Source of the DNA: Lentisphaerota bacterium | GTDB lineage: Bacteria > Verrucomicrobiota > Kiritimatiellia > UBA8416 > VGWI01 | Reading direction: 5' to 3' | NCBI GenBank assembly: GCA_016873655.1 | Contig: VGWI01000001.1 | Coordinates: 3,343-67,342 of the forward strand | Length of the DNA stretch: 64,000 nucleotides | Shown here: piece after piece, positions 1-64,000 of the stretch | Numbering within the stretch: position 1 is the first letter of the stretch | How the letters are laid out: each line of letters opens with the position of its first letter | The notes under the pieces: model-generated | Told to the model about the DNA's origin: nothing | The model's database searches: none | Seen by the model: the letters and a program-made list of their open reading frames with translations, nothing else | Program-made: the position numbers and the translations under genes

Positions 1-721
1 CACGAGGTCGGAGCTGGGGTCCATGCGCGCTTGCGGGCTCCGCAATCCGGTGTGCGTCATCCCGAACGGCATTGAGCTGACGGACGGGTTGACGGGCGTC
101 GGCGGCCCGTCCTGGCCGGGTGAATTCACCCGCGGGCGCAAGGTGCTTCTCTACCTGGGGCGGTTGCATCCAAAGAAGAATATCGCGGCTCTTCTCCAGG
201 CATGGAGTATGGCCCGGGCCGAAGTGCCGCGGGATGAGTGGCGGCTGGTGGTGGCCGGATGGGATCAAAGCGGCCACCGCGAAGAGTTGGAGCGGCTTGC
301 CGTCGGCCTCCGCATAGGGGATGAGGTCCATTTCGCCGGGCCGTGTTTCGGCGCCGACAAGGCCGCGGCGCTGGGGGCTGCCGCCGGTTTTGTTCTGCCT
401 TCCCTGAGCGAGGGGTTGCCGATCGCGGTGCTCGAGGCGTGGGCGGCGCGGTTGCCGGTGCTTCATACCGCTTACTGCAATCTTCCGGAAGGCGCGGCCG
501 CCGGCGCGGCGATCGAGACCGGAACATCGGCACCGGAGATAGCGGACGGCCTGCGAAGTCTTTTCGGGATGTCGGACACCGAGCGTGTCGAGATGGGTGC
601 GCGGGGGCGGGTTCTTGTTGAACAGCGTTTCACGTGGGCGCGCGTGGCTGCCGACATGGCACAGGTCTACGACTGGTTGATGGGGAGAGCATCCCGGCCG
701 GCGAGTGTTGAGCTTGAATGA
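1..721 (+). CDS. glycosyltransferase family 1 (GT-B), C-terminal part; 5' end outside window
   Basis: ORF 23..721 is open to the window edge. C-terminal GT1 signature region is present (FVLPSLSEGLPIAVLEAWAARLPVL, E-x7-E type motif). Confidence 0.6.
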   Translation, partial: TRSELGSMRACGLRNPVCVIPNGIELTDGLTGVGGPSWPGEFTRGRKVLLYLGRLHPKKNIAALLQAWSMARAEVPRDEWRLVVAGWDQSGHREELERLAVGLRIGDEVHFAGPCFGADKAAALGAAAGFVLPSLSEGLPIAVLEAWAARLPVLHTAYCNLPEGAAAGAAIETGTSAPEIADGLRSLFGMSDTERVEMGARGRVLVEQRFTWARVAADMAQVYDWLMGRASRPASVELE

Positions 722-830
722 CAAGACCTGGGCCGCGGCGCGTTGACAGTGCCCGAGGCCTGGAAGTAGCATGAGCCCGATGGGCGCGGACCCGCCGCGC
801 CGGTTGCTGCAAGACGGCAGGTGGCTGCAG

Positions 831-1403
831 ATGAGTACTACTCCGGAACCGACGCTCGCGGATCACGACCGCTGGCCTTACTCGTTCTCGGAATACGTTC
901 GCAGGGCCGTGTGGTCCGTTGTGCGGGTAACACTGTGGAAAGTTGCTTTCCGGCGGCTTACTCCGTTGCGGCCGTTGATTCTGCGCGCCTTCGGCGGCCG
1001 TGTCAGTCTGGGATCGCGGATAAGCGGGTCGTGCCGCATAGAGATGCCCTGGCTGCTGACGACCGGAGTGGAGGCGTCTCTCGGTCCGCGGGTCCGGGTG
1101 TACAACCTTGCGATGGTGACTCTCGGGGACAACGCGGTTGTTTCGCAGGATGTGACTCTTTGTGCGGGGACTCATGACCACACCGACCCGAGGTATCCGC
1201 TGCGCAGGAATCCGGTCACGATCGGCCGCTGGGCGTGGATTGCCGCGGAGGCATTCATAGGGCCCGGAGTAACCGTCGGCGACGGCGCCGTTGTCGGGGC
1301 AAGGTCTGTCGTGACGAAGGACGTGCCGCCATGGACGATCGTGGCGGGCAACCCTGCGCGTGAAATCGGCAGGCGCGAACTGCGCGGCGTTGCTCCGCAA
1401 TGA
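831..1403 (+). CDS. hexapeptide-repeat (left-handed beta-helix) O-acetyltransferase, WcaF/colanic-acid acetyltransferase-like
   Basis: Aligns by eye along its length with WcaF-type acetyltransferases (VTLGDNAVVSQDVTLCAGTHDHTD, IGRWAWIAAEAFIGPGVTVGDGAVVGARSVV). Start 831 (MSTTPEP) gives an N-terminus of WcaF-like length; alternative start 771. Confidence 0.7.
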   Translation: MSTTPEPTLADHDRWPYSFSEYVRRAVWSVVRVTLWKVAFRRLTPLRPLILRAFGGRVSLGSRISGSCRIEMPWLLTTGVEASLGPRVRVYNLAMVTLGDNAVVSQDVTLCAGTHDHTDPRYPLRRNPVTIGRWAWIAAEAFIGPGVTVGDGAVVGARSVVTKDVPPWTIVAGNPAREIGRRELRGVAPQ

Positions 1404-2326
1404 TATCGGTCCTGATACTCACGCTTGATGAAGAGGTCAACCTTCCCTCGTGTCTCGAATCGGTCTCCTGGAGCGACGACATTGTCGTGCTCGATTCGCT
1501 AAGCAGGGACCGGACCCGTGAGATAGCCCTGGCGGCCGGCGCGCGGGTTCTCGATCGGCCGTTCGATGACGAGCTCAGTCACCGGACCTACTCGATACGG
1601 AACATAGCCTTCAAGTATCCGTGGGTTTACAACCCCGACGCCGACGAGGTGACCACCCCGGAACTGCGTGACGAGATGCTGCGGGTTGTCTCGGAGCCGG
1701 ACAGGCGCGAAGTTGCGTACCGGATGCGCTTCAAGACCATCTTCATGGGCAGGTGGATCAGGCGCAGCAGCCTGTATCCGACATGGGTGATGCGCCTGTT
1801 CCGTCCGGACAGGATCCGGTTCGAGCGGCGCACGAACCTGCGGTATGTCGCCGACGGGCCCGAGGGTCGACTTGACGGGCATTTTCTGCACTACACGTTT
1901 CGCAAGGGCATGGACGCGTGGATGGAGAAGCACCGCCGGTATGCCGCTGCGGAAGCGCGGGAAGCGGTGGATGTTCTGAAGGGAGGATGGCTCGACTGGC
2001 GCGGGTTGATGTCGCTGAGTGATCCCGTGAAGCACAGGCGTGCCTTGAAGGACCTCGCGTTCAGGCTGCCGTTCAGGCCGGCTTTGCGGTTCCTGTACAT
2101 GTACCTGATGCGAATGGGATTTGCCGACGGTGTGCCCGGGTACAGGTACTGCCGGCTGCTTTCACTATACGAGCGAATGATAGACATTGAAGTGGCGCGG
2201 CTGAGGAAGAGCATGCGCCAGGAAACTCCTGGCGGGGGTCGCGAAGGTGCCGGCGAAGCGGGCGGGAATCGTCGTGCTGGTGTGCTGCCGGTGCTGACGG
2301 TGAAAAAAACTTCGAAAAGTGGTTGA
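1400..2326 (+). CDS. glycosyltransferase family 2 (GT-A)
   Basis: N-terminal GT-A pattern ISVLILTLDEE...DDIVVLDSLSRDRT. ATGA 4-nt overlap with the upstream acetyltransferase indicates translational coupling. Confidence 0.7.
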   Translation: MISVLILTLDEEVNLPSCLESVSWSDDIVVLDSLSRDRTREIALAAGARVLDRPFDDELSHRTYSIRNIAFKYPWVYNPDADEVTTPELRDEMLRVVSEPDRREVAYRMRFKTIFMGRWIRRSSLYPTWVMRLFRPDRIRFERRTNLRYVADGPEGRLDGHFLHYTFRKGMDAWMEKHRRYAAAEAREAVDVLKGGWLDWRGLMSLSDPVKHRRALKDLAFRLPFRPALRFLYMYLMRMGFADGVPGYRYCRLLSLYERMIDIEVARLRKSMRQETPGGGREGAGEAGGNRRAGVLPVLTVKKTSKSG

Positions 2327-2520
2327 CCGGCGGGTCCGCCGTGGTATTCTACCCGCCGCTTGTTTCGGTTCGGCGGCACGGGGTTACCGGTTGCCGGCCG
2401 CTGCGCGACGGCGGCGGAATTGAGGGCGAACATCAGCAGACGACGGGGCAAGGCAGGCGTAGTCTGCCTTTGTGACGTCGGTTCTTTTTGTCGGTTGTTG
2501 TTCGGGGATGCGCGACTGCT

Positions 2521-2596
2521 GCCCACGTAGCTCAGTTGGTAGAGCACATCCTTGGTAAGGATGAGGTCAGCGGTTCAATCCCGCTCGTGGGCTCCA
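2521..2596 (+). tRNA. thrT: tRNA-Thr (anticodon GGU)
   Basis: Cloverleaf with 7-bp acceptor GCCCACG/CGTGGGC, D-arm GCTC-AGTTGGTA-GAGC, anticodon loop TTGGTAA, T-loop TTCAATC and encoded CCA. It lies immediately upstream of tuf, as thrT-tufB does in E. coli. Confidence 0.9.
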
Positions 2597-2657
2597 GGGG
2601 TTGGGGCGCGCGGGCGGAATGGGATACGGAAGGAAAGAGGATACTGGAGGAAGGGTC

Positions 2658-3866
2658 ATGGCTAAGGAAAAGTTTGATCGTACAAAGCCGCATGTAAACG
2701 TTGGCACGATCGGTCATGTTGACCATGGCAAGACGACTCTCACCGCTGCGATCACGCGCGTGCAGTCGCTCCGTGGCCTTGCGAACTATATCTCTTACGA
2801 CGAGGTTGCCAAGGCGTCCGAGGCTCACGGCCGGCGTGACCCGACCAAGATCCTGACGATTGCGACGTCGCACGTCGAATACAGTTCCGAGAAGCGGCAC
2901 TATGCCCACGTGGACTGTCCGGGACATGCGGACTACGTCAAGAACATGATTACCGGCGCGGCGCAGATGGATGGCGCTATTCTCGTGGTGAGCGCCGCCG
3001 ACGGCCCGATGCCGCAGACACGCGAACACATTCTTCTCGCCCGTCAGGTCGGCGTGCCGGCGATCGTGGTCTTCCTGAACAAGGTTGACCTGGTGGACGA
3101 TCCTGAGCTGCTCGACCTCATCGAAATGGAAGTCCGCGAACTACTGTCCAAGTATGAGTATCCGGGCGACGACATCCCGATCATCCGTGGCAGCTCATTG
3201 CCGGCGGCGCAGGCCACCTCGGCCGACGATCCGGCGTGCAAGTGCATCGGTGAGCTGATGGATGCGCTGGACAGCTACATTCCGGAACCGGCCCGTGCGA
3301 TTGATCAGCCGTACCTGATGCCGATCGAAGACGTGTTCTCGATCGAAGGCCGCGGTACGGTGGTGACCGGCCGTGTTGAACGTGGGATCGTGAAGGTCGG
3401 CGAGGAAGTTGAGATCATCGGCCTCAAGCCCACGCAGAAGACGACGGCGACGGGCGTTGAGATGTTCCGCAAGCTCCTTGACCAGGGGCAGGCTGGCGAC
3501 AACATCGGCGTGCTGCTGCGCGGTACGAAGAAGGAAGATGTCGAGCGCGGGCAGGTTCTGGCCAAGCCCGGTTCCATCACTCCGCACACGAAGTTTACGG
3601 CGGAGGTCTACGTGCTGAGCAAGGATGAAGGCGGGCGGCACACACCGTTCTTCAAGGGGTACAGGCCGCAGTTCTACATTCGTACGACAGACGTTACCGG
3701 CGACATCACTCTTCCCGAGGGGGTGGAAATGGTGATGCCGGGCGACAGCATCAGCGTGCAAGTGGCTTTGATCCAGCCGGTTGCCCTTGAGGAGCGCATG
3801 AGGTTCGCCATCCGCGAGGGTGGCCGAACGGTCGGCGCGGGCACGGTGGCGAAGATAATCGAGTAA
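2658..3866 (+). CDS. tuf: elongation factor Tu
   Basis: [35 protein letters not shown] and NKVD motifs. RBS GGAGGAAGGG upstream of ATG 2658. The ORF 2601..3866 is longer only because of an in-frame upstream ATG. Confidence 0.95.
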
Positions 3867-3872
3867 CCCGGG

Positions 3873-3918
3873 AGGCGGCTTCAAGCCGGTGACGGCGCGG
3901 GGGCCGCCTTCTTTTTTG
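3873..3918 (+). terminator. putative intrinsic terminator downstream of tuf
   Basis: GC-rich compound hairpin (GGCGGC...GCCGgtgaCGGC...GCCGCC) followed by the T-tract TTCTTTTTTG. Confidence 0.5.
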
Positions 3919-3941
3919 TCCGGGAACGGGGGTCGAGCGAC

Positions 3942-4094
3942 ATGCCCAGGGAACTGGTAACTCTCGCGTGCAGCGAGTGCAAGCGGCGGAACTACACGAC
4001 GACGCGGAACAAGAAGACTCAGACGAACCGTCTTGAGATCGTCAAGTTCTGTCCGTCCGAGCGAAAGCGGACGCCGCACAAGGAAGTCCGCTGA
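3942..4094 (+). CDS. rpmG: 50S ribosomal protein L33 (50 aa; below ORF-track cutoff)
   Basis: My translation MPRELVTLACSECKRRNYTTTRNKKTQTNRLEIVKFCPSERKRTPHKEVR has the L33 Cys pairs and the conserved tuf-rpmG-tRNATrp-secE-nusG position. Confidence 0.85.
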   Translation: MPRELVTLACSECKRRNYTTTRNKKTQTNRLEIVKFCPSERKRTPHKEVR

Positions 4095-4107
4095 CGGTTG
4101 CGGGTAC

Positions 4108-4184
4108 AGGCCAGTAGCTCAATTTGGCAGAGCATCGGTCTCCAAAACCGGTGGTTGGGGGTTCGAGTCCCTCCTGGCCTGCCA
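4108..4184 (+). tRNA. trpT: tRNA-Trp (anticodon CCA)
   Basis: Acceptor AGGCCAG/CTGGCCT, D-arm GCTC...GAGC, anticodon loop CTCCAAA, T-loop TTCGAGT, CCA encoded. It sits between rpmG and secE as in many bacteria. Confidence 0.85.
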
Positions 4185-4222
4185 GAATGGCTGGCGGGGC
4201 GGGGTAGAGTCGGGAGCGTTGC

Positions 4223-4432
4223 ATGGGCTCAGTGCGTGAAATGATAGCAGGCGCGAGGAACTTCGTTGGCGAAGTGGTTGCCGAGGGCCGGAAGTCGGTC
4301 TGGCCGGAGCGTCAGGAGCTCATCGAATCGACCCTGGTGGTGATTGTTTCGGTGGTTATGTTGAGTGTGTTTGTTGGCGTCAGCGACAAGTTGCTAGTGT
4401 CGCTGCTGGGCTGGTTGATACCTGCTGGTTGA
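4223..4432 (+). CDS. secE: preprotein translocase subunit SecE
   Basis: 69 aa with a single C-terminal TM helix (LVVIVSVVMLSVFVGVSDKLL) and conserved N-terminal VxExRKVxWP motif. Position is between tRNA-Trp and nusG. Confidence 0.85.
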   Translation: MGSVREMIAGARNFVGEVVAEGRKSVWPERQELIESTLVVIVSVVMLSVFVGVSDKLLVSLLGWLIPAG

Positions 4433-4989
4433 GGGAAGAGATGCAGAAAGAGTGGTTCGTTGTCCAGACTCTGACCGGTCAGGAGATGAAGGTGCGCGAA
4501 GGCCTTCTGCGCTGCATCAAGATGCAGGAGATGGAGGACTACATTGACGAGGTCGTAGTCCCCACCGAGAAAGTGACTGAGGTCAAGCGCGGCGTGAAGA
4601 CCACGCAGACCCGCAAGTTCTTTCCGGGGTACGTTCTGGTGCACGTTGCTCTTTACGACGATGAGCGCCAGATGGTTGAGAAGACCTGGACTTACGTTCG
4701 CGAGACGCCGGGCGTCATCGGTTTTGTCGGTGGGGAGAAGCCGGCGCCGCTGTTCCCGGACGAGGTGGACCGAGTTCTTAACCAGACGGACGAGAAGAAG
4801 GCCAAGGCTCGTCCCAAGGTGGAATTTGAGGCTGGCGAGACGCTGAAGATCATAGACGGGCCTTTTCTCAATTTCAGCGGTGTTGTTGAAGAAGTGGATC
4901 CGGAACGCGGCAAGCTGAAGGTTTCGGTCGCGATATTCGGTCGTTCGGCGCCAGTCGAACTTGAATACTGGCAAGTGGAGCGGGTGTAG
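4429..4989 (+). CDS. nusG: transcription termination/antitermination factor NusG
   Basis: NGN domain ([16 protein letters not shown]) and C-terminal KOW ([22 protein letters not shown]). Alternative start 4441. Confidence 0.9.
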
Positions 4990-4991
4990 GC

Positions 4992-5417
4992 ATGGCAAAG
5001 AAGATAACCGGCAAGATAAAGTTGCAGATACCTGCGGGCCAGGCGAATCCGGCTCCGCCGGTTGGACCGGCTCTGGGTCAGCACGGCGTGAACATCATGG
5101 AGTTCTGCAAGACGTTCAACGCTGCGACTCAGGACCAGGCCGGGCTTGTGATTCCGGTGATAATAACGGTCTACCAGGACCGTTCTTTCACTTTCATCAC
5201 GAAGAGCCCGCCTGCTTCGAACCTGTTGAAGAGGGCTGCTGGCCTGGCCAAGGGCTCGGCCGTTCCGAACCGTGACAAGGTCGGGAAGGTGACGAAGCAG
5301 CAGGTAAAGGAGATATACCGCATCAAGGCACAGGATCTCAATGCGCACGACGAGGCGCAGGGGATGCGGATAGTCGAGGGAACTGCCCGGAGCATGGGCA
5401 TTGACGTTGTGGATTGA
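4992..5417 (+). CDS. rplK: 50S ribosomal protein L11
   Basis: [44 protein letters not shown] is a canonical L11 N-terminus. Confidence 0.95.
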
Positions 5418-5459
5418 GTCTGGGCGCCGGCGTGACGGCGCGGAGTCAGGTGGGTATCC

Positions 5460-6143
5460 ATGGCAACGCACGGAAAAAGGTACCGTAAGATCAGGGAACA
5501 GGCGCCCGCGGGCGTGCTTGAGCTGGCGGACGCTGTAGCGTTCGTGAAGCGGAATGCGACCGCCAAGTTTGACGAGACCGTTGAGCTCGGGCTGCGGCTG
5601 GGGCTTGACACTACGAAGTCCGACAACGTGGTCAGGGGCACGGTGTCGCTGCCGCACGGAACTGGGCGCAAGGTCAGGGTGCTTGTATTCGCTTCCGGGC
5701 CGCAGGCTGAAGAGGCGAAGAAGGCGGGTGCCGACACTGTCGGCGGCGACGAACTGATAGAGAAAGTTCGCGGCGGATGGACGGAGTTTGACGTGGCGAT
5801 TGCCACGCCTGAGGCCATGCAGGAGGTTCGGAAGCTCGGGCGTGTTCTCGGGCCGCGCGGTCTCATGCCCAACCCGAAGACCGGAACGGTGACTGACGAT
5901 GTTGCCTCCGCGGTCAGGGCCAGCAAGGCTGGGCGCGTGGAATTCAGGATGGACAAGAACGGGAACGTGAACGTTCCCTGCGGTAAGTGTTCTTTTGAGC
6001 CGGCGAGCATTGCCGAGAATGTGAACATGGTGGTGGCGGCCGTGCTGGCCGAGAAACCGGCCGGCGCAAAGGGGCAGTATATCAAGGCTGCGACGCTCAG
6101 TTCGACGATGGGGGTTGGCGTCGGGCTGGCGGTTCGCGAGTAG
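5460..6143 (+). CDS. rplA: 50S ribosomal protein L1
   Basis: L1 family similarity throughout; follows rplK. Confidence 0.95.
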   Translation: MATHGKRYRKIREQAPAGVLELADAVAFVKRNATAKFDETVELGLRLGLDTTKSDNVVRGTVSLPHGTGRKVRVLVFASGPQAEEAKKAGADTVGGDELIEKVRGGWTEFDVAIATPEAMQEVRKLGRVLGPRGLMPNPKTGTVTDDVASAVRASKAGRVEFRMDKNGNVNVPCGKCSFEPASIAENVNMVVAAVLAEKPAGAKGQYIKAATLSSTMGVGVGLAVRE

Positions 6144-6162
6144 GAGGAGGGGTCCTGCGACT

Positions 6163-6687
6163 ATGAGACCCGAACGGGAATCAATTTTTGCCGAGGTGCG
6201 CAGCCGGATTGATGGCAGCGCGTTTGCGTTTCTTGTCGACTACCACGGGTTGACCGTGGAGCAGATGACCGAGCTGCGAGGGCAGCTTAAGCATGTCGGG
6301 TCGCGCATGTTCATAGCGAAGAACACGCTGACCAGGCTGGTTATGAAGGATCTCGGGTGGATGTTGCCCGAGGCCTCGGTGTGCGGCCCTTCCGCGGTGG
6401 TGTGCGGGGCAGGCGATCCGACCGAGACGGCGAAGGTTCTTCGCGCTTACCACAAGGAGCGCCAGAAACCGACGGTGAAGCAGGGCTGGCTTGAAAAGAA
6501 GCCGGTGACGGCGGCGGACGTTGCCGCCCTTGCGGATCTGCCCGGCAGGCAGGCAATGCTCGGGATTGTGGTGGGCACGATTGCCGCGCCGATGACGCGG
6601 CTTGTCGGTGTGCTCTCGCAGAAGGCCGCGAGCGTCGTATACGTCTTGAAGGCCATTGAGGACAAGAAACGGAATCAGCAGCAGTAA
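6163..6687 (+). CDS. rplJ: 50S ribosomal protein L10
   Basis: L10 family. ATG 6163 is preceded by AGGAGGAGGGG. The upstream in-frame extension from 6115 overlaps the rplA 3' end. Confidence 0.9.
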   Translation: MRPERESIFAEVRSRIDGSAFAFLVDYHGLTVEQMTELRGQLKHVGSRMFIAKNTLTRLVMKDLGWMLPEASVCGPSAVVCGAGDPTETAKVLRAYHKERQKPTVKQGWLEKKPVTAADVAALADLPGRQAMLGIVVGTIAAPMTRLVGVLSQKAASVVYVLKAIEDKKRNQQQ

Positions 6688-6705
6688 GGAACAGGAGAGG
6701 TAGCA

Positions 6706-7125
6706 ATGTCTGAGGAAAAAGGAACTGTGGTCGAAGGTGGGGCGGCTGTCGAAGGCAAGATGGCCGAGTTCATCAGCTGGATCGAGGGAATCAGCGTTCT
6801 CGAGCTGTCCAAGCTCGTGAAGGCGCTTGAAGACCGTCTTGGCGTGAGCGCGGCGGCGCCTGTGGCCGTGGCGGCCGGGCCTGCGGCGGGCGGCGAGGCG
6901 AAGGTCGAGGAGAAGACCGAGTTCACGGTCGTTCTGGCCAGCGCCGGCGCACAGAAGATAGCTGTGATCAAGGAGATCCGCGCGATTACCGGACTGGGTC
7001 TGAAGGACTCGAAGGACCTGGTCGAAGGCGCGCCGAAGACCGTGAAGGAAGGCGTATCGAAGGCCGATGCCGAAGAGATGAAGAAGAAGCTCGAGGCAGC
7101 CGGCGCGACCGTCGAGATCAAGTAG
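6706..7125 (+). CDS. rplL: 50S ribosomal protein L7/L12
   Basis: Ala-rich hinge and conserved C-terminal domain ([56 protein letters not shown]). Confidence 0.95.
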
Positions 7126-7209
7126 GGTGTTTCATCGTTCCTGCGGCGCCCGATGCGGGAAGCGTACGGGCGGAGAGGTGCCGTTTGACCGGTCCGTTGA
7201 GCGAGGTGT

Positions 7210-10200
7210 TTGATGCTTGAGAGAACGAACTTCGGGAAGCTCGCAGCCGTCATTTCGCCTCCTGACCTGATAGAGATACAGACGAAGTCGTACAGGGACT
7301 TCCTGCAGATCGAAGTCAGTCCGTCGAAGCGTCTCTGCCAGGGTTTGGAGGGGATATTCCGTGAGGTGTTCCCTATAGAGAGCTACGACGGCCGCTACGT
7401 CCTTGACTATGTCAGGTACGAGCTTTCCGAGCCGAAGCTGTCGCCTCTGGAGGCGCTGCGGGAAGGGGAAACCCACGCGGCTCCGCTCCATGCGGCGTTC
7501 CGCTTGAAGGACGGGGAGGAAGTGCGGGAGGAGTCCGTTTACATGGGGGAGATCCCCCTGATGACGGAACATGGCTCGTTCGTGATAAACGGCGCAGAGC
7601 GTGTGGTGGTGAGCCAGCTGCACAGGTCGCCGGGCATCTGCTCCGAGCAGACGCAGCATCCGAACGGAACCATGCTTTACTCCGTCAGGATCATTCCCGA
7701 CCGCGGCTCGTGGATAGAGATACAGTTCGACACATCCGACCACATCTGGGTGTACATGGACAGGCGCCGCCGCCGCCGCAAGTTCCTTGCGACGACGTTC
7801 CTGCGCGCTCTCGGTTGCGGTACGGACGAGGAGCTGTTGGACCTTGTCTACAAGTTCGAGACGATAGATCTCTCGAAGCCGACCGGCCCGGTTGAGTTCC
7901 GCGTGTTCCGCGAGGACGTCGTTGACATCGACTCCAAGACGGTTCTTGCGCGCAGGTACGACGAGGCCACCGAGGTCATCCTGCGGCAGATGCGGGATGC
8001 GGGGTTCAAGACGGCTGAAGTCGTGGACGTGAGCTGGGATGAAGGCGTATTTCTCAAGAGCGTGAAGTCTGACCCGACCCGCTCCTCTGACGATGCGCTG
8101 AAGGATATCTATCACCGCATGCGTCCGGGGGATCCGGCGACGCCATCGAACGCCAGGCAGCTCCTGAGGCGGTTGTTCTTTGATCCCCGGCGGTATGACC
8201 TTGGCAGGGTGGGCCGGCACAAGATCAACCAGAAGCTCGGGCTCAGCGGAAAGGTTGACGCGGACCTGCGCGTTCTCGACAAGATGGACATCATTGAAGG
8301 GGTCCGGCATCTCCTGAAGATCCGTCGCGGCGAGGAAACGGTTGACGATATCGACCACCTTGGCAACAGGCGTGTGCGGACTGTGGGCGAACTGATAGAG
8401 AACCAGTGCAGGCTTGGTCTTGCGCGCACCGAGCGCCTCATCCGCGAGCGGATGACGCTGTTTGATCCGACGACCGGCGCACTGACCCCTCAACGGCTTG
8501 TGAACTCGAAGTCGCTTTCGGCGATCGTGCAGGACTTCTTTGGCCGCAGCCAGTTGAGCCAGTTCATGGACCAGACAAACCCACTTTCGGAGCTTGCTCA
8601 CAGGCGTCGTCTCAGTGCGCTTGGTCCGGGCGGGCTGAGCAGGGAGCGCGCCGGGTTTGAAGTCCGCGACGTTCACAGCAGCCATTACGGCCGCATCTGT
8701 CCGATCGAGACGCCGGAAGGCCCGAACATCGGCCTCATATCGTCCCTGAGCATCTATGCCAAGGTGAACGACTTCGGCTTCATCGAGAGTCCGTACAGGA
8801 AGGTGAGCAACGGGCGGGTGACGGATCACGTGGACTTCCTTTCTGCCGACCAGGAAGAGAAGTTTGTGATTGCCCAGGCGAATTCGCTTGTTGACTCGCA
8901 CGGGCGTTTCGAGCGCGAGACGGTATCGGTCAGGTACATGGGCGAATTCCTCGAAGTTCCGAGGGAGAAAGTCCAGTACATGGATGTTTCCCCGATGCAG
9001 GTGGTCAGTATCGCCACTGGCATGATTCCGTTCCTTGAGCACGACGACGCCAACCGTGCGCTCATGGGAGCGAACATGATGAGGCAGGCAGTGCCGCTGC
9101 TGGACACGGAGCGGCCGCTTGTTGCGACTGGCCTCGAAGAGCGCGTGGCCTCGGATTCACGGGTGGTGATCAGGGCTCGGAAGCCTGGCAAGGTAGCCTA
9201 TGTTTCCGCCGACAAGATCGTCCTCACGGAGGACGGGGCGATGCCGGGGAAGGGATCCATCGGCGATGAGTATTCGCTGCAGAAGTTCCGCAGGTCGAAC
9301 ACGGGGACGTGTTTCAACCAGAAGCCGGTAGTGCAGCGTGGGCAGAAGTTGCGCAAGGGTGATCTGCTTGCCGACGGTCCTGCGACGAAGGACGGGGAAC
9401 TGGCGCTCGGGCGGAACCTGCTGGTCGCGTTCATGCCCTGGTCCGGTTACAACTTCGAGGATGCCATTCTGGTCAACGAACGCATTGTCATGGACGACGT
9501 GTTCACGTCGGTCCACATCCAGGAGTTCGAGGTCAGCGCTCGCGATACGAAACTGGGCCCTGAAGAGATCACTCGGGACATCCCGAACGTGGGCGAGGAA
9601 GCGTTGAAGGATCTTGGTTCTGACGGCGTGGTTCGTGTCGGCGCGGAAGTGAAGCCCGGCGACATACTCGTCGGCAAAATCACGCCGAAAAGCGAGACCG
9701 AGCTGGCGCCTGAAGAGCGGCTGCTTCGCGCCATATTCGGCGAAAAGGCGGCCGAAGTGCGGGATTCGTCGCTGACGGTTCCGAGTGGTGTCTACGGCAC
9801 GGTGATGTCCGTGAAGGTGACCTCTCACAAGGAAGTCAAGAAGCCTGATGCCGGCGGGGACCGCAAGCGGCAGGTGAAAGGCATCCACGAGGACTTCAAG
9901 AGCCGCAAGCAGAAGAACACTGAAGAACTGACGGACGCGCTCAGCAACATACTGCTGGGCGAGAAGATCCCGCTGGACGTGGTGAACGCTGATTCCGGCG
10001 AGGTGATAATACCGTCAAACCGGAAGATAACGAAGACGTTGTTGAGGAAACTCGCGGCTTCGTACGAGCATGTGCAGATCGAAGACAGCCCGATCCAGAT
10101 CAAGATCGACGAGATAATCGGCGAGTACAGGCCGAAGTTCGCCGAGCTGGACGACGAGTACGAGCGGGCTCTGGACAGGGCCGAAAGCGGGGACGAGGTT

Positions 10201-10959
10201 GACGCCGGAATCGTCAAGCAGGTGAAGGTTTACATCTCCGCCAAGAAGAAGCTGGCGATCGGAGACAAGCTGGCGGGGCGCCACGGCAACAAAGGCGTGG
10301 TGGCGCGTATAGTGCCATCCTGCGACATGCCGTTCCTGCCGGACGGGACCCCGGTGGACATAGTGCTCAACCCGCTTGGCGTGCCTTCGCGCATGAACCT
10401 TGGTCAGGTGTTCGAGACGCACCTCGGGATAGCGTGCAAGAAGCTGGGTATTCTTGCCTCTTCGCCCATATTCGACGGCATTTCCGAGAAGGCAATAGAG
10501 GACTTGCTTGTGAAGGCCGGCATGCCGCAGGACGGCAAGACCGTGCTTTACGACGGGCGCACGGGAGAGCCGTTCGACCAGCGGGTTGTGGTGGGCGAGA
10601 TCTACATAATGAAGCTCCACCATCTGGTGAGCGACAAGATTCACGCGCGGGCGGTCGGACCCTATTCGCTGGTGACGCAGCAGCCGTTGGGAGGAAAGGC
10701 CCAGTACGGTGGTCAGCGGCTCGGGGAAATGGAAGTGTGGGCGCTTGAAGCGTACGGCGTTGCCTACGCGCTGCAGGAACTGCTCACGGTTAAGAGTGAT
10801 GATGTTCGCGGCAGGACGCGGATATACGAGTCCATCGTGAAGGGCGAGAACAGCCTGGATGCCGGAATGCCGGAGTCTTTCAGCGTGCTGATCAACGAGC
10901 TCCGCGGCCTGTGCCTCAATGTGGCTCTCGGCGGCGGGCAGAGGAAGTCGGTTATCTGA
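7210..10959 (+). CDS. rpoB: DNA-directed RNA polymerase subunit beta
   Basis: 1249 aa with conserved beta segments ([40 protein letters not shown]). Confidence 0.95.
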
Positions 10960-11014
10960 CGGCCGGAGCGTGTCCTTGGAGGGGTGTGATTTGAACCCAT
11001 ACGCAGCCAGAGAG

Positions 11015-15154
<4,140 letters not shown>

Positions 15155-15237
15155 TGTTGATTGCCGCATGTCGGTTCTGGTAGGATCAAAAACTTTTTTG
15201 CGGCAGAACACAAAAGCGACGAAAGGGGCCGCGGGCA

Positions 15238-15615
15238 ATGCCCACAATTAATCAGCTTGTGCGCAAGGGACGCCGTCAGGCGAAGAAGAAGAGCAAATCA
15301 CCGGCGCTCGCAGCATGTGGGCAGAGAAGGGGTGTTTGCCTTTCGGTGAAGACAATGACGCCGAAGAAGCCGAACTCGGCCCTGCGCAAGGTTGCGCGAG
15401 TGCGTTTGACTACCGGGTTCGAGGTGACCGCCTATATTCCGGGGGTGGGGCACAACCTTCAGGAGCACAGTGTTGTGCTCGTGAGGGGCGGAAGGGTGAA
15501 GGATTTGCCGGGTGTTCGCTATCACATTGTCCGCGGCGCATTTGACTCGCTTGGTGTGGATGGGCGCCGCCGCGGCCGTTCTAAGTACGGGGTCAAGCGA
15601 CCCCAGAAGAGCTAG
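15238..15615 (+). CDS. rpsL: 30S ribosomal protein S12
   Basis: [12 protein letters not shown]...[59 protein letters not shown] is near-canonical S12. Confidence 0.97.
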
Positions 15616-15632
15616 GGAGACGGTACTCAGCC

Positions 15633-16106
15633 ATGTCGCGAAGGCGTAGAGCGAATAAACGGAGTTTGACGGCCGATCCGAAGTTCAACAACGAGCTCGT
15701 GGCCAGGGTGACCAGCTACGTGATGGTTGAGGGCAAGCGTTCGGTTGCGGAGAAGATCGTGTACGGCGCTCTTGATCAGATCAAGCAGCAGATGGAAGAC
15801 CAGGATCCGCTCGAGGTGTTGACCAGGGCTGTTGACAACGTGAAGCCGAAGGTGGAGGTCCGGTCCAGGCGGGTCGGCGGCGCCACGTATCAGGTTCCCG
15901 TTGAAGTGAGCAGGAACAGGCAGCTTGCGCTTGCGTTGCGGTGGATTGTTCAGCTCTGCAGGTCGCGCAAGGGGACTCCGATGGAGAAGGCGCTGGCCAT
16001 GGAGCTGATGGAGGCGTTCAAGAACCAGGGCAACGCGGTGAAGAAGCGTGACGACACGCACCGCATGGCCCAGGCAAACAAGGCTTTTGCCCACTACGCG
16101 TGGTAG
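15633..16106 (+). CDS. rpsG: 30S ribosomal protein S7
   Basis: S7 family ([10 protein letters not shown]...). Confidence 0.95.
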
Positions 16107-16146
16107 AGGGGGCGTGTCCGGAGGCATCCGGGCGCGGCGAATCAAG

Positions 16147-18282
16147 ATGGTAGCGGTATTGGACCGGAAATCAACAGAGCACGGGCAGGGCGGTAAGGAT
16201 GGCCGTGAGGCGTCCGACCGTCTGCGTCCCCTCTCCATGGTGCGCAACATCGGGATCATAGCGCACATTGATGCCGGGAAGACCACGACCACCGAGCGGA
16301 TGCTCTACTATGCCGGCAAAGTTCACAAGATGGGTGAAGTGCATGACGGCACCGCGGTGATGGACTGGATGGCGCAGGAGAAGGAGCGTGGCATTACCAT
16401 CACAAGCGCCGCGACGACGTGTTTCTGGCGTGATTGCCAGGTGAACGTGATTGACACGCCGGGGCATGTTGATTTCACGGTCGAGGTTGAGAGATCGCTG
16501 CGTGTTCTTGACGGCGCGGTGGGCGTTTTCTGTGCGGTCGGAGGCGTTCAGCCCCAGTCCGAAACCGTGTGGCGCCAGGCCAACAAGTACGGTGTGCCGC
16601 GGCTGGCGTTTGTGAACAAGATGGACCGGATGGGTGCGGACTTCGGCAGGGTTGTGACGGCGATGAGGAACAAGCTCGGGTGCAATGCCGTTCCGGTGCA
16701 TCTGCCTATCGGCGCTGAAGAGAGTTTTGACGGGGTTGTGGACCTGGTTTCGATGAAAGCGCTGCGCTTTGTGGGAGACGATCTCGGGAAGACGGTGCGC
16801 GAGGATGCGATACCTTCCGGGATGGCGGGCGTCGCGGAGCAGGCGCGCAACAGGCTTGTCGAGGCCGTTGCCGAGAGGGACGAAACGGTGCTCGATGCGT
16901 ACCTTGCTGGTGCGGACGTTGCCGCAGACGTCCTGAGAGCCGGGATAAGGCGCGCGACCGTTGCCGGTGCGATTGTTCCGGTGCTGTGCGGGTCGGCGCT
17001 GCGCAACAAGGGTGTGCAGGCGATACTCGATGCGGTGGTAGATTATCTTCCGTCTCCGCTGGATGTGCCTGTTCTCAAGGCTCACAAGATCAATTCGGAC
17101 GAGACGGTTGACCGGGCGGCAGATGATTTCGCCCCGCTTTCGTCGCTTGTGTTCAAGGTTGCAGCGGACTCGTACGTCGGTCGAATGATGTACGTGCGGG
17201 TTTACTCGGGAAGACTTCGCCGCGGTCAGAACGTTTACAACGCGCGGACAAAGCGCCGCGAGCGGATTCTCAAGCTTGTGCGTTTGCATGCAGACAGCCG
17301 GGAGGAAACAGAGAGTCTTGATTCGGGCGAGATCGGCGGAATAGCCGGACTGAAGGATGCGACGACGGGCGACACGCTCTGTGCCGAGAACGCAGCTGTT
17401 GAGCTTGAGAGGATCCGTTTTCCCGAGCCGGTCGTTTTCATGGCGATCGAACCCAGAACGAGGGCGGACAAGGACAGGCTGGAGGAGTCGCTTTCGGCTC
17501 TTGTTTCCGAGGATCCGACGTGCGTGCTCAGGACGGACGATGACACTGGCCAGCGTATCATAGGCGGGATGGGTGAGCTTCATCTCGAGATTATTCTCGA
17601 CAGGCTGCACAGGGAATACGGCGTGCAGGCCAACACCGGCAAGCCGATGGTTGCCTACCACGAGACGCTCAGGCAGGAGGCTCAGGCGGATGGTGTGTTT
17701 GACCGTGAGATAGGCGGGCGCCGCCACTTTGCGGCTGTCTCGTTGAGAGTGTCTCCCGGCCAACGGGGGTCAGGAGTTGACGTGAGGATAGAGGCTGGCA
17801 CATCCGAGATCCCGGCGGAGTACAGGCAGCATGTTGAGCAGGGCGTTCGCGACGGCCTTGCGACGGGAGTGCTGTGCAGGTATCCGATGGCTGATGTCCT
17901 GGCGGTCGTTACCGGCGGCCGTTTCGATGTGGAATCAGTGTCGGATGTGGCGTTCAGAACCGCGGCGGTGCTTGCATTTCGCGATGCGGCGCAGCTTGCC
18001 GGGCCTGAGTTGCTTGAACCGGTGATGGATCTTGAAATTCTGGTCCCGGACGAGTTTCTCGGTGACGTCCTGACCGACATAAGCGCGCGCCGCGGGCGGG
18101 TTCGCGATGTGGCGGCGGAGGAGGGCGGCAAGGCGGTGCGCGCCGAAGCGCCGCTTGCGGAGCTTTTCGGTTACACGACGGCAGTGAGGTCGCTTTCGCG
18201 GGGGCGCGCCTCATACACGATGGAACCGTGCGGATTTGAGGTTGTGCCGCAGAGTATAGTGAACCAGATCGTCAACAGGTGA
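16147..18282 (+). CDS. fusA: elongation factor G
   Basis: G-domain motifs [19 protein letters not shown] and NKMD, plus all EF-G domains. Start is ambiguous: ATG 16147 gives a ~30-aa N-terminal extension, while ATG 16237 gives MVRNIGI. Confidence 0.9.
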
Positions 18283-18289
18283 TTATCAC

Positions 18290-18598
18290 ATGGAAGGTCA
18301 GCGAATAAGAATACGACTTCAGGCCTACGACCACAGCGTGCTCGATCAGGCCGTGGCGGACATCATTGATACCGCCAAGGGAACGGGCGCCCAGGTTGTG
18401 GGGCCCACGCCACTGCCGACCCGCATGGAGCGGTTTACGGTCAACAGGAGTCCGCACGTGGACAAGAAGTCCATGGACCAGTTCGAGATGCGGACGCACA
18501 AGAGGCTGCTGGACATTGTCGGGCCGACGGCAAAGACCGTCGACGAGTTGAAGAAATTGAATCTGCCCGCAGGGGTGGACATCACTATCAAGGTTTGA
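18290..18598 (+). CDS. rpsJ: 30S ribosomal protein S10
   Basis: [41 protein letters not shown] is canonical S10. It lies only 7 bp after fusA, with no tuf between them. Confidence 0.95.
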
Positions 18599-19236
18599 GT
18601 ACCGCCATGGATGGACTGATCGGAAGAAAGCAGGGAATGACGCAGGTATACGACGCGGACGGCCGTCTTGTGACGGTGACGGTTCTCGAAGTGGGCCCCT
18701 GCGTGGTTGTTCAGCGCAAGACCGTGGAAAACGACGGGTACAGCGCGGTTCAGCTCGGGTTCGGGGAGCAGAAGGAGCACAGGGTAGGCAAGTGCGGGAT
18801 GGGGCGTTTCAAGAAGGCCGGCACATCCGCATGCAAGGCTCTGAGCGAATTCCCTGTTGCCGAGGGCGATGAGGCCAAGGCCGGTGACAGGGTGAGCGCA
18901 TCCGTTCTTGACGGTGTGACGCACGTGGATGTTACCGGGATGAGCAAGGGCAAGGGTTTTCAGGGCGTGGTGAGACGCTGGCGCATGGCCGGCGGTCCCA
19001 GCACTCACGGGCATACGTCGCACAGGAGGATCGGCGCCATCGGTCAGCGTGCGACCCCGGGCAGGGTTGCCAAGGGGCACAGGATGCCGGGGCACATGGG
19101 GCATGTGCGTGTTACGAAGCAGAATTTGAAGGTGGTTGAACTCCGCGGCGAGGAGAACCTCTTGCTGGTGCGGGGCGCGGTGCCCGGCCCCAACGGGGCG
19201 CTCGTGATCGTTCGGAAAGCATTGAAGAAGAGGTAG
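18595..19236 (+). CDS. rplC: 50S ribosomal protein L3
   Basis: L3 family ([14 protein letters not shown]...). Confidence 0.95.
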
Positions 19237-19240
19237 GCGA

Positions 19241-19891
19241 TTGCCGATGAGCAAGCTTGCTGTTTGTGACATGAAAGGGACCGCGGTCGGCGAATTTGAA
19301 ATTGCCGACGAGCGGCTTGTGCTCCGAAAGGGCGAGCAGGCGGTGAAGGACGTTGTTACGGCCTACCGCAATGCCATTCGGGCAGGCACCGCTTCTACTC
19401 TGGGCAAGGGAGATGTCGCCGGCTCAAACAAGAAGCCCTGGCGGCAGAAGGGGACTGGGCAGGCCCGCAGCGGCTACCGGCAGTCTCCCATTTGGCGTGG
19501 CGGCGGAGTGGCATTCGGCCCGAAGCCGCGGTCGTACGCGCAGAAGATTAATCGCAAGGTTGCCCGTCTTGCCTTTCAGCGTGCGCTCAGCCAGAAGATA
19601 AGCGACGGCCAGGTGCGCGTGCTTGAGTCGCTGGACATTCCGGAGCCCAAGACGAAGGTCGTTACCGGTCTTCTGAAGGCGATGGGAGTTACCGGGAGCG
19701 TGCTGGTGGTTGTTGACGCCGTGAGTCCTGAGATTGCGCTCGCATGCAGAAACTTGCCGCGTCTCTCTCTGGCCACGGCTTCCGAGGTGAATGTTTACGA
19801 GCTGCTTCAGCATTCGACCGTTGTGGCCACGCGGCAGGCGATGAAGGACCTGGAGGCGAGGTTGGGCGGCGGTGCGGGGAAGGCGGAATGA
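19241..19891 (+). CDS. rplD: 50S ribosomal protein L4
   Basis: L4 family; S10 operon order. Confidence 0.9.
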
Positions 19892-20175
19892 AAGACGCTG
19901 GCGATATCATAAGGGACATACAGGCGACCGAGAAGAGCGCCGGGCTTGGCGAGAAGCAGAGAAAGTACTTCTTCCGAGTGGCGCCGGACGCGAACAAGAT
20001 AGAGATCAAGCGCGCGGTCGAGGAGTTGTTCAAGGTTTCGGTTGCCGAAGTCAACACGATGAACTACTTCGGCAAGAAGAAGCGGGTGCGCGGTCCGAAG
20101 TACGGGCGTAAGCCTGACTGGAAGCGTGCGGTAGTGACTCTCAAGGAAGGCGGAAAGATAGATCTCACGGCGTAG
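19888..20175 (+). CDS. rplW: 50S ribosomal protein L23
   Basis: [17 protein letters not shown]...[23 protein letters not shown] is L23. ATGA overlap with the rplD stop; the ORF-track start 19744 is an upstream extension. Confidence 0.9.
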
Positions 20176-20206
20176 GCCGTGGGTGGGCAGGGGGAGTTGG
20201 CAAGAC

Positions 20207-21031
20207 ATGGGTATCAAGAGCTATAGACCTACGACGCCGAGCCGGCGGTACATGACCGTCTCGACGTTTGAGGAGATCACCCGCGGGAAGCCTGAGCGGT
20301 CACTGCTGAAGCCGATGAAGAAGAAGGCCGGCCGCAACGCTGCGGGGCGTATTACGTGCCGGCACAAAGGCGGCGGGCACAAGAGGCGTTACCGGTTGAT
20401 AGATTTCCGGCGGGATAAGATCGGGATACCCGCGAAGGTTGCGGCCATAGAATACGACCCCAACCGTTCGGCGAGGATTGCGCTGTTGAACTACGTGGAC
20501 GGCGAGAAGCGCTACATACTGGCTCCGGCCGGTTTGTCGGTGGGCGACGTCCTTCTGTCCGGCCCGGACGCGGAGCCGACCAGCGGAAATGCTTTGCCGC
20601 TGGACCGGATACCTCTGGGGCTGGCTGTCCACAACATCGAGGTGGAGCCTGGCAGGGGCGGGAGACTTGTGCGGGGCGCAGGCGGCAGCGCGCAGTTGAT
20701 GTCGAGGGAAGGCGGGTTCGCCAACGTGAAGCTGCCTTCGGGCGAGATCAGGATGATTCGAGTGGACTGCATGGCGACCGTCGGTCAGATCGGTAATCCC
20801 GAGCACAGTTCAATCAGCGACGGCAAGGCAGGGCGTCGGCGCTGGCGCGGAGTGCGTCCGACGGTGCGCGGTGTTGTAATGAACCCTGTGGATCATCCGA
20901 TGGGCGGCGGCGAGGGCCGCAGCTCCGGCGGCGGGCATCCGGTTTCCCCGTGGGGCAAGCTTGCGAAGGGCGGCAAGACGAGGCCGCGGCGCAAGCCATC
21001 AAACCGGTTCATCGTGAAACGGAGAAAGTAG
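20207..21031 (+). CDS. rplB: 50S ribosomal protein L2
   Basis: [14 protein letters not shown]...[18 protein letters not shown] is canonical L2. RBS GGGGAG precedes ATG 20207. Confidence 0.95.
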
Positions 21032-21032
21032 C

Positions 21033-21317
21033 ATGGCGCGTTCCATAAAGAAGGGCCCGTACGTAGACGAGAAGCTCATGAAGAAGGTTGAGCGGCTCAA
21101 CAAGCTCCGCGAGAAGCGGCCCATCAAGACATGGGCGAGGCGCTCGATGATAGCGCCTGATTTCGTGGGGCACACGTTTGCCATTCACAACGGCAAGCAG
21201 CACGTCTCGATATTTGTTACTGAAAACATGGTCGGGCACCGGCTTGGAGAGTTTGTCCCCACTAGAACCTTCCGTAAGCACGGTGTTCACACGGACAAGA
21301 CGACCACCCTCAAGTAA
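21033..21317 (+). CDS. rpsS: 30S ribosomal protein S19
   Basis: [19 protein letters not shown]...[28 protein letters not shown] matches S19. Confidence 0.97.
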
Positions 21318-21333
21318 GGACGGGCAGGAACCC

Positions 21334-21678
21334 ATGGAAGTGACGGCGACAAGCAGGTTTGTGCGGATGCAGCCGGGCAAGGCGAGGCCGATTGCGCGGA
21401 AGCTGCGGGGAATGAGTGTTGGCGAGGCGCTGCGGACTGCGGAGCTCTGCGGTCGAAAGGCCGGCGGGATCATAGGCAAGACGCTGAAGAGTGCGATCGC
21501 GAATGCCGAGAACAATGCAAAGCTGGCGGTGGACGAGTTGCGCGTGAAGGAAGCCATCGTTGACGAGGGGCCGCTGTTCAGGCGGTACTGGCCTCGTGCG
21601 AGAGGCATGGCGCGGCGAATCCGCCGGAAGACGTGTCACGTCAAGATAGTGCTTACCGACGGGGGCACGGCGGGTTGA
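21334..21678 (+). CDS. rplV: 50S ribosomal protein L22
   Basis: MEVTATSRFVRMQPGKARPIARKLRGMSVGEAL matches L22. The annotated ORF start 21178 overlaps rpsS. Confidence 0.9.
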   Translation: MEVTATSRFVRMQPGKARPIARKLRGMSVGEALRTAELCGRKAGGIIGKTLKSAIANAENNAKLAVDELRVKEAIVDEGPLFRRYWPRARGMARRIRRKTCHVKIVLTDGGTAG

Positions 21679-21736
21679 TCCGCTTTTTCGCAGAGGCGCT
21701 GGCCATAACGGCGGCGACCGGGAAGGAGTCATAGCC

Positions 21737-22402
21737 TTGGGACAGAAAGCAAATCCGATCGGCATGCGGGTCGCCGTGACGAAGAACTGGCGTGCTCGCT
21801 GGTTCGGTGACAAGCGGGTTTTCGGGGATCTTTTGAACGAGGATCTCAAGATCCGGGATCTCATGAAGAAGCGTTTGCAGAATGCGGCGGTGGCGGACAT
21901 GCTGATTGAGCGCTACGCGAACCGGGTGCGCATAACGATCATGACGGCCAGGCCGGGGATCGTCATCGGCCGGAAGGGGCAGGACCTGGAGCGAATCCGG
22001 GGTGAGCTTGCGGCGATGACGAAGAAGGAAATCTACATCGAGATCCGCGAGGTGAAGTCTCCGGATACGAACGCGCAGCTGGTTGCCGAGAGCATAGCGC
22101 TTCAGATCGAGAGACGTGTTTCGTTCAGGCGTGCAATCAAGCGTGCGGCGAAGCTCGCGATGGACCTGGGTGCCCAGGGCATAAAGGCGCAGGTAAGCGG
22201 TCGGCTGGGCGGGGGTGAACTTGCGCGGTTTGAGTCGCACAAGGAAGGGAAGACGCCTCTGCACACGCTTCGCGCGAACATTGACTATGGTTTTGCCGAG
22301 GCCGCGACCCAGGCGGGGCGGATCGGTGTGAAGGTATGGATTTGCCACGGGAACGACCCCGCGGCGGACGGAAGGAAGGGCGCAAATGCCATTGATGCCT
22401 AA
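21737..22402 (+). CDS. rpsC: 30S ribosomal protein S3
   Basis: [23 protein letters not shown] with KH and C-terminal domains is canonical S3. Confidence 0.95.
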
Positions 22403-22802
22403 GCGGGTTAAGCACCGCAAGGTGCAACGCGGCAGCCGCTCGGGCATTGCGAGCGGCGGTTTCAAGCTGGCGTTCGGTGATTTCGGGCTGAAGTCGCTTG
22501 ACCGGGGATGGGTGAAGGCCACGCAGATTGAGGCATGTCGTGTTTCGATCAATCGGCACATGAAGCGACGCGGGAAGATGTGGATACGTGTTTTTCCCGA
22601 CAAGCCCATCACGAAGAAGCCGATAGAAACCCGTATGGGCAAGGGCAAGGGAAATCCGGAGTTCTGGGTTGCCGTTGTGCGGCCGGGCACGGTGTTGTTC
22701 GAGCTGTCCGGTGTTCCGGAGAGCATGGCCAGGGAGGCCTTGCGGCTGGCGGACGCCAAGCTCGGGATACGCACAAGGTACGTTTCCCGGCACGGGCATT
22801 GA
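22386..22802 (+). CDS. rplP: 50S ribosomal protein L16
   Basis: [25 protein letters not shown] matches L16. Confidence 0.95.
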
Positions 22803-22830
22803 CTCGGAGCCGGTCACGGAGGCGTTGACG

Positions 22831-23046
22831 ATGAAGGCCAGCAGGTACAGAGAGATGAGCGGCGAGGAACTCGCGCAGTCGTTCCGCGAACAGCGCAGGG
22901 GTCTTGTCGATATGCGGACGATGAAGGGGAGCGGCGGCGAAGCCGAATCGCCGATAAAGATGAGGGGTCGCCGCAGGGATATCGCGCGCGTGCTTACCGT
23001 CATGCGCGAACGGGAGTTGAGCAATGTCTCAGGCAAGCAGCAGTAG
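22831..23046 (+). CDS. rpmC: 50S ribosomal protein L29
   Basis: 71-aa helical protein MKASRYREMSGEELAQSFREQRRGLVDMR at the L29 position. It is embedded in the longer ORF 22669..23046, which overlaps rplP. Confidence 0.85.
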   Translation: MKASRYREMSGEELAQSFREQRRGLVDMRTMKGSGGEAESPIKMRGRRRDIARVLTVMRERELSNVSGKQQ

Positions 23047-23311
23047 CCGGGGAGTCAGACGGCAGCAGAAGGGCACGGTTGTCAGCAAGAGCGGCAACAA
23101 GACAATCGTGGTCGAAACGGAACGGCGCTACCGCCACTCCGAGTACGGCAAGGTGCTGCGTCGGAAGCAGCGCTTTCATGCGCATGACGAAGACAATGCG
23201 GCGTCGCAGGGCGACAAGGTTGTCATTCGCGAGTGCAGGCCGATGAGCAGGATGAAGCGGTGGGTTCTGGTGTCTGTCACCCAGAAGAGCGCTGCAATCG
23301 CAGCCGAGTGA
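23024..23311 (+). CDS. rpsQ: 30S ribosomal protein S17
   Basis: ...[50 protein letters not shown] matches S17. Confidence 0.9.
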
Positions 23312-23318
23312 GGTAGTC

Positions 23319-23684
23319 ATGATTCAGGAATACACCGATCTTGTTGTTGCGGACAACACGGGCGCCAAAAGGGCGCGGTGTTTCCGTATTCTCGGCCAAA
23401 GGAAGCAGTACGCGCATATTGGTGACATCATACGGGTGTCCGTGCGCGAAGCGCAGCCGAACGGCATGGTGAAGAAGGGGCAGGTTTGCAGAGCGCTGGT
23501 GGTGCGGACGACGCAGCCCATACGCAGGCCGGACGGCAGTGTGCTGCGGTTTGACAATAACGCGGTGGTGCTGGTTGACGGCACCGATAACCCTATGGGG
23601 TCGCGCGTTTTCGGGCCGGTGGCCCGTGAACTGCGGGACAAGAACTACATGAAGGTGATTTCGCTGGCGCCCGAAGTACTGTAG
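23319..23684 (+). CDS. rplN: 50S ribosomal protein L14
   Basis: [26 protein letters not shown]...matches L14. Confidence 0.97.
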
Positions 23685-23721
23685 GCGTGACAGCCGGGCG
23701 GGCCGCGACTGGAGAGCAACA

Positions 23722-24042
23722 GTGAGTTTGCAGAGGATCAGGAAAGGCGACGTGGTTATCGCGGTTTCCGGTGTCGGCGCCGGGAAGACCGGCAAGGTGC
23801 TGGAGGTTCTTCCGGGCCGTGGGATGGCGGTTGTGGAGGGTCTGAACATAGTCAAGAAGGCCGTCCGCAAGAGCCAGAAGAACCCGCAAGGCGGATTTCT
23901 GGAGCGGGAGGCGCCGGTTCGAATGGCGAAGCTGATGCTTTACTGCCCGCATGACAAGAAGGGTGTGCGGATGGCCAGGGTTCGTGACGGGGATACACTG
24001 GTCCGCAAGTGCAAGGTGTGCGGGCACGTGTTTGGAGGCTGA
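23722..24042 (+). CDS. rplX: 50S ribosomal protein L24
   Basis: KOW motif IRKGDVVIAVSGVGAGKTGKVL; GTG start. Confidence 0.9.
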   Translation: MSLQRIRKGDVVIAVSGVGAGKTGKVLEVLPGRGMAVVEGLNIVKKAVRKSQKNPQGGFLEREAPVRMAKLMLYCPHDKKGVRMARVRDGDTLVRKCKVCGHVFGG

Positions 24043-24050
24043 ATCAAGAC

Positions 24051-24587
24051 ATGGCGACTTTGAAAGAAAAGTACCGTAGCGAAGTGGTCCAGAAGCTTCA
24101 GGAGCAACTGGGCATTGCGAACCGCCTGCGCGTCCCGCGTCTGACGAAGGTGGTCGTCAACATGGGGATGGGGATACGTGACAAGGACGTCATCAAGCGC
24201 CTGACCGACGAATTGACAACGATCGCCGGGCAGAAGCCGGTGCAGACCAAGGCTCGAAAGAGCATATCGAACTTCAAGCTCCGCGAGGGGATGGTGATTG
24301 GCGCGATGGTCACATTGCGCGGAGACAGGATGTACGAGTTCCTTGACAGGCTGATCAATGCCGCGATCCCGCGTATTCGCGACTTCCGGGGGTTGTCCAC
24401 GCGCGGGTTCGATTCCAGGGGCAACTACACGCTCGGGATCAAGGATCAGACGATTTTCCCTGAGCTGGATCCCGACCAGATCAAGGAAGCGCAGGGGATG
24501 GACATCACGATTGTCACGACGGCACGGGACCGGGCAGAGGCGCTTGCGCTGCTTCGCGCCCTAGGGATGCCGTTTGCGGAGAACTAG
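24051..24587 (+). CDS. rplE: 50S ribosomal protein L5
   Basis: [39 protein letters not shown] matches L5. The ORF-track start 24009 is an upstream extension. Confidence 0.93.
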
Positions 24588-24600
24588 AGGAGGAACGGCT

Positions 24601-24786
24601 TTGGCCAAGAAGTGTTTGAGGGTAAAAGCGGAGCGGGGATCGAAGTTCCCGGTACGGAACTATAACCGCTGCCATCGCTGCGGGCGGCGCCGTGCCTACT
24701 ACCGGAAATTCGGTCTCTGCCGGATATGTCTCAGGGAGCTGGCAGTCAGCGGGCTGATTCCTGGGTTGACTAAGGCCAGTTGGTAG
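24601..24786 (+). CDS. rpsZ: 30S ribosomal protein S14 type Z (zinc-binding, 61 aa)
   Basis: C-x2-C...C-x2-C ([20 protein letters not shown]) and C-terminal [11 protein letters not shown]. Probable TTG start 24601, 6 nt after AGGAGG. The longer ORF from 24574 would overlap rplE. Confidence 0.8.
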
Positions 24787-24799
24787 GGGGATCGAAGAG

Positions 24800-25195
24800 A
24801 TGAGCATGAATGATCCTGTTGCGGACATGCTGAACCGGGTTCGCAACGCTTTAGCGGCAGGTCAGGAAGTCACCAAGATTCCTTACTCGAAGCTGAAGGG
24901 CGAGGTCTGCCGCGTATTGAAGCGCGAGGGGTACATTTCGGACTACACGGTTGACGGCAACGTCAAGAAGACGCTGCGTGTCTACCTGAAGTACGAGGAT
25001 GACCGCACACCGGTCATCAGGGGTGTGAAACGCGACAGCAAGCCCGGTTTGAGGCGCTATGTTTCGGCCTCGGATATGCCGAGAGTTCTTGGCGGCATGG
25101 GCATTGCCGTGCTCACGACGTCACAGGGCGTGATGACCGGCCACGATGCGCGGGAAAAGGGAATTGGCGGAGAAGTAATTTGCCGGGTCTGGTAG
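24800..25195 (+). CDS. rpsH: 30S ribosomal protein S8
   Basis: DPVADMLNRVRNALAAGQEVTKIPYSKLK matches S8. Confidence 0.95.
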   Translation: MSMNDPVADMLNRVRNALAAGQEVTKIPYSKLKGEVCRVLKREGYISDYTVDGNVKKTLRVYLKYEDDRTPVIRGVKRDSKPGLRRYVSASDMPRVLGGMGIAVLTTSQGVMTGHDAREKGIGGEVICRVW

Positions 25196-25232
25196 CGACG
25201 GTCGCTGCCGGGACCGTGAGGGAGAGGCAAGC

Positions 25233-25769
25233 ATGTCGAGAGTAGGTCAGAAGCCGGTGACATTGCCGGCTGGTATCAAGGTTGCGGTGCAGGGCAGGAA
25301 AGTGTCGGTGTCCGGCCCAAAGGGCGAACTGGCCTACAATCTGCCAGACGGCATTGACGTGGCCGTCGATGGAAGCGTTGTGTCTTTCCTCCGGGGTGGA
25401 GACACCCGCGAGCTGCGCAGTTTGCACGGGCTTGTCAGGAGTCTTGTTGCGAACATGGTTACCGGAGTGCAGCAGGGGTTTGTCAAGGAGCTGGAAATAC
25501 AGGGCGTTGGTTTCAAGGCGGCCGTGCAGGGGCAGAATCTGGTTCTGTCGCTCGGGTTTGCTTCGCCTGTGGAATACGAGATACCGACAGGCGTGAAGGT
25601 GGCCGTTGATGGCGGTGTAGCCATAACGGTGACCGGCGCCGACAGGCAACTGGTCGGTGATGTCGCGGCGAGAATCAGGGGGTATTTCCCTGCGGAGCCG
25701 TACAAGGGCAAGGGAATCAGGTACAAGGGTGAACGTGTACGGCGCAAGGTTGGCAAGACTGTTGCCTGA
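25233..25769 (+). CDS. rplF: 50S ribosomal protein L6
   Basis: MSRVGQKPVTLPAGIKVAV matches L6. Confidence 0.95.
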   Translation: MSRVGQKPVTLPAGIKVAVQGRKVSVSGPKGELAYNLPDGIDVAVDGSVVSFLRGGDTRELRSLHGLVRSLVANMVTGVQQGFVKELEIQGVGFKAAVQGQNLVLSLGFASPVEYEIPTGVKVAVDGGVAITVTGADRQLVGDVAARIRGYFPAEPYKGKGIRYKGERVRRKVGKTVA

Positions 25770-25799
25770 CGCCGGCGTCGATTCAGGGCGGACTTCAAG

Positions 25800-26171
25800 A
25801 TGAAAGAGCGACAGAACAGAAAAGTCTCGCGCGGGTTCAGGCACGCGAGGGTACGCAGGAAGGTGACCGGTACGCCGGACAGGCCTAGGATGGCGTTGAC
25901 CGCGTCGAACAGGCACCTCTACGTGCAGTTTGTTGACGACACGAACGGGGTGACTCTTGCTTCGGCTTCCTCGGAGAAAATCGAGGGGGCGAAGAAGAAC
26001 ATAGCCACCGCAAACACTGTGGGCCAGATGGCGGCTACGGCGGCGAAGGAGCAGGGCATCACGAGGGTTGTGATCGACAGAGGCGGGTTCAAGTTCCACG
26101 GCCGCATCAAGGCGATCGTAGACGCCGCCATAGCCCAGGGGCTGAAGATCCGGTCGGAGGAGGCATCGTGA
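25800..26171 (+). CDS. rplR: 50S ribosomal protein L18
   Basis: L18 family (...RLYVQFVDDTNGVTLASASS...). Confidence 0.9.
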   Translation: MKERQNRKVSRGFRHARVRRKVTGTPDRPRMALTASNRHLYVQFVDDTNGVTLASASSEKIEGAKKNIATANTVGQMAATAAKEQGITRVVIDRGGFKFHGRIKAIVDAAIAQGLKIRSEEAS

Positions 26172-26665
26172 ATCAGGCAGACACCCCAGTCCAGTCGGAT
26201 ATGGAGGAGAGGGTTGTATTCATCAACCGCACGTCCAAGGTGGTCAAGGGCGGCCGCAGGTTCAGTTTCAGCGCCGTTGTTGTCGTTGGCAACAGGAACG
26301 GCAGGGTCGGCTACGGGTTCGGCAAGGCGAATGAGGTAGCCGATGCGATCCGGAAGGCCGGCGACATGGCGCGCCGCGGCATGGTTGAGGTCACGATGCG
26401 GGGGCGGACCATACCCCATCCTGTCACGGGCTCGTGTGACGGCGGTCGGGTGCTGTTGATGCCGGCCGTGCCGGGCACCGGAGTCATCGCCGGCGGCGGT
26501 GTCCGCCCGGTGCTGGATGTTGCCGGCGTTCGCGACTGCCTTGCGAAGTCCATGAACAGCAAGAACCGGCTGAACGTTGTGAAGGCGACTTTCAACGCGC
26601 TGAGCAAGTTGCGTTCGAAGGCCGAGATCACCGCTGCGCGCAAGGCGACGGCGGGTTCCGTCTGA
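26168..26665 (+). CDS. rpsE: 30S ribosomal protein S5
   Basis: FINRTSKVVKGGRRFSFSAVVVVGNRNGRVGYGFGKANEV matches S5. Confidence 0.95.
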   Translation: MNQADTPVQSDMEERVVFINRTSKVVKGGRRFSFSAVVVVGNRNGRVGYGFGKANEVADAIRKAGDMARRGMVEVTMRGRTIPHPVTGSCDGGRVLLMPAVPGTGVIAGGGVRPVLDVAGVRDCLAKSMNSKNRLNVVKATFNALSKLRSKAEITAARKATAGSV

Positions 26666-26679
26666 GCGGGGAGAAGAAA

Positions 26680-27123
26680 ATGGATCTGCATTCTCTGAAG
26701 AACGCGGCCGGGTCGAGGCATCGCCGGAAACGGGTTGGCCGCGGCATGGGGTCGGGGCACGGCAAGACCGCCGGCAAGGGCCACAAGGGCCAGATGGCCC
26801 GCAAGGGGCACAAGGGCAAGCTTGGGTTTGAGGGCGGCCAGATACCTCTTATACGCCGCATTCCGAAGCGCGGATTCAAGAATCCGGTGCGGATCGAGTT
26901 TTACCCTGTCAACGTGGGGGCGCTGGAGTGTTTTGAGGACGGTACGGTTGTGACTCCGGCGCTGATGCGTTCCGCGCGGCTTGTGAATGGACGCGGCGGG
27001 ATCAAGGTTCTGGGAGCCGGCGACCTCGGGCGGAAGCTGACGGTGCATGCCGACTCTTTCAGCCAGCAGGCTCGCGCCAAGATTGAAGCGGCTGGCGGCA
27101 TCTGCGAGACCGCGAGGAGCTAA
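26680..27123 (+). CDS. rplO: 50S ribosomal protein L15
   Basis: MDLHSLKNAAGSRHRRKRVGRGMGSGHGKTAGKGHKGQ matches L15. It lies only 14 bp after rpsE, so no rpmD lies between them. Confidence 0.95.
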   Translation: MDLHSLKNAAGSRHRRKRVGRGMGSGHGKTAGKGHKGQMARKGHKGKLGFEGGQIPLIRRIPKRGFKNPVRIEFYPVNVGALECFEDGTVVTPALMRSARLVNGRGGIKVLGAGDLGRKLTVHADSFSQQARAKIEAAGGICETARS

Positions 27124-28473
27124 GTGCTTTCCGCATTTTCAAACTCGTTCAGGATACCTGAACTGCGTTCGCGTATTCTGTTCACCCTTGGTCTGGTGTT
27201 CGTCAGCAGGCTGGTGGCGAGCGTTCCAGCTCCTGGAGTCGACGCCGGCGCCCTGCAGATGGTCATAAGGGACATCGAGAACCAGGTTGGGGGCGGGTTC
27301 CTGGGGATGATCGACCTTTTCAGCGGCGGCGCGCTGCGAAACTGCGCGGTCGGCGCGCTGGGGATCATGCCGTACATCAGCGCCTCGATCATTCTCCAGC
27401 TCATGACGGCGGTGATTCCCGCGCTGGAGAAGATGGTGCGCGAAGGGGATTCCGGCCGCCAGCGTCTCACGCAGTACACCAGGTACCTGACGCTTGTGAT
27501 ATGCTTGGTGCAGGGCTTTGTGATGGCGTTGAGTCTTGAGAACCCTTCTTCGCTGGGCATAAACCACATTCTGGTTCCGTTCCCGGGTTGGGGGTTCCGT
27601 CTGATGACGGTGCTGTCGCTGACTACGGGTACCCTGCTGATGATGTGGCTGGGCGAGCAGATAACGGATAGGGGGATCGGGAACGGGGTGTCGCTTATCA
27701 TTACCGTGAACATAGTCAGCCGGCTTCCCGACGCAGTCTACGCGGCCGCGAACATGTTCATGGGAACGGCTGGCGGGGGCGCGCGGTTTTCGATCTTCCA
27801 CCTGATTGGCCTGGTTGCAATGTTCTTCCTCGTCACGGCGGGTACAGTTGCGTTGACGCAGGGGCAGCGTAAGATACCGATACACACCACGAAAAGGGTG
27901 GTGGGGGCCAAGGTGTACGGGGGGCAGAACACATACATGCCGCTCCGGATAAACTATTCGGGCGTGATGCCGATCATTTTTGCATCGGTGATGATTTCCT
28001 TCCCCGCAGCCATTCTTCGATCGCTGCCGCCTGCCTTCTGCAAGCGTATCGGGGCGGCATTTGCTTCGGACGAGCCCCTGTACATGGTCGGGTACGCAGT
28101 GCTGATCCTCTTCTTCTCCTACTTCTGGGTTGCGACGCAGTTCAATCCGCTGCAGATAGCCGACGATCTTAAGAGGAATGGCGGCTACGTTCCGGGCATA
28201 AGGCCGGGGCGTCCGACGGCGGAGTTTCTCGACAAGACGATGACAAGGATTACGCTCATCGGCGCGGTGTTTCTGACGGTGATAGCGGTTCTGCCTTCAG
28301 TGCTGGCGCGGCAGTTCAGCGTTCCGTGGCTGGTGGCGTCGTTCTTCGGGGGGACGAGTCTTCTGATTGTTGTGGGCGTTGCCTTGGACACGATGCGGCA
28401 GGTTGAGTCGTACCTGCTGATGAGGCATTACGACGGTTTCTTGAAGAAGGGCCGGCTGAGAGGGCGGCGGTGA
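27124..28473 (+). CDS. secY: preprotein translocase subunit SecY
   Basis: 10-TM SecY pattern (GIMPYISASIILQLM...); GTG start directly after rplO. Confidence 0.95.
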   Translation: MLSAFSNSFRIPELRSRILFTLGLVFVSRLVASVPAPGVDAGALQMVIRDIENQVGGGFLGMIDLFSGGALRNCAVGALGIMPYISASIILQLMTAVIPALEKMVREGDSGRQRLTQYTRYLTLVICLVQGFVMALSLENPSSLGINHILVPFPGWGFRLMTVLSLTTGTLLMMWLGEQITDRGIGNGVSLIITVNIVSRLPDAVYAAANMFMGTAGGGARFSIFHLIGLVAMFFLVTAGTVALTQGQRKIPIHTTKRVVGAKVYGGQNTYMPLRINYSGVMPIIFASVMISFPAAILRSLPPAFCKRIGAAFASDEPLYMVGYAVLILFFSYFWVATQFNPLQIADDLKRNGGYVPGIRPGRPTAEFLDKTMTRITLIGAVFLTVIAVLPSVLARQFSVPWLVASFFGGTSLLIVVGVALDTMRQVESYLLMRHYDGFLKKGRLRGRR

Positions 28474-29252
28474 CGGCACCCTCCCGCGGAGCCAAGATAA
28501 GGCCGAAGACGACTTCCGAGCTGGACCGCATGCGTGTTTCCGGGCGGATTGCCGCCGAGGTGCTGGATGGTGTGGTTGCGGCGATCGCGCCGGGAGTGAG
28601 TACTCTCGATCTCGATGCGTTGGCCAGAAGGCTGATGGACGAACGCGGTTCGAAGAGTGCGTTTTTGGGGTACCGCGGGTATCCGGCGGCGATATGTGTT
28701 TCGGTGAACGATGAGGTCGTTCACGGGTTGCCTGGGCCCAGAAAGATTGGGATAGGCGACGTTGTAAGTCTTGACGTGGGTGTCGAGTACGACGGTTTCC
28801 TGGGGGATACGGCCGCGACGGTGTCGGTCGGGGTTACCGACTCTGGCGTGCTGCGTCTTCTGGAAGTTACTCGGATGGCGCTGAGGGCTGCCGTTGAGCA
28901 GGCTGTTGATGGCAGGAGGGTTTCGGACATTTCGAATGCGGTGGAGAAGACGGCCTCCGCAGCGGGTTTCTCGGTGGTCCGCGAATTCGTCGGGCACGGA
29001 ATCGGGAGCCGACTGCATGAGGAGCCGCAGGTTCCCAATTTCGGGCCTCCGGGGCGTGGCACCGTGTTGAGAGAGGGCATGACGCTGGCCATTGAGCCCA
29101 TGTTGAACATGGGTGGAGCGGCCGTGAAGGTTGAGTCGGACGGCTGGACTGTGAAGACTGTTGACGGAGGGGTTTCCGCCCACATGGAGCACACGGTTGC
29201 GGTCGGGGCAAGGAGAGCGGAAGTGCTTACGGCCAGTGCAGCCGTGTTCTGA
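28470..29252 (+). CDS. map: methionine aminopeptidase type I
   Basis: MetAP pita-bread fold with metal ligands (DVVSLDVGVEYDGFLGD, HGIGS, LAIEPM). ATGA-type overlap with secY. Confidence 0.9.
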   Translation: MTAPSRGAKIRPKTTSELDRMRVSGRIAAEVLDGVVAAIAPGVSTLDLDALARRLMDERGSKSAFLGYRGYPAAICVSVNDEVVHGLPGPRKIGIGDVVSLDVGVEYDGFLGDTAATVSVGVTDSGVLRLLEVTRMALRAAVEQAVDGRRVSDISNAVEKTASAAGFSVVREFVGHGIGSRLHEEPQVPNFGPPGRGTVLREGMTLAIEPMLNMGGAAVKVESDGWTVKTVDGGVSAHMEHTVAVGARRAEVLTASAAVF

Positions 29253-29340
29253 AAAAGGTGCGGTTCGTGTTGTTTTTTATGGACGGTAAGCGCGGGGGGC
29301 GATATCTTCCCGTGTTTCTTCCGGCCAATGGAGATATAAC

Positions 29341-29454
29341 GTGAAGGTGAGAAGTTCTGTCAGACGAGTATGTGAGCAGTGCAAGGTGGTGCGTCGCAAG
29401 CGGATCGTGCGGGTGACATGTACGAATCCGCGTCACAAGCAGCGCCAGGGCTGA
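29341..29454 (+). CDS. rpmJ: 50S ribosomal protein L36 (37 aa; below ORF-track cutoff)
   Basis: My translation [37 protein letters not shown] shows the C-x2-C...C-x4-H zinc ribbon. GTG start after GGAGAT. Confidence 0.85.
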
Positions 29455-29487
29455 CTGTCCTGAAGGCGCTTTTCGGGGGAGACTGGA

Positions 29488-29898
29488 ATGCCAAGATTTC
29501 TGGGCGTTGACATACCTGGACGTAAGAAGATCGAGTACTCTTTGCAGTACATTCACGGCATTGGTCCGGCCATTGCGAAGGAGATCTGCGCCAAGGCCAA
29601 GATTGATCCCGCGAAGAAGGCCGATGATCTCACTTCCGACGAGCTTCGCAGTCTCATTGGCGTTGTGCAGACCGGGTACAGGGTGGAAGGCGACCTGCGC
29701 CGGGAAGTGTCGCAGAACATCAGGCGCCTGATCAGCATTGGCAGTTATCGTGGCACACGGCACCGCCGTGGGCTTCCGGTTCGCGGCCAGCGCACCAGCA
29801 CGAACGCGCGAACGCGCAAGGGGCCGAGGCGCACCGTTGGGGCCATTCGTGACAAGGAAGCGCGTTCGGCGGTGAAGAAGGGAACAACCGGCGCGTGA
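29488..29898 (+). CDS. rpsM: 30S ribosomal protein S13
   Basis: MPRFLGVDIPGRKKIEYSLQYIHGIGPAIAKEI matches S13. Confidence 0.95.
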   Translation: MPRFLGVDIPGRKKIEYSLQYIHGIGPAIAKEICAKAKIDPAKKADDLTSDELRSLIGVVQTGYRVEGDLRREVSQNIRRLISIGSYRGTRHRRGLPVRGQRTSTNARTRKGPRRTVGAIRDKEARSAVKKGTTGA

Positions 29899-29924
29899 CG
29901 CGCTGAATGGTGGTGTGAGGGGTT

Positions 29925-30419
29925 ATGGCTGAAGAAAACGACAACGACAAGAGCGAGCAGGCGGCCGACGGTTCGTCTGAGGCATCCGGGGCTGCATCCG
30001 TTTCCGGCGATGCGGATTCGTCGGGCGAAGGGGTTGAAGCCAAGAAGGTGCATAAGGCCCGCGGCGCGAAACTGGTTCCGGCGGGCGTGGCGCACATCAG
30101 GGCTTCTTTCAACAATACGATGGTTTCGATAACAGACCGGACAGGCGCTGTCATCGCGTGGAGCTCATCCGGAAGGGCGGGTTTCAAGGGATCGCGGAAG
30201 AGCACGGCGTTTGCCGCGACGGTTGTTGCCCAGGAAGCTGCTAGGCAGGCCGTGGGTCGCGGCATGCGTGAAGTCGAGGCGCAGATTCAGGGGGCAGGTG
30301 CCGGGCGCGAGTCAGCGATCCGCGCGCTACAGTCATCCGGTCTTGCCGTGACAATGATTCGCGACGTTACACCGATTCCACACAACGGGTGCCGGGCCAG
30401 GAAGAGAAGGAGAGTCTAG
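29925..30419 (+). CDS. rpsK: 30S ribosomal protein S11 with ~30-aa acidic N-terminal extension
   Basis: Core [18 protein letters not shown]...[10 protein letters not shown] matches S11, preceded by [36 protein letters not shown]. Confidence 0.9.
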
Positions 30420-31049
30420 ATGGGCAGGTACACAGGACCGTCCTGCAAGCAGTGCCGCAGGGAAGGGATGAAGCTCTTCCTGAAGGGCCAGCGTTGCACG
30501 ATGTCGAAATGCGCTATGGAGGTTGGGCGTGCCGCCCCCGGCATGCACGGTCAGCGCCGTGGCCGCAAAATGTCGGACTACGGAAGCCAGCTTCGCGAGA
30601 AGCAGAAACTGCGCAGGCAGTACGGGCTTCGCGAGGGCCAGTTCAAGCTGGCGTTCACCCGTGCATCCCGGCGGCATGGCGTAACCGGCGAAATGCTTCT
30701 CCAGACCTTGGAAACGAGGCTGGACAACGTGGTATACAGGCTGGGGTTTGCGTCATCCAGGCGCGAGGCCCGGCAGTTTGTTACGCACCGCCACGTGCTT
30801 GTCGACGGCCACAAGGCCACGATTGCCTCAATGCCGGTGAAAGTCGGTTCCGTTGTTCAGGTGAAGGACAAGACTTCGAGCCGTGAGAAGGCCCGGATGA
30901 TGATAGAGGCGAACGCGTCGCGCGAGGTGCCGGCGTGGATGAAGCGCGAAGACAAGGAAATGACCGGGACTCTTCTGCGGATTCCTAGCCGCGAGGAGAT
31001 TGCGCCGGTCGTGAACGAGCAGCTGATAGTCGAGCTTTACTCCAAATAG
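30420..31049 (+). CDS. rpsD: 30S ribosomal protein S4
   Basis: MGRYTGPSCKQCRREGMKLFLKG matches S4, including its Zn-ribbon. Confidence 0.95.
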   Translation: MGRYTGPSCKQCRREGMKLFLKGQRCTMSKCAMEVGRAAPGMHGQRRGRKMSDYGSQLREKQKLRRQYGLREGQFKLAFTRASRRHGVTGEMLLQTLETRLDNVVYRLGFASSRREARQFVTHRHVLVDGHKATIASMPVKVGSVVQVKDKTSSREKARMMIEANASREVPAWMKREDKEMTGTLLRIPSREEIAPVVNEQLIVELYSK

Positions 31050-31105
31050 GCGCCGGCCTGGAGACACCAGCAGCCGGACTCCGGTCGGGGGAAAGGACGG
31101 ATAAG

Positions 31106-32119
31106 ATGCCAATCAGGTTGAGCAGGTTCGAGATGCCTAAGCGGGTGGAGAAGGATGATTCCACCAGCACGGCAACATACGGGAAGTTCATCGCCGAGCC
31201 GTTCGAGATCGGCTACGGGCGCACGATAGGGAACAGTCTTCGCAGGGTTTTGCTGTCGTCCATTGAGGGCGCGGCCATCACCTCGGTACGCATAGCGGGC
31301 GCGGAGCACGAGTTCTGTTCCATGCCCGGCGTTTACGAAGACGTTACCGACATCATACTTGCGTTGAAGAAGGTCAGGTTCAAGACGTTCGTGCGCGACA
31401 CCAAGACTTTCACGTTGAAAGTGAAGGGCCCGAAAGAGGTGACGGCTGCGGATATCGACACCGGCGGCTTCATGGAAGTGCTAAATCCCGAGCATCACAT
31501 AGCGACAATCGAAGATGGCGCGACGCTGGAGATGGAGATTGAGGCGAGGGTCGGGCGCGGGTTCTGTCCTGCCGACTGGAACAAGAAGCCGAACCAGGAG
31601 ATTGGGCACATACCCATTGATTCCATCTTTTCGCCGGTAACCCGGGTCAATTTCGCGACTGAGATGACGCGGGTGGGCCAGCGCACGGACTATGACCGGC
31701 TGGTCATGGAAATCTGGACGGATGGTCGCATCACGCCGGACGAAGCGCTGACCATAAGCGCTTCCGTTCTGAGGCATCATCTGGACGTGTTTGTCAGCCA
31801 TGACAAGGATATCGTTGAGTTCGAGACGGTAGAGAAGCAGATGGACTCGGATCGCGAGGATCTGCGGCGCAAGCTTGCCATGAGCGTGAACGAGATTGAG
31901 CTCAGTGTTCGCGCGGCGAATTGTCTCAACAACGCCAACATCACGACTGTCGGGCAGCTGGCGATGAAGCACGAAGCGGACATGCTGAAGTACAGGAACT
32001 TCGGCAAGAAGTCATTGAACGAGATCAAGGACAAGCTTGCCGAGCTGGGTCTGTCTCTCGGCATGACTTTCGAGCCGGGAGTAATCGAAGAAAGCGGCAA
32101 GGGGAAGGCGGGGAACTGA
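31106..32119 (+). CDS. rpoA: DNA-directed RNA polymerase subunit alpha
   Basis: NTD (FIAEPFEIGYGRTIGNSLRRVLLSSIEGAAIT) and C-terminal domain (ELSVRAANCLNNANITTVGQL). Confidence 0.95.
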   Translation: MPIRLSRFEMPKRVEKDDSTSTATYGKFIAEPFEIGYGRTIGNSLRRVLLSSIEGAAITSVRIAGAEHEFCSMPGVYEDVTDIILALKKVRFKTFVRDTKTFTLKVKGPKEVTAADIDTGGFMEVLNPEHHIATIEDGATLEMEIEARVGRGFCPADWNKKPNQEIGHIPIDSIFSPVTRVNFATEMTRVGQRTDYDRLVMEIWTDGRITPDEALTISASVLRHHLDVFVSHDKDIVEFETVEKQMDSDREDLRRKLAMSVNEIELSVRAANCLNNANITTVGQLAMKHEADMLKYRNFGKKSLNEIKDKLAELGLSLGMTFEPGVIEESGKGKAGN

Positions 32120-32126
32120 TTCTGCC

Positions 32127-32543
32127 ATGCGACACAAGGTAAAATCCACCAGGCTTGGCCGCACGACGGCGCATCGCAGGGCCACTGCAGCGGCTCTGGT
32201 GCGCGGCCTGATAAACGAACAGCGGATAAAGACGACTCTTCAGAAGGCAAGGCTTACCCGGGTGCAGGCCGAGAAGATCGTGACTGTGGCCAGGAAGGGC
32301 ACGCTTGCCTCCAGAAGGCAGGTAGTCGCGTTTCTTTCAGACGGCCCGCACGTGAAGAAGCTGTTTGAGGAGATAGTTCCGCTCTGCAAAGGCAGGAACG
32401 GCGGCTACACCAGAATCATCAAGCTCGGGAGGCGTGTCAGTGACAGCTCCGAGATGGTGTTGCTCGAATGGGTCCGTTCCTCCCCGGCAGATGCAGCAGT
32501 CACGGCGGGTGACGGCGCCGAAGCCGGGGCTGAAAAGGCCTGA
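32127..32543 (+). CDS. rplQ: 50S ribosomal protein L17
   Basis: MRHKVKSTRLGRTTAHRRA matches L17. Confidence 0.95.
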   Translation: MRHKVKSTRLGRTTAHRRATAAALVRGLINEQRIKTTLQKARLTRVQAEKIVTVARKGTLASRRQVVAFLSDGPHVKKLFEEIVPLCKGRNGGYTRIIKLGRRVSDSSEMVLLEWVRSSPADAAVTAGDGAEAGAEKA

Positions 32544-32604
32544 TCGGCTTCCTGTGACGTGATGCCGCGTTCATGCGCGGCAGCGCCTGCCGGAAGGGAG
32601 AGCG

Positions 32605-33864
32605 ATGCCCCGCTACAAGTACGCGGCGATGGATTCGAAGGGCGGCGAGACGTCCGGCGAGATAGATGCCGAGAGTCAAGCCAAGGCGGTTGCCGCGATC
32701 CGTGCGCGCGGGCTGTTCCCCACGAAGCTGACGCCGACTGCTGCGGGGCCGCGTGCGTCCTCGGGCGCGAAGGGGCTCAAGACAGAGATCCGTCTGCCGC
32801 GTTTTCTGCGCGGCCGAGTTCGAACCAAGCAGCTCATGGTCTTGACCCGCCAGCTGGCGACGCTGGTAGACGCGGGACTGCCGTTGCTGCGAGGGCTCAG
32901 AATCCTGCTCAGGCAGGAGCGTAATCCGACGCTTCGCGAAGCCTTGAGCCAGATCGGCGAGGCCGTTGAGAGTGGAAGCAATTTTTCCGAGGCCCTTGCC
33001 CAGCACCCAAAGATATTCGACAACCTCTTCGTGAACATGGTTCGCGCTGGCGAAGCGGGCGGCGTTCAGGAAGTGGTGCTGCTGCGTCTGGCCGAATTCA
33101 TGGAGAAGGGCGAGCGGATCAAGAACCGCATACGCAGCGCCATGGTCTATCCCGTGGTGGTGCTTGTCGCGGCGGTCGGCATACTGTCATTCCTGCTGAC
33201 CTTTGTCATACCGAAGTTTCAGGAGATATTTGAAGATCTGCTCGGGGACCGCGGGCTGCCTGCCATCACGCAATTCGTGATAGATGTCAGCACCATCGTG
33301 AAAACGAAGGGGTTGTGGGTGGTTGGCGGAATCGCTTTGATCTGGGCTGGGTTCGTGGCTTTCGGGAGGACCCGCCGCGGAAGGCTGATCGTCGACGGGA
33401 TGAAGCTCAAGATTCCGCTGTTCGGCGGGCTGATGACTAAGACATCGGTCGCGAGATTTGCCCGGACCCTCGGGACACTGATGAGCTCGGGTGTGCCGGT
33501 GCTGCAGGCTTTGAACATTGTCCGGGACACGAGCGGCAATTCTGTTGTTGCCAAGGCGATCCAGGACGTCCATGACAGTGTGAAGGAAGGCGACGCCATG
33601 GCCGTGCCGCTCGAGGCGTGCGGTGTGTTTCCGGGCATGGTCGTAAGCATGGTTGATGTCGGTGAAGAGACCGGCGCTTTGCCTGACATGCTTGTGAAGA
33701 TAGCCGACACTTACGAGGACGAGGTCGACACAGCCGTGGAGGGCCTGACCTCGATCATCGAGCCGGTAATGATCGTGTTTCTTGCCGTCATCATCGGGAC
33801 GATAGTCATAGCGATGTTCGTGCCGCTGATTTCCATTATCGGCGAGCTGTCCGGCGGCGCGTGA
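32605..33864 (+). CDS. pilC: type II secretion/type IV pilus inner-membrane platform protein (GspF/PilC family)
   Basis: Two T2SSF-type repeats and 3 TM segments. Conserved GspF segments are LATLVDAGLPLLRGL and GEETGALPDML. RBS GGAAGGGAG lies before ATG 32605. Confidence 0.85.
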   Translation: MPRYKYAAMDSKGGETSGEIDAESQAKAVAAIRARGLFPTKLTPTAAGPRASSGAKGLKTEIRLPRFLRGRVRTKQLMVLTRQLATLVDAGLPLLRGLRILLRQERNPTLREALSQIGEAVESGSNFSEALAQHPKIFDNLFVNMVRAGEAGGVQEVVLLRLAEFMEKGERIKNRIRSAMVYPVVVLVAAVGILSFLLTFVIPKFQEIFEDLLGDRGLPAITQFVIDVSTIVKTKGLWVVGGIALIWAGFVAFGRTRRGRLIVDGMKLKIPLFGGLMTKTSVARFARTLGTLMSSGVPVLQALNIVRDTSGNSVVAKAIQDVHDSVKEGDAMAVPLEACGVFPGMVVSMVDVGEETGALPDMLVKIADTYEDEVDTAVEGLTSIIEPVMIVFLAVIIGTIVIAMFVPLISIIGELSGGA

Positions 33865-34020
33865 TTCGGCCACGCCGCGGTTTCGACAGTCGCATACTCC
33901 AGCATGCCTCCATGTGCACGGCGGTGCACTGTCGGCGCTGTCCGACGATCACGGTTGTCTGGGTGAGTGCCTTCAACCAACTTAACCGCAACGTCTTGTG
34001 TGTTAGTAGGTCTATGGCGC

Positions 34021-34350
34021 ATGCCGTGCTTGGGCCGGTATGGCGAGGTCCAGGAAGAGATGGTCGAGGAGGCCGATGGGGCCGTCACCTCCGGCGCTGT
34101 CGCGACGAACAAGCTCCAGGATCCGTCGGCAACCAATGCTGCTGCCGTGGAATACGATGTTCCCGAGTACGCATATCGTCTGCAGGGCAAGGTGGAGAGG
34201 AAAGAGGGGGCGAAGGTTGGCGGTTCCGCGCCGGGCGGCCCGCAGGAAACGGAACGCAGCGGCGGAGTTGATGTCGGCCGCACCAGACAGACCTGTGGGG
34301 AGATGCCGCTGCCCCCACCTCCGGTTCCTGGCAGGTGCGCAGGTGTTTGA
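34021..34350 (+). CDS. possible small acidic protein, unknown function (weak call)
   Basis: It is the only frame in the 33.9-34.5 kb gap with high GC3 and protein-like composition (EEMVEEADGAVTSGAVATNKLQDP...). There is no convincing RBS; the start is uncertain (34021 or 34060). Confidence 0.2.
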   Translation: MPCLGRYGEVQEEMVEEADGAVTSGAVATNKLQDPSATNAAAVEYDVPEYAYRLQGKVERKEGAKVGGSAPGGPQETERSGGVDVGRTRQTCGEMPLPPPPVPGRCAGV

Positions 34351-34563
34351 GATGGTCATTGCCTCGGTTCCGGCTGTTCGATCTCGCGTTGTGGCGGCAC
34401 CGACGCGTGCGGTGCGACAAGGATTTCCGGTCCGACTGACTCACCATACTTCGATGCCCCCTTTGCTTCGGTAACATCAATTGTGGCGCAATGCGCCTCC
34501 GAAAAAGAGTTTTGATTCCCCCTGCCATTCCGTATAGTGTGCCGACACACTGGGAGGTGGTGC

Positions 34564-35229
34564 ATGACGCGTACAGCTCCTTTTCGCGTGTTTCGGACGG
34601 TGTTGTTTTCGGCCGTGCTTGTGGTTCCCGTGTCGGTGTTCGGGCAGGTTTCGCGAAGCGGGTCCCGCTATGTGGCAGCCTCGTCAGGTGCTGTCGCGGC
34701 CGAAGGCGAGGTCGTCAGGATCCGCAAGTTGCGCGGGTTGAGTGCCCAGGACAAGATCCGCACTCCCAACTATCAGACCGATCTTACGGGCCCGACCAAG
34801 CCCGCCAAGGAGTGGGTGAACATATCGGTCAGCTACGACACTTACCCCGAGATAATCGAAGAGCTCACCTTCCGGTTCTATGTCCTTGCGGGTAAGCGGG
34901 TCGCTGGTTCCCCGGCGCCGGCTTACACTTTCTACCAGGCCAATGTCACTTATCTCGACATTGAGGCTGGACGCGGACATGAGGGCAGCGTTCTCCTGCG
35001 GCCCCCGGCCCTGAAGCTTCACGGTGACCTCATTGCGTTGGCCGTGGAAGTGTATCACAAGGGTGAGGTGGTCGGCCAAGAGAGCGACGGGCCTCGTGAC
35101 TTTGCGGCTGACTGGTGGAAGAAGGTTGACCAGCCCGGCGTCACGGCCAGAGCCGGGTATCTTCTGCCCCGTTCTCAGACACCGTTTGCCTTCGTCAACC
35201 CGGATGACTACGAGTATGCCAGGCCATAG
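34564..35229 (+). CDS. secreted hypothetical protein (Sec signal peptide), unknown function
   Basis: RBS GGGAGGTGG precedes ATG 34564. N-terminal signal peptide MTRTAPFRVFRTVLFSAVLVVPVSVFGQ; no recognisable domain. It is not a class III (prepilin) signal. Confidence 0.6.
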   Translation: MTRTAPFRVFRTVLFSAVLVVPVSVFGQVSRSGSRYVAASSGAVAAEGEVVRIRKLRGLSAQDKIRTPNYQTDLTGPTKPAKEWVNISVSYDTYPEIIEELTFRFYVLAGKRVAGSPAPAYTFYQANVTYLDIEAGRGHEGSVLLRPPALKLHGDLIALAVEVYHKGEVVGQESDGPRDFAADWWKKVDQPGVTARAGYLLPRSQTPFAFVNPDDYEYARP

Positions 35230-35265
35230 TCGGCGGGGTCCCATTCGGTCCGGAAGCAGTTCGGA

Positions 35266-36924
35266 ATGTTGAGATCCAGACGAATACTTGCTCTTGATAT
35301 CGGGTCCAGCAAGGTGGTGCTGGCCGAGTTTGCCTTGCTCAAGTCGGGCGAGATTCATCTCACGGACTGTGGGATCGGGAGCCTCGGCTTCGAGCCTGAC
35401 ACGGAAGGCGACGTTTCGGCGTACATCGTTTCGGCCATACGCGACGTGATGCGCGCGCGCGGGATGAGACCGGGGCACCTCATGATGACCGTATCCGGTC
35501 ATGCGGTCTTTCCACGTTTTGTGAAGCTTCCGCCAGTGGCGCGCGACAAGGTTCAGCAGATAGTCCGCTACGAGGCCGAGCAGAACGTGCCCTTCCCGAT
35601 AGAGGAAGTCGTCTGGGACCATCAGCTTGTCGGCGACTCGCAGGGCGAGATGAACGTGATTCTTGTGGCGGCGAAGACGGAGAGCATCAAGTCGCTCACG
35701 GACTGTGTTCTTGCCGTTGACATGGAGCCGGAGGTCGTTGACGTCGCACCGATGGCGCTCTACAACGCCGTCAGGTACAACTGCCCGGAAATGACCGGCT
35801 GCACGATGGTGTTGGATATCGGCGCCAGGACCTCGAATCTCATTTTCATAGAATCTTCCCGCATATTCAGCCGCAGTATTCCAGTGGCGGGCAATACGAT
35901 TACGCAGGAGATAGCCAAGGAGCTGGATGTTCCTTTCGCGGAAGCGGAGCGGCTGAAGATCGAGCACGCCGTGGTTGGGCTTGGCGGGGTGTACGCCGGC
36001 CCGGACAACGACACAGCCGATCTTATCTCGAAGATCACGCGCAACGTCGTGACGCGTCTGCATGCCGAGGTGAACCGTTCGATAAACTTCTATCGGGGGC
36101 AGCAGTCAGGGAGTTCTCCCAACAGAGTGCTTCTCACGGGCGGCTCTTCCGTCATACCTCATATGGACACGTTCTTCCGCGAGAAGCTCAAGGTTGACGT
36201 GGAGCACTTCAACCCGCTTGCTCGGGTTCCGGTTGGCGGCAGGCTGGTGCAGCAGGAGGTGGCTCGGGACGCTCATTTGCTGGCGCAGGTTGTTGGGCTT
36301 GGGCTGCGAAAGGCTCTCAAGTGTCCTGTTGAGATCAACCTTATGCCTCCCGACCTCGTCGCGCGCAAACAGATGAGGAAGAGACAGCCTTTCTTTGTTC
36401 TGTCCGCGTTGGGCGCAGCGCTGATTCTGTTGTGCTGGTGGGCGTATACGCGGCAGATGACGGCGGTCTTCAGGACAAGGATCGAGAACATTGAGACGCG
36501 CATAAGCGGAATGGCGAGCGTTGCCGGTCAGCTCGGGCGGATCCAGTCTGAGAAGGCCGTTGTTGACAAGCAGATGGGCTTCTTGCTGTGGCTGGTTGAA
36601 TCACGGGGCAGATGGTTGCAGGTTCTATCGGCGCTGGACGCCTGCCTTCTTGACGGGATGTGGCTTACGTCGGTGAAGCCGGTTGATTCAGGGGACGGGG
36701 CTGTCCGGCGGGTCAAGGTGACAGGGGTGGGTTTTGCGGACAAGTTGAAGGCCGCGGAGCGGGCGGACGCCACTGCGGTTGAGGTGCTGGTGGAGCGCCT
36801 GAAGAAATCGCCGGAGTTCGGGCCGGGTGTCGAGATAAAGCCGGTGCCGTTGCCGGCCATGGGGGCTTCCTCGCGCGATTTCGAGGTAGTCGTGGATCTG
36901 GTTGTGCCGATAGTGGTTCAGTGA
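35266..36924 (+). CDS. type IV pilus assembly PilM-PilN fusion protein
   Basis: N-terminal ~350 aa show the actin-like PilM/FtsA fold pattern (ILALDIGSSKVVLAEF...VLDIGARTSNLIF). They are followed in-frame by a PilN-like segment: INLMPPDL motif, a single TM helix FFVLSALGAALILLCWWAY and a periplasmic domain. Confidence 0.75.
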   Translation: MLRSRRILALDIGSSKVVLAEFALLKSGEIHLTDCGIGSLGFEPDTEGDVSAYIVSAIRDVMRARGMRPGHLMMTVSGHAVFPRFVKLPPVARDKVQQIVRYEAEQNVPFPIEEVVWDHQLVGDSQGEMNVILVAAKTESIKSLTDCVLAVDMEPEVVDVAPMALYNAVRYNCPEMTGCTMVLDIGARTSNLIFIESSRIFSRSIPVAGNTITQEIAKELDVPFAEAERLKIEHAVVGLGGVYAGPDNDTADLISKITRNVVTRLHAEVNRSINFYRGQQSGSSPNRVLLTGGSSVIPHMDTFFREKLKVDVEHFNPLARVPVGGRLVQQEVARDAHLLAQVVGLGLRKALKCPVEINLMPPDLVARKQMRKRQPFFVLSALGAALILLCWWAYTRQMTAVFRTRIENIETRISGMASVAGQLGRIQSEKAVVDKQMGFLLWLVESRGRWLQVLSALDACLLDGMWLTSVKPVDSGDGAVRRVKVTGVGFADKLKAAERADATAVEVLVERLKKSPEFGPGVEIKPVPLPAMGASSRDFEVVVDLVVPIVVQ

Positions 36925-36925
36925 C

Positions 36926-37897
36926 GTGAAGACGCGCAAAGCCATAGTCGTGGGGCTGGTATTCGCCGTGGTGGCGGGGATGCTGATAGGCGCAGCGGTT
37001 CTCCTTGTTCGCGGCACCGGGGAACTGGCCAGGGCGCAGACCGCGCTGGATTCGAAGCGCCGGGAATATGACAGTTACTACGGCAGAAAGCCTTTCCCTT
37101 CGGCTGATAACGTTTCCGTCGAGAAACGGAACCTTGCCGACGAGAAGGGATGGTTGAAGAACATACTGGCGGCTGCGGCGGAGGGAACGCCGGAAGTCCA
37201 GGAGAACACGCCGTCCACGTTCGTGCGGCAGTTGGTGGAAATCAAGGCTCAGTTGAAGGATGCGGCGGCCAGGAGTCGCGTGGCTCTGCAGCCGAGTCCG
37301 GACGCGTTCTCCTTCTCCTTCCAGAGATACTTCGAGGGAAGCGTGTTGCCGGATAAGGATCACGTTGCCATGATGAGTCAGCAACTGGCCATCGTGGAGG
37401 GCTTGTGCCGGCTTCTCTTCAGATGCGGCGTATTGAGCATAGACGCGGTGGCAAGAGACGAGTTCGAATCCGTAAGGGCGACGGTGCAGGGCCCGGGCGA
37501 GGACAGGCCGGGAATACGAGCGCTTGCAGGCGCTTCTCAACGTGACGGCGCTCTTGTCAACAGGATGGGGCCGGTAAGCGACCATCAGTTGTATGCAAGA
37601 ATGTACTTCGGGCTGCGGTTCAAGTCGACCGAGGATACTCTCTGGCGTGTCCTGAACGAGCTTGCCGCGCATGAAGTGTTCTGCGTGGTCAATTCCGTAT
37701 CCGTCGAAAAAGATGGACAGGATATCCGATCTCCGCGCGGTCTGGCAGGCCTGGCCGCGACGGATGCTGACGTGCCGGCTGCCACTGTCGCGCTGCGCGA
37801 GATGTCAAGGCAGGAGAGGCAGGTTACAGGGAAAGAGATCGAGACCCCAGTGGTGGTGACGCTGCACATCAGCGCCTATCTGTTCAAGGTTCCTTGA
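36926..37897 (+). CDS. N-terminally membrane-anchored coiled-coil protein in the PilO position; resembles the Amuc_1100 family
   Basis: GTG start 2 nt after the pilMN stop. One TM helix (IVVGLVFAVVAGMLIGAAVLL), then a coiled coil and an alpha/beta region. The C-terminal pattern PVVVTLHISAYLFKVP and internal segments match my recollection of Akkermansia Amuc_1100; this is unverified. Confidence 0.5.
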   Translation: MKTRKAIVVGLVFAVVAGMLIGAAVLLVRGTGELARAQTALDSKRREYDSYYGRKPFPSADNVSVEKRNLADEKGWLKNILAAAAEGTPEVQENTPSTFVRQLVEIKAQLKDAAARSRVALQPSPDAFSFSFQRYFEGSVLPDKDHVAMMSQQLAIVEGLCRLLFRCGVLSIDAVARDEFESVRATVQGPGEDRPGIRALAGASQRDGALVNRMGPVSDHQLYARMYFGLRFKSTEDTLWRVLNELAAHEVFCVVNSVSVEKDGQDIRSPRGLAGLAATDADVPAATVALREMSRQERQVTGKEIETPVVVTLHISAYLFKVP

Positions 37898-37919
37898 TGC
37901 CGGAAAGGGAGCGGGGAAA

Positions 37920-38945
37920 GTGATTGCCGTTATCAGGAAGAACTACGACAAGGTGATGGCAGCCGTTGTCACGGTAATGCTTCTCGCCTCGCTGGCGTAC
38001 CTGGCGGCACGGGTTTCGAGCATACGCGAGATGGAGAAGGACTTCGACCAGACGATCAGCATGGTTCGGCCAAAGCATCCTGTAGCCCACTCGCTGGATG
38101 CGACGCCGTACGAATCGGCGATGGCGCTTGTCAGGACCCCGTTCGCCATCAACCCGTCTGACTACACGAATTTCTGGATGTTTGTGCCGGCCAGACGCTG
38201 CATATGCGTCGTCTGCCGCCGTCCGATACCGATCGAGTCAAAGGAGTGCACGTTCTGCTTGGAGCCGCAGCCAGAGCCGAAGGAGACGATGGAGGACTAT
38301 GACGGCGACATGGATGGGATGTGGGACGTATGGGAGAGAGAGCACGGGCTCAATCCTTTCGACCCGTCGGATGCGGAAAAGGACAATGACGGGGACAAAT
38401 TCTCGAATGCAGCGGAATTCAGAGGGAAGACGGATCCGAATGAGGCGTTGAGCTACCCGCCGCTGGAGGCCGAACTGTTTTTCGAGAAGGTAAATGTTGA
38501 CCCGTTCAGGCTTCTTTTCAAGAGCCGTATCACGCTGCCTGGCGGCGAGTTCAAGTTCGGCATAAATACCCGCGAGAACGCGAAGACTTACTTCGTAAAG
38601 ATCGGCGACGATGTGGAGGGGTTCAGGGTGCTGTCCCACGAGGAGAGAGTAGAGACCGTCGTCAAGGGCGGCATGCCGAGGCGAGTGGATGTTTCGGTTC
38701 TCACCCTCAAGCGAGGCGACAGGGAAATCGCCCTCGTAAAGGACCGTGATTTCTCGTACGTGGAGTATCTTGTCCACTTCGTGTTTGCTCTGGATGATCT
38801 CAGATTCCAGAAGAGACCGGAGGACGAGTTCAGTCTCAGATCGCATCGCTACAAGGTCATAGGGGTTGACATTGGCCGTAACCGTGTACTAATTAGTCGC
38901 ATGGAGGATGGGGAACGGGTTGAGGTGACGCCCGTATCCGAGTGA
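37920..38945 (+). CDS. membrane-anchored protein with C4 zinc-ribbon and DxDxDG calcium-loop motifs (PilP position)
   Basis: RBS AAAGGGAGCGGGG precedes GTG 37920. TM helix near the N-terminus. C-x2-C-x15-C-x2-C (CICVVCRRPIPIESKECTFC). Acidic segment DPSDAEKDNDGDKFSNAAEFRGKTDPNE. C-terminal beta-rich domain. Confidence 0.45.
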   Translation: MIAVIRKNYDKVMAAVVTVMLLASLAYLAARVSSIREMEKDFDQTISMVRPKHPVAHSLDATPYESAMALVRTPFAINPSDYTNFWMFVPARRCICVVCRRPIPIESKECTFCLEPQPEPKETMEDYDGDMDGMWDVWEREHGLNPFDPSDAEKDNDGDKFSNAAEFRGKTDPNEALSYPPLEAELFFEKVNVDPFRLLFKSRITLPGGEFKFGINTRENAKTYFVKIGDDVEGFRVLSHEERVETVVKGGMPRRVDVSVLTLKRGDREIALVKDRDFSYVEYLVHFVFALDDLRFQKRPEDEFSLRSHRYKVIGVDIGRNRVLISRMEDGERVEVTPVSE

Positions 38946-39041
38946 GGTTGAGCGATCGGCCGGGCCGGGGATGTAGCTCGTGGCTGGTCTCTCTCAGTGT
39001 CCTTTTCGTTGCTTGGAACAACCACAAGGAGTGAACTTCCG

Positions 39042-42000
39042 ATGACTCGGATTGGCAAGGGTTGGCTGCTTGCGGCGGCTGTGGCTATTATGCTTTCGGC
39101 CGTTGGTGCGTTTCGCGCCCAGGACATTGACGAGAACGCCGCCAAGGTCGCGGAAGAGGTTCTGATAGAAGAGATCGTCAACGGGGATCTCGTGGAGTCT
39201 TCTGTCAGAAGAGAGATGGCGTCTCCTTCTCCAGTTGCAGATGCGGATTCTCTGATAGTTGCGGCCACTTCTTCTCCCTCCCCGGCGCCCGCGAAGGCAG
39301 AAGATTCCGTCGAGTTTCTCGCTGAGGCGGCGTTGGGTTCCGCGCCTGTCCTACCAATGGAGGATGAGCCTGTTGTGCTGCCGGAGCCGTTGGCCCCGGT
39401 CGCTCCAATTCGTTCCGGGGCGGTCGTTGTTGCCTCGCAGATGAGTGAAGAGGAGGCGACCGGTCTGGCAGCGGAGGTGGATGCCGAGGAACTGCTGGCC
39501 AAAGTTGACACTCAATCAGTTGTTTCCGCGGGTAGCGGATTGCCGGCGCCGGCGGCAGAGGAGATCGTTCCGGTTCTGGCTCTCGATGATGTCGAGCCGG
39601 TTGCTCCGGTTGAGGAAGAGGTCACTGAACTGGTTGTCGACGAGCCCATCGAAGAGCCTTTTGTCTCCATGGTTCCTTCCGAAGAAGTCCAGGAAGCCCT
39701 TGTTGAAGAACCGTTGGTTCTGATCGAGCCGGTGGTTGGACCGACAGAGCCGGTTATGACCGCCGTGTCCGCCGGGCAGGGGGAAGGTCGGCCGGTTGTT
39801 GAGAAGGTGGATCCAGTTCACGAGGATCTCGATGCTGACCTGCTTGCGATCATGGGGGCTGAAGCAGCCGTAAAGCCCGCGAAGAAAGTCCCGCCCACAG
39901 AATCGGCGGCACCGACAGCGGGCGACGGTAACGGCGTTAGAGTTGGGGTCGTTGAAGACCAGGAAGTGCTGCGTCGCCGGGCTTTGGCCGCCCACGCGCG
40001 TGAACTCCTGAAGCAGGCCGACGATGACCTGGCCAACGGGCGCTACGAGATCGGGATTGTCCGGTACCGCAACGCCATAAGGGGACTTTCGCTGCCGGCC
40101 GACGTGAAGATCAGGAAGCAGGCAGAGCGCGGTCTGGCCGAGTGCTACTACCGTAACTCCCTTTACCTTGAAAAGCAGAACGATCTGAACGCGTCGCTTG
40201 TGGCGGCGAAATCGTCCATGGATGCCGGTCATCCGAAGGGCGAGGCGCAGTTCGTGAAGATCAAGAAGCTGATTGATGAACCGCCTCCGCCGAAACTGGC
40301 GCCGCCGACCGAACGCTGGAATCAGCAGGAGTACAGGGACAAGCAGGCAAAGATCGCCGACCTCATGAAGCGGGGTCGCGAGTATTCGATGGCCGGTGAA
40401 TTTGACAATGCCGCCCAGGACTTCAGGGGCGTGCTTGCGCTTGACCCCCAGAACACGGAAGCCATGCGATTGCTCAAGAAGGTCGAGCAGGTAATGTATG
40501 ACAGGGCTTCGATGGAAGCCGAAGCCACCCGCCAAAGCATGATGCGGGAAGTGCGCGAGGGGTGGAACCCGCGTGACTACAAGTACGCCCAGGAGTCGGC
40601 TGCGGTCATGAAGCCTGGCGATGTGACAAGGCAGCCGCGCGGCGAGACTGTCCGTACGAGGATAATGAAGAAACTGGAGCAGATCACCATCCCAGAGATC
40701 GATTTCAGGCTGGCGAACATCAACGACGTTCTGGAAGTCCTCCAGGATTCGAGCCGGGAGTTTGACAAGAGTGAGACCGATGAGGGCAAGAAGGGCGTCA
40801 ATATCATCCTGAATCTCAGGTCGGGCGCCACAGGAGGGGCAGCAGCTCCATCGCTGGCGCCGATCGGTGACCTGTTTTCTACGACGGCCCCCGCTTCAAC
40901 CGCGAGAGGCTCGGCGGTCCCGGGCAGCGAGGCGGTTCCGCTCATTACCTTCAATGCGCGTTACATCTCTCTGCTCGAGGCGCTCAAGATAGTCACGAAC
41001 GTCGCGAACCTGAAATGGCGCATTGAGGGCAGCGTGGTTATGATCGTTCCCCTGAACGCCCCTGACGGCGAGGTCATCGTTCGCATGTACGATGTTCTCC
41101 CGTCCGTTGAGGAGAAGATTCCCCAGATGCGTGCCGCGCTTGGCGGCGGAGCCGGCGGCAGCGGGTTCCGTTCGATGGAAGCCGCGGGGATGAACATCGA
41201 AGGTGCCGACTGGAAAGAGTTCTTCCAGGAGATGGGTGTTAAGTGGCCGGACGGATCCTCAATCAAGTACGTTCGGGCGATAGGCAAGGTGGTTGTCGCT
41301 AATACAGAAGATAACCTTATGCGGTTCGAGCAGGTTCTGTCGGTGCTCAACGTTGTGCCCAACCAGATTGAGATTGAGGCGCGTTTCGTGGAGGTCAGCC
41401 GTGCCGACGTGTCCGCGCTCGGGTTCGAATGGCTGCTGACTGACAACTGGGAGATGGCGAGCCATCCTGATGATGCGGCGCTCCCGCCGGCCTCCCGTCG
41501 CCGCCTGGTGATGAACGAATCGAACATGACGAAGGGCAACCGTTTTCTCAGCAAGGAGAGCGTCGCCACCGCCGTGGCGGATGACATAATGACCATATCG
41601 TCCGTACTGACCAACCCGGAACTGTCTTTCGTGCTTCATGCCTTGGAACAGCGCGGGTTTGCCGACCTTCTGTCGGCGCCGAAGGTGACTACTCAGGCTG
41701 GTCAGGAGGCAACGATCAAGGTAGTGACGGAGTACATCTATCCGACGGATTTTGAGGTGACTCCGGTTACCGGCACGGCGACGGCCACAGGCGCAACCAC
41801 GATACGCGGTGGCGTTGTGGAGCCTTCGGGGTTTGAGACTCGCGAGGTCGGCGTCATACTGACTGTGCTCCCGGACGTAAGCCCGGAGGGGCGTATGATC
41901 AATCTGACGATGACGCCTGAGGTCGTAAGTGAGCCGGAGTGGAAAGACTATGGATCCATATTCACGGACGATCAGGGCAACGAGACAAGGTTGAGGATGG

Positions 42001-42356
42001 AGCAGCCTTTCTTTTATACGCGGTCAATCGCGACGTCCATATCCATATACAACGGAGCGACCGTTGTGATGGGTGGTATGATGAATGAGGTGCGGCGCGA
42101 TACCGATGACAAAGTGCCGTTCCTCGGCGATATCCCGATAGTCGGGAAGCTGTTCCGCAGTAAGAGCGAGCGGAGCGACAAGCGCAATCTTCTGATCTTC
42201 GTGACGGCCAAACTAGTCACTCCCGACGGTCGGCCGGTCGAGAAGAGCGGGGAAAGCCTTGCCGGGCGGATAGCCGAAGCCGGTCTGGTGCCGGATCTCG
42301 GCAAGTCGTCGGAAACGTCCGCTGCGCCGGGCATGGGCGGCCTGACGTTCCCGTGA
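39042..42356 (+). CDS. pilQ: secretin (PilQ/GspD family) with long acidic low-complexity N-terminal region and TPR-like repeats
   Basis: C-terminal secretin core (VPFLGDIPIVGKLFRSKSERSDKRNLLIFVTAKLV) preceded by secretin-N-like repeats. Residues ~40-300 are E/P/V/A-rich low complexity. TPR-like helices run ~310-500. RBS AAGGAG precedes ATG 39042. Confidence 0.85.
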   Translation: MTRIGKGWLLAAAVAIMLSAVGAFRAQDIDENAAKVAEEVLIEEIVNGDLVESSVRREMASPSPVADADSLIVAATSSPSPAPAKAEDSVEFLAEAALGSAPVLPMEDEPVVLPEPLAPVAPIRSGAVVVASQMSEEEATGLAAEVDAEELLAKVDTQSVVSAGSGLPAPAAEEIVPVLALDDVEPVAPVEEEVTELVVDEPIEEPFVSMVPSEEVQEALVEEPLVLIEPVVGPTEPVMTAVSAGQGEGRPVVEKVDPVHEDLDADLLAIMGAEAAVKPAKKVPPTESAAPTAGDGNGVRVGVVEDQEVLRRRALAAHARELLKQADDDLANGRYEIGIVRYRNAIRGLSLPADVKIRKQAERGLAECYYRNSLYLEKQNDLNASLVAAKSSMDAGHPKGEAQFVKIKKLIDEPPPPKLAPPTERWNQQEYRDKQAKIADLMKRGREYSMAGEFDNAAQDFRGVLALDPQNTEAMRLLKKVEQVMYDRASMEAEATRQSMMREVREGWNPRDYKYAQESAAVMKPGDVTRQPRGETVRTRIMKKLEQITIPEIDFRLANINDVLEVLQDSSREFDKSETDEGKKGVNIILNLRSGATGGAAAPSLAPIGDLFSTTAPASTARGSAVPGSEAVPLITFNARYISLLEALKIVTNVANLKWRIEGSVVMIVPLNAPDGEVIVRMYDVLPSVEEKIPQMRAALGGGAGGSGFRSMEAAGMNIEGADWKEFFQEMGVKWPDGSSIKYVRAIGKVVVANTEDNLMRFEQVLSVLNVVPNQIEIEARFVEVSRADVSALGFEWLLTDNWEMASHPDDAALPPASRRRLVMNESNMTKGNRFLSKESVATAVADDIMTISSVLTNPELSFVLHALEQRGFADLLSAPKVTTQAGQEATIKVVTEYIYPTDFEVTPVTGTATATGATTIRGGVVEPSGFETREVGVILTVLPDVSPEGRMINLTMTPEVVSEPEWKDYGSIFTDDQGNETRLRMEQPFFYTRSIATSISIYNGATVVMGGMMNEVRRDTDDKVPFLGDIPIVGKLFRSKSERSDKRNLLIFVTAKLVTPDGRPVEKSGESLAGRIAEAGLVPDLGKSSETSAAPGMGGLTFP

Positions 42357-42390
42357 GGAAATCCTGACCGGAACCACCACATCTTCCCGG

Positions 42391-43269
42391 ATGCAGAGAC
42401 TGCTTCTCGTTGACGGTCACAATGTACTCTACAGGGCTTTCTTCGCCTTCCCGCCTCTCACCACGCGTGCTGGCGTGCACACAAACGCCGTCTTCGGCTT
42501 CGTGAAGATGCTGCGCCAGCTGCTGGACGTGAGGGGCCCGACACATCTCCTTGTTGTGCTGGACGGCGGGGTGCCCGCGGAACGGTCGGGCATGATCGCC
42601 GGGTACAAGGCGAATCGGAAGCCGATGCCAGATGACCTCAGGCCGCAGGTCGGGCTTCTGGAGAAGTATATGGAGGCTTCGGGAACCGCCTGGCTCCGTG
42701 TGCCTGGCGAGGAAGCAGACGACGTGATGGCGTCAGCGGCGGTTCAATGGCATGGAATGTTCCAGGACATCATCCTGGCGTCGTCGGACAAGGATCTTCT
42801 CCAGGTTGTTTGTGACGGGATTTCTGTGGTCCCCGTGACCGGGAAGGCGAACGTGAGCACGGGGCCTTGCGAGGTGAGGGAGAAGACGGGAGTGGTGCCA
42901 GGTCAGATTGTTGACTGGCTCGCGATGGCGGGCGACGCAGCGGATAACGTTCGCGGCATAGACGGAGTCGGGCCGAAGAAGGCGGCGAAGCTGCTGAGCG
43001 AATTCGGCACCGTGGACGGGGTCTATGGCCATATCGAGGAGTTGAAGCCTGGGGTTACAAGAGATGCGATAGTCGCGGCGCGCGACAGAGTCTATGCAAA
43101 CAGGGAAGCCATGCGATTGAGAACGGGCATTTGCCTTGGCCTGGATCCGGCGGACGCTGAAATCAAGCCGCCGGACAGGCGCAGGCTTGTGCCGCTTCTC
43201 GAAGAGCTGGAATTCAATTCGATGGCGGCGGAACTGCGTCAATGCGGGCTCTTCCCGGGCTTTGGCTGA
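42391..43269 (+). CDS. standalone 5'-3' exonuclease (DNA polymerase I N-terminal nuclease domain / FEN-like)
   Basis: LLLVDGHNVLYRAFFA..., metal-binding acidic clusters and H3TH. The ORF stops at 292 aa with no polymerase domain downstream. Confidence 0.8.
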   Translation: MQRLLLVDGHNVLYRAFFAFPPLTTRAGVHTNAVFGFVKMLRQLLDVRGPTHLLVVLDGGVPAERSGMIAGYKANRKPMPDDLRPQVGLLEKYMEASGTAWLRVPGEEADDVMASAAVQWHGMFQDIILASSDKDLLQVVCDGISVVPVTGKANVSTGPCEVREKTGVVPGQIVDWLAMAGDAADNVRGIDGVGPKKAAKLLSEFGTVDGVYGHIEELKPGVTRDAIVAARDRVYANREAMRLRTGICLGLDPADAEIKPPDRRRLVPLLEELEFNSMAAELRQCGLFPGFG

Positions 43270-43451
43270 TGCGGCGACGCTTCTCCGGTAAGATGCAGGA
43301 AGGCGAAAAAAGTGTATTGACGCTTCGCGGGAGGGTGGAATACCATCCGCTGGCACTGTTTTGAGGGTTCCTGATAAGGGCCGGAGTCACCTCCCAACGC
43401 GGATTCACGAATTTCTTGTTCTGCGGTGACTGATTCCATCGCCTGATCCAC

Positions 43452-44048
43452 ATGCTCCGATTAGCCGTCACTGGAGGGATTGCCTGCGGGAAGAGTCTTG
43501 CGGGTTCGATCCTGAATGAGCTGGGGATGCGTGTAGCCGAAGCCGACGACATGGCGCATGACCTGTTGCGGCGAGGCACTGAGACGCACCGGCTGGTTGT
43601 GGAATCGTTTGGTCGGAGCGTGCTGTGGGCTGACGGCGAGGTCGACAGGGCGGCTCTGGGTCGCATGGTCTTTGCCGACCGCAGGCGGCTTTTCAGGCTG
43701 AACGCCATTGTGCATCCCGAAGTAAAGCGGGTCTGGCGCGAATGGCTCTGCAGCGAGGAACAATCCGGCACCGGCGAGGCTGTCGTGGTCGTTCCGTTGC
43801 TCTACGAGGTAGGGGAGGGATCCGGTTGGGACGCGGTGATAGCCGTCACGAGTTCCCGGTCGGTACAGATTGAGAGGATGCTCGGCAGGGGCCTGACTGC
43901 GGTCGAAGCGGAAGCGCGTCTGGGTGCCCAGATGGCGAATCCGGAGAAAGAAGCCCTGGCTGACTACGTGATAAGAAACGACGGTTCCATGGGTCTGCTT
44001 GAGCGGCAGGCTCGCATGGTGGTGGATAGTATTCGGAGAAGAAAGTGA
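43452..44048 (+). CDS. coaE: dephospho-CoA kinase
   Basis: P-loop [12 protein letters not shown] and CoaE family length. Confidence 0.85.
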
Positions 44049-45514
44049 ACATGCCGGACAGAAATCATGGCGGACAGCGGCGGCCGCACCGGGGGCGCCC
44101 CGGCAGGCCGAGACCACACGGTAACCACATGCGCGAGCAGCGCCAATGGGAGAATCCCATGGATGACAGCAGACCCAGAGACGAAGAAGTATTGCCGCCC
44201 CGCGCTGACCAGCCTGAGGGAGATCAGCCTGTGCCGCAGGATGAAACGCGGAAGGGCGGTCCGGCGCTCAGTCTGTACGACCTTCAGGAAAAGACAGTTC
44301 CGGAACTGAATGAAATCGCGGACAGTTTTGGGCTCAAGGATCTCGGAGCGCTTCGTAAGCACGAGCTGATCTTCGAGATACTCAAGGCCAGCGCCCGCGT
44401 TACCGGCGCGATGGTCAGCAAGGGTATCCTCGAGATACTGCCTGACGGGTTTGGTTTTCTAAGGTCCGCCTACAACAACTACCTGCCGTGTCCGGAGGAT
44501 ATCTACGTCTCTCCTTCCCAGATCCGCCGTTTTGCGCTTCGAACCGGCGACCTGGTTGAAGGCGAGATACGCGAGCCGCGCGAGAAGGAGCGGTTTTTCG
44601 CCCTGCTGCGCGTGGACAAGGTGAACGGTGAGAATCCCGACCGGTCGAGGCACAAGGTGCCGTTCGAGAACCTGACCCCATTGTTCCCGAACCGCAGAAT
44701 AGGGCTTGAGAGGGAACCTGACGAGATATCCATGCGCGTTATGGACATCTTCACGCCGATCGGGTTTGGACAGCGCGGCCTGATTGTTGCCGCCCCGCGC
44801 ACAGGAAAGACCGTCCTGCTGCAGAAGATAGCGAACAGCATATCGGCGAACCATCCGGAAGCGCACCTGATAATCCTGCTGATAGATGAGCGCCCGGAGG
44901 AAGTGACCGACATGATGCGCAGCACGAAGGCGCAGGTGTTGAGTTCGACGTTCGACGAAGCCCCGGAGCGTCACGTCCAGGTTGCGGAACTGGTGATCGA
45001 GATGTCCAAACGCATGGTTGAGTGCGGAAAGGACGTTGTCATACTGCTGGACAGCATCACTCGCCTGGCCAGGGCGTACAACACTCTTCAGCCGCACAGC
45101 GGCAAGATCCTTTCCGGTGGTGTCGATGCCAACGCGCTTCACAAGCCGAAACGTTTCTTCGGTGCCGCACGGAACATCGAGAACGGCGGCAGCCTGACGA
45201 TAATAGCCACGGCTCTCGTCGAGACTGGAAGCAGGATGGACGACGTGATCTTTGAAGAGTTCAAGGGCACCGGCAACATGGAACTGTGTCTTGATCGGAC
45301 TCTTGTGGACAAGCGGGTGTTCCCGGCGATAAACATAGAGAAGAGCGGGACACGCAAGGAAGAGCTTCTGCTGCACCCGGATGAGCTGGGGCGTGTGTGG
45401 GTTCTGAGGCGCGCGGTTAACGGCGTACCCGTGGTTGAATCCATGGAGATGATAGTTAACAGGCTCAAGAAGACAAAGAGCAACGCGGAGTTCCTGTTGT
45501 CGATGAAGGAATAG
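44045..45514 (+). CDS. rho: transcription termination factor Rho with basic N-terminal extension
   Basis: RNA-binding domain, Walker A (AAPRTGKT), Q- and R-loops. The ~75-aa N-terminal segment is Arg/Pro/Gly-rich. Confidence 0.9.
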
Positions 45515-45557
45515 GTCCCGGTCTGTCTGCGGCGGGGCGAAAAGCGGGAAGGACGAG

Positions 45558-46853
45558 ATGAAGGTAACTGTCGAAGATGCCGGCGGGTGCCGCCGGCTTA
45601 TGCGGGTTGAGGTCGGGGCGGACGATGTTCTGCCGAGCTACTCCGAGGTCGTGGGTCTCTACGCCAGGAGTGCCACAGTGCCCGGGTTCCGGCGCGGAAG
45701 GGCTCCGGCCGGGATCGTCGAGAAGCGATACGCGAAAGACATCGCGGAGGATGCAAAGGACCGGCTGCTTCCGAAGGCCTACAGGGATGCTGTGAAGAAG
45801 GAAGGGCTCCGCGCCGCGTCCGTCGTGGATGTGCAGGATGTTGTGTTCGCCAGAGACAAGGGCTTGTCGTTCAGCGTGACCCTGGACCTCCAGCCGGAGA
45901 TCAAGCTGCCTAAGTACAAGAAGATAACTGTTACTGATCAAGGCAAGCCGGTAACTGACGCCGACGTGGAAGAGGCGCTGAACTCGCTTCGTGAACGGGC
46001 TGCGCGGTTCGGGGAAGTCACCGGGCGCGGGGTCAGGAAGGGAGATCTCGCACAGATCGACTACAGCGGGGTGTGCGACGGCGAACCGGTGGAGAAGGCG
46101 GCTTCCGACTGCTCCGGGCTGGGGCGTGCGACGGACTTCTGGGCGCTCGTCGGAGAGCCCGAGTTCATACCGGGCATCCCTGCCGGCATGGAAGGGATGC
46201 AGGTCGGCGAAACCCGCAAGATAGAGGTCACTTTCCCCGGCGATCACCACGTGGAGGCCATGCGCGGCAAGACGGCCGTTTACGAGGTGACGGTCAAGGC
46301 AGTCAGGGAACGTATACTTCCAGAGCTCAACGAGGAGTTTCTGAAGCTTGCCGGAGCCGAATCCGTTGAGAAGCTGCGAGAGACGATCAGGAAGGACCTG
46401 GAAGAGCGTGCCGTGCAGGACGAGCTTGCCAGGCGTCGCGATGAAGTCGCCAAGTTTCTGTTGGACGGCGTGACCTGCGATCTGCCCGAATCCGTTGTTG
46501 CGCGCGAAGCGCACGCGACTGCCCGGATGCTCGTCAGAAGGTTTGCATATCAGGGGGCCACACGGGAGCAGATCGAACAGCGCAGCGACGAGATAATGGG
46601 TGTTGCGCACAGGACTTCCAGCGACAGGGTCAAGCTCGGATACATACTCTCCCGCATCGCGGACGAGGAGAAGATTGAGGCAAGCGACGCCGAACTGGAT
46701 GAGCGGATAGCGAGGATGGCCTCGTCGCGCCGCGAGACGCCGGAGAAGGTTCGCGAAGATTTGGAAGAAGACGGTGCGATAGAACAGGTCCGGGAGGACA
46801 TCAGGGCTGACAAGGCTCTGGAAATGCTGATGAGCATTGCGAAGACGAAGTGA
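45558..46853 (+). CDS. tig: trigger factor
   Basis: N-terminal ribosome-binding domain (GFRRGRAP motif), PPIase and C-terminal arm; tig-clpP-clpX synteny. Confidence 0.9.
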
Positions 46854-46865
46854 CGGGAGGCAGGG

Positions 46866-47480
46866 ATGAGAGCATTCGACCAGACACTTGTGCCCATGGT
46901 TGTGGAGCAGACCGGCAGGGGCGAGCGCGCCTATGACATATTCTCCCGTCTGCTCAAAGAGAGGATCATCTTCGTCGGGACGGCGATAGACGACGATATC
47001 AGCAACCTGATAATTGCCCAGTTGCTCTTTCTCCAGTCGGAAGACGCGGAGAAGGACGTGAGCATGTACATCAACTCGCCGGGCGGCTCCGTGACCGCCG
47101 GGTTGGCCATATACGACACCATGCAGTTCCTGAAATGCGATGTCGCAACCTACTGCGTGGGCCAGGCATCGAGCATGGGCGCGGTACTGCTTGCGGCGGG
47201 AGCTGCAGGGAAGCGTTTTGCGCTTCCGAACGCCAGGATCATGATTCATCAGCCGTGGGGCGGCGTGCAGGGCCAGGCTTCAGACATAAGCATTCAGGCG
47301 AAGGAAATCCTGCGTATGCGTGACAGGATTAACGGAATACTCGCCAGCCACACCGGCAAGGAGGTTGATGCCCTTGCCAAGGACACTGACCGCGATTTCT
47401 TCATGTCGGCAGACGAGGCAAAAGGCTATGGCTTGATTGACGAAGTCATGAAGGTGCGCAAAAAGGCGGACGGCAAGTGA
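46866..47480 (+). CDS. clpP: ATP-dependent Clp protease proteolytic subunit
   Basis: [20 protein letters not shown], catalytic Ser in GQASSMGA, His/Asp present. Confidence 0.95.
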
Positions 47481-48742
47481 GCGGATCGCGCAAACCATCC
47501 TGTTCGTTCTGCGGCCGCAATGCAACGGCAAGCCGCAGGCTGGTAACAGGGCCGAACGGCATACACATCTGCGGCGAGTGCGTCACCGTGTGTGACAGGA
47601 TGCTGAGCGAAGACGCGCCCGGCAAGGATGAGTCGGTCGTGAACCCCGTGGAGAATCTCAAGGTTCCAGCTCCGCGCGACATCTACTCGTTTCTTGACGG
47701 GTACGTGATCGGGCAGGACCACGCGAAGAGAGTGCTTTCGGTTGCGGTTCACAACCACTACAAGCGGTTGAAGCAGGAGAGCCACTTTGCTCCTGACCAC
47801 CCTCTCGCCGAAGTTGAGATCGAGAAGAGCAACATCCTCCTGATAGGCCCGACAGGGTCCGGCAAGACGCTGCTCGCGAAGACCCTTGCTCGGTTTCTGG
47901 ATGTCCCGTTTGCCATGGCTGATGCGACGACTCTGACCGAGGCCGGATATGTCGGCGAGGACGTGGAGAACATACTGCTGACATTGATCCAGAATGCCGA
48001 CTGGGATGTGCAGAAGGCATCCATGGGTATCATCTACGTTGACGAGATAGACAAGATCGGACGCAAGACCGAGAACGTATCAATAACGAGGGACGTGTCG
48101 GGCGAAGGGGTTCAGCAGGCGTTGCTGAAGATACTTGAAGGGACAGTGGCGAATGTGCCTCCTCAAGGCGGGCGCAAACATCCTCAGCAGGAGTACATAA
48201 AGATACAGACACAGAACATCCTGTTCATCTGCGGGGGCGCGTTTGTGGGCCTGGACCAGATTGTCCGTCGTCGGCACAGCAAATCCATGCTGGGGTTCCT
48301 GGACCAGGAAAAGGCCGCCATCGGGGCAGACGGTCTTGATGTCGAAACTGGCGACCTTATCGCTTACGGGATGATCCCGGAGTTCGTGGGGAGGCTTCCG
48401 GTTGTAGCCGAGCTCTCGGCGCTTTCGGAAGACGATCTTGTCCGCATCCTGGTGGAGCCCAGGAACAGCATGGTTTCCCAGTACCGGAAACTTCTGGCCA
48501 TGGAAGGCATAGACCTGAAGTTCCGCGAGGACGCGTTGCGTGCGTTGGCTTGTCAGGCCATCAAGCGCGGCACCGGAGCGCGCGGGCTCCGGTCGATAGT
48601 TGAGCGCATGATGTTGGATATCATGTTTGACGCGCCGGGCGGCAAGCTTGCCGAGCTGGTGGTTACACGCTCAATGGTGGAAAAAAGCTCTGCGGCGGCT
48701 CGAAGCACCAGCAGGCGGCCGGCGCGGCGCAAGAGCGCCTGA
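47477..48742 (+). CDS. clpX: ATP-dependent Clp protease ATP-binding subunit ClpX
   Basis: C4 zinc finger (CSFCGRN...CGEC), Walker A GPTGSGKT, ClpX family. Confidence 0.95.
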
Positions 48743-48763
48743 CCGGACCGGAGAGACGGCGGG

Positions 48764-49114
48764 TCACGCCGGCAGGGAGTTTCCCTTGCCCGGCTTGACC
48801 ACGACGGGAAGGTGACGAGCAGCCTCTTCCTTGGGAAGCAGGCAGAACGTGAATACTATCACGCGGTCACCGACCTTGCCTTTGTGCGCTGTGGCGCCGT
48901 TGAGGCAGATTGTCCCGCTCCCGGCGGGAGCAGAGATGGCATAGGTCTCGAACCTCTCGCCGTTCTCCAGGTTGGCCACGAGAATCTTCTCGTGAGGCAG
49001 TATCCCGGCCTTGTCCATCAGCGCCTTGTCTATTGTGAGGCTTCCTTCGTACTCCAGCTCGGCCTCGGTGACAACGGCCTGATGAATCTTGGATTTGAGC
49101 ATTATGACCTGCAT
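48764..49114 (-). CDS. panD: aspartate 1-decarboxylase
   Basis: MLKSKIHQAVVTEAELEYEGSLTID (Gly-Ser self-cleavage site) and ...ISAPAGSGTICLNGATAH. Alternative start 49102. Convergent with clpX. Confidence 0.85.
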   Translation of the reverse strand: MQVIMLKSKIHQAVVTEAELEYEGSLTIDKALMDKAGILPHEKILVANLENGERFETYAISAPAGSGTICLNGATAHKGKVGDRVIVFTFCLLPKEEAARHLPVVVKPGKGNSLPA

Positions 49115-49257
49115 GACATCCTGCCTTTGCGGTCCACCCGCGTGTTGGGCTGTACATGGTATAGGTCGGGATCGGGTGCTGCAAGCGGAGAAAACCCGTC
49201 CATGCTGCGTGCGGGCTGAAGCACGACCGTTTCGCCCCTACTCCGCCGTTGCCCTGA

Positions 49258-51156
49258 ATGGCGGGCGTGACTATCGTTGACGCCATGAGAGTGATGCTGA
49301 TCACGCCCCCCATGGTCCAGTTCAACGCCCCGTATGCCGCTGTGCCAATGCTTGCCGGGCACCTTCGTGCCGCCGGCGTTGAGGTCTCGCAGGTGGACAT
49401 GTCTCTTCAGCTTGCGCTGCGTCTATTCAGCCGTGGCGGGCTTGAGGCGCTGCGCCTTGAGGTGGAGAAGAAGCTCATACGTTCACGCAAGGGTGCGTCG
49501 CGGCACTTTGTCGACAATGCCGACCGGTATATCGAGACGGTGGATGAAGTCATCAGCTTCATGCAGGGCAGGACGCGTTCCCGTGCAGTGCGCCTGATCC
49601 GGGACGGGAGACTACCGCGCGGGCCGCGGTTCCGGGTGCTGGATGGGATGAAGAGAGCCGGCATTGATCCGGCGAAGGAAGACCCGGACGGCTATCCGCT
49701 CTTCCTCGCAAGCCTCTATCTGGATGACCTCGCGGACGCAGTGCGGGAGGGAGCTGATCGGAGGTTCGAGCTCTCCCGGTATGCGGAACGGCTGGCCCTG
49801 AGCGCGCGAGATTTCTCCGGGCTACAGGCAGCACTCGGAGGCCGGCCGACACTCGTGGAGCGAATGCTGGATGAGATTGTCGAAAGCGCCCTTGGCCGGG
49901 ATGAGCCGGAGCTGATAGGCATTACCATTCCTTTCCCTGGGAACCTTCTCGGGGCATTGAGAATAGCGCGTTGCGCGAAGCGGCTGCGGCCAGACACAAG
50001 GATCGCTGTCGGCGGAGGCTACGTGAACACTGAACTGCGGGGCATGGCCGAAGCGAGGGTGTTCGACTTCTTCGATTTCGTGTCTTACGACGACGGGGAA
50101 GAGCCGATCACGCGGATTTGCGACCTGGTGGCCGGCAAGGGCTCTCTTGAGTCGCTCGTGAGAACGCGAATCCGAAAGGGCGGCAGCGTCTCGTTCATCG
50201 ATGCCGTGTCCAGGCCCCTGCGACATCGCGACCGGGCCGCGCCGAGCTATGGGGGAGTCAGGCTCGGAGACTATATCCGGGTAGCCGAGACGGCGAATCC
50301 CATGGCGAGGCTGTGGTCGGGCGAGAAGTGGGCGAAGCTGCAGCTTGCGCACGGCTGTTACTGGAGGAAGTGCGCGTTCTGCGACACCCGTCTGGATTAC
50401 ATCTCGCGTTTTGATCCCGCCGACGCAAGTACGGTCGTGCGGTGGATTGACGATGTTAGGCATGCCACGGGCCTGACGCGTTTCCACTTCGTTGACGAGG
50501 CCGCGCCGCCGGCGCTGCTCAGGACCGTAGCGAAGGGATTGCTGGACGCCCGCCGAGAAATTGCCTGGTGGACGAACATCCGCTTCGACACCGCATTCAC
50601 CCCTGAACTATGCAGGCTGATGGCGCGGTCCGGGTGTGTTGCCGTGACTGGCGGGCTCGAGTGCGCGGAAGCCTCGATGCTTCAGAAGATGCACAAGGGG
50701 ATAACGCTTCCGGGCGCGGCCCGCGTCTGCGCGGCGATGTCGGAGGCCGGCGTCATGGTGCATGCCTACCTGATTTACGGGTTTCCGGGGCAGGATCTAC
50801 GTCAGGTTGTGGACGGGCTTGAGTATGTGCGGCAGCTTTTCGAGCAGGGGTATCTGCACTCTGCGTACTGGCACCGCTTTGCGTTGACGGTTCACAGTCC
50901 GATGGGGATGGCGCCAGAGGCGTTCGGCGTCCGACTGCTTCCGCAAGCAGATGCGGTGTTCGCGGAGAACGAGTTGCCTTTCACCACGCGTGGTCGGGGC
51001 GACCTCGATGCAATCGGCATATGTCTGCGCAAGGCTGTCTACAACTACATGCACGGTCTCGGGATATCCGAAGATGTGCGAACATGGTTCAGCGGAATGC
51101 GAGTCCCGAGACCATCTCTCCGCGCGGACGCGGTTTGCCGCGATGCATGCGCCTGA
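49258..51156 (+). CDS. B12-binding domain radical SAM protein
   Basis: N-terminal Rossmann-like B12-binding region and radical-SAM cysteine triad C-x3-C-x2-C (HGCYWRKCAFCD). Substrate unknown. Alternative start 49285. Confidence 0.7.
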   Translation: MAGVTIVDAMRVMLITPPMVQFNAPYAAVPMLAGHLRAAGVEVSQVDMSLQLALRLFSRGGLEALRLEVEKKLIRSRKGASRHFVDNADRYIETVDEVISFMQGRTRSRAVRLIRDGRLPRGPRFRVLDGMKRAGIDPAKEDPDGYPLFLASLYLDDLADAVREGADRRFELSRYAERLALSARDFSGLQAALGGRPTLVERMLDEIVESALGRDEPELIGITIPFPGNLLGALRIARCAKRLRPDTRIAVGGGYVNTELRGMAEARVFDFFDFVSYDDGEEPITRICDLVAGKGSLESLVRTRIRKGGSVSFIDAVSRPLRHRDRAAPSYGGVRLGDYIRVAETANPMARLWSGEKWAKLQLAHGCYWRKCAFCDTRLDYISRFDPADASTVVRWIDDVRHATGLTRFHFVDEAAPPALLRTVAKGLLDARREIAWWTNIRFDTAFTPELCRLMARSGCVAVTGGLECAEASMLQKMHKGITLPGAARVCAAMSEAGVMVHAYLIYGFPGQDLRQVVDGLEYVRQLFEQGYLHSAYWHRFALTVHSPMGMAPEAFGVRLLPQADAVFAENELPFTTRGRGDLDAIGICLRKAVYNYMHGLGISEDVRTWFSGMRVPRPSLRADAVCRDACA

Positions 51157-51259
51157 CACACGGCGCGGGTGCAATGCGGCGGGGGCTGTTCCGATGCGGG
51201 CCGGCATGGAATGATGCGCCAGCCTGAGGCGGCGCAGGGCCGACAAGAAGGCGGGTTCT

Positions 51260-52609
51260 CTACCGCGGTCGGGCTGGCCCCACTTCCTTGTGCAGCCAGT
51301 CAAGCGCCGCAGGTCGGTTGCTCAGCGCACCTTCCAGCTGCAGTTCGTAGGCGCGGGAAAGCAGGGCGCCCACGTCAGGCCCTTCCTTTCCGCCTGCGGC
51401 AAGAACATCCTTGCCGGTCAGAAACGGTGGAGGAAGGGCCGGTTCGGTCTTCAGCCTCTCGACGAAATCCAGCAGGAACCTGTGGTTTTCGAGATGGCCG
51501 TGACTTGCCATGCAGTCCAGCCTGTGAAGCTCCAGTTCCGCCGCGAAAGTCGGCGTGCCGACCAGCCTTCTAAGGGTTGCCTGGCGCATATGCCGCACGT
51601 CGGCGAAGCGCATGTGTCCGGCCACCATACCGACCACTTCGTCGATGAAAGAGCGCGGGAGACGTAGTTGTTCGAGACGGTTTCTTGCGATCTCCGCGCC
51701 GGCTTCCGCGTGACGGTGGAACCGCAGGCGGTCGTCGCCCTGGAACGCGACGGCGGGCTTGCCCACGTCGTGCAGGAGCGCCGCGAATCCAAGCCTGGGA
51801 TCTGAGCCGCGGGGAAGCATGTCCAGCATTCGCAGGGTGTGTTCCAGAACATCGCCCTCGGGGTGGAATTCTGGAGGTTGTTCCTGGTTTCTCAGGCACG
51901 CCACTTCGGGAAGAACAGCCGCAAGCAATCCTGAGGAATCGAGAAGCCTGAAAGCCGCGCCGGCCGGACCGGATTCGAGGAGCATCCGGACAAGCTCATC
52001 TCTCACCCGTTCCGGCGCCGTTGTGGAAATGCGTGAGGCATTGGCGCGGAGTGAGGCAAACGTGCCGTCCTCGATGGCGAAGCCCAGCACCGCGGCGAAG
52101 CGGACGGCTCTCAGCATCCGCAGGTAGTCCTCGGTGAACCGGGCGTCGGGGTTGCCGATGCAGCGGATCAGGCGCCTGTCCAGATCGGCACGGCCTGACA
52201 CGAAATCATGTACTTCACCGGTCACTGGGTCGTAGAACATTGCGTTGACGGTGAAGTCGCGCCGGAGCGCGTCGGCAGGCGCATCCGCATAGGTGATCGC
52301 ATCCGGCCGTCGGCCGTCGCTGTAGGATGAGTCGCGGCGGAATGTGGCGACCTCAAAGGGGTAGGGTCCACGCTTCACGATGAGCACAGCGAAGCGCGCC
52401 CCCACGAGAGACGCTTCCGGGTAGAGCGAAAGGAGCTGCTCTGGCCTGGCGTCGGTGGCGACGTCGAAATCCTTTGGTTCCCGTCCAAGCAACATGTCGC
52501 GCACGCAGCCGCCTGCGAAGTAGGCCGTATGGCCGGCGGCCTGAAGCTCGCGCACGATACCGACCGCTGCGTCGCGCATGGAGTCCGATGTTTTGCCGGT
52601 GGTCGTCAC
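51260..52609 (-). CDS. cca: CCA-adding tRNA nucleotidyltransferase with HD domain
   Basis: Pol-beta-like head (GGCVRDMLLGREPKDFDVAT), RRDFTINA-like motif (RRDFTVNAM) and HD motif (LLHDVGKP). GTG start 52609 forms a GTGA overlap with the upstream PNP stop; alternative ATG 52579. Confidence 0.85.
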   Translation of the reverse strand: MTTTGKTSDSMRDAAVGIVRELQAAGHTAYFAGGCVRDMLLGREPKDFDVATDARPEQLLSLYPEASLVGARFAVLIVKRGPYPFEVATFRRDSSYSDGRRPDAITYADAPADALRRDFTVNAMFYDPVTGEVHDFVSGRADLDRRLIRCIGNPDARFTEDYLRMLRAVRFAAVLGFAIEDGTFASLRANASRISTTAPERVRDELVRMLLESGPAGAAFRLLDSSGLLAAVLPEVACLRNQEQPPEFHPEGDVLEHTLRMLDMLPRGSDPRLGFAALLHDVGKPAVAFQGDDRLRFHRHAEAGAEIARNRLEQLRLPRSFIDEVVGMVAGHMRFADVRHMRQATLRRLVGTPTFAAELELHRLDCMASHGHLENHRFLLDFVERLKTEPALPPPFLTGKDVLAAGGKEGPDVGALLSRAYELQLEGALSNRPAALDWLHKEVGPARPR

Positions 52610-53439
52610 GTTGTTTCCGCGGCGACCAGCCCGCGCCAGAAGGCGGAGAGAAGCTGGCGCATTGCGGGCCGGGCATCGGCCGCGCGTTGCAGGACTTCCT
52701 TGTGATCGATGGCGCCGGAGGCGCAAGCGGCGGCGTTTGTGATGCAGGAGACCGCCGCCACGCGGATGCCTGCCGCATGCGCCAGCGTTGCTTCCGGCGC
52801 CGTGGACATGCCGACGACGTCGGCTCCCATGGCCCGGAACGCATTCACCTCGGCCGGGGTTTCGAACACGGGGCCGGGAACCGCCATGTAGATGCCGTCG
52901 GCCAGAGGGATGTTTTCGGCATCCGCGGCAGTGTGCAACAGATGCAGGAGTTCAGCGTCGTACACCTTCGACATGTCCGGAAACCGCGCACCCCATCTGG
53001 GGTCGTGGGGCCCGGCAAGCAGGGGCGGCTGGATCAGGTTGATGTGGTCAGTTACGGCCATGAGACACCCGGGCTGCAGGTCGGCGCGTATGCCGCCCGA
53101 AGCGTTGGTTATCAGCAGCGACCGGACCCCGAGTTCAGCACATACTGCCACAGGAAAAGCTACGGCGTCCTGTGGCACGCCTTCGTACAGGTGCCGTCTG
53201 CCGACGAAGAGAAGGATATGCGATCCATCCAGGAGGCCGACTGTTATCCGCCCGGCATGTCCGTCAACAGACGGCGATCCCATCTCAGAAATATCCGAGT
53301 ATTCGATGGAGAATTGGGGCACTGCATCCGACGCCGCAGCGCCCCATCCGCTTCCCAGGATTGCCGCCGACCGGCATCCGAATTTCTCCACTTGAGCCGC
53401 AATCCGCGCGGCGGAAGCGAAGACAGCATTACTGTTCAT
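52606..53439 (-). CDS. punA: purine nucleoside phosphorylase (trimeric PNP family I)
   Basis: Aligns by eye with PNP-I along its length (ILGSGWG, DGHAGRITVG, VGRRHLYEG, ITNASGGI, TDHINL, GMSTAPE, CITNAA with the specificity Asn). The ORF-track start 53751 is a 5' extension with no homology. Confidence 0.75.
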   Translation of the reverse strand: MNSNAVFASAARIAAQVEKFGCRSAAILGSGWGAAASDAVPQFSIEYSDISEMGSPSVDGHAGRITVGLLDGSHILLFVGRRHLYEGVPQDAVAFPVAVCAELGVRSLLITNASGGIRADLQPGCLMAVTDHINLIQPPLLAGPHDPRWGARFPDMSKVYDAELLHLLHTAADAENIPLADGIYMAVPGPVFETPAEVNAFRAMGADVVGMSTAPEATLAHAAGIRVAAVSCITNAAACASGAIDHKEVLQRAADARPAMRQLLSAFWRGLVAAETT

Positions 53440-53650
53440 ATAGGCACCTCCGCCTGAAGCCTGCCACATGACCGCCCTTACGCCGGCAACTCCTGCCCAT
53501 CCTGTGAGAGTATAGGCGTGGCGCGGGGGATTGCGACAGGATATGAGCACCCGTGCCCATTCCGGCTGTGGAGGGGCGACGGTCCCGGCCGGTGAAACGG
53601 GCGGAAGAAACGCACTTGCGAATGGTCTGTACGGCGGTAGTATCGGGCAT

Positions 53651-54979
53651 ATGGGAAAGGAAGTAACAAGGCGCGACTTCGTGGCCATCGCCGGCGCGGC
53701 CGCTGCAGGGGTTGCCGCCGGGTGCGCTACGAATCCGACTACCGGGCGCACTCAGTTCATGCTTGTTTCCGAAGCTCAGGAAGTGGACCTCGATCGCAAG
53801 GCCGCGCCGCACCAGTTTTCTGCCGACTACGGCCCGGTGCAGGACCCCGGGCTGAATTCGTACGTAGGTGAAGTGGGCATGAAGCTTGCGGCCGTGACTC
53901 ACCGCCCGGCGATGCCGTACTCGTTCCGGGTTCTGAACTCGGTCGTTGTGAACGGCTACACGTTTCCGGCGGGCAGTGTCGGACTGAACCGCGGGCTGAT
54001 GGTCGCGATGGGCAGCGAGGCGGAGCTAGCTGCGGTGCTTGGGCACGAGCTGGGGCATGTCAACGCCAGACATGCGGCCGAGCGGATGTCCAAGAACATG
54101 GTGGCCATGGCGATGGTGACGGGCATTGCGCTCTATGTTCAAAAAGAGAACAGTGAGTATGCGGCGTTGGCGGCAGGACTGGGCGGTCTCGGTGCGAACG
54201 CGCTGCTTTGCCGGTACAGTCGGGACGACGAGCGTGAGGCCGATGCTCTTGGCATGGAGTACATGAGCAGGGCCGGGTACGGGCCGGAAGGCATGGTCTC
54301 GCTGATGGACGTGTTCAGGAACCTTCACAGGTCGAAGCCGAGCGCGGTAGACCTCCTCTTCTCGACCCATCCGATGAGCGATGAGCGCTACGAGACTGCC
54401 TGTCGGCTTGCCGCGGGCGAGTATGCCGCCGCAAGGGGGCGGGCGGACAGCAGGGATCGGTATCTTGACAGAATCGGCGGCCTGTTGAGGATACGCGGCG
54501 CGATAGAAGAGATGCAGAACGCCCAGGCCTTGTTGATGAAGAAGAAGCCGGCTGAAGCAGAAGCACGTCTCAAGAGCGCCTTGCGCCAGGCGCCCGACGA
54601 CTACGCTGGTCTGCTCATGATGGCCAAGTGCTGCATGGCGCAGAACAGGGCCGACGAAGCAGCGCGGTACGCGGACCGGGCGAAGTCCGTGTATCCATCC
54701 GAAGCGCATGCATTGCAGGTGTCCGGCTTCGCGAAGCTCAGCGGTGGTCGCTTCGACGCGGCCATGGTGGAATTCGAAGCGTACGAGACAAAGCTTCCGG
54801 GCAATGAGAACACGGCCTTTTTCCTGGGCCGCTGCCTTGAGGGGATGGGGCGCAGGCAGGAGTGTGTCGCCGAATACATCCGATACCGGAAGCAGGCGCC
54901 CGCGGGAGCGTACGCCGGCTATGTTCAGAACAGGCTTGTGGAATGGGGATACCTGAAGCCTGTTTCCAAGGGGCGGTAA
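53651..54979 (+). CDS. M48-family metallopeptidase with C-terminal TPR repeats (BepA-like), predicted TAT lipoprotein
   Basis: Twin-arginine motif TRRDFVAIAG followed by lipobox AAGC. HExxH in LGHELGHVNARH. C-terminal TPR-like helices. Confidence 0.8.
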   Translation: MGKEVTRRDFVAIAGAAAAGVAAGCATNPTTGRTQFMLVSEAQEVDLDRKAAPHQFSADYGPVQDPGLNSYVGEVGMKLAAVTHRPAMPYSFRVLNSVVVNGYTFPAGSVGLNRGLMVAMGSEAELAAVLGHELGHVNARHAAERMSKNMVAMAMVTGIALYVQKENSEYAALAAGLGGLGANALLCRYSRDDEREADALGMEYMSRAGYGPEGMVSLMDVFRNLHRSKPSAVDLLFSTHPMSDERYETACRLAAGEYAAARGRADSRDRYLDRIGGLLRIRGAIEEMQNAQALLMKKKPAEAEARLKSALRQAPDDYAGLLMMAKCCMAQNRADEAARYADRAKSVYPSEAHALQVSGFAKLSGGRFDAAMVEFEAYETKLPGNENTAFFLGRCLEGMGRRQECVAEYIRYRKQAPAGAYAGYVQNRLVEWGYLKPVSKGR

Positions 54980-55018
54980 GACGAGCGTTGCGCGCCTGTG
55001 CGGCATGTGTGATGTGTC

Positions 55019-55345
55019 ATGTCGGGGAAACAACGGATTACTACTTTCCAGGAGCGCGTGTACAAGGCTGTAAGCCTTGTACCGCGCGGGAAAGTTACCA
55101 CTTACCGTCGGCTTGGACAGGCGATAGGCTGCGGGTCGGCGAGGGCGGTGGGTCAGGCGCTACGGAAGAACCCATATGCGCCGCTTGTGCCGTGCCACAG
55201 GGTCATTGCCTCGGACCTGACCCCCGGCGGGTTCCGTGGACATCAGGCGGGGAAGGCGGTTGCCGACAAGCTCGCGCTGCTGGCGGCCGAAGGGGTGCGT
55301 TTCGAGAACGGCCGGCTGGCTGACCGGGGCCGGCTGTTCTTCTGA
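55019..55345 (+). CDS. MGMT-family protein (methylated-DNA-protein-cysteine methyltransferase DNA-binding domain), active-site Cys retained
   Basis: 108 aa. Helix-turn-helix region and PCHRV motif (LVPCHRVIA). Confidence 0.75.
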   Translation: MSGKQRITTFQERVYKAVSLVPRGKVTTYRRLGQAIGCGSARAVGQALRKNPYAPLVPCHRVIASDLTPGGFRGHQAGKAVADKLALLAAEGVRFENGRLADRGRLFF

Positions 55346-55430
55346 AAAGAGGCCGGTTTCCGCGTGGAGCAGCCACTCCAATCCGGTCTTGCATGCCTCC
55401 GGCAAAGACCATAACATCTGCGCCTCTTGC

Positions 55431-55507
55431 GTACCTGTAGCTCAATTGGATAGAGCATCAGACTACGGATCTGAGGGTTGCAGGTTCAAGTCCTGCCAGG
55501 TACGCCA
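55431..55507 (+). tRNA. tRNA-Arg (anticodon ACG)
   Basis: Acceptor GTACCTG/CAGGTAC, D-arm GCTC-AATTGGATA-GAGC, anticodon loop CTACGGA, T-loop TTCAAGT, discriminator G and CCA encoded. Confidence 0.85.
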
Positions 55508-55715
55508 TTTCAGGGATCAAGGTTCAACACCATTAACGGGGGCATCCCCTCTATCACCCAGGCGCACATTGCTCTTTTGTCAAAGGCGGCAGGGCCGATC
55601 CGCGGACGGACCAAACCCCAAGCTTGCCCGCGCGGAGCGCACGAGTCATCCCCGTCACGATCATTGAGCTACCGCGTTGACGACTGCCCGACCGTGGCCC
55701 CGTTTCCGTCTCCGG

Positions 55716-56780
55716 TCATACCCACTTCCTGCCGCGGAAATAGACCGCCATGCCGATCGAAGACAAGAGGAGGCATCCCCATGCCCATGCGTATCCATAG
55801 TGCCACTTCAGTTCCGGCATATGCTCGAAATTCATGCCGTATAGTCCCGTGATGAACGTCAACGGCAGGAAGATGGTCGAAATGAGTGTCAGAACCTTCA
55901 TTATTTCGTTCATCCGGTTGCTCATGCTGGACATGTGGATTTCCATCGCGCCGGACAGGAGATCGCGCAGGGACTCAACGGTATCGATCACCTGTATGGC
56001 GTGTTCGTAGACATCGCGCAGAAACGGCTTCAGCTTTCGTGAAAGCAGAGGCGACTCGGATTTTTCCATCGTGCTGAGGAGTTCACGCAGAGGCCATGCG
56101 CTCTTGCGGACGAATATCAGTTCCTGCCGGAGCCGGTGAATCTCCGCGACAGTCGAGCTTGCCGGTTTTTCCAAGGCCTCGTCCTGCACGTCTTCCACGT
56201 GTTCCCCGAGCGATTCGAGAACGACAAAATAGCTGTCAACCATTGCGTCTATCAGGCAGTAGGCGAGGTAATCGGCGCCCATGTTTCGAATCCGCCCTGC
56301 GCCGGTTCTCAGCCGCTCGCGGATGGTTTCGAATACATCGCCTTCGACTTCCTGAAAAGAAAGCACGAATCCCTTGCCCAGTATCAGTGCGAAGTGCTCA
56401 GCGACGAGATCGCTGTTGTCGTCGTCCATGTAGAGCATCTTCAGTGTGAACAGGATGTAGTCTCCGTAGTCCTCTATTTTTGGCCGCTGGCCGGTGCTCA
56501 GGACATCCTCAAGCGCCAGTGGGTGAATGTTGAACACTTCACCGAACTCGCGGACCTTCTCGATGTCATGTATCCCGTCCAGATTGATCCACGAGACGGT
56601 GTTCTCGTTCATGTACCCGCGGCAGTCGGCGCAATGGACGATTTCGCGTTCGCTCAAGTGATTGGAATCGTAGTCTATGACGTGGATGGATGCTTTCTCG
56701 GATCTCTTCTTTCCCAGATAGACGAGAGATCCCGGCGGGAGACCAGCCTTGCGGGAATCGTATTTCGGGTAGAACACCAT
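55716..56780 (-). CDS. corA: magnesium/cobalt transporter CorA
   Basis: Cytoplasmic funnel domain, two C-terminal TM helices and the GMN signature (GLYGMNF). Confidence 0.9.
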   Translation of the reverse strand: MVFYPKYDSRKAGLPPGSLVYLGKKRSEKASIHVIDYDSNHLSEREIVHCADCRGYMNENTVSWINLDGIHDIEKVREFGEVFNIHPLALEDVLSTGQRPKIEDYGDYILFTLKMLYMDDDNSDLVAEHFALILGKGFVLSFQEVEGDVFETIRERLRTGAGRIRNMGADYLAYCLIDAMVDSYFVVLESLGEHVEDVQDEALEKPASSTVAEIHRLRQELIFVRKSAWPLRELLSTMEKSESPLLSRKLKPFLRDVYEHAIQVIDTVESLRDLLSGAMEIHMSSMSNRMNEIMKVLTLISTIFLPLTFITGLYGMNFEHMPELKWHYGYAWAWGCLLLSSIGMAVYFRGRKWV

Positions 56781-57005
56781 CGCATCTCTCCCGTTGCCGC
56801 GGCTGATTGTCCGCCTGGCGAGGCTTCCTCAATCCACGCGGATACTGCCACGGTTCCAGCGTGTCGGCAAGCGGACTCGGGCAGGATCCTGTGCCGCCTT
56901 CCCTGGCGGTGGCCAGAAGCGGCTTGCCGCGTCGGCGCGATGGTTGGTATATGCGTTGCATACTTGAGACGTGCGGGCGTTGCCGGCACGGCCGGTGTAA
57001 CCAAG

Positions 57006-58430
57006 ATGCTGCTCCGTGTTCTTGTCGCGATCGACGATGCGCCTCTCCAGGCGCGGCTATCCGCCCTGTTGAAGGAGGAGGACGCGCTGATATGCGACCC
57101 ACTTCCGGGCTCGGACTGGGATGCTGTTGTCTCCTACCCGTGCGACGTTCTCATCACGCTGCGCAGGATGATCCCCGAACCGCGCGGCGCGACCGTGGCG
57201 AAGCTCGCGGATAACGCCGACGCGCCGGGCATAGTCGTTCTCACGCTCAACGAAAGCCCCGCGGAGGAAGCCGAGCTTGTGGCATGCGGGGCGGACGTTG
57301 TTCTGTTTGCCGGGGTGTCCGACGACATACTTGTCAGGGCGCTTGACAACGCGATAGGAGCCAGGCGCGCGCTGCTGTCTCGTTCGCTGGCAGCCAAGCG
57401 GGCGATGGCGCGTCCTCAGTTGTCGGACTTCGTTTCCGCAAGCCCGGCGATGCAGCGGTTCATGAAGACGGTTCATCGCGTGGTGGACAGTGACGCGCCG
57501 ATGCTTATCACCGGCGAGACCGGGGTGGGCAAGGAAAGGCTCGCCCGTGCGATTCATGCCGCGAGCCAGCGGAGCGATGGGGGGTTCATCTCCCTCAACT
57601 GCGGGGCCATACCCGAGAACCTGCTCGAGAGCGAATTGTTCGGTCACGAGAAGGGAGCGTTCACAGGCGCGACTCGCACGCAGCGGGGCTGTTTTGAACT
57701 GGCGCATGACGGAACGCTCTTTCTCGACGAGATCAGCGAGATGCCTTTCCACCTGCAGGTCAAGCTGCTTCATGTTCTGCAGGATTTCGAGGTCCATCCG
57801 GTCGGATCAGAACGGAGGATACCGGTTGATGTCAGGGTGATAGCGGCCACGAACCGGGACATTCAGGATGAAGTGAAGGAGAAGCGTTTCCGGCAGGATC
57901 TGTACTACAGGTTGAGCGTGGTGACGCTGGAACTTCCCCCGCTTCGCGAACGGCGCGAGGACATCCCGGCCCTGGCAGCGTCATTCGTCACCGACCTCTC
58001 GGCGCGTGTCGGTCGAAAGGTTGACGGCATCTCTCAGGCGGCGTTGAGGCGGCTTGTGGAATACGGATGGCCGGGCAATGTAAGGGAGCTGGTGAACGTG
58101 CTTGAACGAGCGATACTGCTGTGCGAAGGCAGAATGATCGAGCCCGAGGACATGCCTGAAGAGGTGAATGCCGCCGTGCCGCAGGAAGTGTCTGTCGAAG
58201 GCGTCGGCGGCTGGGACACGGCCAAGTGGGTTGACCGTCCCCTCCGCGAGGGGAGGGAAGTGTTCTCGCAGCGGTTTGAGAAGGAGTACCTTGCGATGCT
58301 GCTGCAGCGTACGCAGGGGAAAGTGGCGGAAACCGCCCGAATGGCCGGCATTGAGCCGCGGTCTCTTTTCTCCAAGATGCGCAAGTACGGATTGCGCAAG
58401 CAGGATTTCAAGCCTTCAAAGGAACAATGA
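57006..58430 (+). CDS. sigma-54-dependent transcriptional regulator (NtrC-family: receiver-like, AAA+, Fis-type HTH)
   Basis: Walker A GETGVGKE, GAFTGA motif (HEKGAFTGA), arginine finger region, C-terminal HTH (LAMLLQRTQGKVAETARMAGI). The ORF-track start 56136 is an antisense-of-corA extension. Confidence 0.8.
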   Translation: MLLRVLVAIDDAPLQARLSALLKEEDALICDPLPGSDWDAVVSYPCDVLITLRRMIPEPRGATVAKLADNADAPGIVVLTLNESPAEEAELVACGADVVLFAGVSDDILVRALDNAIGARRALLSRSLAAKRAMARPQLSDFVSASPAMQRFMKTVHRVVDSDAPMLITGETGVGKERLARAIHAASQRSDGGFISLNCGAIPENLLESELFGHEKGAFTGATRTQRGCFELAHDGTLFLDEISEMPFHLQVKLLHVLQDFEVHPVGSERRIPVDVRVIAATNRDIQDEVKEKRFRQDLYYRLSVVTLELPPLRERREDIPALAASFVTDLSARVGRKVDGISQAALRRLVEYGWPGNVRELVNVLERAILLCEGRMIEPEDMPEEVNAAVPQEVSVEGVGGWDTAKWVDRPLREGREVFSQRFEKEYLAMLLQRTQGKVAETARMAGIEPRSLFSKMRKYGLRKQDFKPSKEQ

Positions 58431-58448
58431 AGGCGGCGAGATCACCTG

Positions 58449-60236
58449 CTACTCATTTCCGTGTCTGAATGCCTCGTCGAATCTGATCGACTCGGCGGGT
58501 GCCGGCATCACCGACCCGGATTCCATCGCATCCTTGAGGTCGGCCACGGCATCCGGATCGCTCCACCAGTAGGCGTATATGGAATCTTCGTTGCCGTGTC
58601 TTGAGAGGACTGTCGGCGGAGTGCCGAACTTGTTCCAGTAGAGCAGGCGCGTGTACGAAATGTTCCAGAGAAGGGCGTAGGGGGCCTTGGCCGCTATCAG
58701 TGCGTCCAGGCGGCGGCAGATCGCATTCCTGCGCTCCAGGTCGAACTCGGTTCTCTGTTCCTCGATCAGACGGTCCACTTCCCGGTCCCGGAAGCCGGTG
58801 ATATTGTTTCCCGACGGCCTGTCGGCCTCGGCGGATGCCCACATGCCTTCGGGGTCCTTGAACATGGAAGACCCCCACGCCGCCCATGTCATGTCAAAGT
58901 TGAAGTTGTCCATATCCTTTGACCATGAGGCGGCGTCCTTCATTTCGATCTTCATTTCGATCCCCGCATCGCGCAGGGCTTCGTTGTAGACGGACAGGAA
59001 CTTGTGTGTGCTGAGCGAGTGGGTAAGGAACGAGAACGACAGAGGTCGTCCGTCTTTCTCCAGCAACCCCGTGCGCGGGTTGGCGCTCCATCCGGCATCG
59101 GAGAGGAGCGTCCTTGCCAGCGAGGGGTTGAAGTCGGCCATGGGAATCGGGCATGGGTTGCCGGGCGAATAGAGATCTTCGAAGTAGGATCGGTGCATGA
59201 AATACTGGCCGTACATCAGGGTGCGGTTCATCTCTTCGCGGTTCAGGAGGTGTGCCATCGCACGGCGGACGGGCAGGGAGTCGAATGGGGGCCGGCGCAT
59301 GTTCATTGCGAAGCCCTGGAATCCCTGCGGGTGGTAGTTGTGCACGCGTTGTTTGACCACCCAGTGTTTCTCAAAGCGTTCGCCCTTCGTCTCGTTCACC
59401 CACAGGTGCGAGGTGTAGACGGGGAACACATCCATGAGGCCTTTTTTGAACGCTTCGAACGCGTTCTCGGTCTCCTCGTAGAAGCGGAAAGTGAGCATTG
59501 AGATATTGAAGGTGTTGCGGGTCCGTGGGTCGGCGTCGCGCCACCAGTCGGGCCTTCTTTCGAGCCGCACGAACACCCCGTCGCGGATCTCGGATATGCG
59601 GTAGGGGCCGGAAACGGCCGGGAAGTCGGTATTGATCTTGTTGAAGTCCCGGTCGCCCAGAACATGCCGGGGAAGGACGTACAGGCTGCCCAGGGCGAGC
59701 AGGTTGCGCCAGTGGACCTCGCGACAGGTGAATCGCACCGTGTTGGAGGACGCTATTTCCGGCTGGTCGAACTTCTCAAGGCTGACCTTGTGGACCCCGG
59801 TGAGGTTGGCCGGATCGCGCAGGGCGTTGAAAGTCCATGCCACGTCTTCGGGTGTCACGGGCTTCCCGTCGCTCCACTTTGCGTCCGGAGAGATCCGGAA
59901 CGAGAATGCCCGACCGTCGTCCGAGACGGTCCATGACTCCGCGATACAGGGTTCGAACCCCGCAGTGACCGGGTTCAGCGTCAGGAGCGTGTCGAACATC
60001 AGCGACATCAGCAGGTCGTTGAATGTGTTGTTGTCGAGATAGTAGTTGAAGCTTTTGGGGAAGGCGCCGGCATACGCGGCAAGCGAGCCGCCGCGCACCG
60101 CGTGGGGGCTCGCCAGCGGATCAGGCATTGGTTCCCATCCGGGCGCGGGGAACGCGTTCTCCGCGGAGACCGGGGCGGAGCCGGCTGACATGATGAAACC
60201 GGCGGTCACTACGGCAGACAGCAGTTTCGTGTTCAT
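58449..60236 (-). CDS. ABC transporter substrate-binding protein, family 5 (peptide/nickel/opine type)
   Basis: 595 aa with signal peptide MNTKLLSAVVTAGFIMSAGSAPVSA and SBP_bac_5-like architecture. The ORF-track start 60518 is a 5' extension. Confidence 0.75.
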   Translation of the reverse strand: MNTKLLSAVVTAGFIMSAGSAPVSAENAFPAPGWEPMPDPLASPHAVRGGSLAAYAGAFPKSFNYYLDNNTFNDLLMSLMFDTLLTLNPVTAGFEPCIAESWTVSDDGRAFSFRISPDAKWSDGKPVTPEDVAWTFNALRDPANLTGVHKVSLEKFDQPEIASSNTVRFTCREVHWRNLLALGSLYVLPRHVLGDRDFNKINTDFPAVSGPYRISEIRDGVFVRLERRPDWWRDADPRTRNTFNISMLTFRFYEETENAFEAFKKGLMDVFPVYTSHLWVNETKGERFEKHWVVKQRVHNYHPQGFQGFAMNMRRPPFDSLPVRRAMAHLLNREEMNRTLMYGQYFMHRSYFEDLYSPGNPCPIPMADFNPSLARTLLSDAGWSANPRTGLLEKDGRPLSFSFLTHSLSTHKFLSVYNEALRDAGIEMKIEMKDAASWSKDMDNFNFDMTWAAWGSSMFKDPEGMWASAEADRPSGNNITGFRDREVDRLIEEQRTEFDLERRNAICRRLDALIAAKAPYALLWNISYTRLLYWNKFGTPPTVLSRHGNEDSIYAYWWSDPDAVADLKDAMESGSVMPAPAESIRFDEAFRHGNE

Positions 60237-60318
60237 GGGGCAAATGTACAGGATGGGTCGGGCTGCCGCAGCAGGATTATGCTTTGTGCGGCTTTCGCCC
60301 TCCGCTAGAGTTGAGAGC

Positions 60319-62202
60319 GTGAGCAGTCTTGTGGAATCCATTTCCGGGCCGGAGGATGTCGCCAGGCTTGAGACGGACGATCTGGTCCGTCTTGCCGGCG
60401 AGGTCCGTTCGTTGATTGTCGACACGGTCAGCCGGACTGGCGGCCACCTTGCTCCGAACCTGGGTGTTGTTGAACTTACGGTGGCGCTGCTGAAGGTGTT
60501 TGCGCCGCCTGAAGACAAGATCGTCTGGGATACAAGCCACCAGACGTACGCCTACAAGATACTGACCGGCCGCCGCGACAGGTTCCGCACACTCAGGCAG
60601 AAAGGCGGCATTTCCGGATTCGCGAAGCGTGACGAAAGTCCGTGCGACGCGTTCGGCAGCGGGCATGCGGGCACGGCGCTTTCCGCCGCGCTCGGGCTTG
60701 CCGCCGCGCGCGATGCCCGCGGTTCGAAGGAGAGCGTGGTTGCGGTCATGGGTGACGCCGCCGCGAGCTGCGGCATCAGCTTTGAGGCGCTCAACAACAT
60801 TGCCTCCGCGACGAACCGGCTGGTCGTGATTCTCAATGACAACGAGATGTCCATTTCTACGAACGTCGGGTCCGTTTCCCGTTACCTCGGGCACCTCCTC
60901 GTCAACCCCAGATACAACAGGTGGAAGTCATCGGTGGAAAGCGCCGCTCACCGCCTGCTGGGAATGAACTGGCTCCGCGGCATCTACCACCGCACAGAGG
61001 AAGCGGTGAAGAGCCTGTTTCTCGACAGCGTCTTCTTCGAGGAGTTCGGGCTCAGGTACATCGGGCCGATCGACGGCCACAGCATTCCAGCCCTCGTGGA
61101 TGCGCTGGCGATCGCGCGCAACTACGCCAAGCCGATCATCCTTCACGTCTCCACGAAGAAGGGCAAAGGATACCCGATGGCGGAGCAGTCGCCCGAGAAA
61201 TGGCACGGCACAGCCGCTTTTGATGTGGAGAGCGGGGTGCTTGCGAAGGAGCCGTCGGGAACGTCTTATTCGACGGTGTTCGGCCGCGCGCTGGAACGCA
61301 TGGCCGCGCGCGACAACCGCATCGTGGCCATAACCGCCGCCATGTGCAGCGGGACGGGGCTGAGCGGGTTCTCGAAGCGTTTTCCGGACAGGTTCCACGA
61401 TGTGGGGATCTGCGAAGAGCACGCGACCATACTCGCGGCCGGAATGGCGGCGGGCGGGCTTCGCCCGTTCTTCGCCGTCTATTCCACGTTTGCCCAGAGA
61501 TCGGTGGACTGCATCATCCACGACGTGTGCCTGCAGAACCTGCCCGTCGTCTTCTGCCTGGACCGCGCCGGAGTGGTCGGCGACGACGGGCCGACGCATC
61601 ACGGGGTGTTCGACATCGCGCTTCTCCGGCCGGTGCCCAATCTGGTGATCATGCAGCCGAAGGATGAGCAGGAACTGGCTGACATGCTGTACACAGCATC
61701 AACCCTGGACGGGGCGTCGGTCATACGCTATCCGCGCGGCTGCGGGCCGGGCATCGCTGTCAGGAACGAGTTCGAGACGATGGTCGTGGGAAAGGCAGAG
61801 ATTCTGCGCGAAGGGGAGACGGTCCAGATATGGGCGCTGGGCGACATGATCCCGAACGCACTTGAAGCGGCTGCGCTGCTCAGCGAGAAGGGAGTGAGTG
61901 CCGGAGTGGTGAACGCGCGCTTCGTCGCTCCGCTCGACGAGGAACTTATGCTGGCTCACGCTTCCGCCGCAAAGGTCATCGCCACGCTCGAGAACGGAGT
62001 CGCGCGCGGCGGGTTCGGGTCAGGCGTGCAGGAATGCCTGTCGGGGAAAGGCGCCACGACACCCGTTCTTCGCTTCGGCTGGCCGCACGAGTTCGTCGGA
62101 CAGGGAAAGGCGGACGAACTGATGCGTGACCACGGGCTCGACGCCGAGACGGTGGTCGCGCGGATACTCTCAGTTCTCTCAAATGGAAAAGCTTCGTCTT
62201 GA
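60319..62202 (+). CDS. dxs: 1-deoxy-D-xylulose-5-phosphate synthase
   Basis: TPP-binding (GDAAASCG...NDNEMSIS), transketolase-like domains, DRAG motif (LDRAGVVGDDGPTHHG). GTG start 60319 gives the N-terminus MSSLVESISGPED..., typical for Dxs. Confidence 0.9.
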   Translation: MSSLVESISGPEDVARLETDDLVRLAGEVRSLIVDTVSRTGGHLAPNLGVVELTVALLKVFAPPEDKIVWDTSHQTYAYKILTGRRDRFRTLRQKGGISGFAKRDESPCDAFGSGHAGTALSAALGLAAARDARGSKESVVAVMGDAAASCGISFEALNNIASATNRLVVILNDNEMSISTNVGSVSRYLGHLLVNPRYNRWKSSVESAAHRLLGMNWLRGIYHRTEEAVKSLFLDSVFFEEFGLRYIGPIDGHSIPALVDALAIARNYAKPIILHVSTKKGKGYPMAEQSPEKWHGTAAFDVESGVLAKEPSGTSYSTVFGRALERMAARDNRIVAITAAMCSGTGLSGFSKRFPDRFHDVGICEEHATILAAGMAAGGLRPFFAVYSTFAQRSVDCIIHDVCLQNLPVVFCLDRAGVVGDDGPTHHGVFDIALLRPVPNLVIMQPKDEQELADMLYTASTLDGASVIRYPRGCGPGIAVRNEFETMVVGKAEILREGETVQIWALGDMIPNALEAAALLSEKGVSAGVVNARFVAPLDEELMLAHASAAKVIATLENGVARGGFGSGVQECLSGKGATTPVLRFGWPHEFVGQGKADELMRDHGLDAETVVARILSVLSNGKASS

Positions 62203-62920
62203 CGCGCTGATGGTGGAACTCGGACTGGCCGAGAGCCGGGAGAAAGCACAGCGACTCGCCCTCGCCGGACAGGTCAAGGTTGACGGACAGCCCGCGACGA
62301 AGCCAGGCCACAGGTACCCGCGCGGAGCGAGTATTGATGTCGAGACCCCTCCGAGGTTCGTCGGGCGCGGCGGCGAGAAGTTGGAGCACGCTCTCGCCGG
62401 GTTCGGCATAGACGTCGCGGGCAGGATCTGTCTCGACGTGGGCGCATCGACGGGAGGATTCACCGATTGCCTTCTCCAGCGCCGCGCGGCCCGTGTATAT
62501 GCCCTGGATGTGGGTGCGGGGCTGATTCACTGGCGGCTGAGGAACGACGCAAGGGTTGTGCTGCTTGAGAACGTGAATGCGCGCAACATGAGTGAAGGAC
62601 TGATCCCCGAACCTGTCGAAGTCGTGACCGTTGACGTGTCGTTCATTTCGTTGACCCTTGTTCTGCCCGCTGTTATAAAGGCCGCAGCCGCCGGCGCGCA
62701 CATCGTTACGCTCGTCAAGCCGCAGTTTGAAGCCGGCCGTGAACAGGTTGAGCGGGGCGGGGTGGTGCGGGACGAGGCGATTCGAGCGGCGGTGCTGGAC
62801 AGAATCAGTACGTTCGGTGTTTCGGAACTCGGCCTTGAGTGGCTGGGCGTTCTCGAGTCGCCGATTCGCGGCAGGGCGGGCAACGTGGAGTACCTGGCGC
62901 ATTGGCGTTTCCCGGGGTGA
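62183..62920 (+). CDS. tlyA: TlyA-family rRNA 2'-O-methyltransferase (S4 + FtsJ domains)
   Basis: S4 RNA-binding N-terminus (MEKLRLDALMVELGLAESREKAQRL) and SAM-binding motif CLDVGASTGGFTDCLL. 20-nt overlap with the dxs 3' end. Confidence 0.85.
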   Translation: MEKLRLDALMVELGLAESREKAQRLALAGQVKVDGQPATKPGHRYPRGASIDVETPPRFVGRGGEKLEHALAGFGIDVAGRICLDVGASTGGFTDCLLQRRAARVYALDVGAGLIHWRLRNDARVVLLENVNARNMSEGLIPEPVEVVTVDVSFISLTLVLPAVIKAAAAGAHIVTLVKPQFEAGREQVERGGVVRDEAIRAAVLDRISTFGVSELGLEWLGVLESPIRGRAGNVEYLAHWRFPG

Positions 62921-62936
62921 CGGCGGGGGTTGCAGC

Positions 62937-63797
62937 ATGAACAGGATCGGGGTTACGGCAAACACCGCGAAGCCGCGGGCGGCGGAAGTGCTGCGCAGGC
63001 TGGCCTGCGCGGCGCGTGTCCGGGGCATCGAGCTTTTCGCGCTTGAGGGAACGGCGCGCCTGACCGATGGAATCACTGCGCTTGCGCCGGACGATTTCTA
63101 CGACAGAGTCGAAGCGCTTCTGGCGCTGGGCGGCGACGGGACAATGCTGCGGGCGGTGCGTGAACTTGGCGGCCGCGACCTGCCGGTCATGGGGTTGAAT
63201 CTCGGAAGTCTCGGCTTTCTGACCAGCGTCCAGGAGAACGACATGGAGCGCGCGCTGGACGCGCTTGCGCGCGGCGACTACAGGCTGGGGACGAGGCGCA
63301 TGGTGGACTGCCGGGTTGTTCGCGGTGCACTCGAGCAGGGCAGGTTCCACGCTCTTAATGACGTCGTGATCGCCAACGGCGATTCCGCACGGGTCATCAC
63401 GCTGGGCGTTGACGTGGACGGAGAGCGGGTGACCGAGTATGTCTGCGACGGGTTGATCGTTTCGACGCCGACCGGGAGCACCGGCCATTCCCTTTCCGCG
63501 GGCGGTCCGATTGTGAGCCCGGAATCGTGCGTGTTTGTACTCTCTCTGATCTGTCCGCACACTCTCAGTTCCAGGCCGATCGTCATTCCCGACTCCTGCG
63601 AGGTGAGCGTGGAGGTCAGCGAGTCCGATGCCGGCGTGCACATGATGGTGGACGGTCAGGTCGGCCAGGACCTTCAGCCTAACGACAGGGTTTCCATCCG
63701 CGCCAGCGAACGAAGCGTACGGTTCGTCCACTTGCCGGGCTACCGCTATTTTGCGGTCCTGAGGCACAAACTGCACTGGGCCGGGTCGGTTGCATGA
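62937..63797 (+). CDS. nadK: NAD+ kinase
   Basis: GGDGT motif (LALGGDGTMLRA), NE/D short motif and conserved DGLIVSTPTGSTGHSLSAGGP. Confidence 0.9.
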   Translation: MNRIGVTANTAKPRAAEVLRRLACAARVRGIELFALEGTARLTDGITALAPDDFYDRVEALLALGGDGTMLRAVRELGGRDLPVMGLNLGSLGFLTSVQENDMERALDALARGDYRLGTRRMVDCRVVRGALEQGRFHALNDVVIANGDSARVITLGVDVDGERVTEYVCDGLIVSTPTGSTGHSLSAGGPIVSPESCVFVLSLICPHTLSSRPIVIPDSCEVSVEVSESDAGVHMMVDGQVGQDLQPNDRVSIRASERSVRFVHLPGYRYFAVLRHKLHWAGSVA

Positions 63798-64000
63798 GTC
63801 GGCCATTCGGCATCCGCGGGATGGCTGATTCCCTGATCGTTCTCCTCTCCGCGTTCCTGTCCGCGGCTGGCTTGGGCGTAGCCGCGGAGACCGGTTCAAA
63901 CGACGTCCCGCAGATACGGATCGAGTACTACTTCGAACCGGGCTGCGACGACTGTGAACGGGTTGCGGCCGTCGTCCTGCCGCGGCTTGAGGCCGTCTAT
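63794..64000 (+). CDS. partial ORF, signal peptide plus CxxC (thioredoxin-like?) protein; 3' end outside window
   Basis: ATGA overlap with the nadK stop. MSRPFGIRGMADSLIVLLSAFLSAAGLGVAAE... then YYFEPGCDDCERV. Truncated by the window end. Confidence 0.3.
   Translation, partial: MSRPFGIRGMADSLIVLLSAFLSAAGLGVAAETGSNDVPQIRIEYYFEPGCDDCERVAAVVLPRLEAVY

Follow-up and report, generated by a model that had tools for sequence, protein, structure and literature searches.

The window, i.e. the whole stretch of 64,000 nucleotides from a Lentisphaerota bacterium that was analysed here, contains a cluster of five tightly packed genes on the forward strand, the fourth of which (the target gene) is followed by a secretin gene (Table 1). 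The PilM-domain neighbour also matched the NCBIfam model Amuc_1101_fam with 497 bits, below the cut-off of 650, and the genes in L083 that are identical to the first and third ones carry the Pfam records PF28178 (Amuc_1102) and PF28028 (Amuc_1100), respectively. The assignment of these two neighbours as Amuc_1102-like and Amuc_1100-like rests on profile HMMs; phmmer returned no match of either to its solved Akkermansia counterpart. The secretin likely starts at the ATG at 39043, which is preceded by AAGGAG and followed by a signal-peptide-like N-terminus, while the mechanical open reading frame opens at the GTG at 38997; its gene call in L083 comprises 1104 aa, and the gene begins 51-97 nt 3' of the target gene. 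Scans of the cluster for Rfam families, promoters and terminators gave nothing informative.

Table 1. Genes and protein features of the five-gene cluster, with positions in the window.
Feature	Position	Strand	Basis
Amuc_1102-like protein, first gene of the cluster	34537..35229	+	NCBIfam Amuc_1102_rel 39.9 bits, below cut-off 55
PilM-domain protein fused to TM helix and periplasmic domain (Amuc_1101-like, GspL-like architecture)	35266..36924	+	Pfam PilM_2 2.8e-39
Amuc_1100-like bitopic protein	36926..37897	+	NCBIfam Amuc_1100_fam E 8.8e-22, below cut-off
Shine-Dalgarno-like GGGAG, 8 nt 5' of the GTG start	37907..37911	+	read from sequence
Target gene, long-form Amuc_1099-family protein, 341 aa, GTG start, TGA stop	37920..38945	+	ORF and translation; NF042425
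Short predicted cytoplasmic tail, residues 1-11, net charge +2, conserved Y9-D10	37920..37952	+	
Single transmembrane anchor, residues ~12-30	37953..38009	+	sole hydropathy peak, KD19 up to 2.3
Predicted periplasmic juxtamembrane helix and linker, residues 31-93	38010..38198	+	model region of lowest confidence, pLDDT 57-80
Cys4 zinc-ribbon-like knuckle, residues 94-113, C96-x2-C99-x10-C110-x2-C113 plus C94	38199..38258	+	conservation; weak Pfam matches; model
Ca-type loop 1, residues 126-139, D128-x-D130-x-D132-G133...E139, EF-hand-like 12-residue loop, then helix 136-141	38295..38336	+	
Ca-type loop 2, residues 155-166, D155-N-D157-G-D159-K-F-S-N-A-A-E166, then helix 163-168	38382..38417	+	
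Long beta-strand, residues 186-205, DPFxLxF (most conserved C-terminal motif)	38475..38534	+	
Beta module 1, residues ~206-274	38535..38741	+	AlphaFold2 domain model; hhalign
Beta module 2, residues ~275-338	38742..38933	+	AlphaFold2 domain model; hhalign
Secretin, Amuc_1098-like	39043..42356	+	Pfam Secretin 2.1e-37; Amuc_1098_fam 421 bits

The gene arrangement is not a peculiarity of this contig. The order Amuc_1102-like, PilM-like, Amuc_1100-like, target homologue and secretin was found in 79 of 80 loci and spans Kiritimatiellia, Lentisphaerota and Verrucomicrobiota, many of the host genomes being metagenome-assembled genomes of anaerobes from rumen, gut and sediment. A PilM-like gene lies upstream of the target homologue in all 66 testable loci, and the secretin follows directly downstream in 62 of them; the PilP-like gene position that had been pointed out by the sequence-only reading recurs in these loci. 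Moreover, coaE and rho at the 3' side of the cluster match the synteny of the mucin-utilisation locus MUL2 in Akkermansiaceae (PMC13174399). The proteins of the corresponding Amuc_1098-1102 cluster are abundant in the envelope fraction of A. muciniphila (PMC5332112), and the structure of Amuc_1100 resembles proteins of type IV pilus and type II secretion systems (PMC13119276).

The target protein shows one hydrophobic segment only, 19 residues long in the Kyte-Doolittle scan, and the AlphaFold2 model places it in one long helix (residues 9-48). Within the anchor, L21 and L28 reach at least 90% conservation among 31 homologues, as do Y9 and D10 in front of it; the conservation of the latter pair supports the GTG start over the internal Met13. 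Two prolines of the linker region, P74 and P90, are also conserved among the homologues. The charge of the N-terminal tail predicts an N-in topology, which would bring the remaining part of the protein into the periplasm. A cleaved signal peptide is less likely, since the hydrophobic core spans 19 residues and is preceded by the conserved pair Y9-D10. The translation contains no cysteine before residue 94, hence there is no lipobox. The single membrane helix in a protein of 341 aa and the missing lipobox were both noted in the sequence-only reading; the latter is not odd if the bitopic membrane protein GspC instead of the lipoprotein PilP is taken for comparison.

The same reading had rightly guessed an Amuc_1099-type protein, in agreement with the gene order and with the NCBIfam model NF042425 (Amuc_1099_fam), to which the target matches with 76.9 bits (E 2.1e-21, cut-off 50). 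The match is partial and not end to end, aligning model positions 111-311 of 321 with residues 137-316, whereas proteins of the Verrucomicrobiae type fit the model from position 2 to 319 with 193-246 bits. Homologues of the target reach up to 55% identity. Judged by these profile matches, the target protein is a divergent, long-form member of the named but uncharacterised Amuc_1099 family, and Amuc_1099 itself, the function of which is unpublished, was still called "uncharacterized" in 2026 (PMC13174399).

The long form is distinguished by its cysteines. The target has five of them, at positions 94, 96, 99, 110 and 113 and none elsewhere, and the permutation probability that all five fall inside 20 residues is 1.5e-5. 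Among 31 homologues with 29-55% identity, C96, C99, C110 and C113 are either invariant or conserved to at least 90%. The Cys motif quoted in the sequence-only reading is therefore present and conserved, its inner spacing is however x10 and not x15. Of 79 homologous loci, 60 have an intact knuckle and 8 a degenerate one, while 10 lack it together with the first Ca-type loop; where the knuckle is lost, its first, second and fourth cysteines disappear together. The 10 homologues without knuckle and first loop represent the Verrucomicrobiae-type form that underlies the curated NF042425 model; from the behaviour of this model, A. muciniphila Amuc_1099 is expected to be devoid of the Cys4 motif as well. 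The AlphaFold2 model displays short beta-hairpins at residues 93-95 and 102-104 (pLDDT 83-86), so that the target possesses two conserved CxxC-type knuckles on short beta-hairpins, as is characteristic for C4 zinc ribbons. Weak matches to zinc-ribbon families recur among the 31 members (UPF0547 in 17, DZR in 10, Zn_Ribbon_1 in 3). Hence, we regard the knuckle as a putative zinc-binding site.

Zinc sites of the Cys4 type are unusual outside the cytoplasm, and two disulfides are possible instead. It might be that the protein and its role are as proposed below, with the four cysteines forming two structural periplasmic disulfides like the twin-Cys motifs of the mitochondrial intermembrane space. 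The knuckle follows the only membrane anchor and lies on the same side as the calcium-type loops, hence in a predicted extracytoplasmic position, and Cys pairs in extracytoplasmic proteins are usually oxidised. The joint loss of three cysteines is compatible with either model. Against disulfides speak the CxxC...CP[FY]C spacing with its short beta-hairpins, which is the classic zinc-ribbon/rubredoxin knuckle, the recurring zinc-ribbon matches and the plausibly reducing periplasm of many anaerobic hosts. On balance, the disulfide version is a substantial possibility, which we nevertheless hold to be somewhat less probable than not.

The knuckle is followed by an acidic stretch in which 17 of 53 residues are D or E and DxDxD hexamers start at residues 126, 128 and 155. 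D128, D130, D132, G133, D148, D151, D155, D157 and D159 show full invariance or at least 90% conservation among the 31 homologues mentioned above, and the family consensus of loop 2 reads DxDGDGFxNxEE, while loop 1 is missing in the 10 Verrucomicrobiae-type homologues. The NCBIfam model throspo3_MtsD matches residues 128-174 (E 7.6e-5), and Pfam TSP3_bac (PF18884) was found in 24 of 31 family members with a best E-value of 5e-13; the target protein alone stays below Pfam reporting for this family. An exhaustive profile search was swamped by giant TSP3-repeat proteins, which match the family profile only at positions ~125-190, so that its 1621 matches at E <= 1e-30 do not indicate family size; it does bear out the identity of the repeat. 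Such giant TSP3-repeat proteins are secreted, which accords with the predicted topology of the target. In the PDB sequence search, EF-hand proteins were the top matches to profile positions 131-173, at a level that was not significant. By its conservation and profile matches the stretch is thus a genuine bacterial TSP3/EF-hand-like repeat pair, in line with the calcium-type DxDxDG loop that had been recognised from the sequence, and both loops are putative Ca2+ sites.

These conserved motifs also bear on two further explanations. First, the motifs could have arisen by chance in an unremarkable hypothetical protein, or the protein could be a pilin-like fibre subunit. The N-terminal hydrophobic helix superficially recalls the pilin alpha-1 helix and nothing further does; a class III signal (G/F-T-L-I-E) was found neither in the target nor in the six frames of the 64-kb window, by which a pilin identity was rejected. 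The motifs persist in homologues with only 29-33% identity, and the clustering of the cysteines is highly improbable by chance. Taken together, this explanation has next to no probability, and its chance-motif part is effectively refuted by the conservation data. Second, the target might act as a Ca- or metal-responsive regulator, in which Ca2+ occupancy of the loops or the redox/zinc state of the knuckle switches assembly or gating. A Ca-binding site of PilY1 governs pilus extension and retraction, which provides an analogy. Both loops of the target are of the canonical 12-residue DxDxDG...E kind and have a helix behind them, in the layout of an EF-hand pair; they are strongly conserved, and the modules are dispensable by lineage as expected of a regulatory add-on. 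However, TSP3 repeats in the best-known proteins are structural, Ca-stabilised spacers, and the target contains no partner or signalling domain, which makes a regulatory function rather improbable.

The C-terminal half of the protein is all-beta, with 14 strands over residues 186-338 in the AlphaFold2 model, as the sequence-only reading had anticipated. F196 and F200 of the DPFxLxF strand are invariant, and some homologues carry insertions of 80-200 aa directly after this strand. The model of the beta domain, for which the alignment consisted of 24 C-terminal substrings of database proteins, reached a pLDDT of 91.3 and a pTM of 0.73. Modules 1 and 2 are homologous to each other, in tandem and each ~65 aa long (hhalign probability 85%, E 6.3e-6), which makes the region a tandem duplication. 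Weak Pfam matches to DUF6406 (10 of 78 members) and Phage_attach (9 of 78) recur in the family and are not interpretable. When the PDB was searched by sequence, using the protein as well as the family and domain profiles, all matches were non-significant, namely L18, an S-layer protein, ThsA and calmodulin-type EF-hands. For module 2, Foldseek gave small Tudor/SH3-like matches of 51-56 columns with a TM of ~0.5, likewise not significant.

A PilP- or GspC-HR-like fold had been considered for this region. It could not be detected. When the two confident models were compared with the PDB by Foldseek, nothing reached E <= 0.001, and the best 50 matches for either model included neither PilP nor GspC chains. 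Alignment of the family profile with GspC alignments by hhalign gave probabilities of 0.2-1%; the GspC HR profile was built from searches with E. coli GspC-alpha and YghF/GspC-beta, which returned almost only Escherichia sequences, and with so narrow a profile these negatives are weak. Neither Pfam nor NCBIfam showed a PilP match for the target, and Pfam PilP or T2SSC (PF11356) does not occur among the families listed for 78 members. There is also no PDZ match in the target, the model being all-beta to the C-terminus. Of the two outcomes that could jointly have reduced the motifs to chance, one came about, in that no PilP-like fold was found, while the Cys and Asp motifs are conserved among the homologues.

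It is nevertheless conceivable that the target is a true, highly diverged PilP/GspC homologue, in which one or both modules are HR/PilP-type domains that bind the N0 domain of the secretin. The gene position is identical to that of pilP and gspC, the bitopic N-in architecture is GspC-like, and by eye the modules recall the HR sequence of GspC in their size and in the motif Y-x-V-x-x-G-[DE]-x-V ... V-x-[IL] ... G ... [IL]. Furthermore, among 18950 NCBIfam models, three HR-type models gave sub-threshold matches scattered over 5 of the 78 members: XpsN (E 0.011, on beta module 1 with a range of 0.011-0.038), pilP_fam (0.011, in 2 of the 78 relatives) and GspC_delta (0.031, 2 members). In hhalign, module 2 aligned with the whole HR domain, again without significance. 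These hints are opposed by the profile, structure and Pfam results given above, and we consider common descent with PilP/GspC unlikely. With respect to the connector role proposed below, the N-terminal region of the secretin shows no Pfam N0/STN domain and only a weak FecR_C match (E 0.01); hence the classical HR-N0 contact cannot simply be assumed.

Collectively, gene position and architecture, which are the evidence for this role, suggest that the target serves as a connector between inner membrane and secretin with a metal-stabilised neck, equivalent to GspC/PilP, in a machine of the Amuc_1098-1102 type. We favour this proposal as somewhat the more probable one. The target would be the fourth protein of a five-gene, pilus-like or secretion-like machine of bacteria from the Planctomycetes-Verrucomicrobia-Chlamydiae (PVC) superphylum, typified by the Akkermansia MUL2 cluster. 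Its N-terminal helix would anchor it in the inner membrane, N-in and with a short conserved cytoplasmic tail, followed in the periplasm by a helical stalk, the Cys4 knuckle, two Ca2+ loops, the long beta-strand and the two tandem beta modules. Most likely, it would play the part that GspC has in type II secretion and PilP has in type IVa pili: it would physically link the inner-membrane platform, composed of the PilM-domain fusion and the Amuc_1100-like protein, with the secretin encoded downstream, which it presumably contacts on the periplasmic face. The metal-binding modules might provide a rigid, metal-stabilised neck between membrane anchor and beta modules. Since Verrucomicrobiae-type members work without knuckle and first loop, those modules are not essential to the core role of the family. 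A bolder extension, to which we give little probability, is that long-form Amuc_1099 is a PVC-specific secretin coupler with a beta-module fold absent from the PDB and unrelated to PilP/GspC-HR, equipped with a metal/redox switch that was lost in Akkermansia and its relatives. In such a switch, the Zn/thiol state of the extracytoplasmic Cys4 together with Ca2+ on the EF-hand-like loop pair may control assembly or gating of the machine.

The Amuc_1098-1102 (MUL2) cluster has become biomedically prominent and includes Amuc_1100. This cluster is one of the mucin-utilisation (MUL) loci of A. muciniphila, through which mucin is reportedly transported and processed, and MUL2 has been suggested to aid surface attachment. 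The present analysis adds that this five-gene machine is found in Kiritimatiellia, Lentisphaerota and Verrucomicrobiota alike, and that the commonest form of its fourth protein (60 of 79 surveyed loci) combines the Cys4 knuckle with a pair of Ca-type loops, features that the Akkermansia-type form lacks. It also adds a beta region that is tandem-duplicated and has no detectable PilP/GspC fold despite the PilP/GspC gene position. The advance is incremental, and the system is not of a new kind; however, the four cysteines, the two Ca loops and the two modules offer testable sites for the coupling between platform and secretin.

Compared with known systems, the calcium-type loops share the DxDxDG Ca-binding consensus of bacterial TSP3 repeats (PF18884), as found in giant secreted proteins and in MtsD and CglD of Myxococcus; in contrast to those long arrays, the target has only two repeats, which are set inside a machine component. 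Like PilP of type IVa pili, it is encoded at the corresponding place of a pilM-(N)-(O)-P-Q-like operon and is expected to couple platform and secretin, whereas PilP is a lipoprotein and the target uses a transmembrane anchor. GspC of type II secretion is likewise a bitopic, N-in inner-membrane protein with a periplasmic beta domain, and its gene directly precedes that of the secretin, E. coli gspC-gspD serving as the comparison; the platform partner of the target is GspL-like, with a cytoplasmic actin-like domain, a TM helix and a periplasmic domain. The target differs from GspC by the lack of detectable HR-domain homology, PDZ domain and coiled coil, and by the possession of the Cys4 knuckle and TSP3 loops, both of which are missing in GspC. 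The closest counterpart is Amuc_1099 of Akkermansia muciniphila, which shares the N-terminal anchor, the second TSP3 loop and the C-terminal beta region; its gene likewise lies between those for the Amuc_1100-like protein and the secretin. Relative to the Cys-less, single-loop form described by NF042425, the target adds the Cys4 knuckle and the first Ca loop, together ~30-40 residues.

The observed features of the gene product at 37920-38945 agree with the sequence-only reading: the window protein has 341 residues, a single hydrophobic segment and no lipobox, since its first cysteine is residue 94, and the secretin gene follows. The start codon, which has a Shine-Dalgarno-like GGGAG 8 nt upstream, is supported by the conservation of Y9 and D10 right after it (at least 90% among homologues). 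Hydropathy places the segment at residues ~12-30, behind an N-terminal tail of net charge +2, and AlphaFold2 includes it in one long helix (residues 9-48). The cytoplasmic tail carries a conserved Y-D-[KR] motif just ahead of the membrane anchor, which, speculatively and in analogy to the PilN N-terminus with PilM, might dock on the cytoplasmic PilM-like domain. The earlier suggestion of an Amuc_1099-type protein was borne out by NCBIfam NF042425 (76.9 bits, cut-off 50; residues 137-316). The NCBI rule would name it "Amuc_1099 family pilus-like system protein", hence the family is known and its function uncharacterised; in the papers checked, Amuc_1099 appears only as a cluster member or as "hypothetical/uncharacterized". 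New are the long form, in which most of the PVC lineages sampled combine a conserved four-cysteine (Cys4) knuckle with a paired Ca loop, the loss of the knuckle and of the first Ca loop in the Akkermansia-type short form, and the tandem-module anatomy of the beta region, in which no PilP/GspC fold was detected.

Features of the Amuc_1098-1102-like region, in window coordinates
Feature	Coordinates	Strand	Details
PilC/GspF-type platform gene, directly after rplQ	32605-33864		T2SSF, 7.7e-66
Gap between platform gene and cluster	33865-34536		~670 bp
Amuc_1102-like protein gene	34537-35229		
PilM-domain protein with TM helix and periplasmic extension	35266-36924		Amuc_1101_fam; PilM_2, 2.8e-39
Amuc_1100-like protein gene	36926-37897		
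Window protein ORF	37920-38945	+	341 codons, GTG start
Cytoplasmic tail, residues 1-11	37920-37952		Y-D-[KR] motif
C-terminal tail variant	38925-38945		
Amuc_1098-like secretin	39043-42356		Pfam Secretin, 2.1e-37
5'-3' exonuclease, coaE, rho	42391-45514		

For the Amuc_1102-like and Amuc_1100-like genes, identical copies in metagenome contigs are annotated with the newer Pfam entries Amuc_1102 and Amuc_1100. When one genome per species was scanned, 80 loci emerged, and 79 of them, all in MAGs of Kiritimatiellia, Lentisphaerota and Verrucomicrobiota, share the same gene order; the 80th was rejected as an unrelated giant TSP3 protein. Where the contig permits the test, a PilM-like gene lies upstream of the Amuc_1099-like gene in 66 of 66 loci and the secretin directly downstream in 62 of 66. 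Of the related loci L049, L056, L018 and L022, two have a non-adjacent secretin match 2.6-3.0 kb downstream and two have no secretin match within 7.9 kb of downstream sequence. The synteny with coaE and rho has been described beside the MUL2 loci, the corresponding pilus-like clusters of Akkermansiaceae (PMC13174399), so the genomic context is preserved over phylum-level distances. A mechanical reading of the secretin ORF begins at GTG 38997; position 39043 offers an ATG with AAGGAG ahead of it and a signal-peptide-like sequence behind it, and a start there fits the 1104-aa gene call in L083, a record with identical genes. The secretin starts with a very long, acidic and Pro/Val-rich N-terminal extension of ~300 residues, after which come weak TPR matches and then the secretin core; Pfam detected no N0/STN domain in it and FecR_C at E 0.01 only. 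The gap behind the platform gene holds only Arg-rich, implausible ORFs and no Rfam family match, and no PilC-like gene occurs in the upstream flanks present (up to 8 kb) of the 79 related loci. The six frames of the 64 kb contain no classical type IV prepilin signal (G-F/M-T/S-L-I/V-E), nor was a GspE/PilB-type ATPase seen close to the cluster. The genes for the fibre subunits and the motor must lie elsewhere, or else the subunit must be the Amuc_1102-like protein.

All five cysteines of the window protein (94, 96, 99, 110 and 113) are clustered (p = 1.5e-5 for five randomly placed residues within 20 positions). The conserved motif is C96-x2-C99-x10-C110-x2-C113; the string quoted initially was correct, its x15 spacing a miscount. 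The Cys and Asp motifs are conserved: C96, C99, C110, C113, D128, D130, D132, G133, D151 and D159 are at least 90% conserved and D148, D155 and D157 invariant in 31 database homologues (29-55% identity). The knuckle is intact in 60 of the 79 syntenic loci (including variants with a longer first spacer or with CPFxxC) and present as a CxC variant in one further locus, while eight keep its shape (PIP...CPF) with joint loss of the first, second and fourth Cys, and ten lack knuckle and first Ca loop altogether. These ten encode proteins of Verrucomicrobiae/Chthoniobacterales type that align with the curated Amuc_1099 model over its whole length (193-246 bits), against only partial alignments for Cys4-bearing proteins (57-83 bits). 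Hence, the curated model represents the short form, to which by inference Akkermansia Amuc_1099 itself belongs, and the window protein is a long form; its closest relative among the scanned genomes comes from a Kiritimatiellae MAG (42% identity), so the window probably derives from an unsampled member of this group. Weak zinc-ribbon matches recur at the knuckle (UPF0547 in 17, DZR in 10 and Zn_Ribbon_1 in 3 of 31 members). Given the predicted position of the knuckle outside the cytoplasm, two disulfides are a serious alternative to zinc coordination, and we regard them as a tentative, somewhat less probable reading.

The acidic loops are D128-x-D130-x-D132-G133...E139 and D155-x-D157-x-D159...E166. 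The second was the search pattern of the genome scan (D[GN]D[GK]F[STP]Nx[EA]E) and is by construction present in all scanned loci. The proposed EF-hand-like or TSP3-type loop was borne out as a sequence motif: Pfam TSP3_bac is present in 24 of the 31 members, at E 5e-13 in the best case, and residues 128-174 match the TSP3 region of Myxococcus MtsD (E 7.6e-5). Moreover, 72 of the 146 best matches with retrieved sequence in an exhaustive profile search are giant proteins, which align to profile positions ~125-190 only, with 9-46 copies each. Both loops also fit the 12-residue EF-hand loop, with a helix after each in the AlphaFold2 model, and the best, non-significant PDB sequence matches to this segment are EF-hand proteins. 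At the sequence level, the acidic stretch is established as a bacterial TSP3 repeat pair. A role of the Cys4 knuckle and Ca loops as a regulatory Ca/redox switch is possible and rather improbable.

The C-terminal half, noted from the sequence as beta-rich, is predicted to be all-beta (AlphaFold2 mean pLDDT 84.2 for the full length; pLDDT 91.3 and pTM 0.73 for residues 176-341 alone). Residues ~206-274 and ~275-338 are mutually homologous (hhalign probability 85%, E 6.3e-6), hence the beta region consists of a long conserved strand (186-205, DPFxLxF) and, behind it, two small beta modules in tandem. Some relatives from the profile search (P0193, P0209, P0237, P0255 and P0284) carry insertions of 80-200 residues of repetitive "LPxGxxI"-type beta sequence right after this DPFxLRFK strand and before the first module, so the junction tolerates extra material. 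Weak Pfam matches to DUF6406 (10 of 78, best E 1.6e-4) and lambda FII-type Phage_attach (9 of 78) recur in the aligned domains and may stem from modules shaped like small SH3-like barrels. The anticipated PilP/GspC-HR fold is not supported and rather improbable: the 78-sequence domain alignment reached an hhalign probability of 0.2-1% against GspC alignments, whose profiles are narrow since both searches returned mostly Escherichia sequences. The sole trace that hints at homology is given by sub-threshold NCBIfam matches to three HR-type families: XpsN (0.011, window protein), pilP_fam (0.011, two members) and GspC_delta (0.031, two members). Near 38928 the window reads GTGACGCCC, where three independent metagenome assemblies (runs SRR7979709, SRR7979708 and SRR7990334) read GTG-TGCCC, so that their protein has 351 aa and ends in ...VEVCPYPSEVERSAGPGM, compared with 341 aa and ...VEVTPVSE. 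This difference falls in the non-conserved part after the last strand and may come from strain variation or from a fault in the assembly.

We infer metal binding and protein contacts of the window protein as follows. The knuckle and two Ca loops would form a compact neck stabilised by putative metal ions, and the inner-membrane anchor, stalk and beta modules could together reach the secretin. The Amuc_1100-like protein would be the second bitopic component of the envelope core; the fold of Akkermansia Amuc_1100 is alpha-beta-beta and similar to those of T4P/T2SS proteins (PMC13119276). Viewed by analogy, the five-gene cluster follows the plan of a T2SS/T4P envelope core: its actin-like PilM domain is cytoplasmic and joined to a membrane-spanning protein, an architecture like that of GspL. 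By position and architecture, the most likely role of the window protein, which we favour slightly, would be that of the GspC/PilP equivalent.

Follow-up and report, generated by a model that had tools for sequence, protein, structure and literature searches.

The Amuc_1098–1102 gene cluster of Akkermansia (Akkermansia muciniphila) is medically prominent, with Amuc_1100 and lately Amuc_1098 studied as host-active proteins. To our knowledge, the machine it specifies is structurally uncharacterised so far. The fusion of TPR repeats to a secretin in Amuc_1098, together with its likeness to pilotins, was published in 2016 (Ottman et al. 2016, PMC4960237). Immunogold placed Akkermansia PilQ in the outer membrane, where it is the most abundant protein of the organism (PMC4960237).

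The gene examined here (39042..42356, + strand) lies within a 64-kb window, the whole stretch of DNA that was analysed. It is an uninterrupted open reading frame of 1105 codons including the stop; the length of 1105 aa given in the original prediction holds for the codons, while the protein itself has 1104 aa. The product is 100% identical to the NCBI MAG Lentisphaerae protein FJ224_00280, and the reading frame, Pfam and NCBIfam results together strongly support its membership in the Amuc_1098 family, as the orthologue in Lentisphaerae of PilQ (Amuc_1098) from Akkermansia. The family profile NF042912 (Amuc_1098_fam) matches in two stretches from aa 291 to the end (421.3 bits, E = 6.9e-126), the best of which aligns aa 291-801 with profile positions 14-488. 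As judged by sequence, this match indicates clear homology, at a score below the 750 bits that NCBI sets for equivalog naming. The protein also has the fused TPR, N-domain and secretin layout, colinear with Amuc_1098, and its gene is the last in the order Amuc_1102-1101-1100-1099-1098. We read it as the Amuc_1098-orthologue secretin of a PVC-type pilus-like machine, with a disordered tail that is typical of its family and that may act as a tether with a docking tip, and assign this reading a probability of roughly 0.6.

The genes upstream, all on the + strand, agree with this placement. A PilC/GspF-type inner-membrane platform protein (32605..33864) is recognised by PF00482 (T2SSF, 220 bits) and, with scores of about 410-420 bits, by the NCBIfam models for PilC and GspF. 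It is followed by an Amuc_1102-related pilus-like protein (34537..35229; NF042424, 39.9 bits, below the cutoff of 55) and by a PilM-like protein of the Amuc_1101 family with a transmembrane segment (35266..36924; PF11104 PilM_2, 135.5 bits; NF045709, 497 bits), the C-terminal 194 aa of which are weakly PilN-like (E = 0.055). The syntenic Amuc_1100-family protein (36926..37897) scores 77.9 bits with NF038287, below the cutoff of 180, and the identical gene carries a precomputed PF28028 (Amuc_1100) match; no solved relative of this protein was significant by sequence. The Amuc_1099-family protein of the pilus-like system (37920..38945), likewise syntenic, reaches 76.9 bits with NF042425, above the cutoff of 50, and contains an Asp-rich stretch resembling thrombospondin type 3. 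Small ORFs at 33861-34895 were rejected as genes for their implausible Arg/Cys-rich translations, and an Rfam search of the whole window returned three tRNAs only. The 64-kb window shows neither a pilin gene nor an ATPase gene, so the machine may build a pilus or may secrete something else. About 60 loci, drawn from Kiritimatiellia, Victivallales, Lentisphaerales, Verrucomicrobiota and Akkermansia (two genomes of the last), keep the order of the cluster. Clusters of the Amuc_1098-1102 type occur across Kiritimatiellia, Lentisphaerae and Verrucomicrobiota, in no fewer than 581 species-level genomes.

A domain parse gives, in order, a signal peptide, a disordered acidic region, a TPR module, two N-domains and a secretin core, largely as the original prediction had proposed. 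A Shine-Dalgarno sequence, AAGGAG (39026..39031, +), can be read 10 nt 5′ of the ATG. The Sec signal peptide (aa 1-27; 39042..39122, +) was called from the sequence and from a helix at aa 8-25 in the AF2 model, with cleavage read as falling after ...FRAQ or at AFRA|Q; among 98 homologues, 74% keep A26 and 84% keep Q27. No lipobox Cys could be read in or after the signal peptide. Export by Sec is strongly supported, as is formation of the usual multimeric secretin channel by the C-terminal ~330 residues; ahead of this core come two N-domains in the periplasm and a TPR module specific to the family.

The eight-helix TPR-like module spans aa 299-507 (39936..40562, +) with an AF2 pLDDT >90, close to the ~310-500 first suggested for the repeats. 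By Foldseek it matches the idealised TPR 1na0 (2.7e-4, probability 1.0), its family profile matches the consensus TPR 9qhb at 1.4e-12, and it aligns to the NF042912 profile from position 14 onward. Many homologues carry precomputed TPR Pfam matches. The module is accordingly a TPR domain by family profile and fold, with single-sequence Pfam scores below threshold (TPR_16, 20.3 bits; TPR_2, 19.5 bits). The nearest solved TPRs among the matches listed are consensus TPRs and those of EEVD-binding co-chaperones. Behind this module, a first periplasmic alpha/beta N-domain (aa 533-700; 40638..41141, +) is seen in the AF2 model and in Foldseek matches to N-domain secretins over columns 540-690; AF2 places a disordered G/A/S/P-rich insertion within it at aa 595-629. 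The second N-domain, likewise alpha/beta in the AF2 model, is N3-like (aa 724-790; 41211..41411, +), matches to solved GspD and PilQ start at about aa 745-750, and the TIGR02515 PilQ alignment starts at aa 733. Pfam Secretin_N has no match in the protein, which leaves predicted structure as the sole basis for calling the two N-domains; the earlier suggestion of two secretin-N-like domains stands in structure and finds no counterpart in Pfam. In the conserved core, the barrel and gate (aa 791-1060; 41412..42221, +) are beta-rich in the AF2 model up to about aa 1060, and Pfam Secretin (PF00263) covers aa 867-1059 at 128.8 bits (gathering threshold 27.5), which places the protein in the secretin superfamily. 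Solved T4P, T2SS and T3SS secretins are matched by fold and by sequence, with fold matches between 1e-16 and 1e-9 and V. cholerae PilQ (6w6m) as the best at 5.7e-16.

The remaining N-terminal region, about aa 28-298, is acidic, rich in V, E, A and P, and predicted to be disordered. Composition and structure prediction agree here with the low-complexity Pro/Glu/Val-rich segment originally described. Over aa 31-310, V makes up 16.8%, E 15.4%, A 15.0% and P 10.7%, with 4.3% K+R and 0.7% F+W+Y. D+E comes to about 21%, lower than the ~30% first estimated. The net charge is -46 over 273 aa. No other segment in the 38 ORFs of the window is as acidic, at -26 per 100 aa here and -16 for the runner-up. 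AF2 models aa 50-298 as coil with pLDDT <50, and aa 51-298 (39192..39935, +) form a hypervariable linker with low alignment occupancy, 28% identical to one homologue (P0003) as against 68% for the core. It is strongly supported that the first ~270 mature residues are a polyanionic, Pro/Val/Ala-rich intrinsically disordered region. The EEPxV and VAPVEEEV quasi-repeats of the original prediction did not hold up as repeats. TRF detected no tandem repeats, and the best self-match of the region (54, versus 42 ± 6 in shuffles) was reached by 10 of 200 shuffles, so tandem and internal repeats were rejected; only the short motif EP[VLI] is enriched, with 7 observed for 1.2 expected and 0/500 shuffles.

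The extension is widespread among homologues. The homologue search was repeated without the tail, as the full-length query was swamped by low-complexity words and gave 8 matches. Across 168 family members, the region before the TPR has a median length of 228 aa (interquartile range 153-295, maximum 633), which puts the present protein at the 77th percentile, and the linker varies 10-fold in length. These regions are nearly always acidic, typically with 15-40% D+E; K+R is mostly low, reaching 10-20% in a few, and F+W+Y is usually 0-5%. Tail and TPR occur together in about 90% of members, while about 10% of representatives have the TPR and no tail, which indicates that the extension is not essential to the machine. 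This strongly supports the extension being a normal, fast-evolving and length-variable feature of the Amuc_1098 family. The original prediction had presented the secretin as unusual and had itself named an acidic extension common to the PilQ of this clade as the finding that would speak against it; that is what the comparison with PVC secretins revealed. The gene is an ordinary member of its family, and its acidic tail is no anomaly in PVC genomes. Our literature searches turned up no account of PVC secretins with an N-terminus that is acidic or disordered, and the tail seems to have been neither described nor explained before.

What this analysis adds is a conserved acidic amphipathic motif that immediately follows the signal peptide and that the hypervariable acidic linker connects to the TPR. 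The motif, AQDIDENAAKVAEEVLIEEIVNGDL (aa 26-50; 39117..39191, +), is defined by conservation, by AF2 and by a motif HMM. In the homologue alignment aa 26-50 are conserved and aa 53-255 are not, with class conservation of 0.61 in the motif versus 0.31 in the linker. AF2 predicts a helix at aa 31-46 with pLDDT of about 70. Of 157 extensions, 39 are matched by the motif HMM, in every case from close to residue 26, and it matches no shuffles. The exact motif is restricted to one subclade (25% of extensions); distant family members have a different motif of the DDLDxLL type, or none. Acidic-hydrophobic motifs occur in the first 35 mature residues of 35% of members, versus 16% elsewhere in the extensions. 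As a counterpoint, acidic residues right behind a signal peptide could reflect constraints of Sec export.

A conserved motif that is joined to the TPR by a hypervariable linker suggests a flexible periplasmic tether, and the 10-fold variation in linker length fits a tether and not a ruler. A polymer-scaling estimate for ~250 disordered residues gives an Rg of ~5 nm and an end-to-end distance of ~12-13 nm, a sizeable fraction of a periplasm. The earlier proposal that the acidic region could span the periplasm or bind cations is plausible. We infer a periplasmic tether as the function of the tail. The disordered region would act as a flexible tether or entropic spacer, and its tip, the conserved acidic amphipathic helix at aa about 28-50, would dock on a partner, which may be the platform in the inner membrane, the cell wall, or the TPR groove of its own or a neighbouring protomer. 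In a 12-15-mer ring the linkers would also form a negatively charged brush, which would hold the ring of TPRs and N-domains in solution and spaced apart while it is in transit and being assembled.

Other sources of the extension have to be weighed against the tether. The original prediction allowed that it might be a frameshift or assembly artefact, such as a fusion of two ORFs through sequencing error. In the broader form of this rival, a frameshift, a chimeric assembly or a wrongly called start would join an unrelated low-complexity ORF to a secretin of normal length. GC3 is indeed lower in the linker-coding DNA (aa 51-298), at 0.60 versus 0.73-0.77 elsewhere in the gene, and the opposite strand carries long shadow ORFs, but those beneath the extension have no Pfam family matches. 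The frame is unbroken, with a ribosome-binding site and signal peptide at its start, and a TPR-secretin minus the extension would be left without a signal peptide. More than 150 homologues have the same layout. Because the identical 1104-aa ORF is present in four separately assembled metagenomes, the protein is not a frameshift or fusion product, and we regard an artefact of any of these kinds as practically impossible. One possible hypothesis of another sort is that the acidic region is a polyanionic brush and no tether, buffering Ca2+/Mg2+ at the outer membrane or holding peptidoglycan off the channel, with the conserved N-terminal residues expressing only signal-peptidase and Sec-export preferences. 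The charge of -46 with almost no K/R suits this role, the Asp-rich stretch of the Amuc_1099-like neighbour hints at calcium, and a compositional bias that is kept across the family when the sequence is not points to selection on bulk properties. Against it, ~25 residues past the cleavage site are conserved with amphipathic periodicity and a predicted helix, which exceeds the needs of export, and some linkers are weakly acidic and Pro/Ala-rich, with D+E of about 15% (for example in the Akkermansia protein L042). We consider a brush of this kind unlikely.

A further explanation turns to the TPR, which could be a built-in pilotin or auto-chaperone with the acidic region as its intramolecular ligand. 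The tip helix or EEV-type peptides would fill the TPR groove, in cis or between neighbours. This would leave protomers competent for assembly or staple the ring, and would take the place of a separate pilotin lipoprotein. The nearest solved folds are the 3-TPR EEVD binders PP5, Cyp40, FKBP51/52/38, RPAP3, Hip and Hop, and EEVD-binding TPRs recur in the profile search, but with E of about 1e-3 to 1e-4 these fold matches are weak, and any short TPR array typically gives such matches. EEV occurs three times in the tail, along with the conserved AEEVLIEEIV helix; EEVD clamps, however, depend on a free carboxylate at the C-terminus, and an N-terminal tail has none. The joint occurrence of tail and TPR in most of the family would suit such a pairing, and the tail-less, TPR-bearing tenth of members tells against it. 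Pilotin likeness was proposed for Amuc_1098 (PMC4960237), yet PilF, PilW, TadD and BamD are absent from the Foldseek and profile matches listed for the module, and the protein is without a lipid anchor. The TPR as a stand-in for a missing pilotin, as originally suggested and as already in print for Amuc_1098 (PMC4960237), gets no specific support, and we hold the auto-chaperone to be distinctly doubtful. More speculative still is a self-contained 'auto-pilotin' made up of the acidic disordered tail and the fused TPR, in which the conserved tip helix or EEV-like motifs of one protomer would be bound by its own TPR groove or by that of a neighbour. If true, it would act as a chaperone for the secretin on its way through the periplasm and as a template for ring assembly with no separate pilotin lipoprotein, a PVC-wide assembly mechanism undescribed for other secretins; we see this as a long shot.

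The results allow a cleaner definition of the machine, by a cluster that recurs through these PVC groups, a long polyanionic disordered tail that its secretin nearly always has and, frequently, a conserved tip motif on that tail. The closest relative, Akkermansia Amuc_1098, shares the order of signal peptide, acidic-Leu motif, P/A/V/E-rich linker, TPR, N-domains and secretin, as well as the operon partners Amuc_1099 to 1102, and is 38% identical and colinear over aa 218-1071 of the protein here. The present linker is ~2.5x longer (~270 mature residues versus ~105 in the Akkermansia MAG homologue L042) and more acidic (21% D+E versus about 15%), and large insertions in the secretin core of the Akkermansia homologue are absent here. 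Type IVa PilQ (6w6m, V. cholerae; 6ve2, P. aeruginosa; 4av2, Neisseria) shares the core and the N3-like domain, and its gene likewise closes a pilM-led operon. In the protein here the TPR module and acidic disordered region occupy the N-terminal position, and Pfam finds no AMIN (at E <= 0.01), Secretin_N or STN. It scores 133.8 bits with the type IVa PilQ model TIGR02515 (cutoff 284) and 162.4 bits with the GspD model TIGR02517 (cutoff 351), placing it outside both families; PF03958 and PF21305, carried by generic GspD matches, have no match in it.

Much like this TPR module, PilF, PilW, Tgl and TadD are TPR proteins tied to a secretin, and the RcpA-TadD structure 8odn is among the secretin matches. 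Those pilotins are separate outer-membrane lipoproteins, whereas here TPR and secretin are one polypeptide and there is no lipobox Cys, so the protein falls outside the pilotin class. None of the four, Tgl included, is among the nearest TPR folds or profile matches listed. For the tail, a possible analogy is TonB, the inner-membrane energy transducer with a proline-rich Glu-Pro/Lys-Pro periplasmic spacer. Both have a Pro/Glu-rich non-globular periplasmic segment with a putative periplasm-spanning role. The tail described here is far longer than the TonB spacer and its length is hypervariable; it belongs to an outer-membrane channel, and it is strongly net negative because it has no Lys-Pro half.

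The secretin gene is an uninterrupted ORF at 39042-42356 on the + strand (1105 codons with the stop, giving 1104 aa), with a Shine-Dalgarno AAGGAG 10 nt 5′ of its ATG and a Sec-type signal peptide (residues 1-27) without a lipobox. Its product is 100% identical to the NCBI entry 'MAG: hypothetical protein FJ224_00280 [Lentisphaerae bacterium]'. An AlphaFold2 model built with a 98-sequence family alignment contains a signal-peptide helix (residues 8-25), a short helix (31-46, pLDDT ~70), a coil (50-298, pLDDT <50, except for a six-residue helix at 265-270), an eight-helix module (299-507, pLDDT >90), an alpha/beta domain (533-700) enclosing a disordered insertion (595-629), a second, small alpha/beta domain (724-790) and a beta-rich core reaching ~1060. 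A second model, of aa 298-720 alone, again gave the helical module and the first of these N-domains, at pLDDT 95-98. Secretin (aa 867-1059) is the sole Pfam domain detected; both sequence and fold searches pair the core with solved secretins of T4P, T2SS, T3SS, Tad and phage origin, the best fold match being the V. cholerae competence-pilus PilQ (5.7e-16). Pfam TPR matches of the single sequence are sub-threshold; the helical module is identified as TPR by the family profile, which matches consensus TPR proteins at 1.4e-12, and by Foldseek, which pairs it with the idealised TPR 1na0 at 2.7e-4. The architecture of the original prediction is essentially borne out by this parse. The insertion in the first N-domain (40824-40928) is G/A/S/P-rich; it varies across the family, being poorly conserved at an occupancy of 0.82. 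Another loop, rich in Gly, is found at aa ~699-712.

The acidic region ahead of the TPR module is real and strongly acidic, with an acidic share of ~21% rather than the 30% first put forward. Residues 31-310 comprise V 16.8%, E 15.4%, A 15.0%, P 10.7%, K+R 4.3% and aromatics 0.7%, and the extension (273 residues) carries a net charge of -46. It is the most acidic segment among the window's 38 ORFs: its lowest 100-aa stretch has a charge of -26, one aromatic residue and 62% P/V/A/E, against -16 for the runner-up protein. No tandem repeats were found at the DNA level and the best protein self-match is in marginal excess (54 versus 42 ± 6 in shuffles, equalled by 10/200), so the 'quasi-repeats' described earlier reflect compositional bias, not repetition; the EP[VLI] tripeptide pattern (7 observed versus 1.2 expected) is the sole clear enrichment. 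The encoding DNA (39132-39971) has a GC3 of 0.60, versus 0.73-0.77 elsewhere in the gene, and a GC1 of 0.78 due to V/E/A/P/D/G codons. An artefactual origin of the extension was rejected: the identical 1104-aa ORF recurs in a Logan SRA assembly and in three JGI metagenomes, four samples with separate assemblies, ORFs opposite the extension on the other strand have no family match, and a TPR-secretin stripped of the extension would lose its signal peptide.

How common is such an extension? With aa 291-1104 as query, exhaustive phmmer searching (E <= 1e-30) returned 1129 cluster representatives. Among the 104 full-length ones, the pre-TPR region has a median of 220 aa (maximum 633) and is >=150 aa in 68%, with D+E typically 20-40%, K+R mostly <8% (10-20% in a few) and aromatics usually 0-5%. 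A scan of species-representative genomes found a relative in at least 581, including Kiritimatiellia, Victivallales, Lentisphaerales, Opitutia, Roseibacillus, Akkermansia and others. Across ~60 loci with complete upstream sequence, the order PilM / Amuc_1100 / Amuc_1099 / secretin is kept and the extension spans 93-532 aa with a similar compositional bias. In the pooled set (n=168; median 228 aa, interquartile range 153-295), the 299 residues seen here fall at the 77th percentile. The most distant representatives, ~10%, lack the extension. The original prediction had treated this secretin as unusual and had itself said that finding the region to be common in the clade's PilQ proteins would overturn that; the extension proves typical of the 168 relatives, down to the Akkermansia homologue, and an acidic disordered tail is the clade norm. 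The family extreme is a rumen relative (L067, RUG13889, ~5930-7000) whose 356-aa extension is ~65% D+E; the tail of another homologue, P0059, is similar (62%).

Variability within the extension is not uniform, with positions 26-50 conserved and 53-255 variable. In the 98-sequence alignment, A26 (74%), Q27 (84%), D30 and E31 (61%), E38 (82%), G48 (56%) and L50 (51%) stand out, with hydrophobic residues at 35/40/42/46, whereas positions 53-255 show low occupancy and a class conservation of 0.31. An HMM of this tip motif matches 39/157 extensions, always starting near residue 26, and none of the shuffled controls; in more distant members a motif of the DDLDxLL type occupies this position. In 35% of members an acidic-hydrophobic motif falls within the first 35 mature residues, versus 16% of other windows. 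Homologue P0003 is 68% identical in the core, yet its extension is just 28% identical. Taken together, the acidic amphipathic tip is conserved and the polyanionic linker behind it hypervariable, up to a few conserved prolines (P251, P279, P284/285) that precede the TPR.

The evidence strongly supports a TPR-fused secretin that sits in the outer membrane as part of a PVC pilus-like machine and whose disordered N-terminus lies in the periplasm. The tail may be a flexible tether, or an entropic spacer, offering its tip motif to a partner. By our polymer-scaling estimate, ~250 disordered residues have an end-to-end distance of ~12-13 nm, which would suffice to reach from a TPR ring toward the inner-membrane platform, and the 10-fold length variation favors a tether over a ruler. 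Rival readings are a polyanionic brush, binding cations or excluding cell wall, and an 'auto-pilotin' whose tail binds in the TPR groove. Among solved TPR folds the nearest are EEVD-peptide-binding co-chaperone domains, which would suit the latter, although these matches are weak and generic. PilF, PilW, TadD and BamD are not among the fold or profile matches listed for the module, so the published pilotin analogy gains no specific support here. The conserved tip suggests a tether function that is open to test.

A stand-alone 5′-3′ exonuclease gene (42391-43269) lies immediately 3′ of the secretin, a conserved linkage that is syntenic in most of the homologous loci (L002-L076) across Kiritimatiellia, Lentisphaerae and Verrucomicrobiota. 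Rho (44045-45514) has a ~76-aa Arg/Pro/Gly-rich, strongly basic low-complexity N-terminal extension ahead of Rho_N, and 53531-54979 encodes an M48 peptidase-TPR fusion (BepA-like outer-membrane protein quality-control protease). Upstream, in the 552-aa PilM-like protein (35266-36924), a PilM domain (10-349) and a TM segment are followed by a C-terminus of ~160 aa that matches PilN weakly (E = 0.055); the protein looks like a PilM-PilN fusion. The Amuc_1099-like protein (37920-38945) has an N-terminal TM helix followed by a zinc-ribbon-like CxxC...CxxC motif (CICVVCRR...CTFCLEP); its Asp-rich, thrombospondin-type-3-like stretch (aa ~128-174, weakly matching the MtsD model) is a hint that the machine's periplasmic part may bind metal or calcium. 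The ~670 bp between the PilC-like and Amuc_1102-like genes (33865-34536) hold no convincing ORF (translations are Arg/Cys-rich) and no Rfam match, and no pilin or ATPase gene was seen adjoining the cluster.

The original observation was correct and careful and the feature is real; the gene itself belongs, as an ordinary member, to a family that is known and widespread. NCBIfam assigns its product to the Amuc_1098 family (NF042912) at 421 bits; the best alignment pairs aa 291-801 with profile positions 14-488, leaving ~290 N-terminal residues outside the model. Upstream lie matches to Amuc_1099 (76.9 bits, over its cutoff), Amuc_1100 (77.9 bits, under its cutoff), Amuc_1101/PilM (NF045709, 497 bits, plus Pfam PilM_2) and Amuc_1102 (39.9 bits, under its cutoff), preceded by a PilC/GspF platform gene. 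This is the cluster described in Akkermansia muciniphila (PMC5332112). Both the fusion of TPR and secretin and the pilotin idea have been published before: Akkermansia PilQ was assigned an N-terminal three-TPR, BAM/pilotin-like domain plus secretin, a layout termed 'unique but conserved' in Verrucomicrobia and Lentisphaera araneosa (Ottman et al. 2016, PMC4960237). We found no description of the acidic disordered tail of PVC secretins in the literature searched, and it appears undescribed. The Akkermansia homologue is colinear with the protein studied here (38% identity over aa 218-1071) and has a shorter form of the same layout: a signal peptide, QDDLGDIDALLLDLGG, ~105 P/A/V/E-rich residues and the TPR.
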